A DNA stretch of 47,229 nt. It comes from Chloroflexota bacterium. GTDB taxonomy: Bacteria; Chloroflexota; Dormibacteria; Dormibacterales; Dormibacteraceae. The stretch lies in the NCBI GenBank assembly GCA_005889085.1, contig VBDS01000012.1:1-47229 (forward strand). The letters run 5' to 3'. Positions 1-47,229 of the stretch are shown in pieces. The notes beneath the pieces are model-generated. The model was given only the letters and a program-made list of their open reading frames with translations. It made no database searches and had not been told where the DNA came from. Position numbers and translations under genes: made by a program. Within the stretch, counting starts at the first letter, position 1. Each line of letters begins with the position of its first letter.

Positions 1-1325
1 GCATGGCAGGTCGAGTTGTAGCAGAGCTTCACCAGGTGGTCGCCGAGGCCGATGTCTCGCGGCACCGTCATGTCGACCGCGACGTTTCCGCTGCTGTCCG
101 AAAGGAATCCGAACGTGTGCAGAACACTCCACAGCTGGATCTGACCGTTCGTGTTTGCGGGGACTCGCGTCGCGCTGACGACGACGTTCTCGCCCGGCGA
201 GACTGTTGAGGATGAGAGCGACAGGGTCGGGGCCGCTAACGCGATCAACCCGAGCGAACCGAGGATCAACAGGACGATCGCCGCGGCGGCGATCATCGCG
301 ATCAGTCGTTTCCGCGATCTTCGTTTCGCTTGGGGCGCGATAACTTCGGCAGCGGTCGCGCCTGGAAATGCCACCGCCACGGTGCCCGGAAGCGGTGCCG
401 TCGCGACGCGCTCAGCGACAACTGCCGCTGCGACAAGCGGCACGGTCGAGGCCACGACCGGAGGAGCCATCACCATCGTCTTCGCCACGGCAGGCGCAGG
501 CGCAACGCCCTTCAGCGCCGCGTCGAGAGCATCGACAAACGCGGCGCATGAGCTCCAACGCGCAGCCGGGTCCTTCGACAGCCCGCGCATGACCACGGCG
601 TCGACGGCTGGACCAAGCGACGCTTCGCGCGAGCTGGGCGACGGCGGCTGGCGGTGGACCTGCGCGTAGAGCAGCTCCATCAGCGCCTCCCCGTCGAACG
701 GGATGACACCGGTGAGCATCTCGTATGCGATGGTCGCCAGGGAGTAGCGGTCTGACGCCGGTCCCACGCTGCTCCCCGTTACCTGCTCCGGCGCCATGTA
801 CGCGGGGGTTCCGGTGGTGACGCCGGTCATCGACTTGAGCGACGAGCCCTGCAGCAACTTCGCTAGCCCGAAGTCCGCCAGGACAGGCGAGTCATCGGCG
901 GTCAAGAGGACGTTGGCCGGTTTGACGTCGCGATGGACGATTCCGTGCTCATGCGCGTAGTCGAGCCCAGACGCAATCCCGCGCAGGTACTTGAGCGCCG
1001 TCGCCTGGTCGAGCCGCCGGCCGTTCATGCGCCCGGCCAGGCTGCCGCCGGGGACGTACTCCACGATCATGTAGGGCGTCCCCTGGTACTCCCCGAAGTC
1101 GTAGACGTCGACGATGTTCGGGTGGCGAAGCTTGGCGATCGCCTGGGCTTCGTGCCGGAAGCGGGCCACGGTGTCGTCGTCAGGCGTGATGGCCTGCATC
1201 ACCTTGACCGCGCCCGTGCGCTCGAGCTCGGTGTGGTAGGCACGATAAACCAGGCCCATGGCTCCCTGGCCTATGAAGTCCTGGACCTCGTACTGCCCCA
1301 GCTTGGTCCCCGGCGCTACTGGCAC
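1..1325 (-). CDS. Hanks-type Ser/Thr protein kinase with a C-terminal TM segment and extracytoplasmic tail; 3' end runs off the window
   Basis: My own minus-strand translation from GTG at 1325, with an in-frame TAA four codons upstream. Motifs: GQYEVQDFIGQGAMGLVY, AVKV, HRDVKPANVLL, DFGLAK, GTPAYMAPEQ. These are followed by an Ala/Pro linker and the hydrophobic IAMIAAAAIVLLILGSLGLIAL. The ORF is absent from the ORF track because it is open at the window edge. Confidence 0.9.
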   Translation of the reverse strand, partial: MPVAPGTKLGQYEVQDFIGQGAMGLVYRAYHTELERTGAVKVMQAITPDDDTVARFRHEAQAIAKLRHPNIVDVYDFGEYQGTPYMIVEYVPGGSLAGRMNGRRLDQATALKYLRGIASGLDYAHEHGIVHRDVKPANVLLTADDSPVLADFGLAKLLQGSSLKSMTGVTTGTPAYMAPEQVTGSSVGPASDRYSLATIAYEMLTGVIPFDGEALMELLYAQVHRQPPSPSSREASLGPAVDAVVMRGLSKDPAARWSSCAAFVDALDAALKGVAPAPAVAKTMVMAPPVVASTVPLVAAAVVAERVATAPLPGTVAVAFPGATAAEVIAPQAKRRSRKRLIAMIAAAAIVLLILGSLGLIALAAPTLSLSSSTVSPGENVVVSATRVPANTNGQIQLWSVLHTFGFLSDSSGNVAVDMTVPRDIGLGDHLVKLCYNSTCH

Positions 1326-1571
1326 GACCGCTGATTATGCGATTCAGCCGGTCGGACTCAGTTCGACTTAACCAATCATTTACTTACGAGCTGGACAAGA
1401 ACGAGACGTGATTGGTCGCCGCCGGAGGTGCATTGTCGGCGCGGGGTTGCTGGCGCGCGATTAGGATCCTTTTGCGCAAGACGCGCGTAATTCGGCGCGG
1501 ATTTGGAGCTTTTTGTGCAGAGCGCGCGTTCATTTACTGCGGGCAGCCACGCGGATGGGGAGGACCGGCAG

Positions 1572-2273
1572 TCAGGCGGGCGGTGCTTGTTTCCAGCCAC
1601 CCTTTCCGCCGCGCCGTATGGCGACCAGGCCGGCGAGGATCGAGAGCGCGATCTCGGCCGGTGTTCTCGAGCCGAGCTCCAACCCGACCGGGCTCTGGAT
1701 CCGGGCGATCACGCTCTCGTCCACGCCTTTGGCGCGCAGCGCCTCGAGGTGATGGCCGGTGTGGCGCCGGCTGCCGACCAGGCCGATGAAGCGCGGGTTG
1801 CGCGGCAGCACCTTCTCGAGCGCCTGCACCAGATCCTCGGCGTCATGGTTCGTGTGAACGACGTAGACATCCCCAACCAGCCCAGGTAGGTCAGCCGCTG
1901 AAGGGGCGAGGACTGGCCGGAACCCGACCTCGGGCGCCCAGCGCACGAGCGCGCGGGCGACTGGCGTGTCGGCGAACACGACGAGGGTGGGCGAAGCCGC
2001 ATACGGCTCGAGGTAGACCTCGATCGAGCCCAGGTCGTGGCGATAGGTCCGCATCTGAGGCGCACCGCCGGCCGCAATCGATTCGGAGTCGGCCAGCGCC
2101 GCCGAGTCGAACTCGCTGCAGCCGAGCGTCCCCGCGATTGACATCGTGCCGGACATCAGCAGCTTGGCCCCGGGCTGCGAAGGTGGCTCGCCGTCGAGCT
2201 TGATCACAGTCGCCAGCACGACCGGCTCGCCGCGCGCGATCCGCGAGGCGAGCTCCTCCTCAACGCTAGGCAT
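1572..2273 (-). CDS. xdhC: XdhC/CoxI-family molybdenum-cofactor insertion chaperone
   Basis: 233-aa ORF. N-terminal XdhC_CoxI-like region (VVLATVIKLDGEPPSQPGAKLLM) and C-terminal Rossmann-like region (TLVVFADTPVARAL...FIGLVGSRRH). Its start overlaps the upstream desulfurase stop by 8 nt. Confidence 0.85.
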   Translation of the reverse strand: MPSVEEELASRIARGEPVVLATVIKLDGEPPSQPGAKLLMSGTMSIAGTLGCSEFDSAALADSESIAAGGAPQMRTYRHDLGSIEVYLEPYAASPTLVVFADTPVARALVRWAPEVGFRPVLAPSAADLPGLVGDVYVVHTNHDAEDLVQALEKVLPRNPRFIGLVGSRRHTGHHLEALRAKGVDESVIARIQSPVGLELGSRTPAEIALSILAGLVAIRRGGKGGWKQAPPA

Positions 2274-3366
2274 TCGCAGGTGCGCGCATCAAGACCGAGC
2301 GCAGGATGTCGATCGCGTGCGAGACGTCGTCGTCGGAGGTCGACCATCCTGTCGTCAGGCGGAGGCTGCCGAGCGCCTGCTCCAGGTTCAGGCCAATCGC
2401 CAGCAGCACGTGGGATGGGTCGAGCGAGCCCGACGCGCACGCGGATCCGCTCGAGGCGGCGACGCCCGCGAGGTCGAGGCCCAGCAGCATGTCCTCGCCA
2501 CGCCTGCCCTCCAGCGCGCAGGTGGCGAAGTTCGGAAGCCGCGGCTCGTCGCCGGTGAGCGTCGCGCCAAGCTCGGACAGCGCCGCCCGCAGCGCCCGGC
2601 TCTGACGGAGCGCGACGCGCGAGCGTTCGTTCCGGTGCTGCGCCGAAGCGGCGAGGGCCGCCGCCACGGCTGTGGCTGACGGCACGTCTTCGTGGCCGGC
2701 GCGGCGGCCCCATTCCTGCGGGCCTCCAAAAAGAAGCGGGTCGATCCTGACCCCGTCCTTCACGAACAGGAGCCCGCCACGCCCCGCCCCAAGCTTGTGG
2801 CCGCTGATCGACACGAGGTCCGCGCCGGGAGGGATCGGCATCCACCGGGGGCCCGCGCACGCATCGAGGTGGACCAGGGCGCCGACGTCGTGGGCGCGTT
2901 GGATGACCTCCGCCACAGGCTGAACGGAGCCCAACTCGTTGTTGGCGAGGCCCACCGAGACAAGGGCCGTGCCCGGAACGATCGCGTCGGGATCTGCTCG
3001 CGCCGCGCGGTCGACTTCGGCGATCACCACGTCGTAGCCGAGGATCTGCAGGCGTCGAACCGCGGCCAGGACAGACTGGTGCTCGGCCGCCCAGGTCACG
3101 ATCGCGCCGCGTTTCGGCAGCCGCGCGGCAGAGCCGAACAGCGCGAGGTTGACGGCTTCGGTGCCCGAGGCCACGAAGGTGATCTCGGTGCGCTGGACAC
3201 CGAGCGCCGACGCCGCCATATCGCGCGCGCCGTCGAGCAGTGCCCGGGCGGCGCGTCCTTCTGAGTGTGGGCTCGAGGGGTTGCCATGCGCGAGGTCCTG
3301 GAGCGCGACGCGAACCTCGTCGAGGACAGGGGCAGAGCCGGCGTCGTCGAGGTAGATCCGCTTCAT
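2266..3366 (-). CDS. Class-V aminotransferase / cysteine desulfurase (NifS/IscS-like)
   Basis: 366-aa ORF with the PLP-Lys motif SGHKLGAGRGGLLFV and the catalytic loop SSGSACASGS. Confidence 0.9.
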   Translation of the reverse strand: MKRIYLDDAGSAPVLDEVRVALQDLAHGNPSSPHSEGRAARALLDGARDMAASALGVQRTEITFVASGTEAVNLALFGSAARLPKRGAIVTWAAEHQSVLAAVRRLQILGYDVVIAEVDRAARADPDAIVPGTALVSVGLANNELGSVQPVAEVIQRAHDVGALVHLDACAGPRWMPIPPGADLVSISGHKLGAGRGGLLFVKDGVRIDPLLFGGPQEWGRRAGHEDVPSATAVAAALAASAQHRNERSRVALRQSRALRAALSELGATLTGDEPRLPNFATCALEGRRGEDMLLGLDLAGVAASSGSACASGSLDPSHVLLAIGLNLEQALGSLRLTTGWSTSDDDVSHAIDILRSVLMRAPANA

Positions 3367-3388
3367 CGGCGGAGAAGCGCGGACCGGA

Positions 3389-3733
3389 TCAGCCCCGGGT
3401 GTGGTCCGGCTGCTGGATCAGCTCTTTCAGCGTGCCCTGGAAGCCCTTGAGCATCAGATGAAGGTCGAGGATCTCGTCGACCGTGATCGGCTCTGCCTCC
3501 ACCACCACCGGCTCCTCGATGAGCTCGGTCGCCCCAATCGTCTCCTCCACCGCGCTGCCCGCGATCGCGAGCACGACGACAAACGTCACCTGGCACTGCG
3601 AGCACGTCACCTGGAGGTGAAATCTCTCCTCCTCGTGGCTGAGGACCTGGACATCACAGCCCTTGAGGCTGCGCCCGCAGACCGGGCAGTTGTAGAACCG
3701 CGCCCGATCGCGAATGAACTCGATGATGCTCAT
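3389..3733 (-). CDS. Hypothetical zinc-ribbon-like protein (114 aa)
   Basis: Internal ATG (MSIIEF...) of the long 3389..4123 ORF. Contains CPVC...CSQC cysteine pairs and an acidic C-terminus. The upstream part of the listed ORF overlaps the cupin gene out of frame and is discarded. Confidence 0.55.
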   Translation of the reverse strand: MSIIEFIRDRARFYNCPVCGRSLKGCDVQVLSHEEERFHLQVTCSQCQVTFVVVLAIAGSAVEETIGATELIEEPVVVEAEPITVDEILDLHLMLKGFQGTLKELIQQPDHTRG

Positions 3734-3798
3734 CGCAGCGACCCATATTACGCCCCGAGGCTGGGATCGGAAGTTGTCGAGGTCTTTCGGCCGAGCCT

Positions 3799-4071
3799 CT
3801 ACCGATGGCCCTCGATGCACGTGCAGCCGGACGGTCCGACGACCGCCGAATGGACCGTCCCGGCGGGCAGCTCCATGCGGTCTCCTGGGCTCAGCTCGAG
3901 TCGCCGTCCCTCGCCCTCCAGGACGAATGTGATCGATCCTTCTACGCAGTAAAGGACCTTCTCGTAGTTGTGGCTGTGGGCGGCGTAACGGTCGCCTGGC
4001 CCGTTGGACCACGGATAACAGCCGCTCGCCTCGGTGCGCAGCCGTGCCATGAGGTCGTCGAGTGTTGGCAC
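3799..4071 (-). CDS. Cupin-domain protein (90 aa)
   Basis: Cupin motifs HSHNYEKVLYCVEGSITF and PAGTVHSAVVG. Codon third positions are GC-rich. Confidence 0.7.
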   Translation of the reverse strand: MPTLDDLMARLRTEASGCYPWSNGPGDRYAAHSHNYEKVLYCVEGSITFVLEGEGRRLELSPGDRMELPAGTVHSAVVGPSGCTCIEGHR

Positions 4072-4556
4072 AGGCCGATTCTAAGATGACACTGGTGAGA
4101 CCCCGGTTTCTGGCCGACTGCAACGTCGGGCGGCTGGCGCGCTGGCTGCGCGCTCTCGGCTATGACGCGTCCTACCACGCGCGGATCGACGACTCAGAGC
4201 TCGTTCGCGAAGCCGCGGCCGAAAATCGGGTGGTCCTCACGCGCGACCGTGACCTGACCAAGCGACGTGTCATCCAGACCGGCGTGGTGCGCGCGATACT
4301 CATCCGCGACGACGACGTGACCAAGCAGCTGCGCCAGGTGTTTGGCGAGCTCGGCCTGGAACTCAAGGAAGCGCTGACGCGGTGCATCGAGTGCAACTCC
4401 GAGCTCGAGTCACGCGTCCCGGCGATGGTGGCCGAGCGCGTGCCTCCGTACGTGTGGCAAACCCAATCCCGCTACTCCGAATGTCCGGAGTGCGGCCGGA
4501 TCTACTGGGCCGGGACGCACTGGCAGCGAATGCGCGACGTGCTGCTCGGATTGTGA
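4062..4556 (+). CDS. Mut7-C RNase domain (DUF82) protein, PIN-like with a C-terminal zinc ribbon
   Basis: FLADCNVGRLARWLRALGYD and VLTRDRDL, then CIECN...CPECGRIYWAGTHW. The start may instead be ATG 4086 (MTLVRPRF). Confidence 0.8.
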   Translation: MLAQADSKMTLVRPRFLADCNVGRLARWLRALGYDASYHARIDDSELVREAAAENRVVLTRDRDLTKRRVIQTGVVRAILIRDDDVTKQLRQVFGELGLELKEALTRCIECNSELESRVPAMVAERVPPYVWQTQSRYSECPECGRIYWAGTHWQRMRDVLLGL

Positions 4557-5506
4557 GGGACGTTCTGCGCCGCCTGGTCGCAGGCGAGCTGACCGAAGAC
4601 GAAGCGCTGGCAGAGCTTCGGCGCATGCAGCTCGATGAGCTCGGCGGTCGCGCCCGGCTGGACCTCGGACGTTATCTGCGGCGAGGGATTCCAGAGGTCG
4701 TGCTGGCCACCGGGAAGGCCCCTCACGACGCGGCTCGTCTCGCCGTCGCATTGGCCGAGCGCCAGGGCCAGGGACTCATCAGCCGCATGACCGGTGCCCA
4801 CGATGTGGCGCTGCGCGCCGCGGCCGAGGCAGCAAGCATGGACGTCGTCGTCTACCACACGTCAGCGCGCGTCCTGCGTCCAGGATTTTTGCCCGAGGCC
4901 AGCGACGGCAAGGTGGCGATCCTCACTGCGGGGACGTCGGACCTGCCGGCGGCGGACGAGGCGCGGATGGTGATCGAGTCATGCGGCGTCGAGGCAAGGC
5001 TCGAGGCGGACCTCGGCGTCGCAGGTCTCCACCGGTTTGTCGGTCCGCTTGCGGCGGCCCTGGAGTGGGGGGCTGACGTGATCATCGTCGCCGCCGGGAT
5101 GGACGGCGTTCTTCCCGGGTTGGTCGCCGGCCTGATCGACTTGCCAGTGATCGGTCTCCCGGTGTCGACCGGCTATGGCCATGGCGCCGCGGGTGAGGGC
5201 GCGCTCACGACGATGCTGCAGTCGTGCTCGACGGGTCTGACCGTGGTGAACATCGACAGCGGCGTGGGAGCTGGCGCCGCTGCGGTGCTGATCGCTGCTC
5301 GGGCCGGTCAGGGCCGCCGGCGCGGGACGACTACAGCAACGATGGCAACCACGACCGCGGCGACCAGCATCAAACCGAACAGAGCGGCCGCCACTCCACG
5401 CGAAACTTCGGCCCCTCCGGGCAGCGCAAAGACAAGCCCGAAAAGAAGCATCGCCGCGAGGACGCCGACGAGCAGCCACGGAAAGCCGCGCCGCCGGCGC
5501 CCATAG
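4553..5506 (+). CDS. larB: LarB-like (PurE-related) nickel-pincer cofactor biosynthesis protein with an unusual low-complexity C-terminal tail
   Basis: GTG 4553 overlaps the Mut7-C stop (GTGA). AIR-carboxylase-like core: KVAILTAGTSDLPAADEA...VIIVAAGMDGVLPGLVAGL...PVIGLPVSTGYG. The core ends near 5312, but the first stop is at 5504-5506. Confidence 0.8.
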   Translation: MRDVLRRLVAGELTEDEALAELRRMQLDELGGRARLDLGRYLRRGIPEVVLATGKAPHDAARLAVALAERQGQGLISRMTGAHDVALRAAAEAASMDVVVYHTSARVLRPGFLPEASDGKVAILTAGTSDLPAADEARMVIESCGVEARLEADLGVAGLHRFVGPLAAALEWGADVIIVAAGMDGVLPGLVAGLIDLPVIGLPVSTGYGHGAAGEGALTTMLQSCSTGLTVVNIDSGVGAGAAAVLIAARAGQGRRRGTTTATMATTTAATSIKPNRAAATPRETSAPPGSAKTSPKRSIAARTPTSSHGKPRRRRP

Positions 5507-5550
5507 AAAAAGAGCCACAACCAGCTCGGTCGCTTTTTCGGCTCGCTCAT
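5308..5550 (-). CDS. Small two-TM membrane protein (80 aa), hypothetical
   Basis: ATG 5550 overlaps the upstream HAD stop (ATGA). Two hydrophobic helices (WLLVGVLAAMLLFGLVFAL and AAALFGLMLVAAVVVAIVAVVV). Lies antisense to the LarB tail. Confidence 0.5.
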   Translation of the reverse strand: MSEPKKRPSWLWLFFYGRRRRGFPWLLVGVLAAMLLFGLVFALPGGAEVSRGVAAALFGLMLVAAVVVAIVAVVVPRRRP

Positions 5551-6260
5551 ACCAGGTCGCGCACCTCGGCGAGGGATTGGATGGTGGCTACGTCGTGGGG
5601 CGGGGTTTCGTCCGCGTGCGCCATGACGACCACGGCGCGCATGCCGAGTGCGCGCGGGCCTTCGTAGTCCTCGCGTAAGCGGTCGCCAACGAACAAAGTC
5701 CGGTTGGGCTCGCTGGCAATCGCGTCGAGTGCGGCTCGATACATCTCGGGCGCCGGCTTGCGGCGGCCGACCTCGCTCGAGAAGACGATCGCGTCCACCT
5801 CGGCGGCGATGCCGTTGCTCTCGACCTGGCGCCGCATCATCTGGGGCGGAAACGGCGCATTGGAGCAGATGCCCCGCTTGATTCCGCCCTGACCGAGCCA
5901 GGTCAGCAGCGGCATGGCATCGGGGTCGACCCGGACGGCGCGGTCCCAGCACCCCTGCTCGGCGTCCAGGATCTCGTACAGCAGGCCGTCGGGCAGCCTC
6001 ATGCCGGCGTTGTGCCATGACTCGCGGTAGACGTCCATGTACTCGACCTCGTCTTCGCTGGTGCTGCTGACGAATGACTCCATCGGCAACAACACCTCAT
6101 GGAGGAGCGCATCGGCTTCAGGCGCCGAAACGCCAAGTGCGGACTCGATTCGCGGCCGGAACTGACGCAGGACTTTCAACAGGTCATCGGTCGGGTAGTC
6201 GAACGTGACGAGCGTGCGGCCGTAGTCGAACAGCACTCCGTCGATCCCGGGCATGCGCAT
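5547..6260 (-). CDS. HAD-superfamily hydrolase
   Basis: MRMPGIDGVLFDYGRTL (DxG motif I), ICSNAP (motif II) and FVGDRLREDYEG (motif IV). The N-terminal 108 codons of the listed ORF are antisense to moaC and are discarded. ATG 6254 is an alternative start. Confidence 0.8.
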   Translation of the reverse strand: MRMPGIDGVLFDYGRTLVTFDYPTDDLLKVLRQFRPRIESALGVSAPEADALLHEVLLPMESFVSSTSEDEVEYMDVYRESWHNAGMRLPDGLLYEILDAEQGCWDRAVRVDPDAMPLLTWLGQGGIKRGICSNAPFPPQMMRRQVESNGIAAEVDAIVFSSEVGRRKPAPEMYRAALDAIASEPNRTLFVGDRLREDYEGPRALGMRAVVVMAHADETPPHDVATIQSLAEVRDLV

Positions 6261-6273
6261 ATCCTGATGCTCC

Positions 6274-6747
6274 GTGGCAAAACGATTGACGCACCTCGAC
6301 GACAAGGGCGCGGCGCGCATGGTGGACGTCGCCGGCAAGTCGGTCACTCTGCGCGAGGCGACGGCCGAATGCATCGTGCGGATGGCGCCCGAAACCCTGC
6401 ATGCGGTGCGCGAAGGAACCGCCAAGGGCGACGCCCTCCAGGTCGCGCGAGTGGCGGGCATCATGGCCGCGAAGCGCACTCCGGACCTCATCCCGCTCTG
6501 CCATCCGCTGCCGATCACCGGTATCACGGTCGACTTCGAGCTCGTGACCGGGGGCGTTCGCGTCGTCACGAAGGTGCGGGTCACCGGTCAGACGGGCGTC
6601 GAGATGGAGGCATTGACCGCAGCTGCCGTCGCGGGGTTGACGCTGATCGACATGGTGAAAGCCATCGAGCGCGGCGTCTACATCGAGTCGGTGCGCCTCC
6701 TCGAAAAGTCCGGAGGCCGGTCCGGGACCTGGAAGCGCGGGGCTTGA
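6274..6747 (+). CDS. moaC: Cyclic pyranopterin monophosphate synthase MoaC
   Basis: [44 protein letters not shown] and [25 protein letters not shown] start. Confidence 0.95.
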
Positions 6748-7226
6748 GCGGCCTCGCCCACGTCATCACCGTCAGCGACGGGGTGTCCGCAGGCACCCGC
6801 ACTGATGCAAGCGGTCCGGCCCTGTTAGAGATGCTGGGGGAGGCAGGCTTGAACGTTTCGGGCCCAGAGGTCGTACCTGATGAGCACGAGCTGATCACCG
6901 ACGCCATCATCGCCGCCGTGGTCGCGGGCGCGGACCTGGTGGTGACCACCGGCGGCACGGGCCTTGGACCGCGCGACGTCACCCCACAGGCCACGTCGCT
7001 GGTGATCGATTACGAGGTCCCTGGGATCGCCGAGCTCATGCGCCGCGCCGGGGAGGCGAGCACCCCGATGTCGGCGCTCTCCCGCGGAGTCGCCGGGGTG
7101 CGCGGCCACGCGCTGATCCTCAACGTTCCCGGCAGCAGCAAAGGCGCGACCGAATCGCTCGCCGCGGTGCTGCCGCTCCTGGAACATGCGATGCAGCTCC
7201 TCCACGGCCACACGCAACATAAATGA
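6744..7226 (+). CDS. mog: MoaB/MogA-family molybdopterin adenylyltransferase-like protein
   Basis: TTG 6744 overlaps the moaC stop (TTGA). Motifs: [28 protein letters not shown] and [12 protein letters not shown]. Confidence 0.85.
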
Positions 7227-7900
7227 ACCTCAACGCCGATATTGGTGAGGGCGCCGGCGAGGACGAGGCCGTGCTGGCTTCTGTCGACAGCGCGAACATC
7301 GCGTGCGGCGTCCACGCGGGCTCAGCGTCGATCGCGATCGCGACCGCGTGGCGATGCCGGACACTCGGCCTGGAGGTGGGGGCGCATCCCGGCTACGACG
7401 ACAGGTCGGGCTTCGGCCGTGTCGAGCGGTCGCTCGGCGCGGACGAGATAGAGGCGCTCATCGCCTTCCAGGTGGCAAGCCTCGCCGCCGTGGCCCCGAT
7501 CGCATACATCAAGCCTCATGGCGCGCTGTACCACCGCTGCCAGCGGGACGCGGCGGCGGCCGACGCGCTGGCGCGGGTCGCGAAGTCACACGGCATTGGA
7601 TTGGTCGGGCAGCCTGGGTTCGAGATCGTCGCCGCGGCTGGGCGCGCGGGCGTCCCGGGCTACCGCGAGGGTTTCGCCGACCGGCTGATGCTGCCCGACG
7701 GCTCGCTCGCGCCGCGCAGCCAGGCGGGCGCGGTCCTCAACCCGGACCTCGCCGCGCAGCAGGCGCTGAGCCTCGCCCGTTCCGGCCGCTGCGACACGAT
7801 CTGCGTCCACGGTGACACCAAAGGCGCCGGCCAGGTCGCTGCCTCGGTCCGCAAGGCACTGCGCGAAGCCGGCATCGAGACCGCGCCCCTGGCCAGTTGA
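7223..7900 (+). CDS. pxpA: 5-oxoprolinase subunit A (LamB/YcsF family)
   Basis: [10 protein letters not shown]...SANIACGVHAGS...GAHPGYDD...IKPHGALY. ATGA overlap with mog. Confidence 0.9.
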   Translation: MNLNADIGEGAGEDEAVLASVDSANIACGVHAGSASIAIATAWRCRTLGLEVGAHPGYDDRSGFGRVERSLGADEIEALIAFQVASLAAVAPIAYIKPHGALYHRCQRDAAAADALARVAKSHGIGLVGQPGFEIVAAAGRAGVPGYREGFADRLMLPDGSLAPRSQAGAVLNPDLAAQQALSLARSGRCDTICVHGDTKGAGQVAASVRKALREAGIETAPLAS

Positions 7901-8676
7901 ATCCAGCCGGCGCACTCGCGCTCAAGCTGGTCCTGACCCCCGTCCTGGTCGGCGCGGCAAGCCTGGCCGGACGCCGGTGGGGCTCAGCAGTGGGCGGATG
8001 GTTGATCGGGATCCCATTCACCTCCGGACCGATCGCCTTCTTCCTTGCCTTGAATCCAGGTCCGCGATTTGCGGCAGAGGCTGCCGCCGGGATCATGGCC
8101 GGCACAGCGTCCCAGGCGATGTTCTGCCTGGCCTACGCGTGGGCGGCGCAGCGCGCGGGCTGGGCTCAATCGTTGATCGCTGCGACCGTCGCCTTCATCT
8201 CCGCCACTGTCCTCCTCGACCTCTTCATCGCTCCGGCGCCGGCCATGTTTGTGGTCATGCTTCTGGTCCTGGTGGTATCGCTGTTTCTGATGCCGGGCGA
8301 GTCGATCCGATCGGGCGAGCAGATCGCGTCTCCAAGTTGGGACCTCCCGGCGCGCATGGCCGTCGCCACCGCTTTCGTGGTCGCGCTGACGGCGGCGGCG
8401 CCGCTCCTCGGTCCCCGCCTGGCTGGGCTCGTCGCGCCGTTCCCGCTCTATGGAGCGGTGCTCGCAGGGTTTGCCCATCGCATCCAGGGCGCCGGCCAGG
8501 CGGTGGCCGTGCTGCGCGGCTTGCTGCTGGGACTCTTTGCGTTCGCGTCCTTCTTCCTGACACTCGCCCTCGTTCTGCCTACCGGGATCGCCGTCGCGTT
8601 CGGATCCGCGATCGCGGTGGCGCTCCTCGTGCAGGGCGGGTCGCTCGTGGCCGGGCGGCGCTGGGGCCTCGCGTGA
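7897..8676 (+). CDS. Polytopic membrane protein, hypothetical (259 aa)
   Basis: Hydrophobic throughout, with about 7-8 predicted helices. TTGA overlap with pxpA and GTGA overlap with the downstream GNAT gene. Confidence 0.6.
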   Translation: MNPAGALALKLVLTPVLVGAASLAGRRWGSAVGGWLIGIPFTSGPIAFFLALNPGPRFAAEAAAGIMAGTASQAMFCLAYAWAAQRAGWAQSLIAATVAFISATVLLDLFIAPAPAMFVVMLLVLVVSLFLMPGESIRSGEQIASPSWDLPARMAVATAFVVALTAAAPLLGPRLAGLVAPFPLYGAVLAGFAHRIQGAGQAVAVLRGLLLGLFAFASFFLTLALVLPTGIAVAFGSAIAVALLVQGGSLVAGRRWGLA

Positions 8677-9473
8677 GCGCCGACATACGCGAGCTCAGCG
8701 AGCTGGAAGACCTGCGGCAGCTGGCCGAGCTCTTCGCCGTGGTCTGGGGCCGCCCCGGCAAGCCGCCAATAAGCTCCGACATTCTCAAGGCGCTGGCGCA
8801 CTCGGGCAACTACCTCTCCGGTGCCTATGTCGGTGGGCGGCTCATCGGCGGGCTGGTGGGGTGGCTCGGTGGCGTCCCTCCGCACGCGCTGCACATGCAC
8901 TCGCACATCCTTGGCGTGGTGCCCGACAGCGAAGCGCGCGGCCTCGGGTTTGACCTGAAGCAGCACCAGCGTCGGTGGTGCCTGGCCCGCGATGTGAAGG
9001 TCATGGAGTGGACGACCGATCCGCTGATCCGGCGCAACGCCTACTTCAACCTGAGCAAGCTCGGCGCCGGCGCTCCTGAATACCTCGTGGATTTCTATGG
9101 ACAGATGGAAGACGGGATAAACGCCGGAGACGCGTCGGACCGGCTGCTGATCCGGTGGCAGCTCGACTCGAGGAAGGCTGAGGCGGCGGCCGCAGGCGAG
9201 CTCACGGAGCTGGACGTGGACAAGCTTCGCGGCTGGGGCCGCACGCCAATCCTCTCCGCGGGCCCGCATGGCGAGCCGGTGCTGGAATCCTCCTCGGCTC
9301 GCGTCCTTATATGTCAGGTGCCAGACGATATCGTCGCGCTGCGACATTCCGACCCGGGTCTTGCGCGCGAGTGGCGCATCGCGCTGCGGCTCGCGTTGGG
9401 CGGAGCGCTTGACCGCGGCTACGAGATCGCGGGAGCGACGCGCTCCGGCTGGTACGTGCTGGAGAACCAATAA
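8673..9473 (+). CDS. GNAT-superfamily acetyltransferase-like protein
   Basis: GTG 8673 lies inside the long 7812..9473 ORF. HILGVVPDSEARGLGFDLKQHQRRW matches an acetyl-CoA-binding Q/RxxGxG/A-like motif. The upstream part of the listed ORF overlaps the membrane gene out of frame. Confidence 0.7.
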   Translation: MSADIRELSELEDLRQLAELFAVVWGRPGKPPISSDILKALAHSGNYLSGAYVGGRLIGGLVGWLGGVPPHALHMHSHILGVVPDSEARGLGFDLKQHQRRWCLARDVKVMEWTTDPLIRRNAYFNLSKLGAGAPEYLVDFYGQMEDGINAGDASDRLLIRWQLDSRKAEAAAAGELTELDVDKLRGWGRTPILSAGPHGEPVLESSSARVLICQVPDDIVALRHSDPGLAREWRIALRLALGGALDRGYEIAGATRSGWYVLENQ

Positions 9474-9483
9474 ACTCATCTGC

Positions 9484-9966
9484 GTGCTGCAGGTGGGGGA
9501 CAAGGCGCCCGACTTCAAGCTGCCCACGACGGCGGGCCAGGAGCTGACGCTCGGGGAGGCGCTGCAGAAATACCGCGCGCTCATCTTCCTTTTCTATGTG
9601 CTCGACTTCACGGGTGGTTGAAGGACCGAGCTGACCGAGTTTCGGTCCAGGAATGACGATGCGGTCGCCCACGGAGTCGGCATCTACGGCATCAGCGTCG
9701 ACTCCGTCTTCTCGCACACGGCCTTTGCCAAAGAGCTCGGCGGCCTGCCTTTCGACCTGATCGGCGACTTCGAGCGCAAAATGGTGACCGACTACGGGGT
9801 GCGCCGAGACGACGTGGCGGGCTACTCGGGGATGGCTCGCCGCACGATCTTCATCGTCGACCGTGCCGAAACCATCCGGTGGACCTGGGTCGCTTCGCGC
9901 GAGCAGCCTCAGCCGGATTACGACGCGGTGGTCGAAGAGGCCAAGCGGGTCGCGAGCGGGGCATGA
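9484..9966 (+). CDS. AhpE-like 1-Cys peroxiredoxin with in-frame TGA at the peroxidatic-Cys position (candidate selenocysteine, codon 46)
   Basis: The pieces 9484..9618 and 9622..9966 are in the same frame and are separated only by TGA 9619-9621. The joined product reads MLQVGDKAPDFKLP...IFLFYVLDFTGG[U]RTELTEFR...GISVDSVFSH...RRTIFIVD. That is the Prx TxxC motif with U in place of C, plus the conserved Arg. Confidence 0.75.
9623..9650 (+). promoter_or_regulatory. Candidate bacterial SECIS hairpin downstream of UGA 9619
   Basis: Two alternative folds. Fold 1: GGACCGA (9623-9629) pairs with TCGGTCC (9642-9648) around a 12-nt loop. Fold 2: GACCGA (9633-9638) pairs with TCGGTC (9642-9647) around a GUU apical loop 20 nt after the U of UGA, extendable by C9631-G9650 and U9632-A9649 with C9648 bulged. 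Confidence 0.5.
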
Positions 9967-10472
9967 CGGCGCCCAACAGCGTGGTCGAACCTATCGAGCG
10001 ATCGTGGAAGGAGCTCGATACGCTCGTCGAGTCGCTCGGCCCTGTCGGTCTGACAATCAGCGGCGCGGACGGCTGGGCGGTCAAGGACCACCTGGTGCAC
10101 ATCGCCGCTTGGGAGCACTCGCTGCTCGCGCTGCTGGAGGGAGCCGATCGGCGCACGGCGATGGGCGTCGGCCGTGAGGCAGAGGACACCGACTCGATCA
10201 ACGCCGCGGTCTGGTCGCTGCACCGCTCGAAGACGCCAGAGCAGGCCCTTGCCTACTTTCGAGAGACGCATTCGCTCCTGATGAAGCTGCTCGCAACGAT
10301 GAGCGACCCCGACCTGCAGCTGTCCTACAACCACTTCCAGCCCAACGATCCGCGCGATCCCAAAGACGACCGGCCTGTCGCCGACTGGGTCGCCGGCAAC
10401 ACCTACGAGCATTACGCGGAGCACACCGATTGGATAAATCAGTTGGTGAGGGATTCGAGCGCAGCTCGTTGA
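9963..10472 (+). CDS. ClbS/DfsB-like (DinB-fold) four-helix-bundle protein
   Basis: ATG 9963 overlaps the peroxiredoxin stop (ATGA). WAVKDHLVHIAAWEHSLLALLEG and AGNTYEHYAEHTDWI resemble the DUF1706/DinB His pattern. Confidence 0.65.
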   Translation: MTAPNSVVEPIERSWKELDTLVESLGPVGLTISGADGWAVKDHLVHIAAWEHSLLALLEGADRRTAMGVGREAEDTDSINAAVWSLHRSKTPEQALAYFRETHSLLMKLLATMSDPDLQLSYNHFQPNDPRDPKDDRPVADWVAGNTYEHYAEHTDWINQLVRDSSAAR

Positions 10473-11371
10473 TCGGCGCGCAGCGCTAGCGCCACCTCGA
10501 TCGACGTCTCGGTAAAGCGCAGCTCATCGCCTGGCGCGAGCTGCGCGGCGATTGGCATCGAGGCGCTTGCCACCGTGGCCACGATCGGGTAGCCGCCGGC
10601 GGTCTGATGGTCCGCCATGAGCAGGATCGGCTGTCCGCCCGAGGGCAGCTGCACGACGCCTGCGACCAGGCCGAATGACAGCAGCTCGTCGCCGGGCGCA
10701 TCGAGCCGCGCGCCTTCAAGCCGGTAGCCCATCCGGTTGGAGTCGTGGCTTACCGCGTAGGTCGCCTCGAACAGGGCTTGCCGCGACTCTGGCTGCAGGC
10801 GCGTGAAGTGCGGCCCCGCGATCGCGTGCAGAGTCCGCTCCTCATATCGCGGCCGAAGGTGCTCGCTCATCGTGCGGCCCGCGATCAGTGGGACTGTCGA
10901 GTCGTGGACCGAGATGACATCGCCCGAGATCAGAGCGCGGCCGTCCATGCCGCCCCGCCCGCACATCAGGTTGGTCGACATCGACCCAAGCCACCGGTCT
11001 CCGGCGACACCCCCACCGACGGCCACATAGGCACGCGCCCCGGTGCGTCTGCGGCCGAATGTCAGCTCATCGCCGGCGGCGAGCAAGACTCCGGTCCACC
11101 CAGGGACGGATGCGCCGTTCACGTGCGGATCCAAATCCGCGCCCGTGATCGCGATCAAGCAGTCGCGCTCTGCCACCAGATAGGGTCCGCTCAAAGTGCA
11201 TTCGAGGGTGGCCGCGCCGCGTTCGTTGCCCACGAGCATGTTGGCCGCGGAGTGGGCGAAACGGTCCATCGCGCCGCCGGGCGGCACACCGGCGGCGATG
11301 GCCTGCGGCCGCCCGATGTCCTGAATGGTCGTGAAAAGGCCAGGTTGCACGACGCGCAGCGCCTCGGTCAT
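10439..11371 (-). CDS. pxpC: 5-oxoprolinase subunit C (allophanate hydrolase subunit 2 family)
   Basis: MTEALRVVQPGLFTTIQDIGR...GAMD...SNRMGYRLEG...GGQPILLMADHQTAGGYP. ATGA overlap with pxpB. Confidence 0.9.
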   Translation of the reverse strand: MTEALRVVQPGLFTTIQDIGRPQAIAAGVPPGGAMDRFAHSAANMLVGNERGAATLECTLSGPYLVAERDCLIAITGADLDPHVNGASVPGWTGVLLAAGDELTFGRRRTGARAYVAVGGGVAGDRWLGSMSTNLMCGRGGMDGRALISGDVISVHDSTVPLIAGRTMSEHLRPRYEERTLHAIAGPHFTRLQPESRQALFEATYAVSHDSNRMGYRLEGARLDAPGDELLSFGLVAGVVQLPSGGQPILLMADHQTAGGYPIVATVASASMPIAAQLAPGDELRFTETSIEVALALRADQRAALESLTN

Positions 11372-12036
11372 TCGGGGACGGGGAAGAATTTCACCCGATC
11401 TCCGGCGCGAAAAAGCGAGGGCGGGTCCGAGTCCGGCAGGAAGAGCCTGACCGACGTCCGGCCGATCAGGTGCCATCCGCCCGGGCTGACCAAAGGGTAG
11501 ACCCCGGTCTGGTGGCCCGCGATCGCCACCGACCCGGCGGGCACCTGCGTGCGCGGCACCGAGCGGCGCGGCAGCACTAGCTCCTCCGGCAGCGGTCCGA
11601 GATACGCCCAACCCGGAACGAAGCCGATCAGGAATGCGCGGTAGATCGGCCGGCCGTGGTGCTCGATCACCTGCTCAGGCGAAAGGCCCAGCTTCGCGGC
11701 GACGGCCACGAGGTCCGGGCCGTCGTAGACGACCGGGATGCGGTGGAGACGGCCAGGTTCCTCCATGGGCGGGCGCTTGGCGGCCAGGCGCCTGATCGCC
11801 GCCGCAAGCGCCCCGTGCGTGACCTGGTCAGGGTCGAACTGCACGGTGACGCTCGCATGACCGGCAACGGCCTGGCGCACGTCGCGGCGTTTCTTCAGCG
11901 CCGCGGCGAGTGCTATCGCGCGTGTGTTGAGCGCGGTGTCGAGCCGAGTGCCAAGCTCGGCGAGGACGGCCGCGTCACCGAGCGGATGGACGCGGATCTT
12001 CACGGGGGAGCGCTGCGGCGGCATGTGCGCTGACAA
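11368..12036 (-). CDS. pxpB: 5-oxoprolinase subunit B (KipI / allophanate hydrolase subunit 1 family)
   Basis: IRVHPLGDAAVLAELG...IPVVYDGPDL...YRAFLIGFVPGWAYLG...AGSVAIAGHQTGVYP. Start candidates are TTG 12036, ATG 12024 and GTG 12003. Confidence 0.9.
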   Translation of the reverse strand: MSAHMPPQRSPVKIRVHPLGDAAVLAELGTRLDTALNTRAIALAAALKKRRDVRQAVAGHASVTVQFDPDQVTHGALAAAIRRLAAKRPPMEEPGRLHRIPVVYDGPDLVAVAAKLGLSPEQVIEHHGRPIYRAFLIGFVPGWAYLGPLPEELVLPRRSVPRTQVPAGSVAIAGHQTGVYPLVSPGGWHLIGRTSVRLFLPDSDPPSLFRAGDRVKFFPVPE

Positions 12037-12598
12037 GGATGGCGTAGAACACGCCAGGCACGACCCCGACGCACAGCACGCCGGCGCACGCGAGCCCGAT
12101 TGCCCAACCGGTGACGATCGCGGCCGCCGCCACGTTCCACGTCATGAAATCGCGTCGCACTCCGCTCAGCGCGGCGGCGAAGTTGAACAGGTCGCGCGGC
12201 CTACCGCTTGCTGCGAACCCCGCCGTGGTGTGCGGCATGAGAAGGAGAGAGACGAGCCCCCACGGAAGGGCCAGCGCGAAAAACGCGATGATGTGCGCGT
12301 TCGGCTCACCCAGCGCTCGGAGCGTGGAGGCGAGAGGGTTCAAGACCAGCGCGAAGGGCAGCGCGATCAAAAGAACGGCGAGCGACGTCCACAATCCGTC
12401 CGTCAGCAACCGGACCGACAATCGCCACGCAGGAGGTCCTTGCGCTCCGGCCTCCGCAGCTCGCGTCGCCTCGATCGCGTAGCCCAGCAGGGGAATGAAG
12501 AGCAGCGGCACGAGGAGGACCGTCAGCAGACCCAGCGCCCACGCCGAGCGCCCTGACCCGCGAAACGGCCAGGCGAAGGATTCGGCGACGAGCCTCAC
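11975..12598 (-). CDS. DUF4013-like membrane protein
   Basis: FAWPFRGSGRSAW...LLFIPLLGYAIEATRA, followed by four or more hydrophobic helices. The 3' end overlaps the pxpB start region. Confidence 0.65.
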   Translation of the reverse strand: MRLVAESFAWPFRGSGRSAWALGLLTVLLVPLLFIPLLGYAIEATRAAEAGAQGPPAWRLSVRLLTDGLWTSLAVLLIALPFALVLNPLASTLRALGEPNAHIIAFFALALPWGLVSLLLMPHTTAGFAASGRPRDLFNFAAALSGVRRDFMTWNVAAAAIVTGWAIGLACAGVLCVGVVPGVFYAILVSAHAAAALPREDPRPSAR

Positions 12599-12607
12599 GC
12601 GGCAACG

Positions 12608-13276
12608 CTACTGCGCCTGGGCTTCGAGGTCCTCGTCGAGCACGTTGTCCTGCAGCATGTACGCGCACCCATAGGGGTCGCGGAAGCCGAGCGCCTTGAC
12701 GCTGATGTTCACCTCGGTGTGCAGGAAAAGGCCCTCGATCAGGCCGGCGTGGAAACGGCAGATGACGGGGGCGCGCCGGCACACCTCGGCGAACAGGCAG
12801 TTGGTGCACTGGACGATTCCGCCGCGCTGGATCTCGTACTCGGCGCCCATCTCGAGCATCGGCTCGAGGGCGGTCGTCGGTGACTTGGCCCCGGGCGCCG
12901 CGATCGCCTCGCCGAAGCTGCGGCCCGCGCGCCTGACGGCGTGGCTGCCCACGTCGCCCAGCTGGTCAAACGCCCGCGCCAGCGACTCGGCCACGATGTC
13001 GTAGCGGCGCATCGGATGGCTGATCTGGACGGGCCCGCCGGTGAGCTTGTAGATCTTGGCCGGTTTGCCCGGCAGGCCGCGCCGATGCGCCACCTCCAGG
13101 TAGCCGAGCGCAAGCAGACGTTCCAGGTGCTCGAAGGCAACAGACCGATGAACCCCAGCCTCACGCGCTACGTCCTCGACGCTCCGTGGCTTGCGATCGG
13201 CATAGAACCGGAGAAGGATGTCGCGCCGCGTGAAGTCGCGGAGCGCCCCCAGGGCGCGTTCCATGTCCCCAGTCAT
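12608..13276 (-). CDS. Winged-HTH transcriptional regulator (ArsR/COG2345-like) with a Cys-rich C-terminal domain
   Basis: wHTH region: SVEDVAREAGVHRSVAFEHLERLLALGYLEV. C-terminal region: CTNCLFAEVCRRAPVICRFHAG. Possible starts are ATG 13288, 13276 or 13264. Confidence 0.7.
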   Translation of the reverse strand: MTGDMERALGALRDFTRRDILLRFYADRKPRSVEDVAREAGVHRSVAFEHLERLLALGYLEVAHRRGLPGKPAKIYKLTGGPVQISHPMRRYDIVAESLARAFDQLGDVGSHAVRRAGRSFGEAIAAPGAKSPTTALEPMLEMGAEYEIQRGGIVQCTNCLFAEVCRRAPVICRFHAGLIEGLFLHTEVNISVKALGFRDPYGCAYMLQDNVLDEDLEAQAQ

Positions 13277-13407
13277 AGCCCGCAGCATAGAACGCGTATG
13301 AAAGGCATGTCGGCTGCAGATACAGGGATTGGATTGCCGAAACGTTTGATAATGAAGTACCACGGCCGGGCCATGGCTACGGCTCGACCGCCGGGGGGTG
13401 AATTGAG

Positions 13408-14448
13408 ATGACAGCGACTGGGTGGACGTTGCCAAGGATTGGAGGCTGCATTGGGGCGGCGTTCTTGGCGCTGCCCGGGCCGCTGCCTGTGCCGACGCCG
13501 AGCCTTCTCCCTTCGGTGCAGATTCCTTCCCCGTCCGTCCCGGTGGTTATCGCGACGCCGTCGGTCCCCGCCCTCGGCGCTACGCCAGCGAACCAGGCGC
13601 CCACGACCGCAGCCAATCCCGTGCAGCAGTCGAACGCCGGGGCACCGGTGCAAGCGACCAGGCCAGCCGCGACAAGCGCGCCGTCTGGCGGAAGCCCCCC
13701 TGGAGGCATCCCGATCCCGTTCACCGCGATCTACGTCTCCTCGCCGCTCGACATCGCGCTGCTCGCGGCACTCGCGACCCTACCCCTGCTCTTCGGGATC
13801 TGGCTGCTGCTCTTCGGCCGGACACTCCGCGAGGCGCGACGGGCGCGCGACGCGCAGGTCAGGCTGATGTTGGCGGCAGAACTCGGTTTGAGGCCGCGGG
13901 ACCTCGAGTCGATGACCACGCGCGCCCTGTTCGACCTGCGCGAGAAGTCGGCCTTCGACGAGCTCACAGGCGTGCTGCGGCGGGCTGCCGGAATCTCGGC
14001 CGCGGAGCGAGAGATCGCCAGGTCGCGGCGTCACGACACTCCGCTGAGCGTTGCCTTCGTCGACATCGACGGTTTGAAGGAGGCCAACGACGGCCACGGG
14101 CACGCCGCGGGGGACGAGATGCTTCGCGGTCTGACCCAGGCGCTCAAGGATTGCCTGCGGGCGGAAGACATCGTCTTTCGTTACGGCGGCGACGAGTTCG
14201 TCTGCGTTCTGCCCGACACCCCGGCGAGGGGTGCCCGCTTGAAGCTGAGCGAGATCCAGACCCAAGCCGCCACAGCCGGCGTTCGGTTCTGTGCGGGCGT
14301 CGCCGAGCTCAGGCGGTCGGACGATGTGGTCTCGCTTTTCGCCCGCGCCGACAAGGACCTCTACGACTTCAAGACGCAGCGCGGGGAGATCGTGCAGCTC
14401 CCAACTCCGGGCAATAAAGCGGGTGGCGAGCGCACCGTGACTGCCTGA
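13408..14448 (+). CDS. Membrane-anchored diguanylate cyclase (GGDEF domain)
   Basis: Shine-Dalgarno sequence GGGGGGTGA precedes the ATG. The N-terminus has a signal/TM segment and a Pro/Ala-rich region. GGDEF domain: DELTGVLRR...VAFVDIDGLKEANDGHGHAAGD...RYGGDEFVCVL. Confidence 0.9.
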   Translation: MTATGWTLPRIGGCIGAAFLALPGPLPVPTPSLLPSVQIPSPSVPVVIATPSVPALGATPANQAPTTAANPVQQSNAGAPVQATRPAATSAPSGGSPPGGIPIPFTAIYVSSPLDIALLAALATLPLLFGIWLLLFGRTLREARRARDAQVRLMLAAELGLRPRDLESMTTRALFDLREKSAFDELTGVLRRAAGISAAEREIARSRRHDTPLSVAFVDIDGLKEANDGHGHAAGDEMLRGLTQALKDCLRAEDIVFRYGGDEFVCVLPDTPARGARLKLSEIQTQAATAGVRFCAGVAELRRSDDVVSLFARADKDLYDFKTQRGEIVQLPTPGNKAGGERTVTA

Positions 14449-14455
14449 CGACATA

Positions 14456-14497
14456 TTGACAACCGGCCTTTACTCGTGTTTATTGGGTTTTAACCCA
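14456..14497 (+). promoter_or_regulatory. Candidate sigma70-type promoter plus palindrome upstream of the Liv-type operon
   Basis: TTGACA (14456-14461), a 17-nt spacer, then TTTATT (14479-14484). This is followed directly by the palindrome TGGGTT-tt-AACCCA (14484-14497). The interval is AT-richer than its surroundings. Confidence 0.3.
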
Positions 14498-14591
14498 CTA
14501 AATGCGGGCCCAATTCGGGTAGTGGGCGGTACTCGGACGTATCTCTCAGAGGAAGGGGGTCCTGACTTCAGTCCTCAAAGGAGGAGCTGCC

Positions 14592-15956
14592 TTGATCTCG
14601 CGGGGCTTCCGAGAGCGAATTGCGGTTTCACTGCTCGGCGCCGCCCTCGTCATGGGCGCCGTGCTCGGTGTCATGACGGTCAGGTCTTTCACCCAGCCCG
14701 CATCGAGCGCGGTGGCGGTGGAGCAGGGCCAGGTCTCGGGTGCCCAGGCGGGCGCCAGCGCTGCGGCCATGCCTGGAGCTCCGGGAACCGGTGGATCCTC
14801 GACCGGCGGCTCCGGGGGCGTCAGCGGCGGCAACATCACGATCGGTGGGTTCTTCGACATCACTGGCCCGGTCGACTCTTCGGTCGAGCGCGACACGGTG
14901 CGCGCCTACATGCAGGCGGTCAACCAGTCCGGCGGCATCAATGGCCGCCAGGTCCAGTACGTGTGGTGCGACTCCAAGTACGACGCGAGCTCCGCCCACT
15001 CGTGCGCTCAGTACCTGATCTCGCAGAACGTGCTCGCGGTGGTTGGCCTGACGGCCCCACTGGGCGAGAACAACGAGATTGCGACCCTCACTCACAGCGG
15101 GATCCCGGTCATAGGCGGGCTCGGTACGCCGGCTGAGTTCCAGGACCCGCTCGCCTACCCCGTTTCGGCGAGCTTCTACAGGTACGGCACCGCGATCGCC
15201 GACGAGGCCAGGTCACTCGGGGTGAAGCATCCGGCAGTGGTCGTGCTCGGCGACGTGCCGTGGGTGCACCCGGTCGAGGCCAACCTGCTCAACCGCCTGG
15301 CGGCCGACGGCATCGGCTACACCGACGTGGAGGAGGTCTCCGCCACGCAGGCCAGCTACACGGCGACAGTGTTCAACCTCCAGCACTCCCACCACGGTCC
15401 GAGCGGTGGCGGCGCGGGTCCGAACTATCAGTGCGCCGCGTCCGATCGCTCATGCCCCGATTACGTGATCGCGGCGCTCGACCCGTTCAGCTACCACCGC
15501 CTGTTCGACGCGATGGAGGCAGCCAACTGGTACCCGGGCGTCCTCGGCGCCGGCCTCGACAAGTTCAACGTCCAGAAGTCGTACGACGGCGAGCTGCGCA
15601 ATGCTCACTCGCTCGTCCCGTTCATGTCGCCTTACGACCACCAGGGCAACGCGACCGTGCGCCAGTACCTGGGCACGGTGCAGCACTTCTATCCGGGTCA
15701 GTTCCAGGCGCTCGACATCTACACGCAGCACGCCTGGACAGCGGCCATGCTGTTCGTCGAGGCCGCGCGCAAAGCAGGCAAGAACCTGACGCGCGACTCG
15801 CTCGTGCAGGCCCTCAACTCGATACAGGGATTCCAGACAGGATGGTCGGTTCCCCTCTCCTACGGCTCGGGTCCGCATGACCCCAATCACTGTTTCACGT
15901 ACACCGCGAGCAATGGGAACGGCTGGCGCACGACCTCCGGCTGGATCTGCAATTGA
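14592..15956 (+). CDS. Branched-chain amino acid-type (LivK/PBP1) ABC substrate-binding protein
   Basis: AGGAGG lies 7 nt upstream of TTG 14592. N-terminal TM/signal segment, a Gly/Ser linker, then a periplasmic-binding type I fold (ITIGGFFDITGP...). Confidence 0.85.
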   Translation: MISRGFRERIAVSLLGAALVMGAVLGVMTVRSFTQPASSAVAVEQGQVSGAQAGASAAAMPGAPGTGGSSTGGSGGVSGGNITIGGFFDITGPVDSSVERDTVRAYMQAVNQSGGINGRQVQYVWCDSKYDASSAHSCAQYLISQNVLAVVGLTAPLGENNEIATLTHSGIPVIGGLGTPAEFQDPLAYPVSASFYRYGTAIADEARSLGVKHPAVVVLGDVPWVHPVEANLLNRLAADGIGYTDVEEVSATQASYTATVFNLQHSHHGPSGGGAGPNYQCAASDRSCPDYVIAALDPFSYHRLFDAMEAANWYPGVLGAGLDKFNVQKSYDGELRNAHSLVPFMSPYDHQGNATVRQYLGTVQHFYPGQFQALDIYTQHAWTAAMLFVEAARKAGKNLTRDSLVQALNSIQGFQTGWSVPLSYGSGPHDPNHCFTYTASNGNGWRTTSGWICN

Positions 15957-15968
15957 AGACTTAGCGCA

Positions 15969-16871
15969 ATGGCTGCATTCGCTGCGTACACGATCATCGG
16001 CCTGAGCCTCGGTGGCATCTTCTCTCTCGCCGCGCTCGGCATCGTGCTCATCTACCGCACCACCGGTGTCCTCAATTTCGCGCACGGCGCCATGGGCATG
16101 TTCTCGACCTTCATCGCGTGGCAGGTGTTCTACGGCTGGTCGCATCCGTTCTGGCCCGGCTGGCTCTCCACGTTCCTCGCGGTCCTCGCTGGCCTGATCT
16201 TTGCTGCCGGGATGGGCCTGTTCCTGGAGTTCGCCGTGTTTCGCTGGGTGCGCAGCCGCGAGCCCGTGGTCAAGGCAGTGATCACGATCGGTGTCCTGCT
16301 CGCGCTGCAATCCGCGGCGTCGCTGATCTGGAAGAACAACCAGTACCACCTCCCGATCTACCTCGCGCCGCAGCAGTGGGTATGGGTGGTGCCTGTCGCT
16401 GACGTTCCGATCGGCGCCAACTCGATCGCGATCATCGTCGTCGCGCTCGCACTCGCGTTCGGCCTTGGCGCATTCCTGCGCTACACGAGCTTCGGCCGCG
16501 CCATGCGGGCGGTGTCAGACAGTCCGACCTCGGCATCGCTGTGGGGCGTGCCGGTCGGCAAGGTCGGCGCCGTGAGCTGGATGCTCGGCAGCCTGGTCGC
16601 GGCGCTCGCCGCAATCCTGATCACGCCCTTCATCAACTTCGACACGACGAGCCTGACGCTGCTGATCATCGACGCCCTTGCGGCGGCGCTCATAGGTGGT
16701 CTCGTCTCGCTGCCTCTGACCGTGCTCGGAGGCTTCATCCTCGGCCTGCTCGAGACGTACCCGACGATCTGGATCCAGTCGATCGGCTTTCCGCGCCTGG
16801 TCGCGCTGGTCGTGATCCTGGCAGTCCTGATCGTGCGCAACCCGCGCGGGTTCTCGGTGGCCGCGAAATGA
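15969..16871 (+). CDS. livH: Branched-chain amino acid ABC permease (LivH family)
   Basis: 300-aa polytopic protein: IYRTTGVLNFAHGAMGMF...GRAMRAVSD. Confidence 0.9.
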   Translation: MAAFAAYTIIGLSLGGIFSLAALGIVLIYRTTGVLNFAHGAMGMFSTFIAWQVFYGWSHPFWPGWLSTFLAVLAGLIFAAGMGLFLEFAVFRWVRSREPVVKAVITIGVLLALQSAASLIWKNNQYHLPIYLAPQQWVWVVPVADVPIGANSIAIIVVALALAFGLGAFLRYTSFGRAMRAVSDSPTSASLWGVPVGKVGAVSWMLGSLVAALAAILITPFINFDTTSLTLLIIDALAAALIGGLVSLPLTVLGGFILGLLETYPTIWIQSIGFPRLVALVVILAVLIVRNPRGFSVAAK

Positions 16872-17905
16872 CATCCCGGCTGATGTTTCGCGTGCTCGGG
16901 GCGCTCGTCGCCTTCGCCCTGCTCGCGCGGATCCCGGTTGGTTTCGACGTCGGCTTCAAGTTCGACGCCGCGCTCGCCGTGATCTGGGCGTTCGGCCTGC
17001 TGAGCCTGGTCCTCCTGACCGGCTACGTCGGCCAGATCTCGCTGTGCCAGGCGACGTTCGCCGGGGTCGGCGCGTACACCGCCGGGATGATGGTCTCGAG
17101 CGTCCACGTCGATTACCTGGTGGCCGTGATTGCCGGCGTCGTGGTGGCGTTTGCGCTGGGCGTGATCGTCGGTCTGCCGGCGCTGCGCCTGCGCGGGATC
17201 ACGCTGGCGATCGTGACCCTTGGCATTGCACTGGTCTTCGACCGCTACATCTTTCAGGACCACGCCTTTGAGTGGTTCACCGGCGGGACAGGTGGCTGGC
17301 GCGTCGGCCAGGCCACCATGTTCGGCCTCCGGATGGATTCGTCCACGCACCTGATGGCCGCGTACCTCGTCCTGCTCGCGCTCTTCTGCCTCGTCGCGCT
17401 CCTCCTGGTCAACCTGCACGAGTCCGGCGCCGGTCGAAGGTTCCGCGCCATCCGCGACTCCGAGCTCGCCGCGGCGACGATGGGCGTGAACCTGACGCGG
17501 TACAAGCTCCTCGCGTTCGGCATGTCGGCCGCAATCGCGGGCATGGGCGGCTCGTTCTACCCGCTCGTCGCCGGGTCTGTGAGCCCGCAGCCGTTCTGGC
17601 TCTTCACCTCGCTGCAGTTCGCGGCGATTGCAGTCCTGATGGGCGTTCGCTACGTCCCGGCCGCCGCGCTCGGTGGAGCGTTCATGGCGTTCGTGCCCGA
17701 CGTCCTCACGCGCTACGGGCACGGCACCTTCATGGGGCACGCTTACGAGATCTCGTATGACTGGTTTCAGATCGCAGTCGGCGTGCTGCTCATCGTCCAG
17801 CTCATCGCGCTACCCGACGGCGTGTGGGGCGACCTGCGGAGTCGGGTTCGGCACGCGCGGTCTGCCGCCGGTGCCGTCGGCGGCCGCAGGGTGAAAGTCG
17901 CATGA
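16868..17905 (+). CDS. livM: Branched-chain amino acid ABC permease (LivM family)
   Basis: ATG 16868 overlaps the livH stop (ATGA). LLTGYVGQISLCQATFAGVGAYT...GRRFRAIRDSELAA. Confidence 0.9.
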   Translation: MTSRLMFRVLGALVAFALLARIPVGFDVGFKFDAALAVIWAFGLLSLVLLTGYVGQISLCQATFAGVGAYTAGMMVSSVHVDYLVAVIAGVVVAFALGVIVGLPALRLRGITLAIVTLGIALVFDRYIFQDHAFEWFTGGTGGWRVGQATMFGLRMDSSTHLMAAYLVLLALFCLVALLLVNLHESGAGRRFRAIRDSELAAATMGVNLTRYKLLAFGMSAAIAGMGGSFYPLVAGSVSPQPFWLFTSLQFAAIAVLMGVRYVPAAALGGAFMAFVPDVLTRYGHGTFMGHAYEISYDWFQIAVGVLLIVQLIALPDGVWGDLRSRVRHARSAAGAVGGRRVKVA

Positions 17906-19602
17906 CGATGCTCCGCGTGCGCGACCTGACCGTGCGGTTTGGCGGCATCGTCGCTCTCGATCGCGTGTCGCTGGACCTGAACCGCGGCGAGATCCTCGGC
18001 CTCATCGGGCCCAACGGCGCGGGCAAGACCACGCTTTTCAACTGCATCTCCGGCGTCGTCCGGCCGGACACAGGGTCGATCTATTTCGACAACCACTCGC
18101 TGACTTACGCGCCGGTGCACGAACGCGCGCGGCTCGGCGTCGCTCGCACTTTTCAAAACCTGCAGCTGTGGGGCTCGATGACCGTGGAGGAGAACCTGAT
18201 CGTGCCGATGGACGCGCTGGGCAGGCGCAACACGTTCAGCGACGCGCTCTACCTTCCGTTCTCGGGTTACGCGGAGCGTGCGTCGCGAGCGCGCGCGCGG
18301 GCGATCCTGCACGTGCTCGACCTCGACCCCTACGCGCGGACCCTCGCCGGCGATCTGCCGGCCGGCATCCAGCGCCGCGTCGAGCTCGCCCGCGCCCTCG
18401 CGATGCGGCCGCGGCTGGTCCTCCTTGACGAGCCTGCGGCTGGACTCGACGCTCAGGAGACCGCGCATCTCGCCGAGGTGCTGCACGCAGTGCGGCAGAG
18501 GTTCCACGTTTCGATGTTGCTTGTCGACCACGACATGAGCCTTGTCATGCGCGTCTGCGACTACGTCTACGTTCTCGACTTCGGCAAGATGCTCGCCAAG
18601 GGCGAGCCGTCAGCGATCCGCAACGACCCCAAGGTCATCGCCGCGTACCTCGGCGAGGAGTCTAAGAAGCTGCCGGGCGATATCCAGACGATCGCTGCGG
18701 CGAAGAAGGACGAGCGACCGCTGCTCGAGGTGAGTAAGGTGGCCGCGGGCTACGGCGGCCTCGAGGTCATCCGCGACATCAATCTAACTGTGCGTCCCGG
18801 CGAGGTTGTCGCGTGCATCGGCGCCAACGGGGCCGGCAAGACCACGACGCTGCGCGCCATCTCCGGAATGATCCATCCCCGCGCCGGCCGCGTGATGTTC
18901 GCGGGCAAGGACGTGACCGGGAGCACCGCGGAGCGCATCTCCAAGCTGGGCCTTATTCACATCCCCGAAGGCCGCGGCCTGTTCCCGAACCTGTCGGTGG
19001 AGGACACGCTGCGGCTCGTGTCCAACACGGCCGGCCGCGAGGTCGACATCTCGCCCGCATTCAAGCTGTTCTCCAGGCTGCGTGAGCGACGCCATCAGCT
19101 CGTCGGCACGCTGTCCGGCGGCGAGCAGCAGATGGTGGCACTGGCTCGGGCGATCCTTTCTCAGCCGCGTCTGGTGATGATCGACGAGATGTCGCAGGGC
19201 CTGGCGCCGACTGTGGTGCGACAGCTCTTCGAGATCATTCGCGTCTTTCGTGACGAGGGCATCGCGGTTCTGCTCGTCGAGCAGTTCGTCGAATCCGCTC
19301 TCGACGTGGCGGACCGCGCATATGTGTTCGAGCACGGCACGATCGGCCTCAGCGGGCCGGCGGTCGAGCTGCGGAGCGACCGCAAGCTGGTGGCCGGCTC
19401 GTACCTCGGCTCGGCTGTGGACGCGGCTGCGATCGCGTCGGGCAACGGCAACGGACACCACGCCGACCCGGCGCTGATGGAGATCGTGTCGGTGCGCGTT
19501 CCGGCCAAGGTCAAACGCGCGTTGGAGCAGCGCGCGGAGACAGAGAACCGTCCGGCCGGCGCAGTCGTGGTCGAACTCCTGGAAAAGGTGGACGATCAAT
19601 GA
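17902..19602 (+). CDS. Fused LivG-LivF ABC ATPase (two nucleotide-binding domains in one ORF) with a C-terminal ribbon-helix-helix-like extension
   Basis: ATGA overlap with livM. NBD1: GPNGAGKTT, LPAGIQRR, LLDEPAAGL, ending at VIAAYLGEE. NBD2 follows a roughly 20-aa linker: GANGAGKTT, LSGGEQQ, MIDEMSQGL, ending at VAGSYLGS. Then comes a linker and MEIVSVRVPAKVKRALEQRAETENRPAGAVVVELLEKV (19477-19599). Confidence 0.85.
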   Translation: MTMLRVRDLTVRFGGIVALDRVSLDLNRGEILGLIGPNGAGKTTLFNCISGVVRPDTGSIYFDNHSLTYAPVHERARLGVARTFQNLQLWGSMTVEENLIVPMDALGRRNTFSDALYLPFSGYAERASRARARAILHVLDLDPYARTLAGDLPAGIQRRVELARALAMRPRLVLLDEPAAGLDAQETAHLAEVLHAVRQRFHVSMLLVDHDMSLVMRVCDYVYVLDFGKMLAKGEPSAIRNDPKVIAAYLGEESKKLPGDIQTIAAAKKDERPLLEVSKVAAGYGGLEVIRDINLTVRPGEVVACIGANGAGKTTTLRAISGMIHPRAGRVMFAGKDVTGSTAERISKLGLIHIPEGRGLFPNLSVEDTLRLVSNTAGREVDISPAFKLFSRLRERRHQLVGTLSGGEQQMVALARAILSQPRLVMIDEMSQGLAPTVVRQLFEIIRVFRDEGIAVLLVEQFVESALDVADRAYVFEHGTIGLSGPAVELRSDRKLVAGSYLGSAVDAAAIASGNGNGHHADPALMEIVSVRVPAKVKRALEQRAETENRPAGAVVVELLEKVDDQ

Positions 19603-20993
19603 GAAGGCTCTTCATCGCATTGAACTGCCTGGTGCTGGCGGTCGCATCGGTCGTGCTGGTGCCGGCGTTTGTGCTCGCCGACACTCCGTCGAGCTACACC
19701 AGCTACGGCTACGCCGCCGGCGTGCACGCGATAGGCGGCAGCGACGCGTTCCCGAACTTCCAGAACGGCGCGGTCAACAACCGCTATCCGATGGCGGAGG
19801 TGCAGCAGGATGCAAGCCCGTCGTCGACGGCGGTCGCCACGTATTCCGACACGGGTCCGGCCGCGGCTACAGCGGGATCGCAGTACAACCAGGGCTGCAG
19901 CAACTCGGGCAGCTCGCCGCCTCCGCCGCAGGTCTGCCAGAACCCGAACAACCAGGTCCCTTACGCCAAGGCGACGTATCCCGGCCCGTCGCATGGTCAC
20001 ATCGACCAGTGCAACGGCTGCGACGGCGGACCCCGGGCTGACGCCGACGCGGCGCAGCTCAGCTCGAGCGCGTCTGCTTATGACGCGGGCGGCGGCACGC
20101 AGCCGTTCAACGGCGCGTGGGGCCAGACTCACACGGTGATCGACTCCGGTGGAACCCTCACCGTGATCACGCACTCGGAGGTCGACAGCTTCACCGTCGG
20201 GACGGTCAAGGTGAGCAAGGTAGTCGTCGACGTCACCGCCAGCGGCACGCTATCGGGCGCGGGCGGCGACGCGCACGTGCAGGGCGGCCAGGTCACGGCC
20301 AACGGCCAGCCTGTCAACGTCACGGACCAGGGTGTCACGGTCACCGACCAGCACTCAGTTCCGTGCCCCTCGGGCCCGAAACCTCCTCCGATCAACCCGC
20401 CGGCGGCGCCTGCCCCGCCTCCCCCGCCGGCCAACCCGCTGCCCCCGCTGCCGATCGGCGGCGGCTCCGGGGGATCGAGCGGGGGCTCGAGCGGAGCCTC
20501 TTCGGGCGGCTCCACCACGACAGGCGGATGCGTCCCGGCCGTGGACGTGACCTACGTCAAGCTCTGGACGGTGGCGCCGACGAAAACTGTCGATGGCAGC
20601 CATGTCACGATCTGGGCGAGCGGGCTCCATGTGATGGTCACCCATCCATCGCCCGGCCCCGGTGTGCCGACGCAGAGCGCGGAGTACATCCTGGGTGAAG
20701 GATTCGCGGACCTCCAGGTCGGATCCGCAGGAGCGGCTTTCGGCTTCGGCGGGTTTGGCGGTTTCGGTGGCGGCTTCGGCGGGGGCGATTTCGGCGGCTT
20801 TGGTGACACGAGCGGCATCAACGGCTCGGGGTCGCCGGCGGCCCAGCTGGGCACCGCGCTCGCGGCCAACCGGATCCCGCTCGCCTTCATGTTCCTGACC
20901 CTCGAGGCGCTGCTGCTGGCTTCAGCGGCGGCGTGGATCTGGGCCCGCAACGCGCCCGCGGACAGGGTGCCGGACGAGGTTCTGTCGCCTTGA
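19599..20993 (+). CDS. Secreted, C-terminally anchored protein of unknown function (signal peptide, Pro-rich and Gly/Ser-rich linkers, FG/GG repeat, TM)
   Basis: ATGA overlap with livGF. N-terminal MRRLFIALNCLVLAVASVVLVPAFVLA. Internal PPPINPPAAPAPPPPPANPLPPLP, GGGSGGSSGGSSGASSGG and FGFGGFGGFGGGFGGGDFGGFG. Terminal helix IPLAFMFLTLEALLLASAAAWIW. Confidence 0.6.
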   Translation: MRRLFIALNCLVLAVASVVLVPAFVLADTPSSYTSYGYAAGVHAIGGSDAFPNFQNGAVNNRYPMAEVQQDASPSSTAVATYSDTGPAAATAGSQYNQGCSNSGSSPPPPQVCQNPNNQVPYAKATYPGPSHGHIDQCNGCDGGPRADADAAQLSSSASAYDAGGGTQPFNGAWGQTHTVIDSGGTLTVITHSEVDSFTVGTVKVSKVVVDVTASGTLSGAGGDAHVQGGQVTANGQPVNVTDQGVTVTDQHSVPCPSGPKPPPINPPAAPAPPPPPANPLPPLPIGGGSGGSSGGSSGASSGGSTTTGGCVPAVDVTYVKLWTVAPTKTVDGSHVTIWASGLHVMVTHPSPGPGVPTQSAEYILGEGFADLQVGSAGAAFGFGGFGGFGGGFGGGDFGGFGDTSGINGSGSPAAQLGTALAANRIPLAFMFLTLEALLLASAAAWIWARNAPADRVPDEVLSP

Positions 20994-21325
20994 TCGCGAG
21001 GCTCCGACTCCCGAGCGTGAAGCAAGCCCAGCGCCGGCCCACGCGCGCCTACTGCGAGGCGGACCGCTGGAGCTTCGACCCTCGCTACACGCAGGGTCGG
21101 TGTCCGATCTGCGGCTGGGCGCCGGAGGGGGCCCCCAGGGCGCCGAGGTGGCTCGCGCTGGCCAACCGTGTGGACTGGGACATCGTCGGCCTTCTCCTCC
21201 TGACCGATGTCCTGGTCCTGGTCGGCCTGATCGTCGCCAATGCGACCGGACTCCTGCCCACCGGCCACGGCACCATCGGCATGCCCTCTTCACCCGGCGT
21301 GGCGAGCGGAGCACGACTCCACTGA
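20990..21325 (+). CDS. Small Cys-motif membrane protein, hypothetical (111 aa)
   Basis: TTG 20990 overlaps the upstream stop (TTGA). YCEADRW...GRCPICGW, then the TM helix VDWDIVGLLLLTDVLVLVGLIV. Confidence 0.5.
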   Translation: MIARLRLPSVKQAQRRPTRAYCEADRWSFDPRYTQGRCPICGWAPEGAPRAPRWLALANRVDWDIVGLLLLTDVLVLVGLIVANATGLLPTGHGTIGMPSSPGVASGARLH

Positions 21326-21330
21326 TGGGC

Positions 21331-22017
21331 TCAGGAGACTGAGGTCGCCACCAACCTGTAGCGGTGCTCCGGGCGGCCGGGCCCGCCATAGCGCATCGTC
21401 AGCTCGACGCGACCGAGCTGGCACAGGTGGTCGAGGTACCTCCGCGCTGTGACCCTGCTCACTCCCGCCTCGTCCGCGACCAGCGCGGCCGGCAACCCCG
21501 ACCGGGACCGGCCAAGCGCCTGGACGATGAGTTCGAGCGTGGCGTCGGAAAGGCCCTTGGGCAGTGCCTCGGTCCGCGCCGTGCGGAGAGTGCCGAAGAT
21601 GCGGTCGACGTCGCCCTGCTCCGCGCGGCCGATGCGAGTCATTCGCTCGCGCGCCGCCGCGTAGGAGAGCAGCTTCTCCTCAAACGTCGGAAACAGAAAC
21701 GGCTTGATCAGGTAGTGCACGACGCCGCCGCGCATCGCCGCGCGCAGGCTCTCCACGTCGCGCGCGGCCGTGATCGCGATCACGTCAACCGGCGCCATCC
21801 CCTCATCGCGCAACCGCTGCAGCACATCGAGTCCTGAGATGTCGGGCAGATAGATATCGAGCAGGACGAGGTCCGGCTCGAGCTGGTCGACCTTTTCCAG
21901 CGCCTCTGTGCCTGAGTGCGCGCGACCCACGACCTGGAAGCCGGACACTCGATCGACGTAGGCGCAGTGCAGGTCGGCGACCCGGAAGTCGTCGTCGACG
22001 ACGAGGGTGCGAATCAC
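21331..22017 (-). CDS. CitB/DcuR-type response regulator
   Basis: Receiver domain: LVVDDD...DLVLLDIYLPD...YLIKPF. C-terminal HTH: VSRVTARRYLDHL. Confidence 0.9.
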   Translation of the reverse strand: MIRTLVVDDDFRVADLHCAYVDRVSGFQVVGRAHSGTEALEKVDQLEPDLVLLDIYLPDISGLDVLQRLRDEGMAPVDVIAITAARDVESLRAAMRGGVVHYLIKPFLFPTFEEKLLSYAAARERMTRIGRAEQGDVDRIFGTLRTARTEALPKGLSDATLELIVQALGRSRSGLPAALVADEAGVSRVTARRYLDHLCQLGRVELTMRYGGPGRPEHRYRLVATSVS

Positions 22018-23702
22018 GTTGCCGCCCCGACCTTCGTCGGCAGGCGGACCGTGAACAGCGCGCCGCCTTCGTTCACGACGCTTACGTCACCGCCGTTGCG
22101 GCGGGCAACCTGCCGCACGAGGGCAAGCCCGAAGCCGCGCCGTTTTCGGTTCTGACCGTTCTTGGTGCTGAAGCCCTCCTGGAAGATCTGGCCGTCGATG
22201 CCTTCCGGCACGCCCGCACCGGAGTCGTGGACCTTGAACACGAGCTCATCGCGCTGTTCCGTCACTGAAACGCTCACCCACCGATCGCTCGATAACGCGG
22301 CCGCGTCGAGAGCGTTGTCGATCAGGTTGCCGAGCAGCGTGATCAGGTCCTCACTATCCACCTTGCTGCGCGTCATGACGGTGTCGTCGCTGACGCGAAG
22401 CTCGATGCCGCGTTCCGACGCGACCGCGGCTTTCGCCAGCAGCAATGCGCCCAGAACCGGATCGCCGACGCGCTCCATCAGCGACTCCGTGAGCTCCTGG
22501 TGCAGGCCGGACGTCTGGGCGATCAGCTTCATCGCCTCCTCGGCGCGTCCCACCTGCATCAGGCCCGCGATGGTGTGGAGCCGGTTCGCGAACTCGTGGG
22601 CCTGCGCGCGCAGCGCGTCGGTCAGGCTCTCGACACCGAGGCCGCGGGCAAGGCCGGTCAGCTCGGTCGTGTCGCGAAGGGTCGCCACGTGGCCGATCGT
22701 CTGGCCGCGCACGACGATCGCGCGCCGGCTGGCCACCAGCACACGCTCGCCCGCAAGCAAAACCTCGTCCTCATCTTTCAGCCCCCCTGACAGGAACTTC
22801 AACAGCCGACCCTGGGGCAGGACCTGGGCGACCTTCCGCCCGACGCAGTCCGGCGGGAGCGAAAGGAGGCGCCGCGCCTCGTCGTTCGCCAGCGTGATGG
22901 TACCGTCCCGATCCGTGGCGACTGCTCCTTCGTGGATGCCCTGGAGGCTCGCCTCGCGTTCTTCGAGCAGGCCCGCGATCTCGTAGGGCTCGAGGCCGAA
23001 CGTCTGGCGCTTCAAGCGTGATGCGAGCAGCCACGAAGCGATGACGCCGATCGCGAGCGACGGAAGCAAAGTGGTCCCAAAGCCCGGCAGCTCGCTGAGC
23101 AAGCGCTGGTCAAGCGGCGGCTCGAGAAATCCAACTGACACCATGCCGATGACCTTGCCGTTGGCGAAGATCGGCGCCTTGCCGCGCGCGGAAACGCCGA
23201 GCGTGCCTCGCTGCACGCCGACCCAGGGCTGGCCCGCCAGGACCGAAGCCGGGTTCTCGTCCACGGGCTGGCCGATGAGCGCCGGGTTCGGGTGGGAGTA
23301 TCGAATTCCCGCGGAGTCGGTGACGACGACGTAGCTCGCGCCGGTGGAGTGGCGGATCCTCTCCGCAGTCTGCTGGATCACCGCGTCAGGATCGCCGTTG
23401 AGGAGCCCCTGCTGGATCGACGCGTTCTCAGCGACCGACTCGGCGATCGCCAGCGAGCGTTGCTCCGACTGGCGGTCCAGCTCCTGACTCGCCTGCCAGA
23501 CGGCGGCCGCGGCGCCGATCAAGGCCGACACCAGGATGATCGCGACCTGGAAGCCCAGGATCTGGTAGGCGAGTGGCAGACGGGTCTTCAAGGCTTGGTC
23601 TACCGATCCTAGTACGGACCGCACGAATCCGCCGGCGACCAAAACGACCAAAACGGCCATAACGACCGCATGACTTGAACGAGGCCGGTCTGGCCCGCAC
23701 AT
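22014..23702 (-). CDS. CitA/DcuS-type sensor histidine kinase
   Basis: Two TM segments flank a periplasmic sensor domain, followed by PAS (GIHEGAVATDRDGTITLAN), the H-box (AQAHEFANRLHTIAGL) and an ATPase domain (GNLIDNALDA...DSGAGV...GFGLALV). The true start may be Met15 (23660). Confidence 0.9.
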   Translation of the reverse strand: MCGPDRPRSSHAVVMAVLVVLVAGGFVRSVLGSVDQALKTRLPLAYQILGFQVAIILVSALIGAAAAVWQASQELDRQSEQRSLAIAESVAENASIQQGLLNGDPDAVIQQTAERIRHSTGASYVVVTDSAGIRYSHPNPALIGQPVDENPASVLAGQPWVGVQRGTLGVSARGKAPIFANGKVIGMVSVGFLEPPLDQRLLSELPGFGTTLLPSLAIGVIASWLLASRLKRQTFGLEPYEIAGLLEEREASLQGIHEGAVATDRDGTITLANDEARRLLSLPPDCVGRKVAQVLPQGRLLKFLSGGLKDEDEVLLAGERVLVASRRAIVVRGQTIGHVATLRDTTELTGLARGLGVESLTDALRAQAHEFANRLHTIAGLMQVGRAEEAMKLIAQTSGLHQELTESLMERVGDPVLGALLLAKAAVASERGIELRVSDDTVMTRSKVDSEDLITLLGNLIDNALDAAALSSDRWVSVSVTEQRDELVFKVHDSGAGVPEGIDGQIFQEGFSTKNGQNRKRRGFGLALVRQVARRNGGDVSVVNEGGALFTVRLPTKVGAAT

Positions 23703-23714
23703 TCGCTTTGAGAG

Positions 23715-24521
23715 ATGACTCCAGCCATAGAGCTTCGCGGTGTCACCAAGCGCTTTCTCACCCCGTCTGGCGGCGTCTATACGGCCCTGCGCGACCTCAA
23801 CATGACCGTCGAGCCAGGCGAGTTCTGCGCCGTGGTCGGCCCGACGGGGTGCGGCAAGTCGACCACCCTCGCCCTGATCTCTGGCCTCGAACCCGCGAGC
23901 GAGGGCGAGGTCGATGTCTTCGGCAGCCCGGTCAAGGGGATCGCGGATGGAATCGGCTACGTCTTTCAGGCCGACGCGGTCTTTCCATGGAAGACGGTGC
24001 TCGAGAACGTCGCGGCCGGCCCACGGTATCGCGGCGTGTCCAACAGTGATGCGCGCGAGCGCGCCCTCGACTGGATCTCACGCGTCGGGCTCAGCGGCTT
24101 CGAGGATCGCTTTCCCTACCAGCTGTCGGGCGGCATGCGCAAGCGCGTGGCGCTGGCTCAGAGCCTGATCAACGGCCCGCGCATCCTGCTGATGGACGAG
24201 CCCTTCAGCGCCCTCGATGTGCAGACGCGCTCGCTGATGGAGAACGAGCTCCTCGCCCTGTGGGCCGCCAGCTCCGCCTCGGTCGTGTTCGTGACCCATG
24301 ACCTCGAGGAGGCGATCTCGCTGAGCGACCGCGTCTTCGTCATCACCGCCGGGCCGGGCACGGTCAAGAGCAATTACAAGGTCGACCTGCCGCGTCCTCG
24401 CAACGTCGCTGAGATCCGCTTCCAGCCCCGCTTCGCGGAGATCTACGAGGAGATCTGGAAGGACCTGAAGGACGAGGTCCTGGTGAGCTATGAACGCCAG
24501 AAGCGCAGCGGCGCGGCTTAG
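23715..24521 (+). CDS. NitT/TauT-family ABC transporter ATP-binding protein
   Basis: GPTGCGKST, QLSGGMRKRVALAQ and LLMDEPFSALD. Confidence 0.9.
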   Translation: MTPAIELRGVTKRFLTPSGGVYTALRDLNMTVEPGEFCAVVGPTGCGKSTTLALISGLEPASEGEVDVFGSPVKGIADGIGYVFQADAVFPWKTVLENVAAGPRYRGVSNSDARERALDWISRVGLSGFEDRFPYQLSGGMRKRVALAQSLINGPRILLMDEPFSALDVQTRSLMENELLALWAASSASVVFVTHDLEEAISLSDRVFVITAGPGTVKSNYKVDLPRPRNVAEIRFQPRFAEIYEEIWKDLKDEVLVSYERQKRSGAA

Positions 24522-25389
24522 CGTCCGCATGAGCGCCAGCAGCGTGCAGGCCGAGCGGCCGGTGTCGGATCTCGCCGCAAGGCGAAAGCGCGAGGCGCAG
24601 CGCCGGCGGTTGACGGTCGCGGGCCTCCGCCTTGGGCTCGGCGTCGCGATCCTCGCCGGGTGGGAGATCACGACGCGGCTCGGCTGGGTCGACGCATTCT
24701 TCTGGTCGCAGCCGTCGGCGGTCGCCGCGAAGCTCTGGCTCTGGCTCACGCAGGGGACCGACCTGGGCCCGCTGTGGGAGCAGGTCCTGGTCACGATGGA
24801 AGAGACGGTCGGCGGTTTTGTCGTCGGCTCGATCCTGGGCGTCATCTTTGGCGTCGCGCTCGGCAGGAGCCGTCTGCTCTCGGACGTGTTGGGGCCATAC
24901 ATCAAGGGCGCCAACGCCATCCCGCGTGTGGTTGTCGGAGCTCTGTTCGCAGTCGCGCTCGGTCTCGACATCAGGTCGAAGATCGCGACCGCGGCGGTGC
25001 TGGTGTTCTTTGTCGTGTTCTTCAACGCGTTCCAGGGTGTGCGCGAGGTCGACCGCAACCTCATCGCGAACGCTCGAATTCTTGGCGCCGGCGACCGCCT
25101 GCTGACGACCGAGATCCTCATACCGTCCGCCCTCTCGTGGATCGTCGCAAGCCTGCACACGAGCTTCGGGCTCGCGCTGGTCGGCGCGGTGGTGGGAGAG
25201 CTCTTCGGGGCCACCGCCGGCCTCGGCGAGCTGATCTACGCGGCGAAGAACAACTTCGACACCGCCGGCGTTTTCGCCGGCATGGCGCTGCTCGCCGCCA
25301 TGGCGCTGGTGGCAGAGGCGTTCATCACAGCGCTCGAGAACCGCTTGATCAAGTGGCGGCCGCCGGTCGCCACGGAGACAAGGATTTGA
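24490..25389 (+). CDS. NitT/TauT-family ABC permease
   Basis: Polytopic with a BPD-transporter EAA-like loop (NAFQGVREVDRNLIANARILGA). ATG 24529 is an alternative start with no overlap. Confidence 0.85.
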   Translation: MNARSAAARLSVRMSASSVQAERPVSDLAARRKREAQRRRLTVAGLRLGLGVAILAGWEITTRLGWVDAFFWSQPSAVAAKLWLWLTQGTDLGPLWEQVLVTMEETVGGFVVGSILGVIFGVALGRSRLLSDVLGPYIKGANAIPRVVVGALFAVALGLDIRSKIATAAVLVFFVVFFNAFQGVREVDRNLIANARILGAGDRLLTTEILIPSALSWIVASLHTSFGLALVGAVVGELFGATAGLGELIYAAKNNFDTAGVFAGMALLAAMALVAEAFITALENRLIKWRPPVATETRI

Positions 25390-25403
25390 AGGAGGAACGG
25401 CGT

Positions 25404-26432
25404 ATGCGATTTGGTGGTGGCAATCGAATCTATGCAGGCATCGCGGCCCTCGTGGTGCTGGCTGCGTGCGGCAGCTCCCCTGCCCCGAGCACCGGGAGCG
25501 TTCAGACGGTTTCGCTCAAGATCATGGTCGGCGGCCTGAACAAGCAGATCTATCTGCCGAACATGCTCGCCCAGCGGCTCGGCTACTTCAAAGACCAGCA
25601 CCTCGATGTGACGCTGATCGATGAAGGTTCGGGACAGGCATCGGAAGAAGAGGTCGTCGCCGGCAACGTAGACGCAGGGTCAGGCGCCTATGTGCACCCG
25701 ATGGTGCTCAACACGCTGGGCAAGAAGATCGAGACCATCTGCCAGTTCGGCATCGCTCCCGGTGAGGCCGAGGTGGTGGACGCGTCCCTGACCAACGTCT
25801 CGTCGGCCAAGGACCTGGCAGGGAAGAACCTCGGGGTCACCGACATCGGATCGGGCACTCACGTCCTGACGCAGGCGATCCTCGGCAGCGCCGGCGTCGA
25901 CCCCACTGGCGCGCACTACGTCGCGGTCGGTGCAGGCGATACCTTCATCGCCGCCATCCAGCAGAAGAAGATCGTCGCCGGGATGACCACGTTCCCGACC
26001 ATCTCGCGCCTGGTCAACTCTGGGAAGGGCAAGATTCTTGTGAGCTTGCTCTCGCCGGCGGACACCCGAGCCGCGCTCGGCGGTGACTATCCCTTCATCG
26101 GCGTTTTCGCCAAGAACGACTGGGTCAACTCCAACAAGGACACGGCGCAGCGCCTGGTCAACGCGTACGTCAAGACGCTGAAATACATGCACTCGCACAC
26201 GGCGGACGAGATCGCGAGCCAGATGCCGACCGACTACTACGCCGGCGACAAAGCCTCATACGTGAACGACCTGAAGAGCCAGATCGCCATCTTCGGCACC
26301 GACTGCAAGATGCCCGCGGGCGGACCGGAGACCGTGCAGAAGATCCAGCAGCAGTTCGTGGCCAGCTACAAGGGCAAGTCGGCAAACCTCAGCGAGACCT
26401 ACACCAACGAGTTCGCCGGCAAGGCGAGCTGA
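25404..26432 (+). CDS. NMT1/SsuA-like ABC substrate-binding lipoprotein
   Basis: GAAGGAGG lies 7 nt upstream of ATG 25404. Lipobox LAAC. The upstream part of the listed 24660..26432 ORF is out-of-frame overlap with the permease. Confidence 0.85.
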   Translation: MRFGGGNRIYAGIAALVVLAACGSSPAPSTGSVQTVSLKIMVGGLNKQIYLPNMLAQRLGYFKDQHLDVTLIDEGSGQASEEEVVAGNVDAGSGAYVHPMVLNTLGKKIETICQFGIAPGEAEVVDASLTNVSSAKDLAGKNLGVTDIGSGTHVLTQAILGSAGVDPTGAHYVAVGAGDTFIAAIQQKKIVAGMTTFPTISRLVNSGKGKILVSLLSPADTRAALGGDYPFIGVFAKNDWVNSNKDTAQRLVNAYVKTLKYMHSHTADEIASQMPTDYYAGDKASYVNDLKSQIAIFGTDCKMPAGGPETVQKIQQQFVASYKGKSANLSETYTNEFAGKAS

Positions 26433-26451
26433 TCGATTTTTCGAATCATCG

Positions 26452-26473
26452 GGGGCCGGGGTGTCCCGGCCCC
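26452..26473. terminator. Bidirectional intrinsic terminator hairpin between convergent genes
   Basis: GGGGCCGGG-gtgt-CCCGGCCCC: a 9-bp GC stem with a 4-nt loop, followed by TTCACTTTTTC on the plus strand. Confidence 0.6.
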
Positions 26474-26474
26474 T

Positions 26475-27089
26475 TCACTTTTTCTTGAGCTGGACCTCGA
26501 CCCCATCGTCCGTCGCGTTCACCTCGACGTCGCCGGCCCTTATGCGAATGCCATCTTCGAGTCGTGTGGCGACGATGGAGCCTTCGAAGACCATCTCGGC
26601 AAACCGCCAGTCCTTTCCATCGCTGCGCGGGCGGACGTGCTTACGCATCTTCACGATCACACCCTGAGGGCTGCGCCAAACGCCTTCGCCGGAGGGCTTG
26701 AAGCCGCGAGTGACGAGCTCGCCGAGGCGGTCGGGGATGACCTCCGGCGGGGGCTTCGGCGCGGGCCAGTCGACCGGCTTCTCGCGTTCCGCGCCATGAC
26801 CCGAGATCACCCGGAGGTTGGGCTTGCGAGACTGCGCCTGCTCCAGGGAGAGCCGCAGCAGCTCGGAGCCCTCCTCCTGGGCGAAGAACGCACCGGAGAT
26901 GCGGGCCGGGTCCTTGGCCCGGCGGATGCAGTTTGTGCAATCGGGCTCGTCCTGCACTGCGGCGTAAGAGCCGTCGGCGAGAGTCTGGCCGCACAGGGTC
27001 GTGACCGGCCCGGTCTGCGGCACTTTGGGGGTCAGGTGGATCCGGCCGCCGGACTTGCGGCGGACAGACTCGAGCCGGACCTTGTGCAC
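26475..27089 (-). CDS. Hypothetical protein (204 aa) with an N-terminal Cys cluster
   Basis: GTG start. Strong GC3 bias through the whole frame. LCGQ...CTNC, and a beta-rich C-terminus ending in KKK. I recognise no family. Confidence 0.6.
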   Translation of the reverse strand: MHKVRLESVRRKSGGRIHLTPKVPQTGPVTTLCGQTLADGSYAAVQDEPDCTNCIRRAKDPARISGAFFAQEEGSELLRLSLEQAQSRKPNLRVISGHGAEREKPVDWPAPKPPPEVIPDRLGELVTRGFKPSGEGVWRSPQGVIVKMRKHVRPRSDGKDWRFAEMVFEGSIVATRLEDGIRIRAGDVEVNATDDGVEVQLKKK

Positions 27090-27112
27090 GACCTAATGAT
27101 GGGGTTTGGAGC

Positions 27113-27158
27113 AGCCCCTCCGGCGGCTCCGCCGCCACCTCCCCATGAATGGGGAGGA
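27113..27158. repeat. Dispersed palindromic (REP-like) element, copy A
   Basis: AGCCCCTCCGGC...GCCACCTCCCCAtgaaTGGGGAGGA. The 8-bp stem pairs 27138-27145 with 27150-27157. Related copies are at 33915-33959, 34043-34087 and, degenerate, at 1537-1564. Confidence 0.5.
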
Positions 27159-27172
27159 CACATTCTTAGGCG

Positions 27173-27298
27173 TTATCGGCTCTTGCTAGCCTGTGCGTTG
27201 CTGATCCGCGCGGCGCGGGACTTGCTCATCCCCTTCTTCTTCAGGGCCTCGTACGTCTTCGGCTTCTTGATCGACGGGCCTGGTTTCTTACCCGGCAT
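27173..27298 (-). CDS. Small basic protein (41 aa), below the ORF-track size cutoff
   Basis: My own translation: MPGKKPGPSIKKPKTYEALKKKGMSKSRAARISNAQASKSR. The Shine-Dalgarno sequence AAAGGGGGTGA sits 4 nt upstream of the ATG. Palindromic element A lies just downstream. Confidence 0.55.
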   Translation of the reverse strand: MPGKKPGPSIKKPKTYEALKKKGMSKSRAARISNAQASKSR

Positions 27299-27447
27299 TG
27301 ACTCACCCCCTTTATGGGCAAAACACCCGCCCATATAACGTCCAGCGGCCCTGGAAGACCCCTGGAATGGGTATGGTCAAAGCCCTTGTCAAACCTTCTG
27401 AGAGCGCCGAGTAGGCGCGCCGTTGTGGGCGCTTATCTAGCAGTCCC

Positions 27448-28089
27448 ATGAGCCTCCTGATCCTGCCCGCGGCTCGAACCCGCACCCGGCGCCAGGCCCA
27501 TTCGCTGGTCGAGGAGCCTCATTTCGACGCGACGGTGGTGCGGCGGGCGGTGGCGGCGATCGATAAGCAGGCCAGGCGTGGCCCCCGGATGGGCCTCTCT
27601 GTCCGCAGCGATCTGCCGGGGCTCAAGGTCGCCGACGTCCGGCGCGCGCTGGCCGGCTTGCCATCGCCTGGCGATTATCGGGTGGTGATCAAGCCAATGC
27701 GCTACCGGACCAGGCCGCACCTGGGCGGACTCTGCGAGTTCGACATGGGGCGGATCATCCTTCGCGTCCCCGAGCCATTCCGTCCGTTCAGCGAGCTCGT
27801 CTACTTCAGCGCCCGGCGCAAGCCAGGAGAGGGGATGAGGTTCGCCTGGACCGCGGAGAAGGTGCGGTTCCGCACCAGGAGAGACGTTTTGCGGTTTGTC
27901 TACCTGCACGAGTGGCTCCACTGGTACCTGCGGGAGATGCGCGGCTTGCGCGCCGGCGCGGAGACTGCGTGCGACAGGTTTGCGCTGCGCAACTTCCGCC
28001 GCCGCCGGGTGAGCGTCGATGATGCGCTCGAGGCCATCCGCGGCTGCCGGATGCAGCCGGTGCCGGAGCACCTGGGGATCGCGGCTTGA
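27448..28089 (+). CDS. Hypothetical HExxH protein (SprT/YgjP-like metallopeptidase signature)
   Basis: GGLCEFDMGRIILRVPEPF, then FVYLHEWLHWYL about 50 residues later. This is the G-x-C...I-x-L plus HExxH arrangement typical of SprT/DUF45-type zincins. No obvious Shine-Dalgarno sequence. Confidence 0.5.
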   Translation: MSLLILPAARTRTRRQAHSLVEEPHFDATVVRRAVAAIDKQARRGPRMGLSVRSDLPGLKVADVRRALAGLPSPGDYRVVIKPMRYRTRPHLGGLCEFDMGRIILRVPEPFRPFSELVYFSARRKPGEGMRFAWTAEKVRFRTRRDVLRFVYLHEWLHWYLREMRGLRAGAETACDRFALRNFRRRRVSVDDALEAIRGCRMQPVPEHLGIAA

Positions 28090-28201
28090 TGACTGTCCGT
28101 TCTGTCGCCTTTCGGCGAGCCCCGATACCGGCTTTTTCGGACAATCGTCGGGGTTAACAGCCGGGGTTCGCTTCGGAGAGGCGCTTGGCCATGATCGGGC
28201 T

Positions 28202-29074
28202 GTGGCGCCAACTCCCCGGATTCCAGCTGAGCTGAGGAATCGCCCGTTCAGCCTCGAAGAGGCCCGGCGCCACGGCTTGACCAAGCACCATCTCGAGGGC
28301 GAGAGCTGGCGACGGATTGCGACCGGTTTCTATGCATGGCGTGACATCGCTAGTAGCCCCATGGTGGTGCTCACTGCAGCCAAGATGCGGCTTGTGGACT
28401 GTGCGGCCTTCTCAGGTCGCACCGCTGCCTGGCTCCACGGGCTCGACATGCAACCATGCGATCCAGTCGAGATGACTCTTCCATCCAATAGCCGAATCGC
28501 CCACGTGGCCGGGATATCCATTCGCAGAGCCGACCTTCGGAGGCATGAAGTCTCGACACGTCATGGGCTGCGAGTCACTTCGGCCGTCCGCACGTTGGCT
28601 GACCTGGCGCGCCATTCGTCGCTGATCGACGCAGTGGTGGCTTTGGATTCCGCGTTGCATGGGCGCCTGGTGAAACTGGACCAGTTGAAAGTCTGGCTCG
28701 AGTCTCACAAGCGATTCCCTGGCACCGCCCGCCTTCGAAGGGCGATCGAGCTGGCCGAGCCCGCCACGGAGAGCGTCATGGAGACGCGGCTGAGATTGCT
28801 TCTCGTCTTGGCCAGATTGCCGACGCCGCAGGCCCAGGTACCGCTTTACGACGATGCCGGGCTGTTCCTAGCTCGACCGGACCTCTATTACCCACAGGGC
28901 CGACTGGTGATCGAGTACGACGGCTCGACGCATCGCGACAGCCTGACGGCCGACAACCGCCGTCAGAATCGTTTGATCAATGCCGGCTATAGGTTGCTGC
29001 GATTCAGCGCGGCGGATGTTCTCTACGCTCCCGATTCTGTTGTTTTCCTGGTAAAGCACGCGCTACATGCTTGA
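28202..29074 (+). CDS. DUF559 (Vsr-like endonuclease fold) protein with an AbiEi-like N-terminal wHTH
   Basis: N-terminus: FSLEEARRHGLTKHHLEGESWRRIATGFYA. C-terminus: ARPDLYYPQGRLVIEYDGSTHRD...RQNRLINAGYRLLRF. The GTG 28202 start is inferred, and the frame is open back to 28019. Confidence 0.75.
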   Translation: MAPTPRIPAELRNRPFSLEEARRHGLTKHHLEGESWRRIATGFYAWRDIASSPMVVLTAAKMRLVDCAAFSGRTAAWLHGLDMQPCDPVEMTLPSNSRIAHVAGISIRRADLRRHEVSTRHGLRVTSAVRTLADLARHSSLIDAVVALDSALHGRLVKLDQLKVWLESHKRFPGTARLRRAIELAEPATESVMETRLRLLLVLARLPTPQAQVPLYDDAGLFLARPDLYYPQGRLVIEYDGSTHRDSLTADNRRQNRLINAGYRLLRFSAADVLYAPDSVVFLVKHALHA

Positions 29075-29600
29075 GGGCACGGCGCTCGGAACCGTTGTCG
29101 AGCTGATGGTCGAGGCCGAGATACTGGTTGGTTCCGACGGTCGCCTCATTCCGTCCCGCGTCGAGCCCGACGTGGACCATCGAGACATCGTGGTCGCCGA
29201 GGTCGGAGGATATGGAGCCCTGTGGCTGCAGGTCAAGGGCACAACTCACCCCGACCGCGAGGGGCGTATCGTCGCCTTCGCCAACTATCCGGTCGATGCC
29301 ATCCCCGAGAGCGCCCGCCTTCTCTACCTGGTCTGTCTGCTCGATGTCGACCAGCATCTTCTCGCGAGGACCTGGCTCGTTCCTTCCTCTGACTTCAACC
29401 GGCGTGCGTACCGCGAGCACACAAGACGGCAAGGCCGGATCAACCTCCAGTTCTCGTGCCTGGCTTCAGGGGATGCTCATTGGGACGCGTTCGAGGTGCC
29501 CAGGCTCGAGCTCGGAGCACGCCTCGAGCCGCTGGTCCACGCCCTCGGCCCAGCGACCATGGAAGAGCTGGGCGCGCTGCGCGCTCAGATATCTAACTGA
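29067..29600 (+). CDS. Hypothetical protein with a PD-(D/E)xK-like nuclease signature
   Basis: 8-nt overlap with the DUF559 gene. N-terminal helix with Glu (VVELMVEAEIL), then DHRDIVVAEV...LWLQVKGT, which fits a D...(E/Q)xK pattern. Confidence 0.4.
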   Translation: MLEGTALGTVVELMVEAEILVGSDGRLIPSRVEPDVDHRDIVVAEVGGYGALWLQVKGTTHPDREGRIVAFANYPVDAIPESARLLYLVCLLDVDQHLLARTWLVPSSDFNRRAYREHTRRQGRINLQFSCLASGDAHWDAFEVPRLELGARLEPLVHALGPATMEELGALRAQISN

Positions 29601-30522
29601 TCGGACTCGTTTCTCTCGGGTTCGGCAGCGGTGTCAGGTTCGCCTCCACCTGCTTACGGAGATATTCAAACGCGGGCGGCAGCGAGAGCCGCTCGCCGAG
29701 GTGCTCCTTCGGCTCGTCGGTTGCGAATCCCGGACCGATGGTCGCGATCTCGAACAGCACACCGCTTGGCTCGCGGAAGTAGATCGAGCGAAAGTAGAAG
29801 CGGTCGATCACCGGCGTCGGGTCACCTCCGCCCCCGATGACGCGATCGCGCCAGGCGACGTGGTCTTCCATCGTCGAGGCCCACGCAACGTGGTGCACGG
29901 TGCCCGAACCACCCAGGCCGCGCGCGTCGGGAGCGGCGTCGTAGACGTAGAACGAGCCGCGTGAAGCGCCCCGCGCGTCGTACGCGTCCGGGCCGGTGCC
30001 CTGGAACCCGAGCGTCTCGCTCAGGAACTGGTGACTGGCGCCACGCACTCGCTCAAATGCACGCACGCCGGCAAAGCCCTGGAGGGCGAACTGGTCGGGG
30101 ATCTCGGGGTGCTGCGCCACCAGCGGCTGGTCATGGGTCGGTTCTGCGATGAGCTCGAAGCCCAGACCCTCGGGGTCGGCGAAGCGGAGCTTGTTGCCGT
30201 CGATCGTGGATTCGAGGCCCGCGCCTGCCAGACGCCGGGTCCAGAAATCGAGCGCCTCTTCGCTGCCAACTCGGAATGCGATCCGGTGAATCATTCCCGC
30301 GCCTGCGCGGCCGCGCACCAGGCCCGGGTACTCGAAGAAGGTGAGGTCGGCGCCCGGGCTGCCGTCCTCGTCTGCATAGAAGAGGTGGTAGACCGCCGGG
30401 TTGTCCTGGTTGACGGTCTTCTTGACCAGGCGCAGGCCCATAACGCCGGTGTAGAACAGGACGTTTTTGGTCGCATCGGCGGTGATGGCGCTGATGTGGT
30501 GGATGCCGTTCAGGTTCTTCAT
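29593..30522 (-). CDS. VOC-family ring-cleaving dioxygenase (MhqO/YfiE-like, two glyoxalase modules)
   Basis: MKNLNGIHHISAITADATKNVLFYTGVMGLRLVKKTVNQD...YHLFYAD and TVHHVAWA...YFRSIYFREPSGVLFEIAT. The N-terminal part of the listed ORF is discarded. Confidence 0.85.
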   Translation of the reverse strand: MKNLNGIHHISAITADATKNVLFYTGVMGLRLVKKTVNQDNPAVYHLFYADEDGSPGADLTFFEYPGLVRGRAGAGMIHRIAFRVGSEEALDFWTRRLAGAGLESTIDGNKLRFADPEGLGFELIAEPTHDQPLVAQHPEIPDQFALQGFAGVRAFERVRGASHQFLSETLGFQGTGPDAYDARGASRGSFYVYDAAPDARGLGGSGTVHHVAWASTMEDHVAWRDRVIGGGGDPTPVIDRFYFRSIYFREPSGVLFEIATIGPGFATDEPKEHLGERLSLPPAFEYLRKQVEANLTPLPNPRETSPIS

Positions 30523-30574
30523 CTCTTCTAGTTGTACCCGGAACGGCCCGCGGATTGTTCCAGAGGCCCCCGGC

Positions 30575-30600
30575 GTAACAGAAGCCCGGGTCCGCGCGTA
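30575..30600 (+). promoter_or_regulatory. Candidate ECF-type promoter upstream of the sigma factor gene
   Basis: GTAAC (30575-30579), a 17-nt spacer, then CGTA (30597-30600), about 22 nt upstream of GTG 30623. Pattern match only. Confidence 0.25.
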
Positions 30601-30622
30601 GAACCTGCAGGCAGCGGCGTGA

Positions 30623-31144
30623 GTGAGTGAGCAAGGCGCCTTAGAACGCGCGAAGGCGGGCAACGGTCCTGCCTTCGAAGAGCTGTTGGCGCCTGTTCTC
30701 GATCCCGCGTTCCGGCTGGCGATGACGATGTTGGACGACAGGTCGGCAGCAGAGGATGCGGTGCAGGAGGCGGCGCTCAAGGCCTGGCGCAAGCTGGACC
30801 AGATCCGTGCAGGATCGCCCATGCGGCCCTGGTTCCTCGCGATCGTGGCCAACGAGTGCCGCAGCGCACGGCGAGCGCGGTGGTGGAATGTCATGCGGTT
30901 CCCCGACCTCAGAGCCGAATCCGCCCCTCCGCCGGACACGTGGGCGGACCGCGCCGACCTACAGACGGCCCTTGGGAACCTGGCGCCTCATCACCTCCTC
31001 GTGCTGACCCTCTACTACCACCTCGACCTCCCCATCGATGAGGTCGCACGTGTCTTCGGGTGCTCGGAGGGTGCGGCGCGGCAGCGTGTTCACCGCGCGC
31101 TGGCGGCGCTGCGTCCCGGGCTGGTGCTGGAGGTCAACGGATGA
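30623..31144 (+). CDS. ECF-type RNA polymerase sigma-70 family factor
   Basis: Region 2: AEDAVQEAALKAWRKL...WFLAIVANECRSARR. Region 4: LVLTLYYHLDLPIDEVARVFGCSEGAARQRVHRA. Confidence 0.85.
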   Translation: MSEQGALERAKAGNGPAFEELLAPVLDPAFRLAMTMLDDRSAAEDAVQEAALKAWRKLDQIRAGSPMRPWFLAIVANECRSARRARWWNVMRFPDLRAESAPPPDTWADRADLQTALGNLAPHHLLVLTLYYHLDLPIDEVARVFGCSEGAARQRVHRALAALRPGLVLEVNG

Positions 31145-33192
31145 CCCCGGAAGAGAACGACCTCCGCCGGGCACTCGACGCAAGGAGCGGCGCCCCGTCG
31201 CCCGAGTTCCGTACGCGCCTACGTGATGCCTTCGCGCAGGGCAAGCCTGGGACCAATTTCATGCCTGCCATCGCGCTCGCCACGGTCTTCGTGTTGACGG
31301 TGACGTCGGTCGGTGTGTTGTTGGCGGCACGGAACTTCGGCCGTATCCACGGCGGGCTGGCGAACGGCGCGCGAGTCGTCACACCGACTCCGATCGCGAT
31401 GCCGACCACCGCGCAGCTGGTGGCTCCCTCGTCCAACGTGGTCTGGGTGCTCGTCGACTACGCCGGCCTGTACCGGTCGACGGACCAGGGCGCCCACTGG
31501 GAGCTACGGCCGATGCCCGCGGAGTTCGGCGTCAGGCCGTCGATGTCCTTTATCGACGACCACGAGGGATGGCTGCTCGCGCCCGGATCTCCGACGACGC
31601 AGTGCCAGCAAGCCAAGGCGGCGGTCTGGCACACCACCGACGCAGGGGCCACCTGGCAAAACCTGTTTGCGGGCGGCATCGCGGAGAGCCAGTGCAAGGA
31701 GCGAATCTGGTTCGATGATTCGAAGCAGGGGTTCATCAGCGCCTGGGACGACAACAACCAGCCCACCATCTATTTCACCCAGGATGGCGGCCACGTCTGG
31801 AAAGCAAGCAGGCTGCCCGACCCGCCGGATTTCAGAACACTGCCAGGCGGATTCACGCTGCGTGCCGACTGGATGAAGCGATTCGGCAGCACGCTCTACG
31901 TCGAGGCGTCCGGCCTGCAGGGGGCGGGCACGCCTTACCCGGACATTCCAGACCGCCAGTACATCTTCGTTTCAACTGACCGGGGAGTCACGTGGGTGTG
32001 GAAGCAAAAGGTCGCCTCGCGCTCCATGGTCATGGTCAGCGAGACGCGATGGCTGCAGCTCGCGATGCCGGGTCAGTCATTCGAATCGACAAACGGCGGC
32101 CAGCAGTTCCACCAATACGACTCGGACTTCAACACCGACACACCAGCCGGCGCGCAGTTCGTCTTTGCCGACGCGCAGGTCGGATATGCGGAGGGACGCG
32201 GTTCATTGCAGCGCACTATCGATGGCGGAGCACACTGGGTCAGGATCGCCACCCCGGGCACGCAACACGTGAGCGGTCCAACGCCGACCCCTGGTGCCAA
32301 GGGCGGCAGCATCCCCATGCCCACCGACGCAGCGCTGAGTGCGCCCTCGGCCAACGTGGTCTGGGCGCTTGTTGCTGGGCAATACCTCTTCCGCTCCGTG
32401 GATCAAGGCAAGACCTGGCAGCAGCGCCAGTGGGCTCCGTATTCGGGTGGCGGTGGACCTCCCATGATCACGTTCGTCGACAGCATGGACGGATGGGTGC
32501 TGTTTCCGGGCGTCCCCGCCACGAGCTGCAGTGCTCAAGGAGCGCAGCTCTGGCATACGTACGACGGCGCGAAAAGCTGGCAGCTAATCGCTGCCGCCGT
32601 CTACGGGCAGAGCGTTGCGGGAGCGTTGGCGTTCGACCAGTGCAAAGACGCGATCGCGTTTGCCGACCCTCAACACGGATTCTTGGCAACCGGCGATACC
32701 CTCGATCGTTCGACCATCTATCGAACCGCGGACGGCGGAGTGACCTGGTCGGCGAGCAAACTGCCTGACCCGCCTGGGTGGGTAACTGGAAATGGTGGTG
32801 TGGCACTGCGCGTTGTGTCGATCAAGACATTCGGCACCACAATCCTCGTTGACTCCTCGGGGACAAATGACCAAGGACTGCCCCGTTCGTTTGTCTTTGA
32901 GTCGACCGATGGTGGAGCCGGCTGGAAGTATCTGGTGCCTTCACTGGGAGTCGAGACCTTTGTCACGCCGACCCGCTGGCTGCGGATCGCCAATAACGGG
33001 CAAGCCGAAGAAACGCTTGACGCCGGTCAGGACTGGCACGCGTATTCGTCTGATTACCAGGACGCTGCTGGCGTCAGTTCTGTCTTCGTATTCGCCGATG
33101 ACAAAGTTGGTTATGGGACGGTCCGCGGTGGTGTACATCGCACCGTTGACGGCGGAGCCCACTGGGAGACCATCAAGGGCTCCTGGCCGTAG
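31141..33192 (+). CDS. Membrane-anchored protein with duplicated BNR/Asp-box (Ycf48-like) beta-propeller modules; probable anti-sigma or sensor partner
   Basis: ATGA overlap with the sigma gene. Short cytoplasmic N-terminus and one TM helix (MPAIALATVFVLTVTSVGVLLAA). Twelve SxDxGxxW-type boxes arranged 6+6: STDQGAHW, TTDAGATW, TQDGGHVW, STDRGVTW, STNGGQQF, TIDGGAHW, then SVDQGKTW, TYDGAKSW, TADGGVTW, STDGGAGW, TLDAGQDW, TVDGGAHW. Confidence 0.75.
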   Translation: MTPEENDLRRALDARSGAPSPEFRTRLRDAFAQGKPGTNFMPAIALATVFVLTVTSVGVLLAARNFGRIHGGLANGARVVTPTPIAMPTTAQLVAPSSNVVWVLVDYAGLYRSTDQGAHWELRPMPAEFGVRPSMSFIDDHEGWLLAPGSPTTQCQQAKAAVWHTTDAGATWQNLFAGGIAESQCKERIWFDDSKQGFISAWDDNNQPTIYFTQDGGHVWKASRLPDPPDFRTLPGGFTLRADWMKRFGSTLYVEASGLQGAGTPYPDIPDRQYIFVSTDRGVTWVWKQKVASRSMVMVSETRWLQLAMPGQSFESTNGGQQFHQYDSDFNTDTPAGAQFVFADAQVGYAEGRGSLQRTIDGGAHWVRIATPGTQHVSGPTPTPGAKGGSIPMPTDAALSAPSANVVWALVAGQYLFRSVDQGKTWQQRQWAPYSGGGGPPMITFVDSMDGWVLFPGVPATSCSAQGAQLWHTYDGAKSWQLIAAAVYGQSVAGALAFDQCKDAIAFADPQHGFLATGDTLDRSTIYRTADGGVTWSASKLPDPPGWVTGNGGVALRVVSIKTFGTTILVDSSGTNDQGLPRSFVFESTDGGAGWKYLVPSLGVETFVTPTRWLRIANNGQAEETLDAGQDWHAYSSDYQDAAGVSSVFVFADDKVGYGTVRGGVHRTVDGGAHWETIKGSWP

Positions 33193-33213
33193 CACCCCGG
33201 ATAATCGGGATGC

Positions 33214-33909
33214 ATGCCAATCCGGGTTGTAGGTTTTGACGGCGACGACACGCTGTGGCACAGCGAGACTCGATTCAGCGTCACGCAGGCTGAGTTTCGC
33301 GAGCTGCTGAAGCGACATGTCCCGGATGCCGACGTCGATGCGCGGCTGTCGGAGATGGAGATGAAGAACCTCAGCATCTACGGCTACGGCGTCAAGTCGT
33401 TCACGCTGTCGATGCTCGAGACCGCGATCGAGCTGACTCAGGGACGGATTCAGGCGAGCGACCTCGAGGTAGTCCTCGGCTGGGGCAAGCGGATGCTCAT
33501 GGAGCCGACGAAGCTCATCGACGGCGTGGAGGAGACTCTCCGCGCGGTGAGCGCCCGCTACGACCTGCTTCTCATCACCAAGGGCGACCTGTTCGACCAG
33601 GAGAGCAAGCTCGCGCGATCAGGTCTGGGCGAGCTGTTTCTCGGCGTCGAGATCCTCAGCGAGAAGAATGTCGATTCGTATCGCGGCGTCTTTCAGCGGC
33701 GCGGGATCAAGCCGGAGGAGTTCGTCATGGTCGGCAACTCCCTGCGCTCGGACGTCGTCCCGGTGGTGGCCCTCGGCGGCCGCGCGGTCCACATCCCTTA
33801 CGAGGTCACCTGGCACCACGAGCACGTGCCCGACGAGGAGCTGCCGGCGAAGGGCTGGCGGCGCGCCTCCAGCATCCGCGAGCTGCCCGCCGCGCTCGAA
33901 GACCTCTAA
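33214..33909 (+). CDS. HAD-superfamily hydrolase
   Basis: VVGFDGDDTLWH (motif I), LLLITKGD (motif II) and MVGNSLRSDV (motif IV). Confidence 0.85.
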   Translation: MPIRVVGFDGDDTLWHSETRFSVTQAEFRELLKRHVPDADVDARLSEMEMKNLSIYGYGVKSFTLSMLETAIELTQGRIQASDLEVVLGWGKRMLMEPTKLIDGVEETLRAVSARYDLLLITKGDLFDQESKLARSGLGELFLGVEILSEKNVDSYRGVFQRRGIKPEEFVMVGNSLRSDVVPVVALGGRAVHIPYEVTWHHEHVPDEELPAKGWRRASSIRELPAALEDL

Positions 33910-34131
33910 GCCTCGAGCCCCTCCGGCCCTGCGGGCCACCTCCCCATAGATGGGGAGGAGCCGCCGCCCGTCATCAGCAAGCCGAGGCGCTCCTCGGGTG
34001 TACCCGCGAGCTGCCCGCCGCGCTCGAAGACCTCTAAGCCTCGAGCCCCTCCGGCCCTGCGGGCCGCCTCCCCATAGATGGGGAGGAGCCGCCGCCCGTC
34101 ATGAGGAGCCCCAGCCTTTCCTCGGGTGTAT
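33876..34131. repeat. Tandem direct duplication, 2 x 128 bp, spanning the convergent 3' ends of the HAD and ABC-ATPase genes
   Basis: 33876-34003 aligns with 34004-34131 at an offset of exactly 128. Blocks of 62, 36 and 12 nt are identical. There is one mismatch at 33938/34066, and a 16-nt block (33975-33990) in which 8 positions differ. Confidence 0.9.
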
Positions 34132-35605
34132 CCGGGGGCTCGATGCTGACGATCCGGCCTTCGTACATGACGGCGACGCGGTCCGACAGCGAACGAACCT
34201 CGTCGAGCTCGGCGGACACGAGCAGCACGGCCGCGCCGTTGTCGCGCTCGCGCACGATCTGACGGTGGATGAACTCGATCGCGCCGATGTCGACGCCGCG
34301 CGTCGGCTGCGCCGCCAGCAGCACTTTGGGATTGGTGCCGATCTCTCGCGCCACGATGACCTTCTGCTGGTTGCCCCCTGAGAGGTTGCGGACGGCGACC
34401 TCGATGCTCGGGGTGCGGATGTCGAACTCCTTGACCAGCTTCAGGGCCCAATTCCGGATCGCGATGAGGTTAAGAACGAAATGACGCCAAGAAAAGGTCG
34501 GCGTGCGCTCGCGGCCGAGGATCGAGTTCTCGGCGATCGAGAAGCTCAGCACGAGGCCGGTGCCTCGCCGGTCCTCAGGAATGAACGCGACCCCCGCGTC
34601 ACGCTCTGTATTTGCGTCCATCGTCGTGATGTCTCTTCCCGCGAGCAAGACCTGCCCGCCGGTGGCGCGACGGGTGCCCGCGAGCACCTCCATCAGCTCG
34701 CTCTGCCCGTTGCCCTCGACGCCCGCGATCCCCAGGATCTCGCCGTAGCGCAGCTCGAACGACGCACCTTTGAGGGCCGGCACCGACTGATCCGAGTTTG
34801 CCGTGAGATTTTCAACCGCGAGCGCAACGCCGCCTGGCTTGGCTGGGGATTTGTCGACACGCAGCAGGACTGCGCGCCCCACCATCAGGGTGGCGATCTC
34901 CTCTTCGTTGGTGTCTTTGGTGATCAGGTGGCCGACCACCTTGCCGCGCCGCATCACGGTGATGCGATCGGAGATCTCGAGCACCTCCTTCAGCTTGTGG
35001 CTGATGAAGATGATCGTCTTGCCACCCTTGACCAGGTCGCGCAGCACAGCGAAGAGGTCCTTGCTCTCCTGCGGCGTGAGCACGCCCGTCGGCTCGTCGA
35101 GGATGAGAATGTCCGCGCCGCGATAGAGCACCTTCACGATCTCCGCCCGCTGCTGCAGGCCCACCGGCAGGTCGCCCATGCGCGCGTCGGGATCGAGGGC
35201 GAGGCCATAGCGCTTGGTAAGCTCGGCGATGGCCTTCCGTGCGCGAGCGCGGTCGTAGAAATCGGGCCCGGTCGCCGGCTCGCGGCCGAGCATGATGTTC
35301 TCGCCCACCGAGAAGACCGGGATCAGCATGAAGTGCTGGTGCACCATGCCGATGCCGAGCCCGATTGCGTCGCGCGGTCCGGCGATCTGCACCGTCTTGC
35401 CGTTGATCAAGATCTCGCCCGAGTCCGGGTGGACTAGCCCATAGAGGATGTTCATCAAGGTCGACTTCCCGGCTCCGTTCTCGCCGACCAGCGCGTGGAT
35501 CTCGCCGCGGCGCACGCTGAAATCCACCTCATTGTTGGCGAGCACGCCGGGGAACTGCTTGGTGATGCCGCGCATCTCGACCGCGAGCCCCGCTTGCTCG
35601 TTCAT
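34034..35605 (-). CDS. Two-NBD ABC ATPase of a BMP-family (nucleoside/simple sugar) importer
   Basis: MNEQAG start with ATGA overlap to the upstream permease. [17 protein letters not shown] and ILDEPTGVL; the second NBD has LSGGNQQK. The listed 1075-aa ORF is a read-through artefact. The last 20 or so codons ([17 protein letters not shown]) are encoded by the palindromic repeat element. Confidence 0.9.
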
Positions 35606-36552
35606 TCCGAGCCTGGCACGTAGGGCAGGCCGTCGGCCGCGGGCGGAATGCTGCGTCCCACCAATCCCGCGAGGACGATGAGGGTCAGGAGGTACGGCAG
35701 CATGCTGAGCAGGTACGGCGAGATGTGGATGATCGAGTTGTTGTCGTAGATCGCCTGGCCCAAACCGAAGATGAGGCACGCGACGAACGCACCGAAAGGA
35801 GTCCATTTGCCGAAGATCATCGCCGCGAGCGCGATGTATCCTCGGCCGTCGGTCATGTTGGGCACGAAGGTGTTCGAGATGCCGATTGCGAGGAAGGCAC
35901 CCGACAGGCCTGACAGCAGGCCGCTTGTCACGACCGCTCCGTAGCGGATCGCAAACACATTGATGCCCGCAGTGTCGGCGGCCTGGGGATGCTCGCCGAC
36001 CGCGCGGATGCGCAGGCCCAGTCGCGTGCGGAACAGCACGAGGTGGGTCAGGACGAGGAGCACGAGGGCCACATAGACGATCACGTTTTGCTGGAAGAAC
36101 ACTTTGCCGAGGAACGGGATCTGGTCGAGGCCCGGCACGTTGATGTTCGGCAGGAGCGCGCTCTGGTCGACGTGTCCCACGTCCTGCAGCCCGTAGATGC
36201 GGTTGATGAGGAAGACCGTGAGGCCGGCCGCGAAGATGTTGATGGCGATGCCGCTGACGATCTGGTCTGCCCGAAACTGGATCGACACGACTGCATGGAC
36301 CATGGCCATCAGCGCGCCGGCGAGCATCGCTACACCGGTGGCCAGCCAGGGGTTGTGCCACGCGAGGTCGGCCGCCACGCCGAAGAAGGCGCCGGTCAGC
36401 ATCATGCCCTCCATCGCGATGTTCACCACGCCGCTGCGCTCCGAGATCGTCCCGCCGAGCGCGGGTAGGAGCAGCAGGATGGCGGCGGCGAGCGTCGCCT
36501 GCCACAGGTTCGCAGTGATGAGCAGGTGCAGGATGTCGCCGATCGCGGACAC
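35602..36552 (-). CDS. BMP-family ABC transporter permease
   Basis: 316-aa polytopic protein: GGTISERSGVVNIAMEGMMLTGAF. Confidence 0.9.
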   Translation of the reverse strand: MSAIGDILHLLITANLWQATLAAAILLLLPALGGTISERSGVVNIAMEGMMLTGAFFGVAADLAWHNPWLATGVAMLAGALMAMVHAVVSIQFRADQIVSGIAINIFAAGLTVFLINRIYGLQDVGHVDQSALLPNINVPGLDQIPFLGKVFFQQNVIVYVALVLLVLTHLVLFRTRLGLRIRAVGEHPQAADTAGINVFAIRYGAVVTSGLLSGLSGAFLAIGISNTFVPNMTDGRGYIALAAMIFGKWTPFGAFVACLIFGLGQAIYDNNSIIHISPYLLSMLPYLLTLIVLAGLVGRSIPPAADGLPYVPGSE

Positions 36553-36555
36553 GGT

Positions 36556-37770
36556 TCAGGCCTCCGTGGGCGGCGCCGCCGCCTCGGTCATCATCGGAGC
36601 CGCGGGCGGTAGGTCGGGGGGCAGTGCGGTGGGCCTGCCAAGGCCGGGGATGCGCTGCCGGATGGCACCCACAAAGTTGGCCGCGATGGAGAAGAGGATC
36701 AGCGCCTGGAGGATGAAGACCAGGTTGCCGGAGATGCCGGCGTCGGCCTGCATCACGGATCCGCCTGCGTGCAGAGCGCCGAACAGGATCGCCGCGAGCA
36801 CGATACCCACTGCGCTGCCGAGACCGAGCAACGCGACCGCGATCGCATCGAAGCCGGTCGTGTCGCTGAAGTACTTGTCGGTCAGGTTGTGGTCGACGCC
36901 GGCGATCTCGATCGCGCCGGCCAGGCCGGCGAACCCGCCGGCGATCAGCATCGTCACGATGATGGTGCGGCGCACGCTGATCCCCGCGTAGCGCGCCGCC
37001 TTCTGGCTCTGCCCGACCGCGCGGATCTCGTAACCGAGCGAGGTCCGCCACAGGAGAAACGCAAAGCCGGCGGCCGCCGCAAGCGCGATCAAGAGTCCGG
37101 TGTGGACTCGAAAGACGCTGGACGGCAGGCCCAGGATGATCAGCGAGTTGTCGTTGGGCAGCAGGGTCGCCAGGCGCGCACCGGCTCCGATCGGCGAGGA
37201 CTTCGAGGTTCCAGGAGCGAGCTGCAGCGGGCCGCCGACGATCAGGTAGCGCAGGAACCACTGCGCGATGTAATTCATCATGATCGTCGTCACGACCTCA
37301 TGAGCGCCGATGGTGGCTTTCAGAACGCCGGCGACTCCCGCCCACAGTGCGCCCCCGACCATGCCGCCGACCAGGACCATCGGCAGCAGGATGGGTGACG
37401 GCAGCGAGCTGAACTTGATCCCTATAGCGGTGCACGCGATCGAACCGGCGAGCAGCTGACCCTCCGCGCCGATGTTGAACAGGCCGGCGCGGAACGGCAG
37501 CGCCACTGCGATACCCGCGGTGATGAGCGGGATGACGAACACGATCGTGTTCGAGATCTGGAGGCCGGGGTTTTCGCCACCGGCGCACCCGATGCCGAAG
37601 CCGCCGCAGACGAGCGCCGCATAGGCGCTGAAGGGGTTGCCGCCGGTCGCGGCCACGATCAGCCCGCCGAGCACGAAAGCGAGCAGCACGGAACCGAGTG
37701 GCATCGCAAGGCCGGTAGTCAGGCGGCGGACCATCGCTGGCATCGAGCGTGGCCGGGGACGGGTCGTCAT
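36556..37770 (-). CDS. BMP-family ABC transporter permease
   Basis: 404-aa polytopic protein: ALPFRAGLFNIGAEGQLLAG. Confidence 0.9.
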   Translation of the reverse strand: MTTRPRPRSMPAMVRRLTTGLAMPLGSVLLAFVLGGLIVAATGGNPFSAYAALVCGGFGIGCAGGENPGLQISNTIVFVIPLITAGIAVALPFRAGLFNIGAEGQLLAGSIACTAIGIKFSSLPSPILLPMVLVGGMVGGALWAGVAGVLKATIGAHEVVTTIMMNYIAQWFLRYLIVGGPLQLAPGTSKSSPIGAGARLATLLPNDNSLIILGLPSSVFRVHTGLLIALAAAAGFAFLLWRTSLGYEIRAVGQSQKAARYAGISVRRTIIVTMLIAGGFAGLAGAIEIAGVDHNLTDKYFSDTTGFDAIAVALLGLGSAVGIVLAAILFGALHAGGSVMQADAGISGNLVFILQALILFSIAANFVGAIRQRIPGLGRPTALPPDLPPAAPMMTEAAAPPTEA

Positions 37771-37793
37771 TGAGCCCGTCCCCGACCTGGTGA

Positions 37794-38828
37794 TTACGGA
37801 GTCGGAATGTCGGCCGGCGGGGTGAGCGTGCCTGCCTTGATCTTGTCCTGGAAGGTCTTGAGCTCGGTCTGGAGCTCGGCCGGTACGGTCAGGTTGTCGA
37901 CCGCGTAGCCGGCGCCGTCATTGGCGATGCTGAACGTCAGCGCGCCTGCCTGGAACTGGCCGTTGACGACGTTCTTGATCGCGGTGTAGGTGGCAACGTC
38001 GACCTTCTTCAGCGCGCTGGCGATGACTGAGGGGTCTGCGTCTTTCTGGTCAGCGTCGACGCCGATGCTGTAGACGCCTGCTTGCCCCGCGCCCTGCAGG
38101 ACGCCGAGTCCGCAACCGCCGGCCACCTGGAAGAGGATGTCGGCATTCGAGTTGATCATGCTGGTCGCCTGCCCTTTGCACTTGGCCGGGTCGGTGAAGT
38201 CGTTCGAGTAGCCGACCAGAACCTTGATCGACGGGTCTTCCATAGTGGCAGCCCACTTGTAACCCGCGATGTAGTGGTTGACCGGCGGAATGCTGATACC
38301 GCCGACCGCGCCGATCACGTGCTTGTTCTTCTTCGCCTTTCCGTTCTTCTCCATCCAGCCGGCGATGACGCCCACCATGGCGCCTGCGTCCTGCTCTTTG
38401 AAGAAAAGGGATTCGACGTTGGTGTGCTTGAGGTCGTTGCCGTTGGCGTCAGTACCCGCCCCGTCGATGATCGCGAAGTGGATGTTCGGGAACTGGCCCG
38501 AGACGGTACCCACCGCCTCTTGCATCAGGAAGCCGACTCCTATCACGAGGTCGTAGTTCTTGGACGCGAAGCCGGTCAGGTTGTTCACATAGTCGTTGCC
38601 GCTCTTCGACTCCGTGACGTCGTCCTTGATGCCGAAGTCGGTCTTCGCCTTCTCTAGCCCGACGTAAGCGAGATGGTTGAAGCTCTTGTCGTTGAGACCG
38701 CCGATGTCGGTGACGAGCCCGATCTTGTACTGCTTGGAAGTGCCGGGATTGTTGCTTCCGCCGCAGGCCATTGCAACCATCAAGACCACGGCAGCCACAC
38801 CCAGGAATTTGAACCGCTTATACGCCAT
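37794..38828 (-). CDS. BMP-family (PnrA/Med-like) ABC substrate-binding lipoprotein
   Basis: Lipobox MACGG. IGLVTDIGGLNDKSFN and GVGFLM. Shine-Dalgarno sequence GAAGGGAGAG upstream. Confidence 0.9.
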   Translation of the reverse strand: MAYKRFKFLGVAAVVLMVAMACGGSNNPGTSKQYKIGLVTDIGGLNDKSFNHLAYVGLEKAKTDFGIKDDVTESKSGNDYVNNLTGFASKNYDLVIGVGFLMQEAVGTVSGQFPNIHFAIIDGAGTDANGNDLKHTNVESLFFKEQDAGAMVGVIAGWMEKNGKAKKNKHVIGAVGGISIPPVNHYIAGYKWAATMEDPSIKVLVGYSNDFTDPAKCKGQATSMINSNADILFQVAGGCGLGVLQGAGQAGVYSIGVDADQKDADPSVIASALKKVDVATYTAIKNVVNGQFQAGALTFSIANDGAGYAVDNLTVPAELQTELKTFQDKIKAGTLTPPADIPTP

Positions 38829-38851
38829 CCTCGTTGCTCTCCCTTCAACTG

Positions 38852-38874
38852 AAAAAGCCCAGGCGCGGCTGGGC
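38852..38874 (-). promoter_or_regulatory. Terminator-like hairpin plus U-tract in the 5' leader of the BMP transporter operon (candidate attenuator)
   Basis: Minus-strand RNA reads GCCCAG-ccgcgc-CUGGGC-UUUUU (stem 38857-38862 with 38869-38874; U-tract 38852-38856). It sits about 25 nt upstream of the SBP ATG, with no upstream same-strand gene. A TGTACAAT extended -10-like box lies about 30 nt further upstream. Confidence 0.35.
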
Positions 38875-38946
38875 GCGGATCGCTCGGTCGGCCGGATTGT
38901 ACACCCGCCTTATCTGGTGGTCTGGGAGCGCAGAGAATTGCAGGGG

Positions 38947-40239
38947 ATGAACGTTCTCGAGGTCATCGGGCGCAAGCGCGACGGGCACGAGCACTCGCCC
39001 GAAGAGATCCAGTTTCTCCTCGGCGGCTACCTGCGAAAGGAGATCCCCGACTACCAGATGGCGGCCTGGCTGATGGCGGTCTGCATCCGCGGCATGACCG
39101 CGCCGGAGACCCTCGCGCTGACCAGGGCGATGATCGAAAGCGGCGAGGTCCTCGACCTGAGCACGATCCCGGGCATCAAAGTCGACAAGCACTCGACCGG
39201 AGGCGTCGGTGACAAGGTGACGCTGGTCGCGGCGCCGCTCGCGGCCGCATGCGGGGTCAAGGTGCCCAAGCTCAGCGGCCGCGCTCTGGCCCACACCGGC
39301 GGCACACTGGACAAGCTCGAGTCGGTCCCGGGGCTCACAGTCGACCTCGAGCCTGAGCGATTCATCAAGCAGGTCCTCGAGGTCGGCATCGCAGTCGCGG
39401 CGCAATCGCCGCGCATGGTGCCGGCGGACAAGCTGCTCTACGCGCTGCGCGACGTCACCGCGACTGTGCCGTCGGTACCGCTCATCGCGTCGAGCGTGAT
39501 GTCGAAGAAGATTGCCGCCGGCGCGGATGCCATCGTTCTCGACGTGAAATTCGGGCGCGGCGCCTTCATGCCAGATTTCGCGTCAGCCGAGGAGCTGGCC
39601 AAAGAGATGGTGACGCTCGGCGAAGGCGCAGGGCGGCGCACGGTGGCGCTGGTCACCGCGATGGACAACCCGCTGGGCCGCTCGGTCGGCAACGCGCTCG
39701 AGGTCCAGGAGGCGCTCGACGCGCTTTCCGGAGAGGGCGACGCGGAGCTGCTCCAGGTGTGCCTCAGGGTGACCCGCGAGATGTGCGAGCTGGCGGGCGT
39801 GCGGGCCGACCCGGAGAAAGTGATGCGCTCAGGTGCGGGGCGCCAGACCTTCGAGCGCATGCTCGTCGCCCAGGGAGGTCACCTGGAGCAGGGGCTTCCC
39901 GTGGCGCCGGTCCAGGTTCCTGTGACCGCCGACCGAAACGGACACGTCGAAGCGATCGACGCGCTCGAGGTCGGCCTGTCGGCGCTCGAGCTCGGCGCGG
40001 GGCGACTGCGCAAGGAGGACAGGGTCGATCCGGCCGCGGGCGTCGTCATCGAAGCACCGGTCGGCGCGCGGGTGCGATCCGGAGATCCGCTCGTGACCGT
40101 GCACGCGCGCTCGAACGAGCTGGTCGAGCGCGTCACGAAGCGCTTGCGCAACGCCTGGCGACTGACCGATCGCGAAGTGGGTAAGCCGCCTCACGTACTC
40201 GCCCGGGTCGACAAGAACGGAATTGCAAAGGGCGATTAG
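38947..40239 (+). CDS. deoA: Pyrimidine-nucleoside / thymidine phosphorylase
   Basis: MNVLEVIGRKRDG, DYQMAAWLMAV and KVDKHSTGGVGDKVTL...HTGGTLDKLES. Confidence 0.9.
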   Translation: MNVLEVIGRKRDGHEHSPEEIQFLLGGYLRKEIPDYQMAAWLMAVCIRGMTAPETLALTRAMIESGEVLDLSTIPGIKVDKHSTGGVGDKVTLVAAPLAAACGVKVPKLSGRALAHTGGTLDKLESVPGLTVDLEPERFIKQVLEVGIAVAAQSPRMVPADKLLYALRDVTATVPSVPLIASSVMSKKIAAGADAIVLDVKFGRGAFMPDFASAEELAKEMVTLGEGAGRRTVALVTAMDNPLGRSVGNALEVQEALDALSGEGDAELLQVCLRVTREMCELAGVRADPEKVMRSGAGRQTFERMLVAQGGHLEQGLPVAPVQVPVTADRNGHVEAIDALEVGLSALELGAGRLRKEDRVDPAAGVVIEAPVGARVRSGDPLVTVHARSNELVERVTKRLRNAWRLTDREVGKPPHVLARVDKNGIAKGD

Positions 40240-41020
40240 TATTCGCCCAGTGTCCGTAACCGAAAAGAAGTACCACGTCGGCCTTGGCCCGGGCGAAGTC
40301 GGCGAGTACGTCCTTGTGCCGGGGGATCCGGGACGGACGCCGATGATCGCCAAGTATCTCGAAGGCGCGCGCGAAGTCGCGTTCAGCCGTGAGTACCGAA
40401 CATTCACTGGTTCGCTCGACGGCGTGAAGGTGTCGGCGATGTCGACTGGAATGGGAGGCCCCTCGGTGGCGATCGCCGTAGAAGAGCTGAACGAGCTCGG
40501 CGTGCATACCTTTCTTCGTGTGGGCACCTGCGGAGCGGCGCAGCCGGAGATCAAGATGGGCGACCTCGTCATCGCATATGGAGCCGTTCGAACCGAGGGC
40601 ACTCCCAACGGATATGTGCCGCCCGAGTACCCCGCGGTCGCGTCGCTCGAAGTGGTCAACGCGCTGGTCGAAGCGGCTGAGGCGTCGGGCGCCCCTCATC
40701 ACATCGGCGTGATTCGCTCCGTGGACGCTCTCTACTCAGACCTGCTGCCCGACCGCATGCCTCGCCCGCACCTGCGTGACGAGCTCGAGATGTGGTCGAA
40801 GGCCGGCGTGCTGAGCAACGATATGGAGTCGTCGACGTTGTTCGTCGTGGCTCGGCTGCGCAAGCTGCGGGCGGGAACGATCAACCTTTGCGTGGATGAG
40901 CTCGGAGCCGGAGAGATCCATCACCTCGACCCGTCGTACATGGACCGCATGCTGAAAGTCGCCGTAGACGCATTGCGCCGCCTGATCGCGCGTGACGCCC
41001 GTGCCGCTCAGCGTAAGTAA
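40223..41020 (+). CDS. udp: Uridine phosphorylase-type nucleoside phosphorylase (PNP_UDP_1 family)
   Basis: VLVPGDPGR, STGMGGPSVAIAVEEL and FLRVGTCGA. GTG 40250 is an alternative start that avoids overlap with deoA. Confidence 0.75.
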   Translation: MQRAISIRPVSVTEKKYHVGLGPGEVGEYVLVPGDPGRTPMIAKYLEGAREVAFSREYRTFTGSLDGVKVSAMSTGMGGPSVAIAVEELNELGVHTFLRVGTCGAAQPEIKMGDLVIAYGAVRTEGTPNGYVPPEYPAVASLEVVNALVEAAEASGAPHHIGVIRSVDALYSDLLPDRMPRPHLRDELEMWSKAGVLSNDMESSTLFVVARLRKLRAGTINLCVDELGAGEIHHLDPSYMDRMLKVAVDALRRLIARDARAAQRK

Positions 41021-41621
41021 GCACCCGCTCGTCGCGGACAGCCTTCGCGGCCTGCGTGACAGCACGACGCAGCCCGACGAATTTCGCGCCCTGGCGCGCA
41101 ATGTCATCACCATGCTCCTGTACGAGGCGACGGCCGACCTGCCGGTCAAACACGGCAAGGTGCGGACTCCTCTCGCCGAGGCGGACGCCATCGAGATCGA
41201 GACGGAGGTGGTCGCGATCCCGGTGCTTCGTGCCGGACTCGGTTTGCTGGCTCCGGTGCTCGAGCTTTTGCCGCGCGTCAGCGTCGGCTACATCGGCCTG
41301 GAACGCGACGAGAAAACCGCCGTCGCGCGGATCTACTACAACAAGCTGCCTCGTCTGACGGGCAAGATCCCGCTCCTTCTCGACCCGATGCTCGCGACCG
41401 GCGGGTCAGCCGCGCAGGCGCTGGATCTCATCAAAGAGGCAGGGGGTCGCGACACGCGGATGATCTGCATCGTCGCCGCGCCGGAGGGAGTGAAGGTGCT
41501 CGAGGAACGCCATCCCGAGGTCGACATCTACACGGCGGCCCTGGACGAGCGCCTCGACGATCGTGCCTACATCGTGCCGGGCCTGGGCGACTTCGGGGAC
41601 AGATTGTTCGGGACGGGCTGA
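40992..41621 (+). CDS. upp: Uracil phosphoribosyltransferase
   Basis: KHPLVADSLRGLRD, VAIPVLRAGLG, LLLDPMLATGGSA and YIVPGLGDFGDRLFGT. Confidence 0.9.
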   Translation: MTPVPLSVSKHPLVADSLRGLRDSTTQPDEFRALARNVITMLLYEATADLPVKHGKVRTPLAEADAIEIETEVVAIPVLRAGLGLLAPVLELLPRVSVGYIGLERDEKTAVARIYYNKLPRLTGKIPLLLDPMLATGGSAAQALDLIKEAGGRDTRMICIVAAPEGVKVLEERHPEVDIYTAALDERLDDRAYIVPGLGDFGDRLFGTG

Positions 41622-41634
41622 GGACCGGATGTGT

Positions 41635-41650
41635 CGTTAGGCGCCTAACG
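41635..41650. repeat. Perfect 16-bp palindrome CGTTAGGCGCCTAACG, copy 1
   Basis: The sequence is its own reverse complement. It is embedded in a 19-nt direct repeat, TCGTTAGGCGCCTAACGCG. Confidence 0.85.
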
Positions 41651-41676
41651 CGCGTATGGCTCGCCTTTGGATGATT

Positions 41677-41692
41677 CGTTAGGCGCCTAACG
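41677..41692. repeat. Perfect 16-bp palindrome CGTTAGGCGCCTAACG, copy 2
   Basis: Identical to copy 1, with centres 42 bp apart. The pair is bracketed by inverted AGGACC (41621-41626) and GGTCCT (41697-41702). Confidence 0.85.
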
Positions 41693-41746
41693 CGTGGTCC
41701 TGGTTAGAGCGGACGTCCCCCGCTTCCCGCTCCAGCTGCACCTCGA

Positions 41747-42037
41747 TCAGTTGCCGGAACGAGCCGCGCGAGATGACCGTGCGTCCTGGACGGTCACAAT
41801 GACGACTCGGTCATCGTCTTCAAAATAGACGTAAACGACGAGCATCCAGCGCCAGGGACCCAACACGAAACGAAAACCAGACCATCGGCCACCTAGCTCC
41901 GGGCCGAGCCGTGGAAAGCGACCAAGTGGACGTACTGCGCTCTTGAGCCTCTGTTTTGTGTTCTTGGGCAGGCTATGAGTTCGGATCAATCGATCCAGGT
42001 CGGTCGCGGCCGACCTGGATACTTCGACCCGCGCCAC
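41747..42037 (-). CDS. Type II toxin, RelE/ParE family
   Basis: 96 aa: A..DLDRLI...L.RFPRLGPEL......RFVLGPW..LVVYVYFEDDDRVVIVTVQDAR. It starts 3 nt downstream of the antitoxin stop. A/T-ending codons are visibly more frequent than in neighbouring genes. Confidence 0.8.
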   Translation of the reverse strand: MARVEVSRSAATDLDRLIRTHSLPKNTKQRLKSAVRPLGRFPRLGPELGGRWSGFRFVLGPWRWMLVVYVYFEDDDRVVIVTVQDARSSRAARSGN

Positions 42038-42040
42038 GGG

Positions 42041-42313
42041 TTATAGGTCGTCCAGACGTATCGTCCGACCGGCTTTGGCGTCCTCGAGTCCTTGCTGGGC
42101 CCGCTCAAACGCCCCGGGTAGGCCGTCCAAGAGGGCCGCGGCGTGGCGCGGATCAGGGTCGGCTTCATCGAGCGCTTGTGAAAGAAGTGATCGCGCGAGC
42201 GTGCCTTCATTCACGTGCGTTCGCTGAGCCAACTTTGCGAGCTTGGCAGCGTACGCATGATCAAGGGTGACATTGAGCCGACGGTTCGTATCAGGTATGA
42301 TACGAGAGTACAC
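42041..42313 (-). CDS. Type II antitoxin, ribbon-helix-helix (CopG/ParD-like)
   Basis: RRLNVTLDHAYAAKLAKLAQRTHVNEGTLARSLLSQAL fits the RHH beta-alpha-alpha pattern. GTG start. Confidence 0.75.
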   Translation of the reverse strand: MYSRIIPDTNRRLNVTLDHAYAAKLAKLAQRTHVNEGTLARSLLSQALDEADPDPRHAAALLDGLPGAFERAQQGLEDAKAGRTIRLDDL

Positions 42314-42357
42314 GAATCAGCACATTACGTGCATGTGACGTCTTTTAGACTCTCGCA

Positions 42358-43011
42358 ATGAGTCGCTTCATCGACCTCAGCCATCCGATCGAAGAGGGCA
42401 TGGAAACCTACCGGCCTTTGCCCACGCCTCGGGTCGACGTTCTTAACGACTATGACGCATCGCGGTACGAGGGCAAGTCGGAGTTCCTGATCGCCTCCTT
42501 GCACGTTTGCGGCAACACGGGGACTTACGTCGACTCACCTAAGCATCGGTATCGGCAAGGAGTCGACCTTGCCGGCCTGCCACTAGAGCGCCTCGCCGAC
42601 CTCCCGATCGTGGTCGTCGATGCAACCGGGATCGGCCGGGCGATCGGTCCTAACGCTCTACCTGCAGATGACCTGGAGGGCAAAGGTCTACTTGTCCGCA
42701 CCGACTTCTCGCGCCATTGGCGCACGGACAGCTATTTCAGCGACAATCCATTCCTGACCGCCGAGGCCTGCCAGGCGCTCGTAGCAGCCGGGGTGGCATT
42801 TGTCGGGATCGACTCATTGAACATCGATGACATCGCCGACTTGGCCCGTCCGGCTCACACCATCTTGCTCGGCGCTGGCGTCCCGGTATGCGAGCACATG
42901 ACCAACCTGGCGTCGGTCGAGTCCGGCACCGGACGTCTCCATGCGGTCCCGATAGCCTGGGTCGGTGGCGCGACCTTTCCGGTACGCGCCTACATAGTCA
43001 GCGACCAGTAG
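42358..43011 (+). CDS. Cyclase-family (kynurenine formamidase-like) protein with a degenerate metal motif
   Basis: FIDLSHPIEEGM. The canonical HxGTHxDxPxH reads NTGTYVDSPKH here, so two of the His residues are replaced. Confidence 0.75.
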   Translation: MSRFIDLSHPIEEGMETYRPLPTPRVDVLNDYDASRYEGKSEFLIASLHVCGNTGTYVDSPKHRYRQGVDLAGLPLERLADLPIVVVDATGIGRAIGPNALPADDLEGKGLLVRTDFSRHWRTDSYFSDNPFLTAEACQALVAAGVAFVGIDSLNIDDIADLARPAHTILLGAGVPVCEHMTNLASVESGTGRLHAVPIAWVGGATFPVRAYIVSDQ

Positions 43012-43074
43012 ACAGGGCGCCCCGACGCTGGGCCCTCCCTAACCCATCCCGGCGAGCGGGGAGGGGAAGCTCCG

Positions 43075-43983
43075 TCAACCGAATTTCGCGTTGTAGGCGG
43101 TTTCGTTGCATTGGCGCAGCTCCTCGTCTGTCATGCCAATGCCCGCCATCAGATCGTATTCGTGGGTCAGTGTCGTGTCCGCGACGGTGCGCGAGTCGGT
43201 GCTGATCGTGCAGCGAACTCCACCGCGCACAAGACCAGGCAGCGGATGATCGGCCATGGACTGCACCGCCTTGCATTTCCAGTTTGCGGTCGGGCAGATG
43301 TCGAGCACCACCCCCTCGGTGCGAATTCGCTCGACGATGCTTGGCACGCGGGCGCCGATGACGCCGTGGGCGATCCGCTCGATGCCGAGGTCCAACGCCT
43401 CCTCGACCCTCGATGGATCTCCCGCTTCCCCCGCGTGGCATGTGAGGTGAAGACCCGCCGCGCGCGCCGCGTCGAAGGCGGGTCGGTGCCTTGTGGTCCC
43501 GAAGCGCGCCTCGTTACCCGCAAGATCGAAGCCGACCACGCCCAGGCCCGCGAACTTGCCCGCGATACGAGCCAGCTCGACATTCTTGGTGGTGGAATGG
43601 CTCCGCATCGCGCAGACGATCGCCACCGCTTTGATCGGTCCCCTACGCAGCCCCGCCAGGACCGCCTCGATCACCTGCGTGACCGTCAATCGCGCTTGGA
43701 GATGAAGCCGGGGCGCCCACCGCACCTCGAGGTAGTCGATGTTCTCCTTGGCCGAGTCGACGCAGAGCTCATAAGCGATGCGCTCGAGCGCCTTCGCGGT
43801 CTGCATGGCGTCGATCGCGGGTTTGAAGTATTCGATGTACTCGGCCTGGCTCGGGCAGTCGTCAGGCGCCACCATGCGAAGTCCTCGCCTTCCCGAAAGC
43901 TCCTCGGCCGTCGACACTCGGACGGCGCCGTCCAGGTGCGAGTGCAGCTCGGCCTTCTTCCAGCCGAGGTACGGGGAGGCTAT
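43075..43983 (-). CDS. add: Adenosine deaminase; the 5' end is uncertain because no canonical start lies upstream of the catalytic HxH motif
   Basis: KKAELHSHLDGAVR (43959-43918) lies upstream of the first ATG/GTG/TTG in frame (GTG 43917). Downstream motifs: GFDLAGNE, TCHAGE, RIAHG and STDS. ATA 43983-43981 overlaps the hpt stop (ATAG). CTG 43947 is another candidate start. Confidence 0.8.
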   Translation of the reverse strand: MASPYLGWKKAELHSHLDGAVRVSTAEELSGRRGLRMVAPDDCPSQAEYIEYFKPAIDAMQTAKALERIAYELCVDSAKENIDYLEVRWAPRLHLQARLTVTQVIEAVLAGLRRGPIKAVAIVCAMRSHSTTKNVELARIAGKFAGLGVVGFDLAGNEARFGTTRHRPAFDAARAAGLHLTCHAGEAGDPSRVEEALDLGIERIAHGVIGARVPSIVERIRTEGVVLDICPTANWKCKAVQSMADHPLPGLVRGGVRCTISTDSRTVADTTLTHEYDLMAGIGMTDEELRQCNETAYNAKFG

Positions 43984-44558
43984 GTCAGCGAATAGATGTG
44001 AGGCAGCTCGCGATACAGCCCGGCGTAGTCGAGCCCATAGCCGATCACGAAACGGTCGGGGATGACAAAGCCCGTGAAATCGATCTTCACCTCGACCTGC
44101 CGCCGCGCGGGTCGATCCAGCAGTGCGGCGAGGCGGACGGACGCGGCGCCCATGCGCTGAATGCGCTTCGCGACCGCGTTGACGGTGACGCCTGAGTCGA
44201 TGATGTCCTCGACCAGCAGCACGTGCCGGCCGACGAGCGGACCTTCGACCATGTGGGCAAGATGCAGGCGGCCATTGCTCGACGTACCGGTCGGATAGCT
44301 GGAGGCACGCACGAACTCGATCTCGGCCGGGATGCTAAGGCTGCGCAGCAGGTCAGCCGCGAATACGGTGGCGCCCTTGAGGATGACGACCATCACGAGC
44401 GGGGTGTCGATGTCGGCGTAGACCTCGGAGACCTGGCGGCCCAACCGCCGCACGCGGCGCGCGATGCGGGCGGCGTGGATCATGGGCTTGCCGGTCTCCC
44501 GGTCCAGGCGCAACTCAGTGGCTTCTACCGGAGCCGGCCTGGTCAGCACCTCCGCCAT
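43980..44558 (-). CDS. hpt: Hypoxanthine phosphoribosyltransferase
   Basis: VMVVILKGATVFAADL, VLLVEDIIDSGVT and FVIGYGLDYAGLYRELPHI. Confidence 0.9.
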   Translation of the reverse strand: MAEVLTRPAPVEATELRLDRETGKPMIHAARIARRVRRLGRQVSEVYADIDTPLVMVVILKGATVFAADLLRSLSIPAEIEFVRASSYPTGTSSNGRLHLAHMVEGPLVGRHVLLVEDIIDSGVTVNAVAKRIQRMGAASVRLAALLDRPARRQVEVKIDFTGFVIPDRFVIGYGLDYAGLYRELPHIYSLT

Positions 44559-44580
44559 GTAGGTCAGATTCTAGGTGTAG

Positions 44581-45387
44581 CTAGACCCCGATTGGATGCC
44601 AGACGGTTTTCATTTCCATGAATGCGGCGACGAGATAAGGACTCTGCTCGGCTTCTGTAACTTTGATCACTCGCTTCACGTTGCCTGCCGCAGATTCCTC
44701 GATTGCTTTGATTTCGTCGGTGGTGCAACCGGCAACGTCGATCGCATTGACGTCCATGTGCGCGGCAAGCCAGGGCAGCAGCTCCTTGCGCTGGCCGCTG
44801 ATGATGTTCACCACCCCCGCGGGCACATCGCTTGTCGCGAACACCTCCGCGAGAGTGAGTGCGGCAAGTGGATGCGCTTCCGCGGCGAGCGCGACGACCA
44901 CGTTGCCGCCGCACAGCGCGGGCGCGAGCCGGCGGACGAGCCCGGAGAGCGGGGCCCGCTCAGGGGCGATGATCGCGACGACGCCCGTCGGTTCGGGGAT
45001 CGTGAAGTTGAAGTAGGGCCCGGCGACCGGGTTCACCGTCCCTGTCACCTGCGACAGCTTGTCGGTCCAGCCGGCGTACCAGACCAGCGTCTCCACCGCC
45101 TGGTCGAGCTCGCGTCGCGCCCGCGGGCCGCCGCCAAGGAGCTCGACGAACTGGGCCGCGCGGCCGTCCAGCATCTCGGCGGCCCGGTACAGGATCTGGC
45201 CTCGGTTCATCGCCGTGCGGCCGGCCCAACCCGGGAACGCCGTTCGAGCGGCCCGGACCGCGTCGCGCATGTCCTTGCGCGAACCGCGCGGCACGTTGAC
45301 GTTGCCGTCTGGCCGGTACGCGCGCCCTGACTCCGAGCGCACGAACTCGCCGTTCACGAACAGCTTGTACGTCTTGCGCACGTCCAT
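44581..45387 (-). CDS. Aldehyde dehydrogenase-family paralog lacking the catalytic domain (268 aa)
   Basis: MDVRKTYKLFVNGEFV...GPYFNFTIPEPTGVVAIIAPERAPL...NVVVALAAE...GVVNIISG. The protein ends after GNVKRV plus a short tail (MEMKTVW). No ELGGK motif or catalytic Cys segment is present. TGATG junction with the upstream full-length ALDH. Confidence 0.7.
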   Translation of the reverse strand: MDVRKTYKLFVNGEFVRSESGRAYRPDGNVNVPRGSRKDMRDAVRAARTAFPGWAGRTAMNRGQILYRAAEMLDGRAAQFVELLGGGPRARRELDQAVETLVWYAGWTDKLSQVTGTVNPVAGPYFNFTIPEPTGVVAIIAPERAPLSGLVRRLAPALCGGNVVVALAAEAHPLAALTLAEVFATSDVPAGVVNIISGQRKELLPWLAAHMDVNAIDVAGCTTDEIKAIEESAAGNVKRVIKVTEAEQSPYLVAAFMEMKTVWHPIGV

Positions 45388-46859
45388 CAGTTGAGCTCCA
45401 GGTACGGCAGAAGGCCGTGCACGCCGCCCTCGCGGCCGAAGCCGGACTCCTTGTAGCCGCCGAACGGCGAGGTCGGATCGAAGCGGTTGAAGGTGTTCGC
45501 CCAGACGACGCCCGCCCGCATGCGCTCGGCCATCCACAAGATTCGCGAGCCCTTGTCCGTCCACACGCCGGCGGAAAGGCCGTACGGCGTGTTGTTCGCC
45601 TTCTCGACTGCCTCATTCGGCGTGCGGAAGGTGAGTACCGAGAGCACCGGCCCAAAGATCTCTTCGCGGGCGATGCGGTACGACTGCGACACGTTGGTGA
45701 ACAGCGACGGCGGAAACCAGAACCCGCGCTCGGGCAGCACGCACTCGGGCTGATAGAGCTCGGCGCCTTCTTCGATTCCCGACTCGACGAGGCCCTGGAT
45801 CTTCTCCAGCTGAGCCCGCGAGTTGATCGCCCCGATGTCGGTGTTCTTGTCGAGCGGGTCGCCCAGGCGCAGCGTGGAGAGCCTTCGCTTCAGCTTGTCC
45901 AGCAGCGGCTCCGCGATCGACTCCTGGACCAGCAGCCGGCTGCCCGCGCAGCAGACGTGGCCCTGGTTGAAGTAGATGCCGTTGACGATGCCCTCGACCG
46001 CCTGGTCCAGCGGCGCGTCCTCGAAGACGATGTTGGCCGCTTTGCCGCCGAGCTCGAGCGTCAGTCGCTTGCCGGAGCCGGCTATGGCCCGCTGGATCAC
46101 CTTGCCGACCTCGGTCGAGCCTGTGAACGCGACCTTCTTCACGTCCGGGTGCGTGACCACGAGCGACCCGGTCTTGCCCGCCCCGGTCACGATGTTGACG
46201 ACGCCGGGTGGCAGCTCCGCCTGCATGCAGATCTCCGCGAACAGCATCGCCGACAGCGGCGTGGTCTCCGCGGGCTTTAGCACGACCGTGTTTCCGGCGG
46301 CGAGCGCGGGCGCGATCTTCCAGGCGAGCATCAAAAGAGGGAAGTTCCACGGGATGACCTGGCCGGCGACCCCGAGCGGCCGCGTCTTGCGGTTGGGGAA
46401 AGCCCACTCGAGCTTGTCCGCCCAGCCCGCGTAATAGAAGAAGTGGGCAGCGCTGAGCGGGATGTCGACGTCGCGCGATTCCTTGATCGGCTTGCCGCCG
46501 TCCATCGTCTCCACGACCGCGAGCTCGCGCGACCGTTCCTGCAGCAGCCGCGAGATGCGAAACAGGTAGCGCGCCCGTCGCGATGGCGCAAGGCGTGCCC
46601 ATGAGTCGAATGCCTTGCCCGCGGCCTTCACCGCGCGGTCGACGTCGACCTCGTCCGCCTCGACCACCTCGGCGAGCTTCTTCTCGGTGGCCGGGTTGAT
46701 GGTCGGGAAGCGCTTCTTGCTGTGGGCCTCGACCATGCGGCCGCCGATGAACAGGCCGTAGCGGGGTTGGATCTTGACGTGGTCGATGGACTCAGGGGCC
46801 GGCGCATATTCGAAGAACCGCTTGGCGAGCTCGGCGGGCTGCTTCTTGGTGATCGCCAT
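45387..46859 (-). CDS. Aldehyde dehydrogenase (NAD(P)+), full length
   Basis: 490 aa with VIPWNFPLLM, LKPAETTPLS, FTGSTEVGK, LELGGKAANIV, NQGHVCCAGSRL and EEIFGPV. Confidence 0.9.
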   Translation of the reverse strand: MAITKKQPAELAKRFFEYAPAPESIDHVKIQPRYGLFIGGRMVEAHSKKRFPTINPATEKKLAEVVEADEVDVDRAVKAAGKAFDSWARLAPSRRARYLFRISRLLQERSRELAVVETMDGGKPIKESRDVDIPLSAAHFFYYAGWADKLEWAFPNRKTRPLGVAGQVIPWNFPLLMLAWKIAPALAAGNTVVLKPAETTPLSAMLFAEICMQAELPPGVVNIVTGAGKTGSLVVTHPDVKKVAFTGSTEVGKVIQRAIAGSGKRLTLELGGKAANIVFEDAPLDQAVEGIVNGIYFNQGHVCCAGSRLLVQESIAEPLLDKLKRRLSTLRLGDPLDKNTDIGAINSRAQLEKIQGLVESGIEEGAELYQPECVLPERGFWFPPSLFTNVSQSYRIAREEIFGPVLSVLTFRTPNEAVEKANNTPYGLSAGVWTDKGSRILWMAERMRAGVVWANTFNRFDPTSPFGGYKESGFGREGGVHGLLPYLELN

Positions 46860-47229
46860 CAGTCGATCGTGAAGTAATCGGGGGATTGGTATGCGCCGCT
46901 GCGCTCCTTGTCGATCTGCATCAGCACGTCGTTGAGCAGGGTCGACGCTCCGAGGCGGAGTCGATCAGGTGTCATCCAGTCGGGCCCCAGCGTCTCGTAG
47001 GTGATCACGAGGTACGAGATCGCTTGCTTGGCGGTCCGGATTCCGCCCGCGGCCTTGAAGCCGACAGGACGGCCGGTCTCGCGGCCGAAGTCGCGGATCG
47101 CCTCCATCATCACGAGCGCGACCGGCAGCGTGGCCGCGGGCTGCACCTTGCCGGTCGAGGTCTTGATGAAGTCCGCGCCCGCCGCCATCGCGAGGATGCT
47201 TGCGCGGCGGATCGCGTCGTACGTACCGA
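46859..47229 (-). CDS. deoC: Deoxyribose-phosphate aldolase, C-terminal part; the 5' end is outside the window
   Basis: AAGADFIKTSTGK (Schiff-base Lys region) and GFKAAGGIRT. The frame is open to the window edge. TGATG junction with the ALDH gene. Confidence 0.85.
   Translation of the reverse strand, partial: GTYDAIRRASILAMAAGADFIKTSTGKVQPAATLPVALVMMEAIRDFGRETGRPVGFKAAGGIRTAKQAISYLVITYETLGPDWMTPDRLRLGASTLLNDVLMQIDKERSGAYQSPDYFTID

What the first reader, a model, noticed from the sequence alone, without database searches (positions are those of the whole stretch)
9484..9966. AhpE-like peroxiredoxin with UGA exactly at the peroxidatic cysteine position, followed by a SECIS-like hairpin
The ORF track splits this gene into 9268..9621 and 9781..9966. 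Reading through shows both pieces are in one frame, separated only by TGA 9619-9621. The joined protein is a complete Prx fold: FYVLDFTGG-[TGA]-RTELTEF, then GISVDS, DFERK and RRTIFIVD. The TGA falls on the Cys of the universal TxxC motif, as in the FTGICQGEL of mycobacterial AhpE. A stable hairpin follows directly. In one of its two folds it places a GUU apical loop 20 nt after the UGA with a bulged C in the stem, which fits the known geometry of bacterial SECIS elements. TGA is a normal stop elsewhere in this window, including many ATGA overlaps, so a reassigned genetic code does not explain it. Selenocysteine peroxiredoxins are known but rare (PrxU of Eubacterium acidaminophilum). An AhpE-type one in a high-GC organism, translationally coupled to a ClbS/DinB-like gene, would be unusual.
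Basis: partly seen in the sequence, partly recalled or inferred. Interest (0 to 1): 0.8.

Follow-up and report, generated by a model that had tools for sequence, protein, structure and literature searches.

The report
Selenocysteine peroxiredoxin gene in Dormibacterota
This is one intact gene for a peroxide-destroying enzyme whose active-site cysteine is replaced by a UGA-encoded selenocysteine; the enzyme type is known, but this soil-bacterial version is split or cut short in the public gene calls and protein records I examined.

Summary
Window 9484-9966 (+) is a single 160-codon AhpC/TSA peroxiredoxin frame. It is interrupted only by TGA 9619-9621, which aligns with the peroxidatic Cys.

- **Conservation:** the same TGA is present in all 83 orthologues checked at the DNA level: the window, 80 genome loci (mostly Candidatus Dormibacterota MAGs) and 2 metagenome contigs.
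- **Selection:** the 45 codons before the TGA are under the same purifying selection as the 100 after it (pN/pS 0.20 vs 0.23).
- **Cys homologues:** the nearest full-length relatives (43% identity or less) mostly carry Cys at that column.
- **Hairpin:** a 15-nt hairpin (9633-9647, loop GUU) starts at +15 from the UGA, as in E. coli fdhF, and fits the published bacterial SECIS consensus. Its synonymous sites are invariant in 81 sequences, against local codon preference, while neighbouring synonymous sites vary freely.
- **Genetic code:** TGA is the normal stop here (27 of 34 confident ORFs).
- **Second candidate:** a PrdB/GrdB-type gene with TGA at UxxC occurs in the same phylum.

It contains no cysteine at all.

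Untested: selA/B/C/D in these genomes and actual selenium incorporation.

Verdict: a new member of a known kind, of moderate interest.

The parts
9484..9966 (+). Complete coding sequence of a BCP/PrxQ-type peroxiredoxin, 160 codons. It starts at GTG and has an in-frame UGA at codon 46. Its terminal stop is TGA 9964-9966.
   Evidence: Single frame. Pfam AhpC-TSA at 107 bits. The start codon is GTG or ATG in 81 of 81 orthologues, and pN/pS is 0.20 before the UGA and 0.23 after it. The AF2 model of orthologue P0001 has pLDDT 96.3 and TM 0.90 to Sulfolobus Bcp4.
9619..9621 (+). UGA read as selenocysteine at the peroxidatic position (T43-x-x-U46).
   Evidence: It aligns to the peroxidatic Cys of solved Bcp/PrxQ structures. 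TGA is present in 81 of 81 genome orthologues and in 2 more distant metagenome orthologues. Most of the nearest full-length relatives carry Cys there; two carry Ser.
9633..9647 (+). Core of the candidate bacterial SECIS: GACCGA / GUU / UCGGUC, at +15..+29 from the U of UGA. In the window it can be extended to 9631-9650 with C9648 bulged.
   Evidence: Third-codon bases at +15, +18, +21 and +27 are invariant in 81 sequences. Phe53 is UUU in 69 of 81, against local UUC use. Sites +9 and +30 vary freely. The five core pairs are 80/80. The hairpin starts at the same position as the E. coli fdhF upper SECIS stem. It fits the bSECIS consensus in PMC13188914.
9613..9618 (+). GGU-GGU codons immediately before the UGA. 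This is a conserved sequence context of unknown role.
   Evidence: Codon 45 is GGU in 81 of 81 and codon 44 is GGU in 72 of 81, in genes whose other Gly codons vary freely.
9963..10472 (+). Downstream DUF1706/DinB_2-fold gene. Its ATG overlaps the peroxiredoxin stop as ATGA.
   Evidence: Pfam DUF1706 E 1e-12, DinB_2 E 2e-10, MDMPI_N E 6e-7. It is present directly downstream in 58 of the 81 sequences (window plus loci), 79 of which hold more than 900 nt downstream of the TGA.
8673..9473 (+). Upstream gene for a weakly GNAT-like protein of unknown function. It ends 10 nt before the peroxiredoxin start. Its own start is approximate.
   Evidence: It lies immediately upstream in 81 of 81 loci. It has only sub-threshold GNAT hits, E 0.003. 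Public calls give 266 aa.

Best explanation
The region encodes one intact, expressed peroxiredoxin of the BCP/PrxQ subfamily. Its peroxidatic residue is selenocysteine, inserted at UGA 9619-9621.

**Inferred recoding mechanism.** During translation, a SelB-type elongation factor carrying Sec-tRNA(Sec) binds the small hairpin that begins 11 nt after the UGA (9633-9647, loop GUU). It delivers Sec before release factor 2 can terminate.

**Inferred catalytic mechanism.** The selenolate, positioned by the conserved Thr43 and Arg120, attacks peroxide and becomes a selenenic acid. The protein has no cysteine at all, so there is no resolving Cys. It must be recycled directly by an external thiol, either a thioredoxin/glutaredoxin-type protein or a low-molecular-weight thiol.

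**Shown:** gene integrity, conservation of the UGA, purifying selection on both sides, RNA-level constraint on the hairpin, the fold, and the catalytic residues.

**Inferred:** that the inserted residue is Sec, that the hairpin binds SelB, the peroxidase activity, and the reductant.
For: - **One frame, full domain:** a single frame covers the complete Prx domain.
- **UGA conservation:** TGA is present at this codon in 83 of 83 orthologues down to 59% identity (A3), with no other in-frame stop.
- **Split public calls:** of 669 close database proteins (best 120 listed), nearly all are C-terminal pieces that begin just after the TGA. In a scan of 1.84 billion representatives, every hit at 57% identity or more is an N- or C-terminal piece, several breaking at codon 45 or 49, and N-terminal pieces end at codon 45.
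- **Translated upstream part:** pN/pS is 0.20 upstream and 0.23 downstream of the TGA.
- **Cys homologues:** the nearest full-length homologues mostly carry Cys in that column.
- **Hairpin constraint:** synonymous sites inside the hairpin are invariant against local codon preference. Arg54 is CGG in 81/81 where other Arg codons prefer CGC. Thr51 is ACC in 80/80. Phe53 is UUU in 69/81. Sites just outside the hairpin vary freely.
- **SECIS geometry:** the loop starts with G then U, lies 17 nt after the UGA, and the stem starts at +15. This matches the bSECIS consensus (PMC13188914) and the fdhF element.
- **TGA is the stop codon:** it ends 27 of 34 confident ORFs in the window and 61 of 80 orthologous prx genes. 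It is the only coding-flanked TGA in 47 kb.
- **Second Sec-type gene in the phylum:** a PrdB/GrdB-family gene has TGA at U-P-D-C. L050 holds it on the same contig as the prx gene. NCBI names one of its fragments as Candidatus Dormibacterota. Its Cys homologues read CPDC.
- **Catalytic residues:** Thr43 and Arg120 are present in 81/81. The model places residue 46 at the start of helix alpha2.
Against: - No selA, selB, selD or tRNA-Sec was found in the 1.19 Mb of related DNA held. That DNA is essentially one syntenic region, so this is not informative. The machinery in these genomes remains unverified.
- The hairpin core never varies, so there is no compensatory covariation. Two alternative folds both score well on pair counts.
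- No Rfam family matches the element.
- The canonical Pro of PxxxTxxC is Val in all 81 orthologues.
- All genomes are uncultured MAGs. There is no expression, proteomic or selenium-labelling evidence.
Confidence: 0.86

Rival explanations
1. The UGA is read through, but not as selenocysteine. One route is near-cognate suppression by Trp, Cys or Arg tRNAs stimulated by the hairpin. Another is a dedicated UGA-to-Cys recoding system using a SelB paralogue and a special tRNA.
For: The Sec machinery was not found or testable here. The hairpin shows conservation only, not covariation. The sequence data alone cannot tell which residue is inserted.
Against: The UGA sits exactly on the redox-active Cys column, which is the classic Sec/Cys pair. 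The hairpin matches bSECIS spacing and the loop G-U rule. A member of a bona fide selenoprotein family (PrdB/GrdB, UxxC) shows the same TGA signature in the phylum. A Trp or Arg at the peroxidatic site would give an inactive enzyme, yet the gene is under strong purifying selection. If Cys were inserted, a plain TGC/TGT codon would be expected to appear in at least some of the 83 lineages.
Confidence: 0.07
2. UGA terminates translation. The locus then yields a 45-residue N-terminal peptide and, by re-initiation, a separate C-terminal protein of about 111 residues, as the public gene calls imply.
For: Public gene calls report 100-116 aa C-terminal proteins and 45 aa N-terminal fragments.
Against: The start codons chosen by the callers differ between orthologues: MTEF, LTEF, MELTEF, or an internal Met 54 codons downstream in the window. 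No re-initiation site is therefore conserved. Neither piece would hold a complete thioredoxin fold or the active-site residue. Even so, both evolve as one frame-locked unit without indels, at equal pN/pS.
Confidence: 0.03
3. The gene is a pseudogene, or the stop comes from a sequencing or assembly error.
For: A single in-frame stop in a window from an uncultured organism.
Against: The same TGA occurs in 83 independent assemblies from different studies, with no frameshifts or further stops and with pN/pS about 0.2 on both sides.
Confidence: 0.01
4. The organism uses a reassigned genetic code in which UGA is a sense codon (table 4 or 25). Some JGI gene calls imply this by placing W at the site.
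For: Three JGI proteins carry W at this column.
Against: Those calls come from short contigs. The two whose DNA was read have TGA, and the gene does not translate to the query under table 11. TGA ends 27 of 34 confident ORFs in the window and 61 of 80 orthologous prx genes. Only one coding-flanked TGA exists in 47 kb.
Confidence: 0.01

Closest known systems
Sec-containing peroxiredoxins (Prx selenoprotein family, PF00578, T-x-x-U; type example PrxU of Eubacterium acidaminophilum)
   Same: The domain family is the same. Sec replaces the peroxidatic Cys in the TxxC motif. A hairpin lies directly downstream inside the coding region. Cys-containing homologues exist. The literature already records several independent Cys-to-Sec conversions in Prx (PMC1794560; PMC13188914).
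   Different: It is not a PrxU orthologue: NCBIfam NF040737 scores 53.6 bits against a cutoff of 270. It belongs to the BCP/PrxQ subfamily, has no cysteine at all, and has Val in place of the PxxxTxxU proline. It occurs in high-GC soil Dormibacterota, whereas most Sec-peroxiredoxin hosts listed in PMC1794560 are anaerobes. Every close relative found carries the UGA form.
Archaeal/bacterial BCP/PrxQ peroxiredoxins (A. pernix Bcp/PrxQ 2cx3/4gqf, Sulfolobus Bcp4 3hjp and Bcp1 3drn, S. tokodaii PrxQ 2ywn/4g2e)
   Same: These are the best sequence matches (E 1.6e-24 to 8.5e-18, full length) and the best fold matches (TM 0.79-0.90). Length and secondary-structure order agree, and the Thr and Arg catalytic residues are present.
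   Different: They use Cys at the peroxidatic site. A. pernix Bcp also has a resolving Cys five residues later, where this protein has Thr. Identity is only about 30-38%.
   Same: It is a one-cysteine peroxiredoxin of similar size from a high-GC organism. By my own knowledge, it is recycled by an external thiol system (mycothiol/mycoredoxin).
   Different: It is a much weaker relative. E is about 2e-9 against 1.6e-24 for Bcp, and it is absent from the 50 best fold matches.
E. coli fdhF SECIS and the bSECIS consensus model
   Same: The hairpin is inside the coding region. The upper stem begins at +15 from the U of UGA in both. The apical loop is small and has G followed by U. The distance from the UGA to the loop is 17 nt, within the published range of 16-37 nt.
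   Different: The sequence is different. The loop is a triloop (GUU) instead of GGUC. Only about half of the orthologues can form a bulge. SelB binding is untested.

Membership tests
Peroxiredoxin (AhpC/TSA, PF00578) | Domain match above the Pfam gathering score over the full domain | tested here: met
   107.4 bits against a cutoff of 26, covering profile positions 1-123 of 124.
Peroxiredoxin (AhpC/TSA, PF00578) | Thioredoxin fold with the peroxidatic residue at the N-terminus of helix alpha2 | tested here: met
   The AF2 model of orthologue P0001 has pLDDT 96.3, and a helix starts at residue 46. TM is 0.90 to Sulfolobus Bcp4.
Peroxiredoxin (AhpC/TSA, PF00578) | Catalytic Thr (TxxC) and catalytic Arg | tested here: met
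   Thr43 and Arg120 are present in 81 of 81 orthologues.
Peroxiredoxin (AhpC/TSA, PF00578) | Conserved Pro of the PxxxTxxC motif | tested here: not met
   Val39 in 81 of 81. Some Cys-containing relatives also lack the Pro.
Peroxiredoxin (AhpC/TSA, PF00578) | Peroxidase activity | not testable with these tools
   Needs an enzyme assay.
BCP/PrxQ subfamily | Closest sequence and structure relatives are BCP/PrxQ proteins | tested here: met
   The top PDB sequence hits are 2cx3, 2ywn and 3hjp. The top fold hits are 3hjp, 4gqf, 5enu, 2cx3 and 3drn.
BCP/PrxQ subfamily | Resolving Cys five residues after the peroxidatic residue (present in many members, not all) | tested here: not met
   That position is Thr (URTELT). 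There are zero Cys residues in all 81 orthologues.
AhpE subfamily | AhpE proteins are the nearest relatives | tested here: not met
   AhpE entries score E about 2e-9 against 1.6e-24 for Bcp. None appears among the 50 best fold matches.
PrxU (NCBIfam NF040737) | Score at or above the equivalog cutoff | tested here: not met
   53.6 bits against a cutoff of 270.
Bacterial selenoprotein gene | In-frame UGA conserved among orthologues, with both flanks conserved as protein | tested here: met
   TGA in 83 of 83 orthologues. pN/pS is 0.20 upstream and 0.23 downstream.
Bacterial selenoprotein gene | Homologues with Cys aligned to the UGA | tested here: met
   P0126, P0128, P0129, P0131, P0132, P0138 and others have Cys in that column, as do the solved Bcp structures.
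Bacterial selenoprotein gene | bSECIS: a stem-loop just downstream, G in the first two positions of a small apical loop followed by G or U, and the loop 16-37 nt from the UGA | tested here: met
   The loop is G21-U22-U23, 17 nt after the UGA, on a 5-6 bp invariant stem. The consensus is quoted from PMC13188914. RNA-level constraint is shown by the synonymous sites.
Bacterial selenoprotein gene | Compensatory base changes supporting the SECIS stem | tested here: inconclusive
   No pair changes on both sides. The core pairs never vary.
Bacterial selenoprotein gene | selA, selB, selD and tRNA-Sec present in the same genome | not testable with these tools
   None were found in the window or in 1.19 Mb of related loci. 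Indirect support comes from a PrdB/GrdB-type TGA gene in the same phylum.
Bacterial selenoprotein gene | Selenium actually incorporated | not testable with these tools
   Needs proteomics or 75Se labelling.

The most novel reading that the evidence does not exclude
Dormibacterota is an uncultured soil phylum that, to my knowledge, is usually described as aerobic. On this reading it would be a previously unrecognised selenocysteine-using lineage that has fixed a cysteine-free, one-selenocysteine PrxQ, with no Cys-encoding orthologue left. The enzyme would work as part of a conserved three-gene module (GNAT-like, Sec-Prx, DinB/DUF1706). In that module the DinB-fold protein, or a low-molecular-weight thiol it handles, would recycle the selenenic acid. 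That recycling route has not been described for peroxiredoxins.
Probability: 0.25. Interest if true: 0.6.

Novelty: new member of a known kind. Interest (0 to 1): 0.45.

Why it matters
**Annotation.** In every close public record examined this gene is recorded as fragments of 45, 61 or 100-116 residues, or as a 'redoxin domain-containing protein'. No curated NCBIfam selenoprotein model covers it. Antioxidant capacity and selenium dependence of Dormibacterota are therefore probably under-called in the records examined. I found no paper linking the phylum to selenocysteine.

**Biology.** Current reviews state that aerobic bacteria rarely keep selenoproteins (PMC13188914). A Sec-peroxiredoxin with no Cys-encoding close orthologue, in a phylum usually described as aerobic (my own knowledge), would be a useful counter-example. 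It would also be a natural test case for why Sec is kept at a peroxidatic site.

**Enzymology.** A peroxiredoxin with no cysteine at all is a clean system for studying selenenic-acid recycling.

Tried and rejected
- **Rfam:** scans of the whole window at gathering thresholds and of 9590-9700 at E up to 10 gave no SECIS or other relevant family.
- **tRNAs:** ARAGORN found none in the window or in 60 related loci.
- **Sec machinery:** tblastn with E. coli SelA, SelB and SelD against the window plus 80 loci gave no hits. Gene neighbourhoods of the PrdB-like gene in three further contigs also held no sel genes.
- **Covariation:** pair counts on two alternative folds showed no compensatory changes, so the fold cannot be chosen that way. 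I chose the short hairpin because the limits of synonymous-site invariance (+15..+27 fixed, +9 and +30 free) coincide with it. The long fold is also mismatched at pair 9-26 in 24 of 80 sequences.
- **Folding energy:** the 71-nt region is not unusual (z +0.39). Only the 37-nt piece is (z -3.1). Energy alone is weak evidence in this G+C-rich DNA.
- **AhpE assignment:** rejected.
- **PrxU membership:** rejected.
- **Neighbour genes:** PDB sequence searches for the two neighbours gave nothing useful.
- **Literature:** searches for Dormibacterota with selenocysteine or selenium found nothing relevant.

Full report
**What is in the sequence.** The ORF list splits the region into 9268..9621 and 9781..9966. 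Translating 9484-9966 on the plus strand gives one frame of 160 codons. It starts at GTG 9484, has a single internal stop at TGA 9619-9621, and ends at TGA 9964-9966. With Cys placed at the internal stop, the protein matches Pfam AhpC-TSA at E 6e-31 over essentially the whole profile. In alignments to solved structures the TGA falls on the peroxidatic Cys. An example is A. pernix Bcp, which reads FFPAAFSPVC-TKEL where the window reads FYVLDFTGG-U-RTEL. The window is 66.5% G+C.

**The stop is conserved, not an accident.**
- A search of 5.8 billion proteins returned 669 close homologues. Among the 120 best that are listed, nearly all are 100-116 residues long and start just after the TGA column. 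That is the pattern expected when gene callers stop at a conserved in-frame UGA.
- A scan of one genome per prokaryotic species found 109 matching stretches, of which 80 were kept. Most are labelled Candidatus Dormibacterota or 'Chloroflexi bacterium CF_' soil MAGs.
- All 80 loci, and the window, have TGA at codon 46 and no other stop in the first 147 codons.
- Three 'full-length' JGI proteins carry W at the site. The DNA of two of them (59 and 64% identical) has TGA there, so the W comes from translation table 4 being chosen on short contigs.
- In a filter-free scan of 1.84 billion representatives, every hit at 57% identity or more is an N- or C-terminal piece. Several break at codon 45 or 49, and N-terminal pieces end at codon 45. 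The nearest full-length relatives are 43% identical or less and mostly carry Cys in the column.

**Both halves are one translated gene.** Across the 81 orthologues, mean pN/pS is 0.20 for codons 2-45 and 0.23 for codons 57-147. The start codon is GTG or ATG in all of them. The start codons that public gene calls use for the C-terminal piece are not conserved. That argues against a separate downstream product.

**UGA is not a sense codon in this organism.** In the window, 27 of 34 confident long ORFs end in TGA, 7 of them at ATGA junctions. The orthologous prx genes themselves end in TGA in 61 of 80 cases. A scan for TGA codons with coding-type composition on both sides found only the peroxiredoxin site in the whole 47 kb.

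**The hairpin.** Positions are numbered from the U of UGA as +1.
- The 81 sequences share G15-A-C-C-G-A20 / G21-U-U23 / U24-C-G-G-U-C29, which is window 9633-9647.
- The stem core never varies, so pair counting gives no compensatory evidence.
- A longer alternative fold (+5..+30) is the minimum-energy fold of the window sequence. It also scores well on pair counts, but it is mismatched at pair 9-26 in 24 of 80 sequences.
- The decisive evidence comes from synonymous sites. Of 60 codons with conserved 4- or 6-fold degenerate amino acids, only four have an invariant third base. These are codon 45 (GGU, just before the UGA) and codons 50, 51 and 54 inside the hairpin.
- Arg54 is CGG in 81/81, although other Arg codons in the gene prefer CGC. 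Phe53 is UUU in 69/81, although other Phe codons are UUC. Thr51 is ACC in 80/80, although other Thr codons vary freely.
- The synonymous sites at +9 and +30, just outside the short hairpin, vary like unconstrained sites.
- By my hypergeometric estimate, the chance that three of the four invariant codons are exactly the three degenerate codons of the hairpin core is about 1e-4.
- The geometry fits the published bacterial SECIS consensus: G followed by G or U at the start of a small apical loop, 16-37 nt from the UGA (PMC13188914). Here the loop is GUU, 17 nt after the UGA.
- The stem begins at +15, the same position as the upper stem of the E. coli fdhF SECIS read from MG1655.
- The outer pairs differ between lineages: U13-A31/U14-A30 in some, and C13-G32/U14-A31 with a bulged C30 in others, including the window.

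**Is selenocysteine decoding plausible in this phylum?** I could not test for selA, selB, selD or tRNA-Sec in the same genomes. None lies in the window or in the 1.19 Mb of related DNA held, and that DNA is one syntenic region. Running the TGA-flank scan over the 80 loci turned up a second candidate.
- It lies at L050 16516-17454 on the minus strand, on the same 201-kb contig as the prx gene.
- It belongs to the PrdB/GrdB selenoprotein B family (TIGR04483, E 3e-36), with TGA at U-P-D-C.
- Its close homologues are 165-196-residue pieces (most exactly 168) ending at the TGA. NCBI names some of them as Candidatus Dormibacterota. More distant full-length homologues read C-P-D-C.
- The in-frame continuation was confirmed in two further contigs, and a conserved hairpin follows at +21..+38.
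- UxxC is the known Sec motif of that family (PMC13188914).

This is indirect but independent support for Sec decoding in the phylum.

**What kind of peroxiredoxin it is.**
- The best solved relatives by sequence are A. pernix Bcp (E 1.6e-24), S. tokodaii PrxQ and Sulfolobus Bcp4. AhpE scores about E 2e-9.
- An AlphaFold model of orthologue P0001 (pLDDT 96.3) is closest to Sulfolobus Bcp4 (TM 0.90) and to other BCP/PrxQ structures. AhpE is absent from the top 50.
- NCBIfam PrxU scores 53.6 bits against a cutoff of 270.
- The protein is therefore BCP/PrxQ-like, not AhpE-like and not a PrxU orthologue.
- Thr43 and Arg120 are invariant. The canonical Pro is Val in all 81. None of the 81 orthologues contains a single cysteine.
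- The inferred mechanism is a one-selenocysteine peroxiredoxin whose selenenic acid is reduced directly by an external thiol.

**Gene context.**
- A weakly GNAT-like gene ends 10 nt upstream in 81 of 81 loci.
- A DUF1706/DinB_2 gene overlaps the stop by ATGA and is present in 58 of the 81 sequences.
- The trio lies between LamB/YcsF and the CT_C_D and CT_A_B carboxyltransferase-domain genes, which by my own knowledge look like 5-oxoprolinase subunits.
- Any functional link between these neighbours and the peroxiredoxin is speculation.

**Comparison with what is known.** Sec-containing peroxiredoxins (PF00578, TxxU) are an established prokaryotic selenoprotein family. Twelve members and five independent Cys-to-Sec conversions had already been counted in 2006, mostly in anaerobes (PMC1794560; PMC13188914). 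The present gene is a new clade of that kind. It differs in four ways:
- its subfamily (BCP/PrxQ);
- the absence of any cysteine;
- its host phylum (high-G+C soil Dormibacterota);
- the fact that every close relative found carries the UGA form.

Public records annotate it as fragments or as a 'redoxin domain-containing protein'. I found no paper connecting Dormibacterota with selenocysteine.

**Verdict.** Confidence that this is a genuine UGA-recoded, most probably selenocysteine, peroxiredoxin gene is about 0.86. The remainder is mostly the untested identity of the inserted residue. It is a new member of a known kind and of moderate interest (0.45).

Noticed in passing
L050 16516-17454 (minus); L090 10001-10888; L091 10001-10861: A second selenoprotein candidate in Dormibacterota. 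It is a PrdB/GrdB-family gene with an in-frame TGA at U-P-D-C, and a conserved hairpin CGUGCC/CGUGCU/GGCACG lies at +21..+38. Public calls are 165-196-residue fragments (most exactly 168) ending at the TGA. More distant homologues have CPDC.
   Followed up: partly
window 9613-9618: The two codons before the UGA are GGU-GGU (72/81 and 81/81), in a gene whose other Gly codons vary freely and whose genome prefers G/C at third positions. This is a conserved context of unknown role. The pairing with 9662-9670 predicted for the window is not conserved.
   Followed up: partly
L083 335-826; L084 324-806 (proteins P0004, P0016; also P0001): JGI gene calls give Trp at the UGA because translation table 4 was applied to short contigs. 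These look like full-length Trp variants, but the two whose DNA was read (P0004, P0016) are UGA genes. P0001 was not checked.
   Followed up: yes
L013, L024, L036, L040, L052, L055, L065, L068, L080 (record titles): Syntenic copies that are 72-87% identical sit in MAGs labelled Verrucomicrobiia, Acidoferrum, Sulfotelmatobacter, Nitrosopolaris, Eisenbacteria, Gemmatimonadales, Vicinamibacterales and Micrarchaeaceae. These are probably mis-binned Dormibacterota contigs rather than horizontal transfer.
   Followed up: no
window 7223-7900 (+), 10439-11611 (-), 11368-12036 (-): The peroxiredoxin trio is flanked by LamB/YcsF and by CT_A_B and CT_C_D carboxyltransferase-domain genes, which look like the three 5-oxoprolinase subunits. 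This arrangement is kept in most related loci.
   Followed up: partly
window 7897-8676 (+): A 259-residue hydrophobic ORF with no Pfam match lies between LamB/YcsF and the GNAT-like gene. It is present in only 28 of the related loci.
   Followed up: no
window 39831 (minus strand): With a slightly relaxed composition filter, one more TGA with open frames on both sides appears. The flanking peptides are rich in Arg, His, Leu and Ala. It looks like the antisense frame of the gene at 38677-40239.
   Followed up: no
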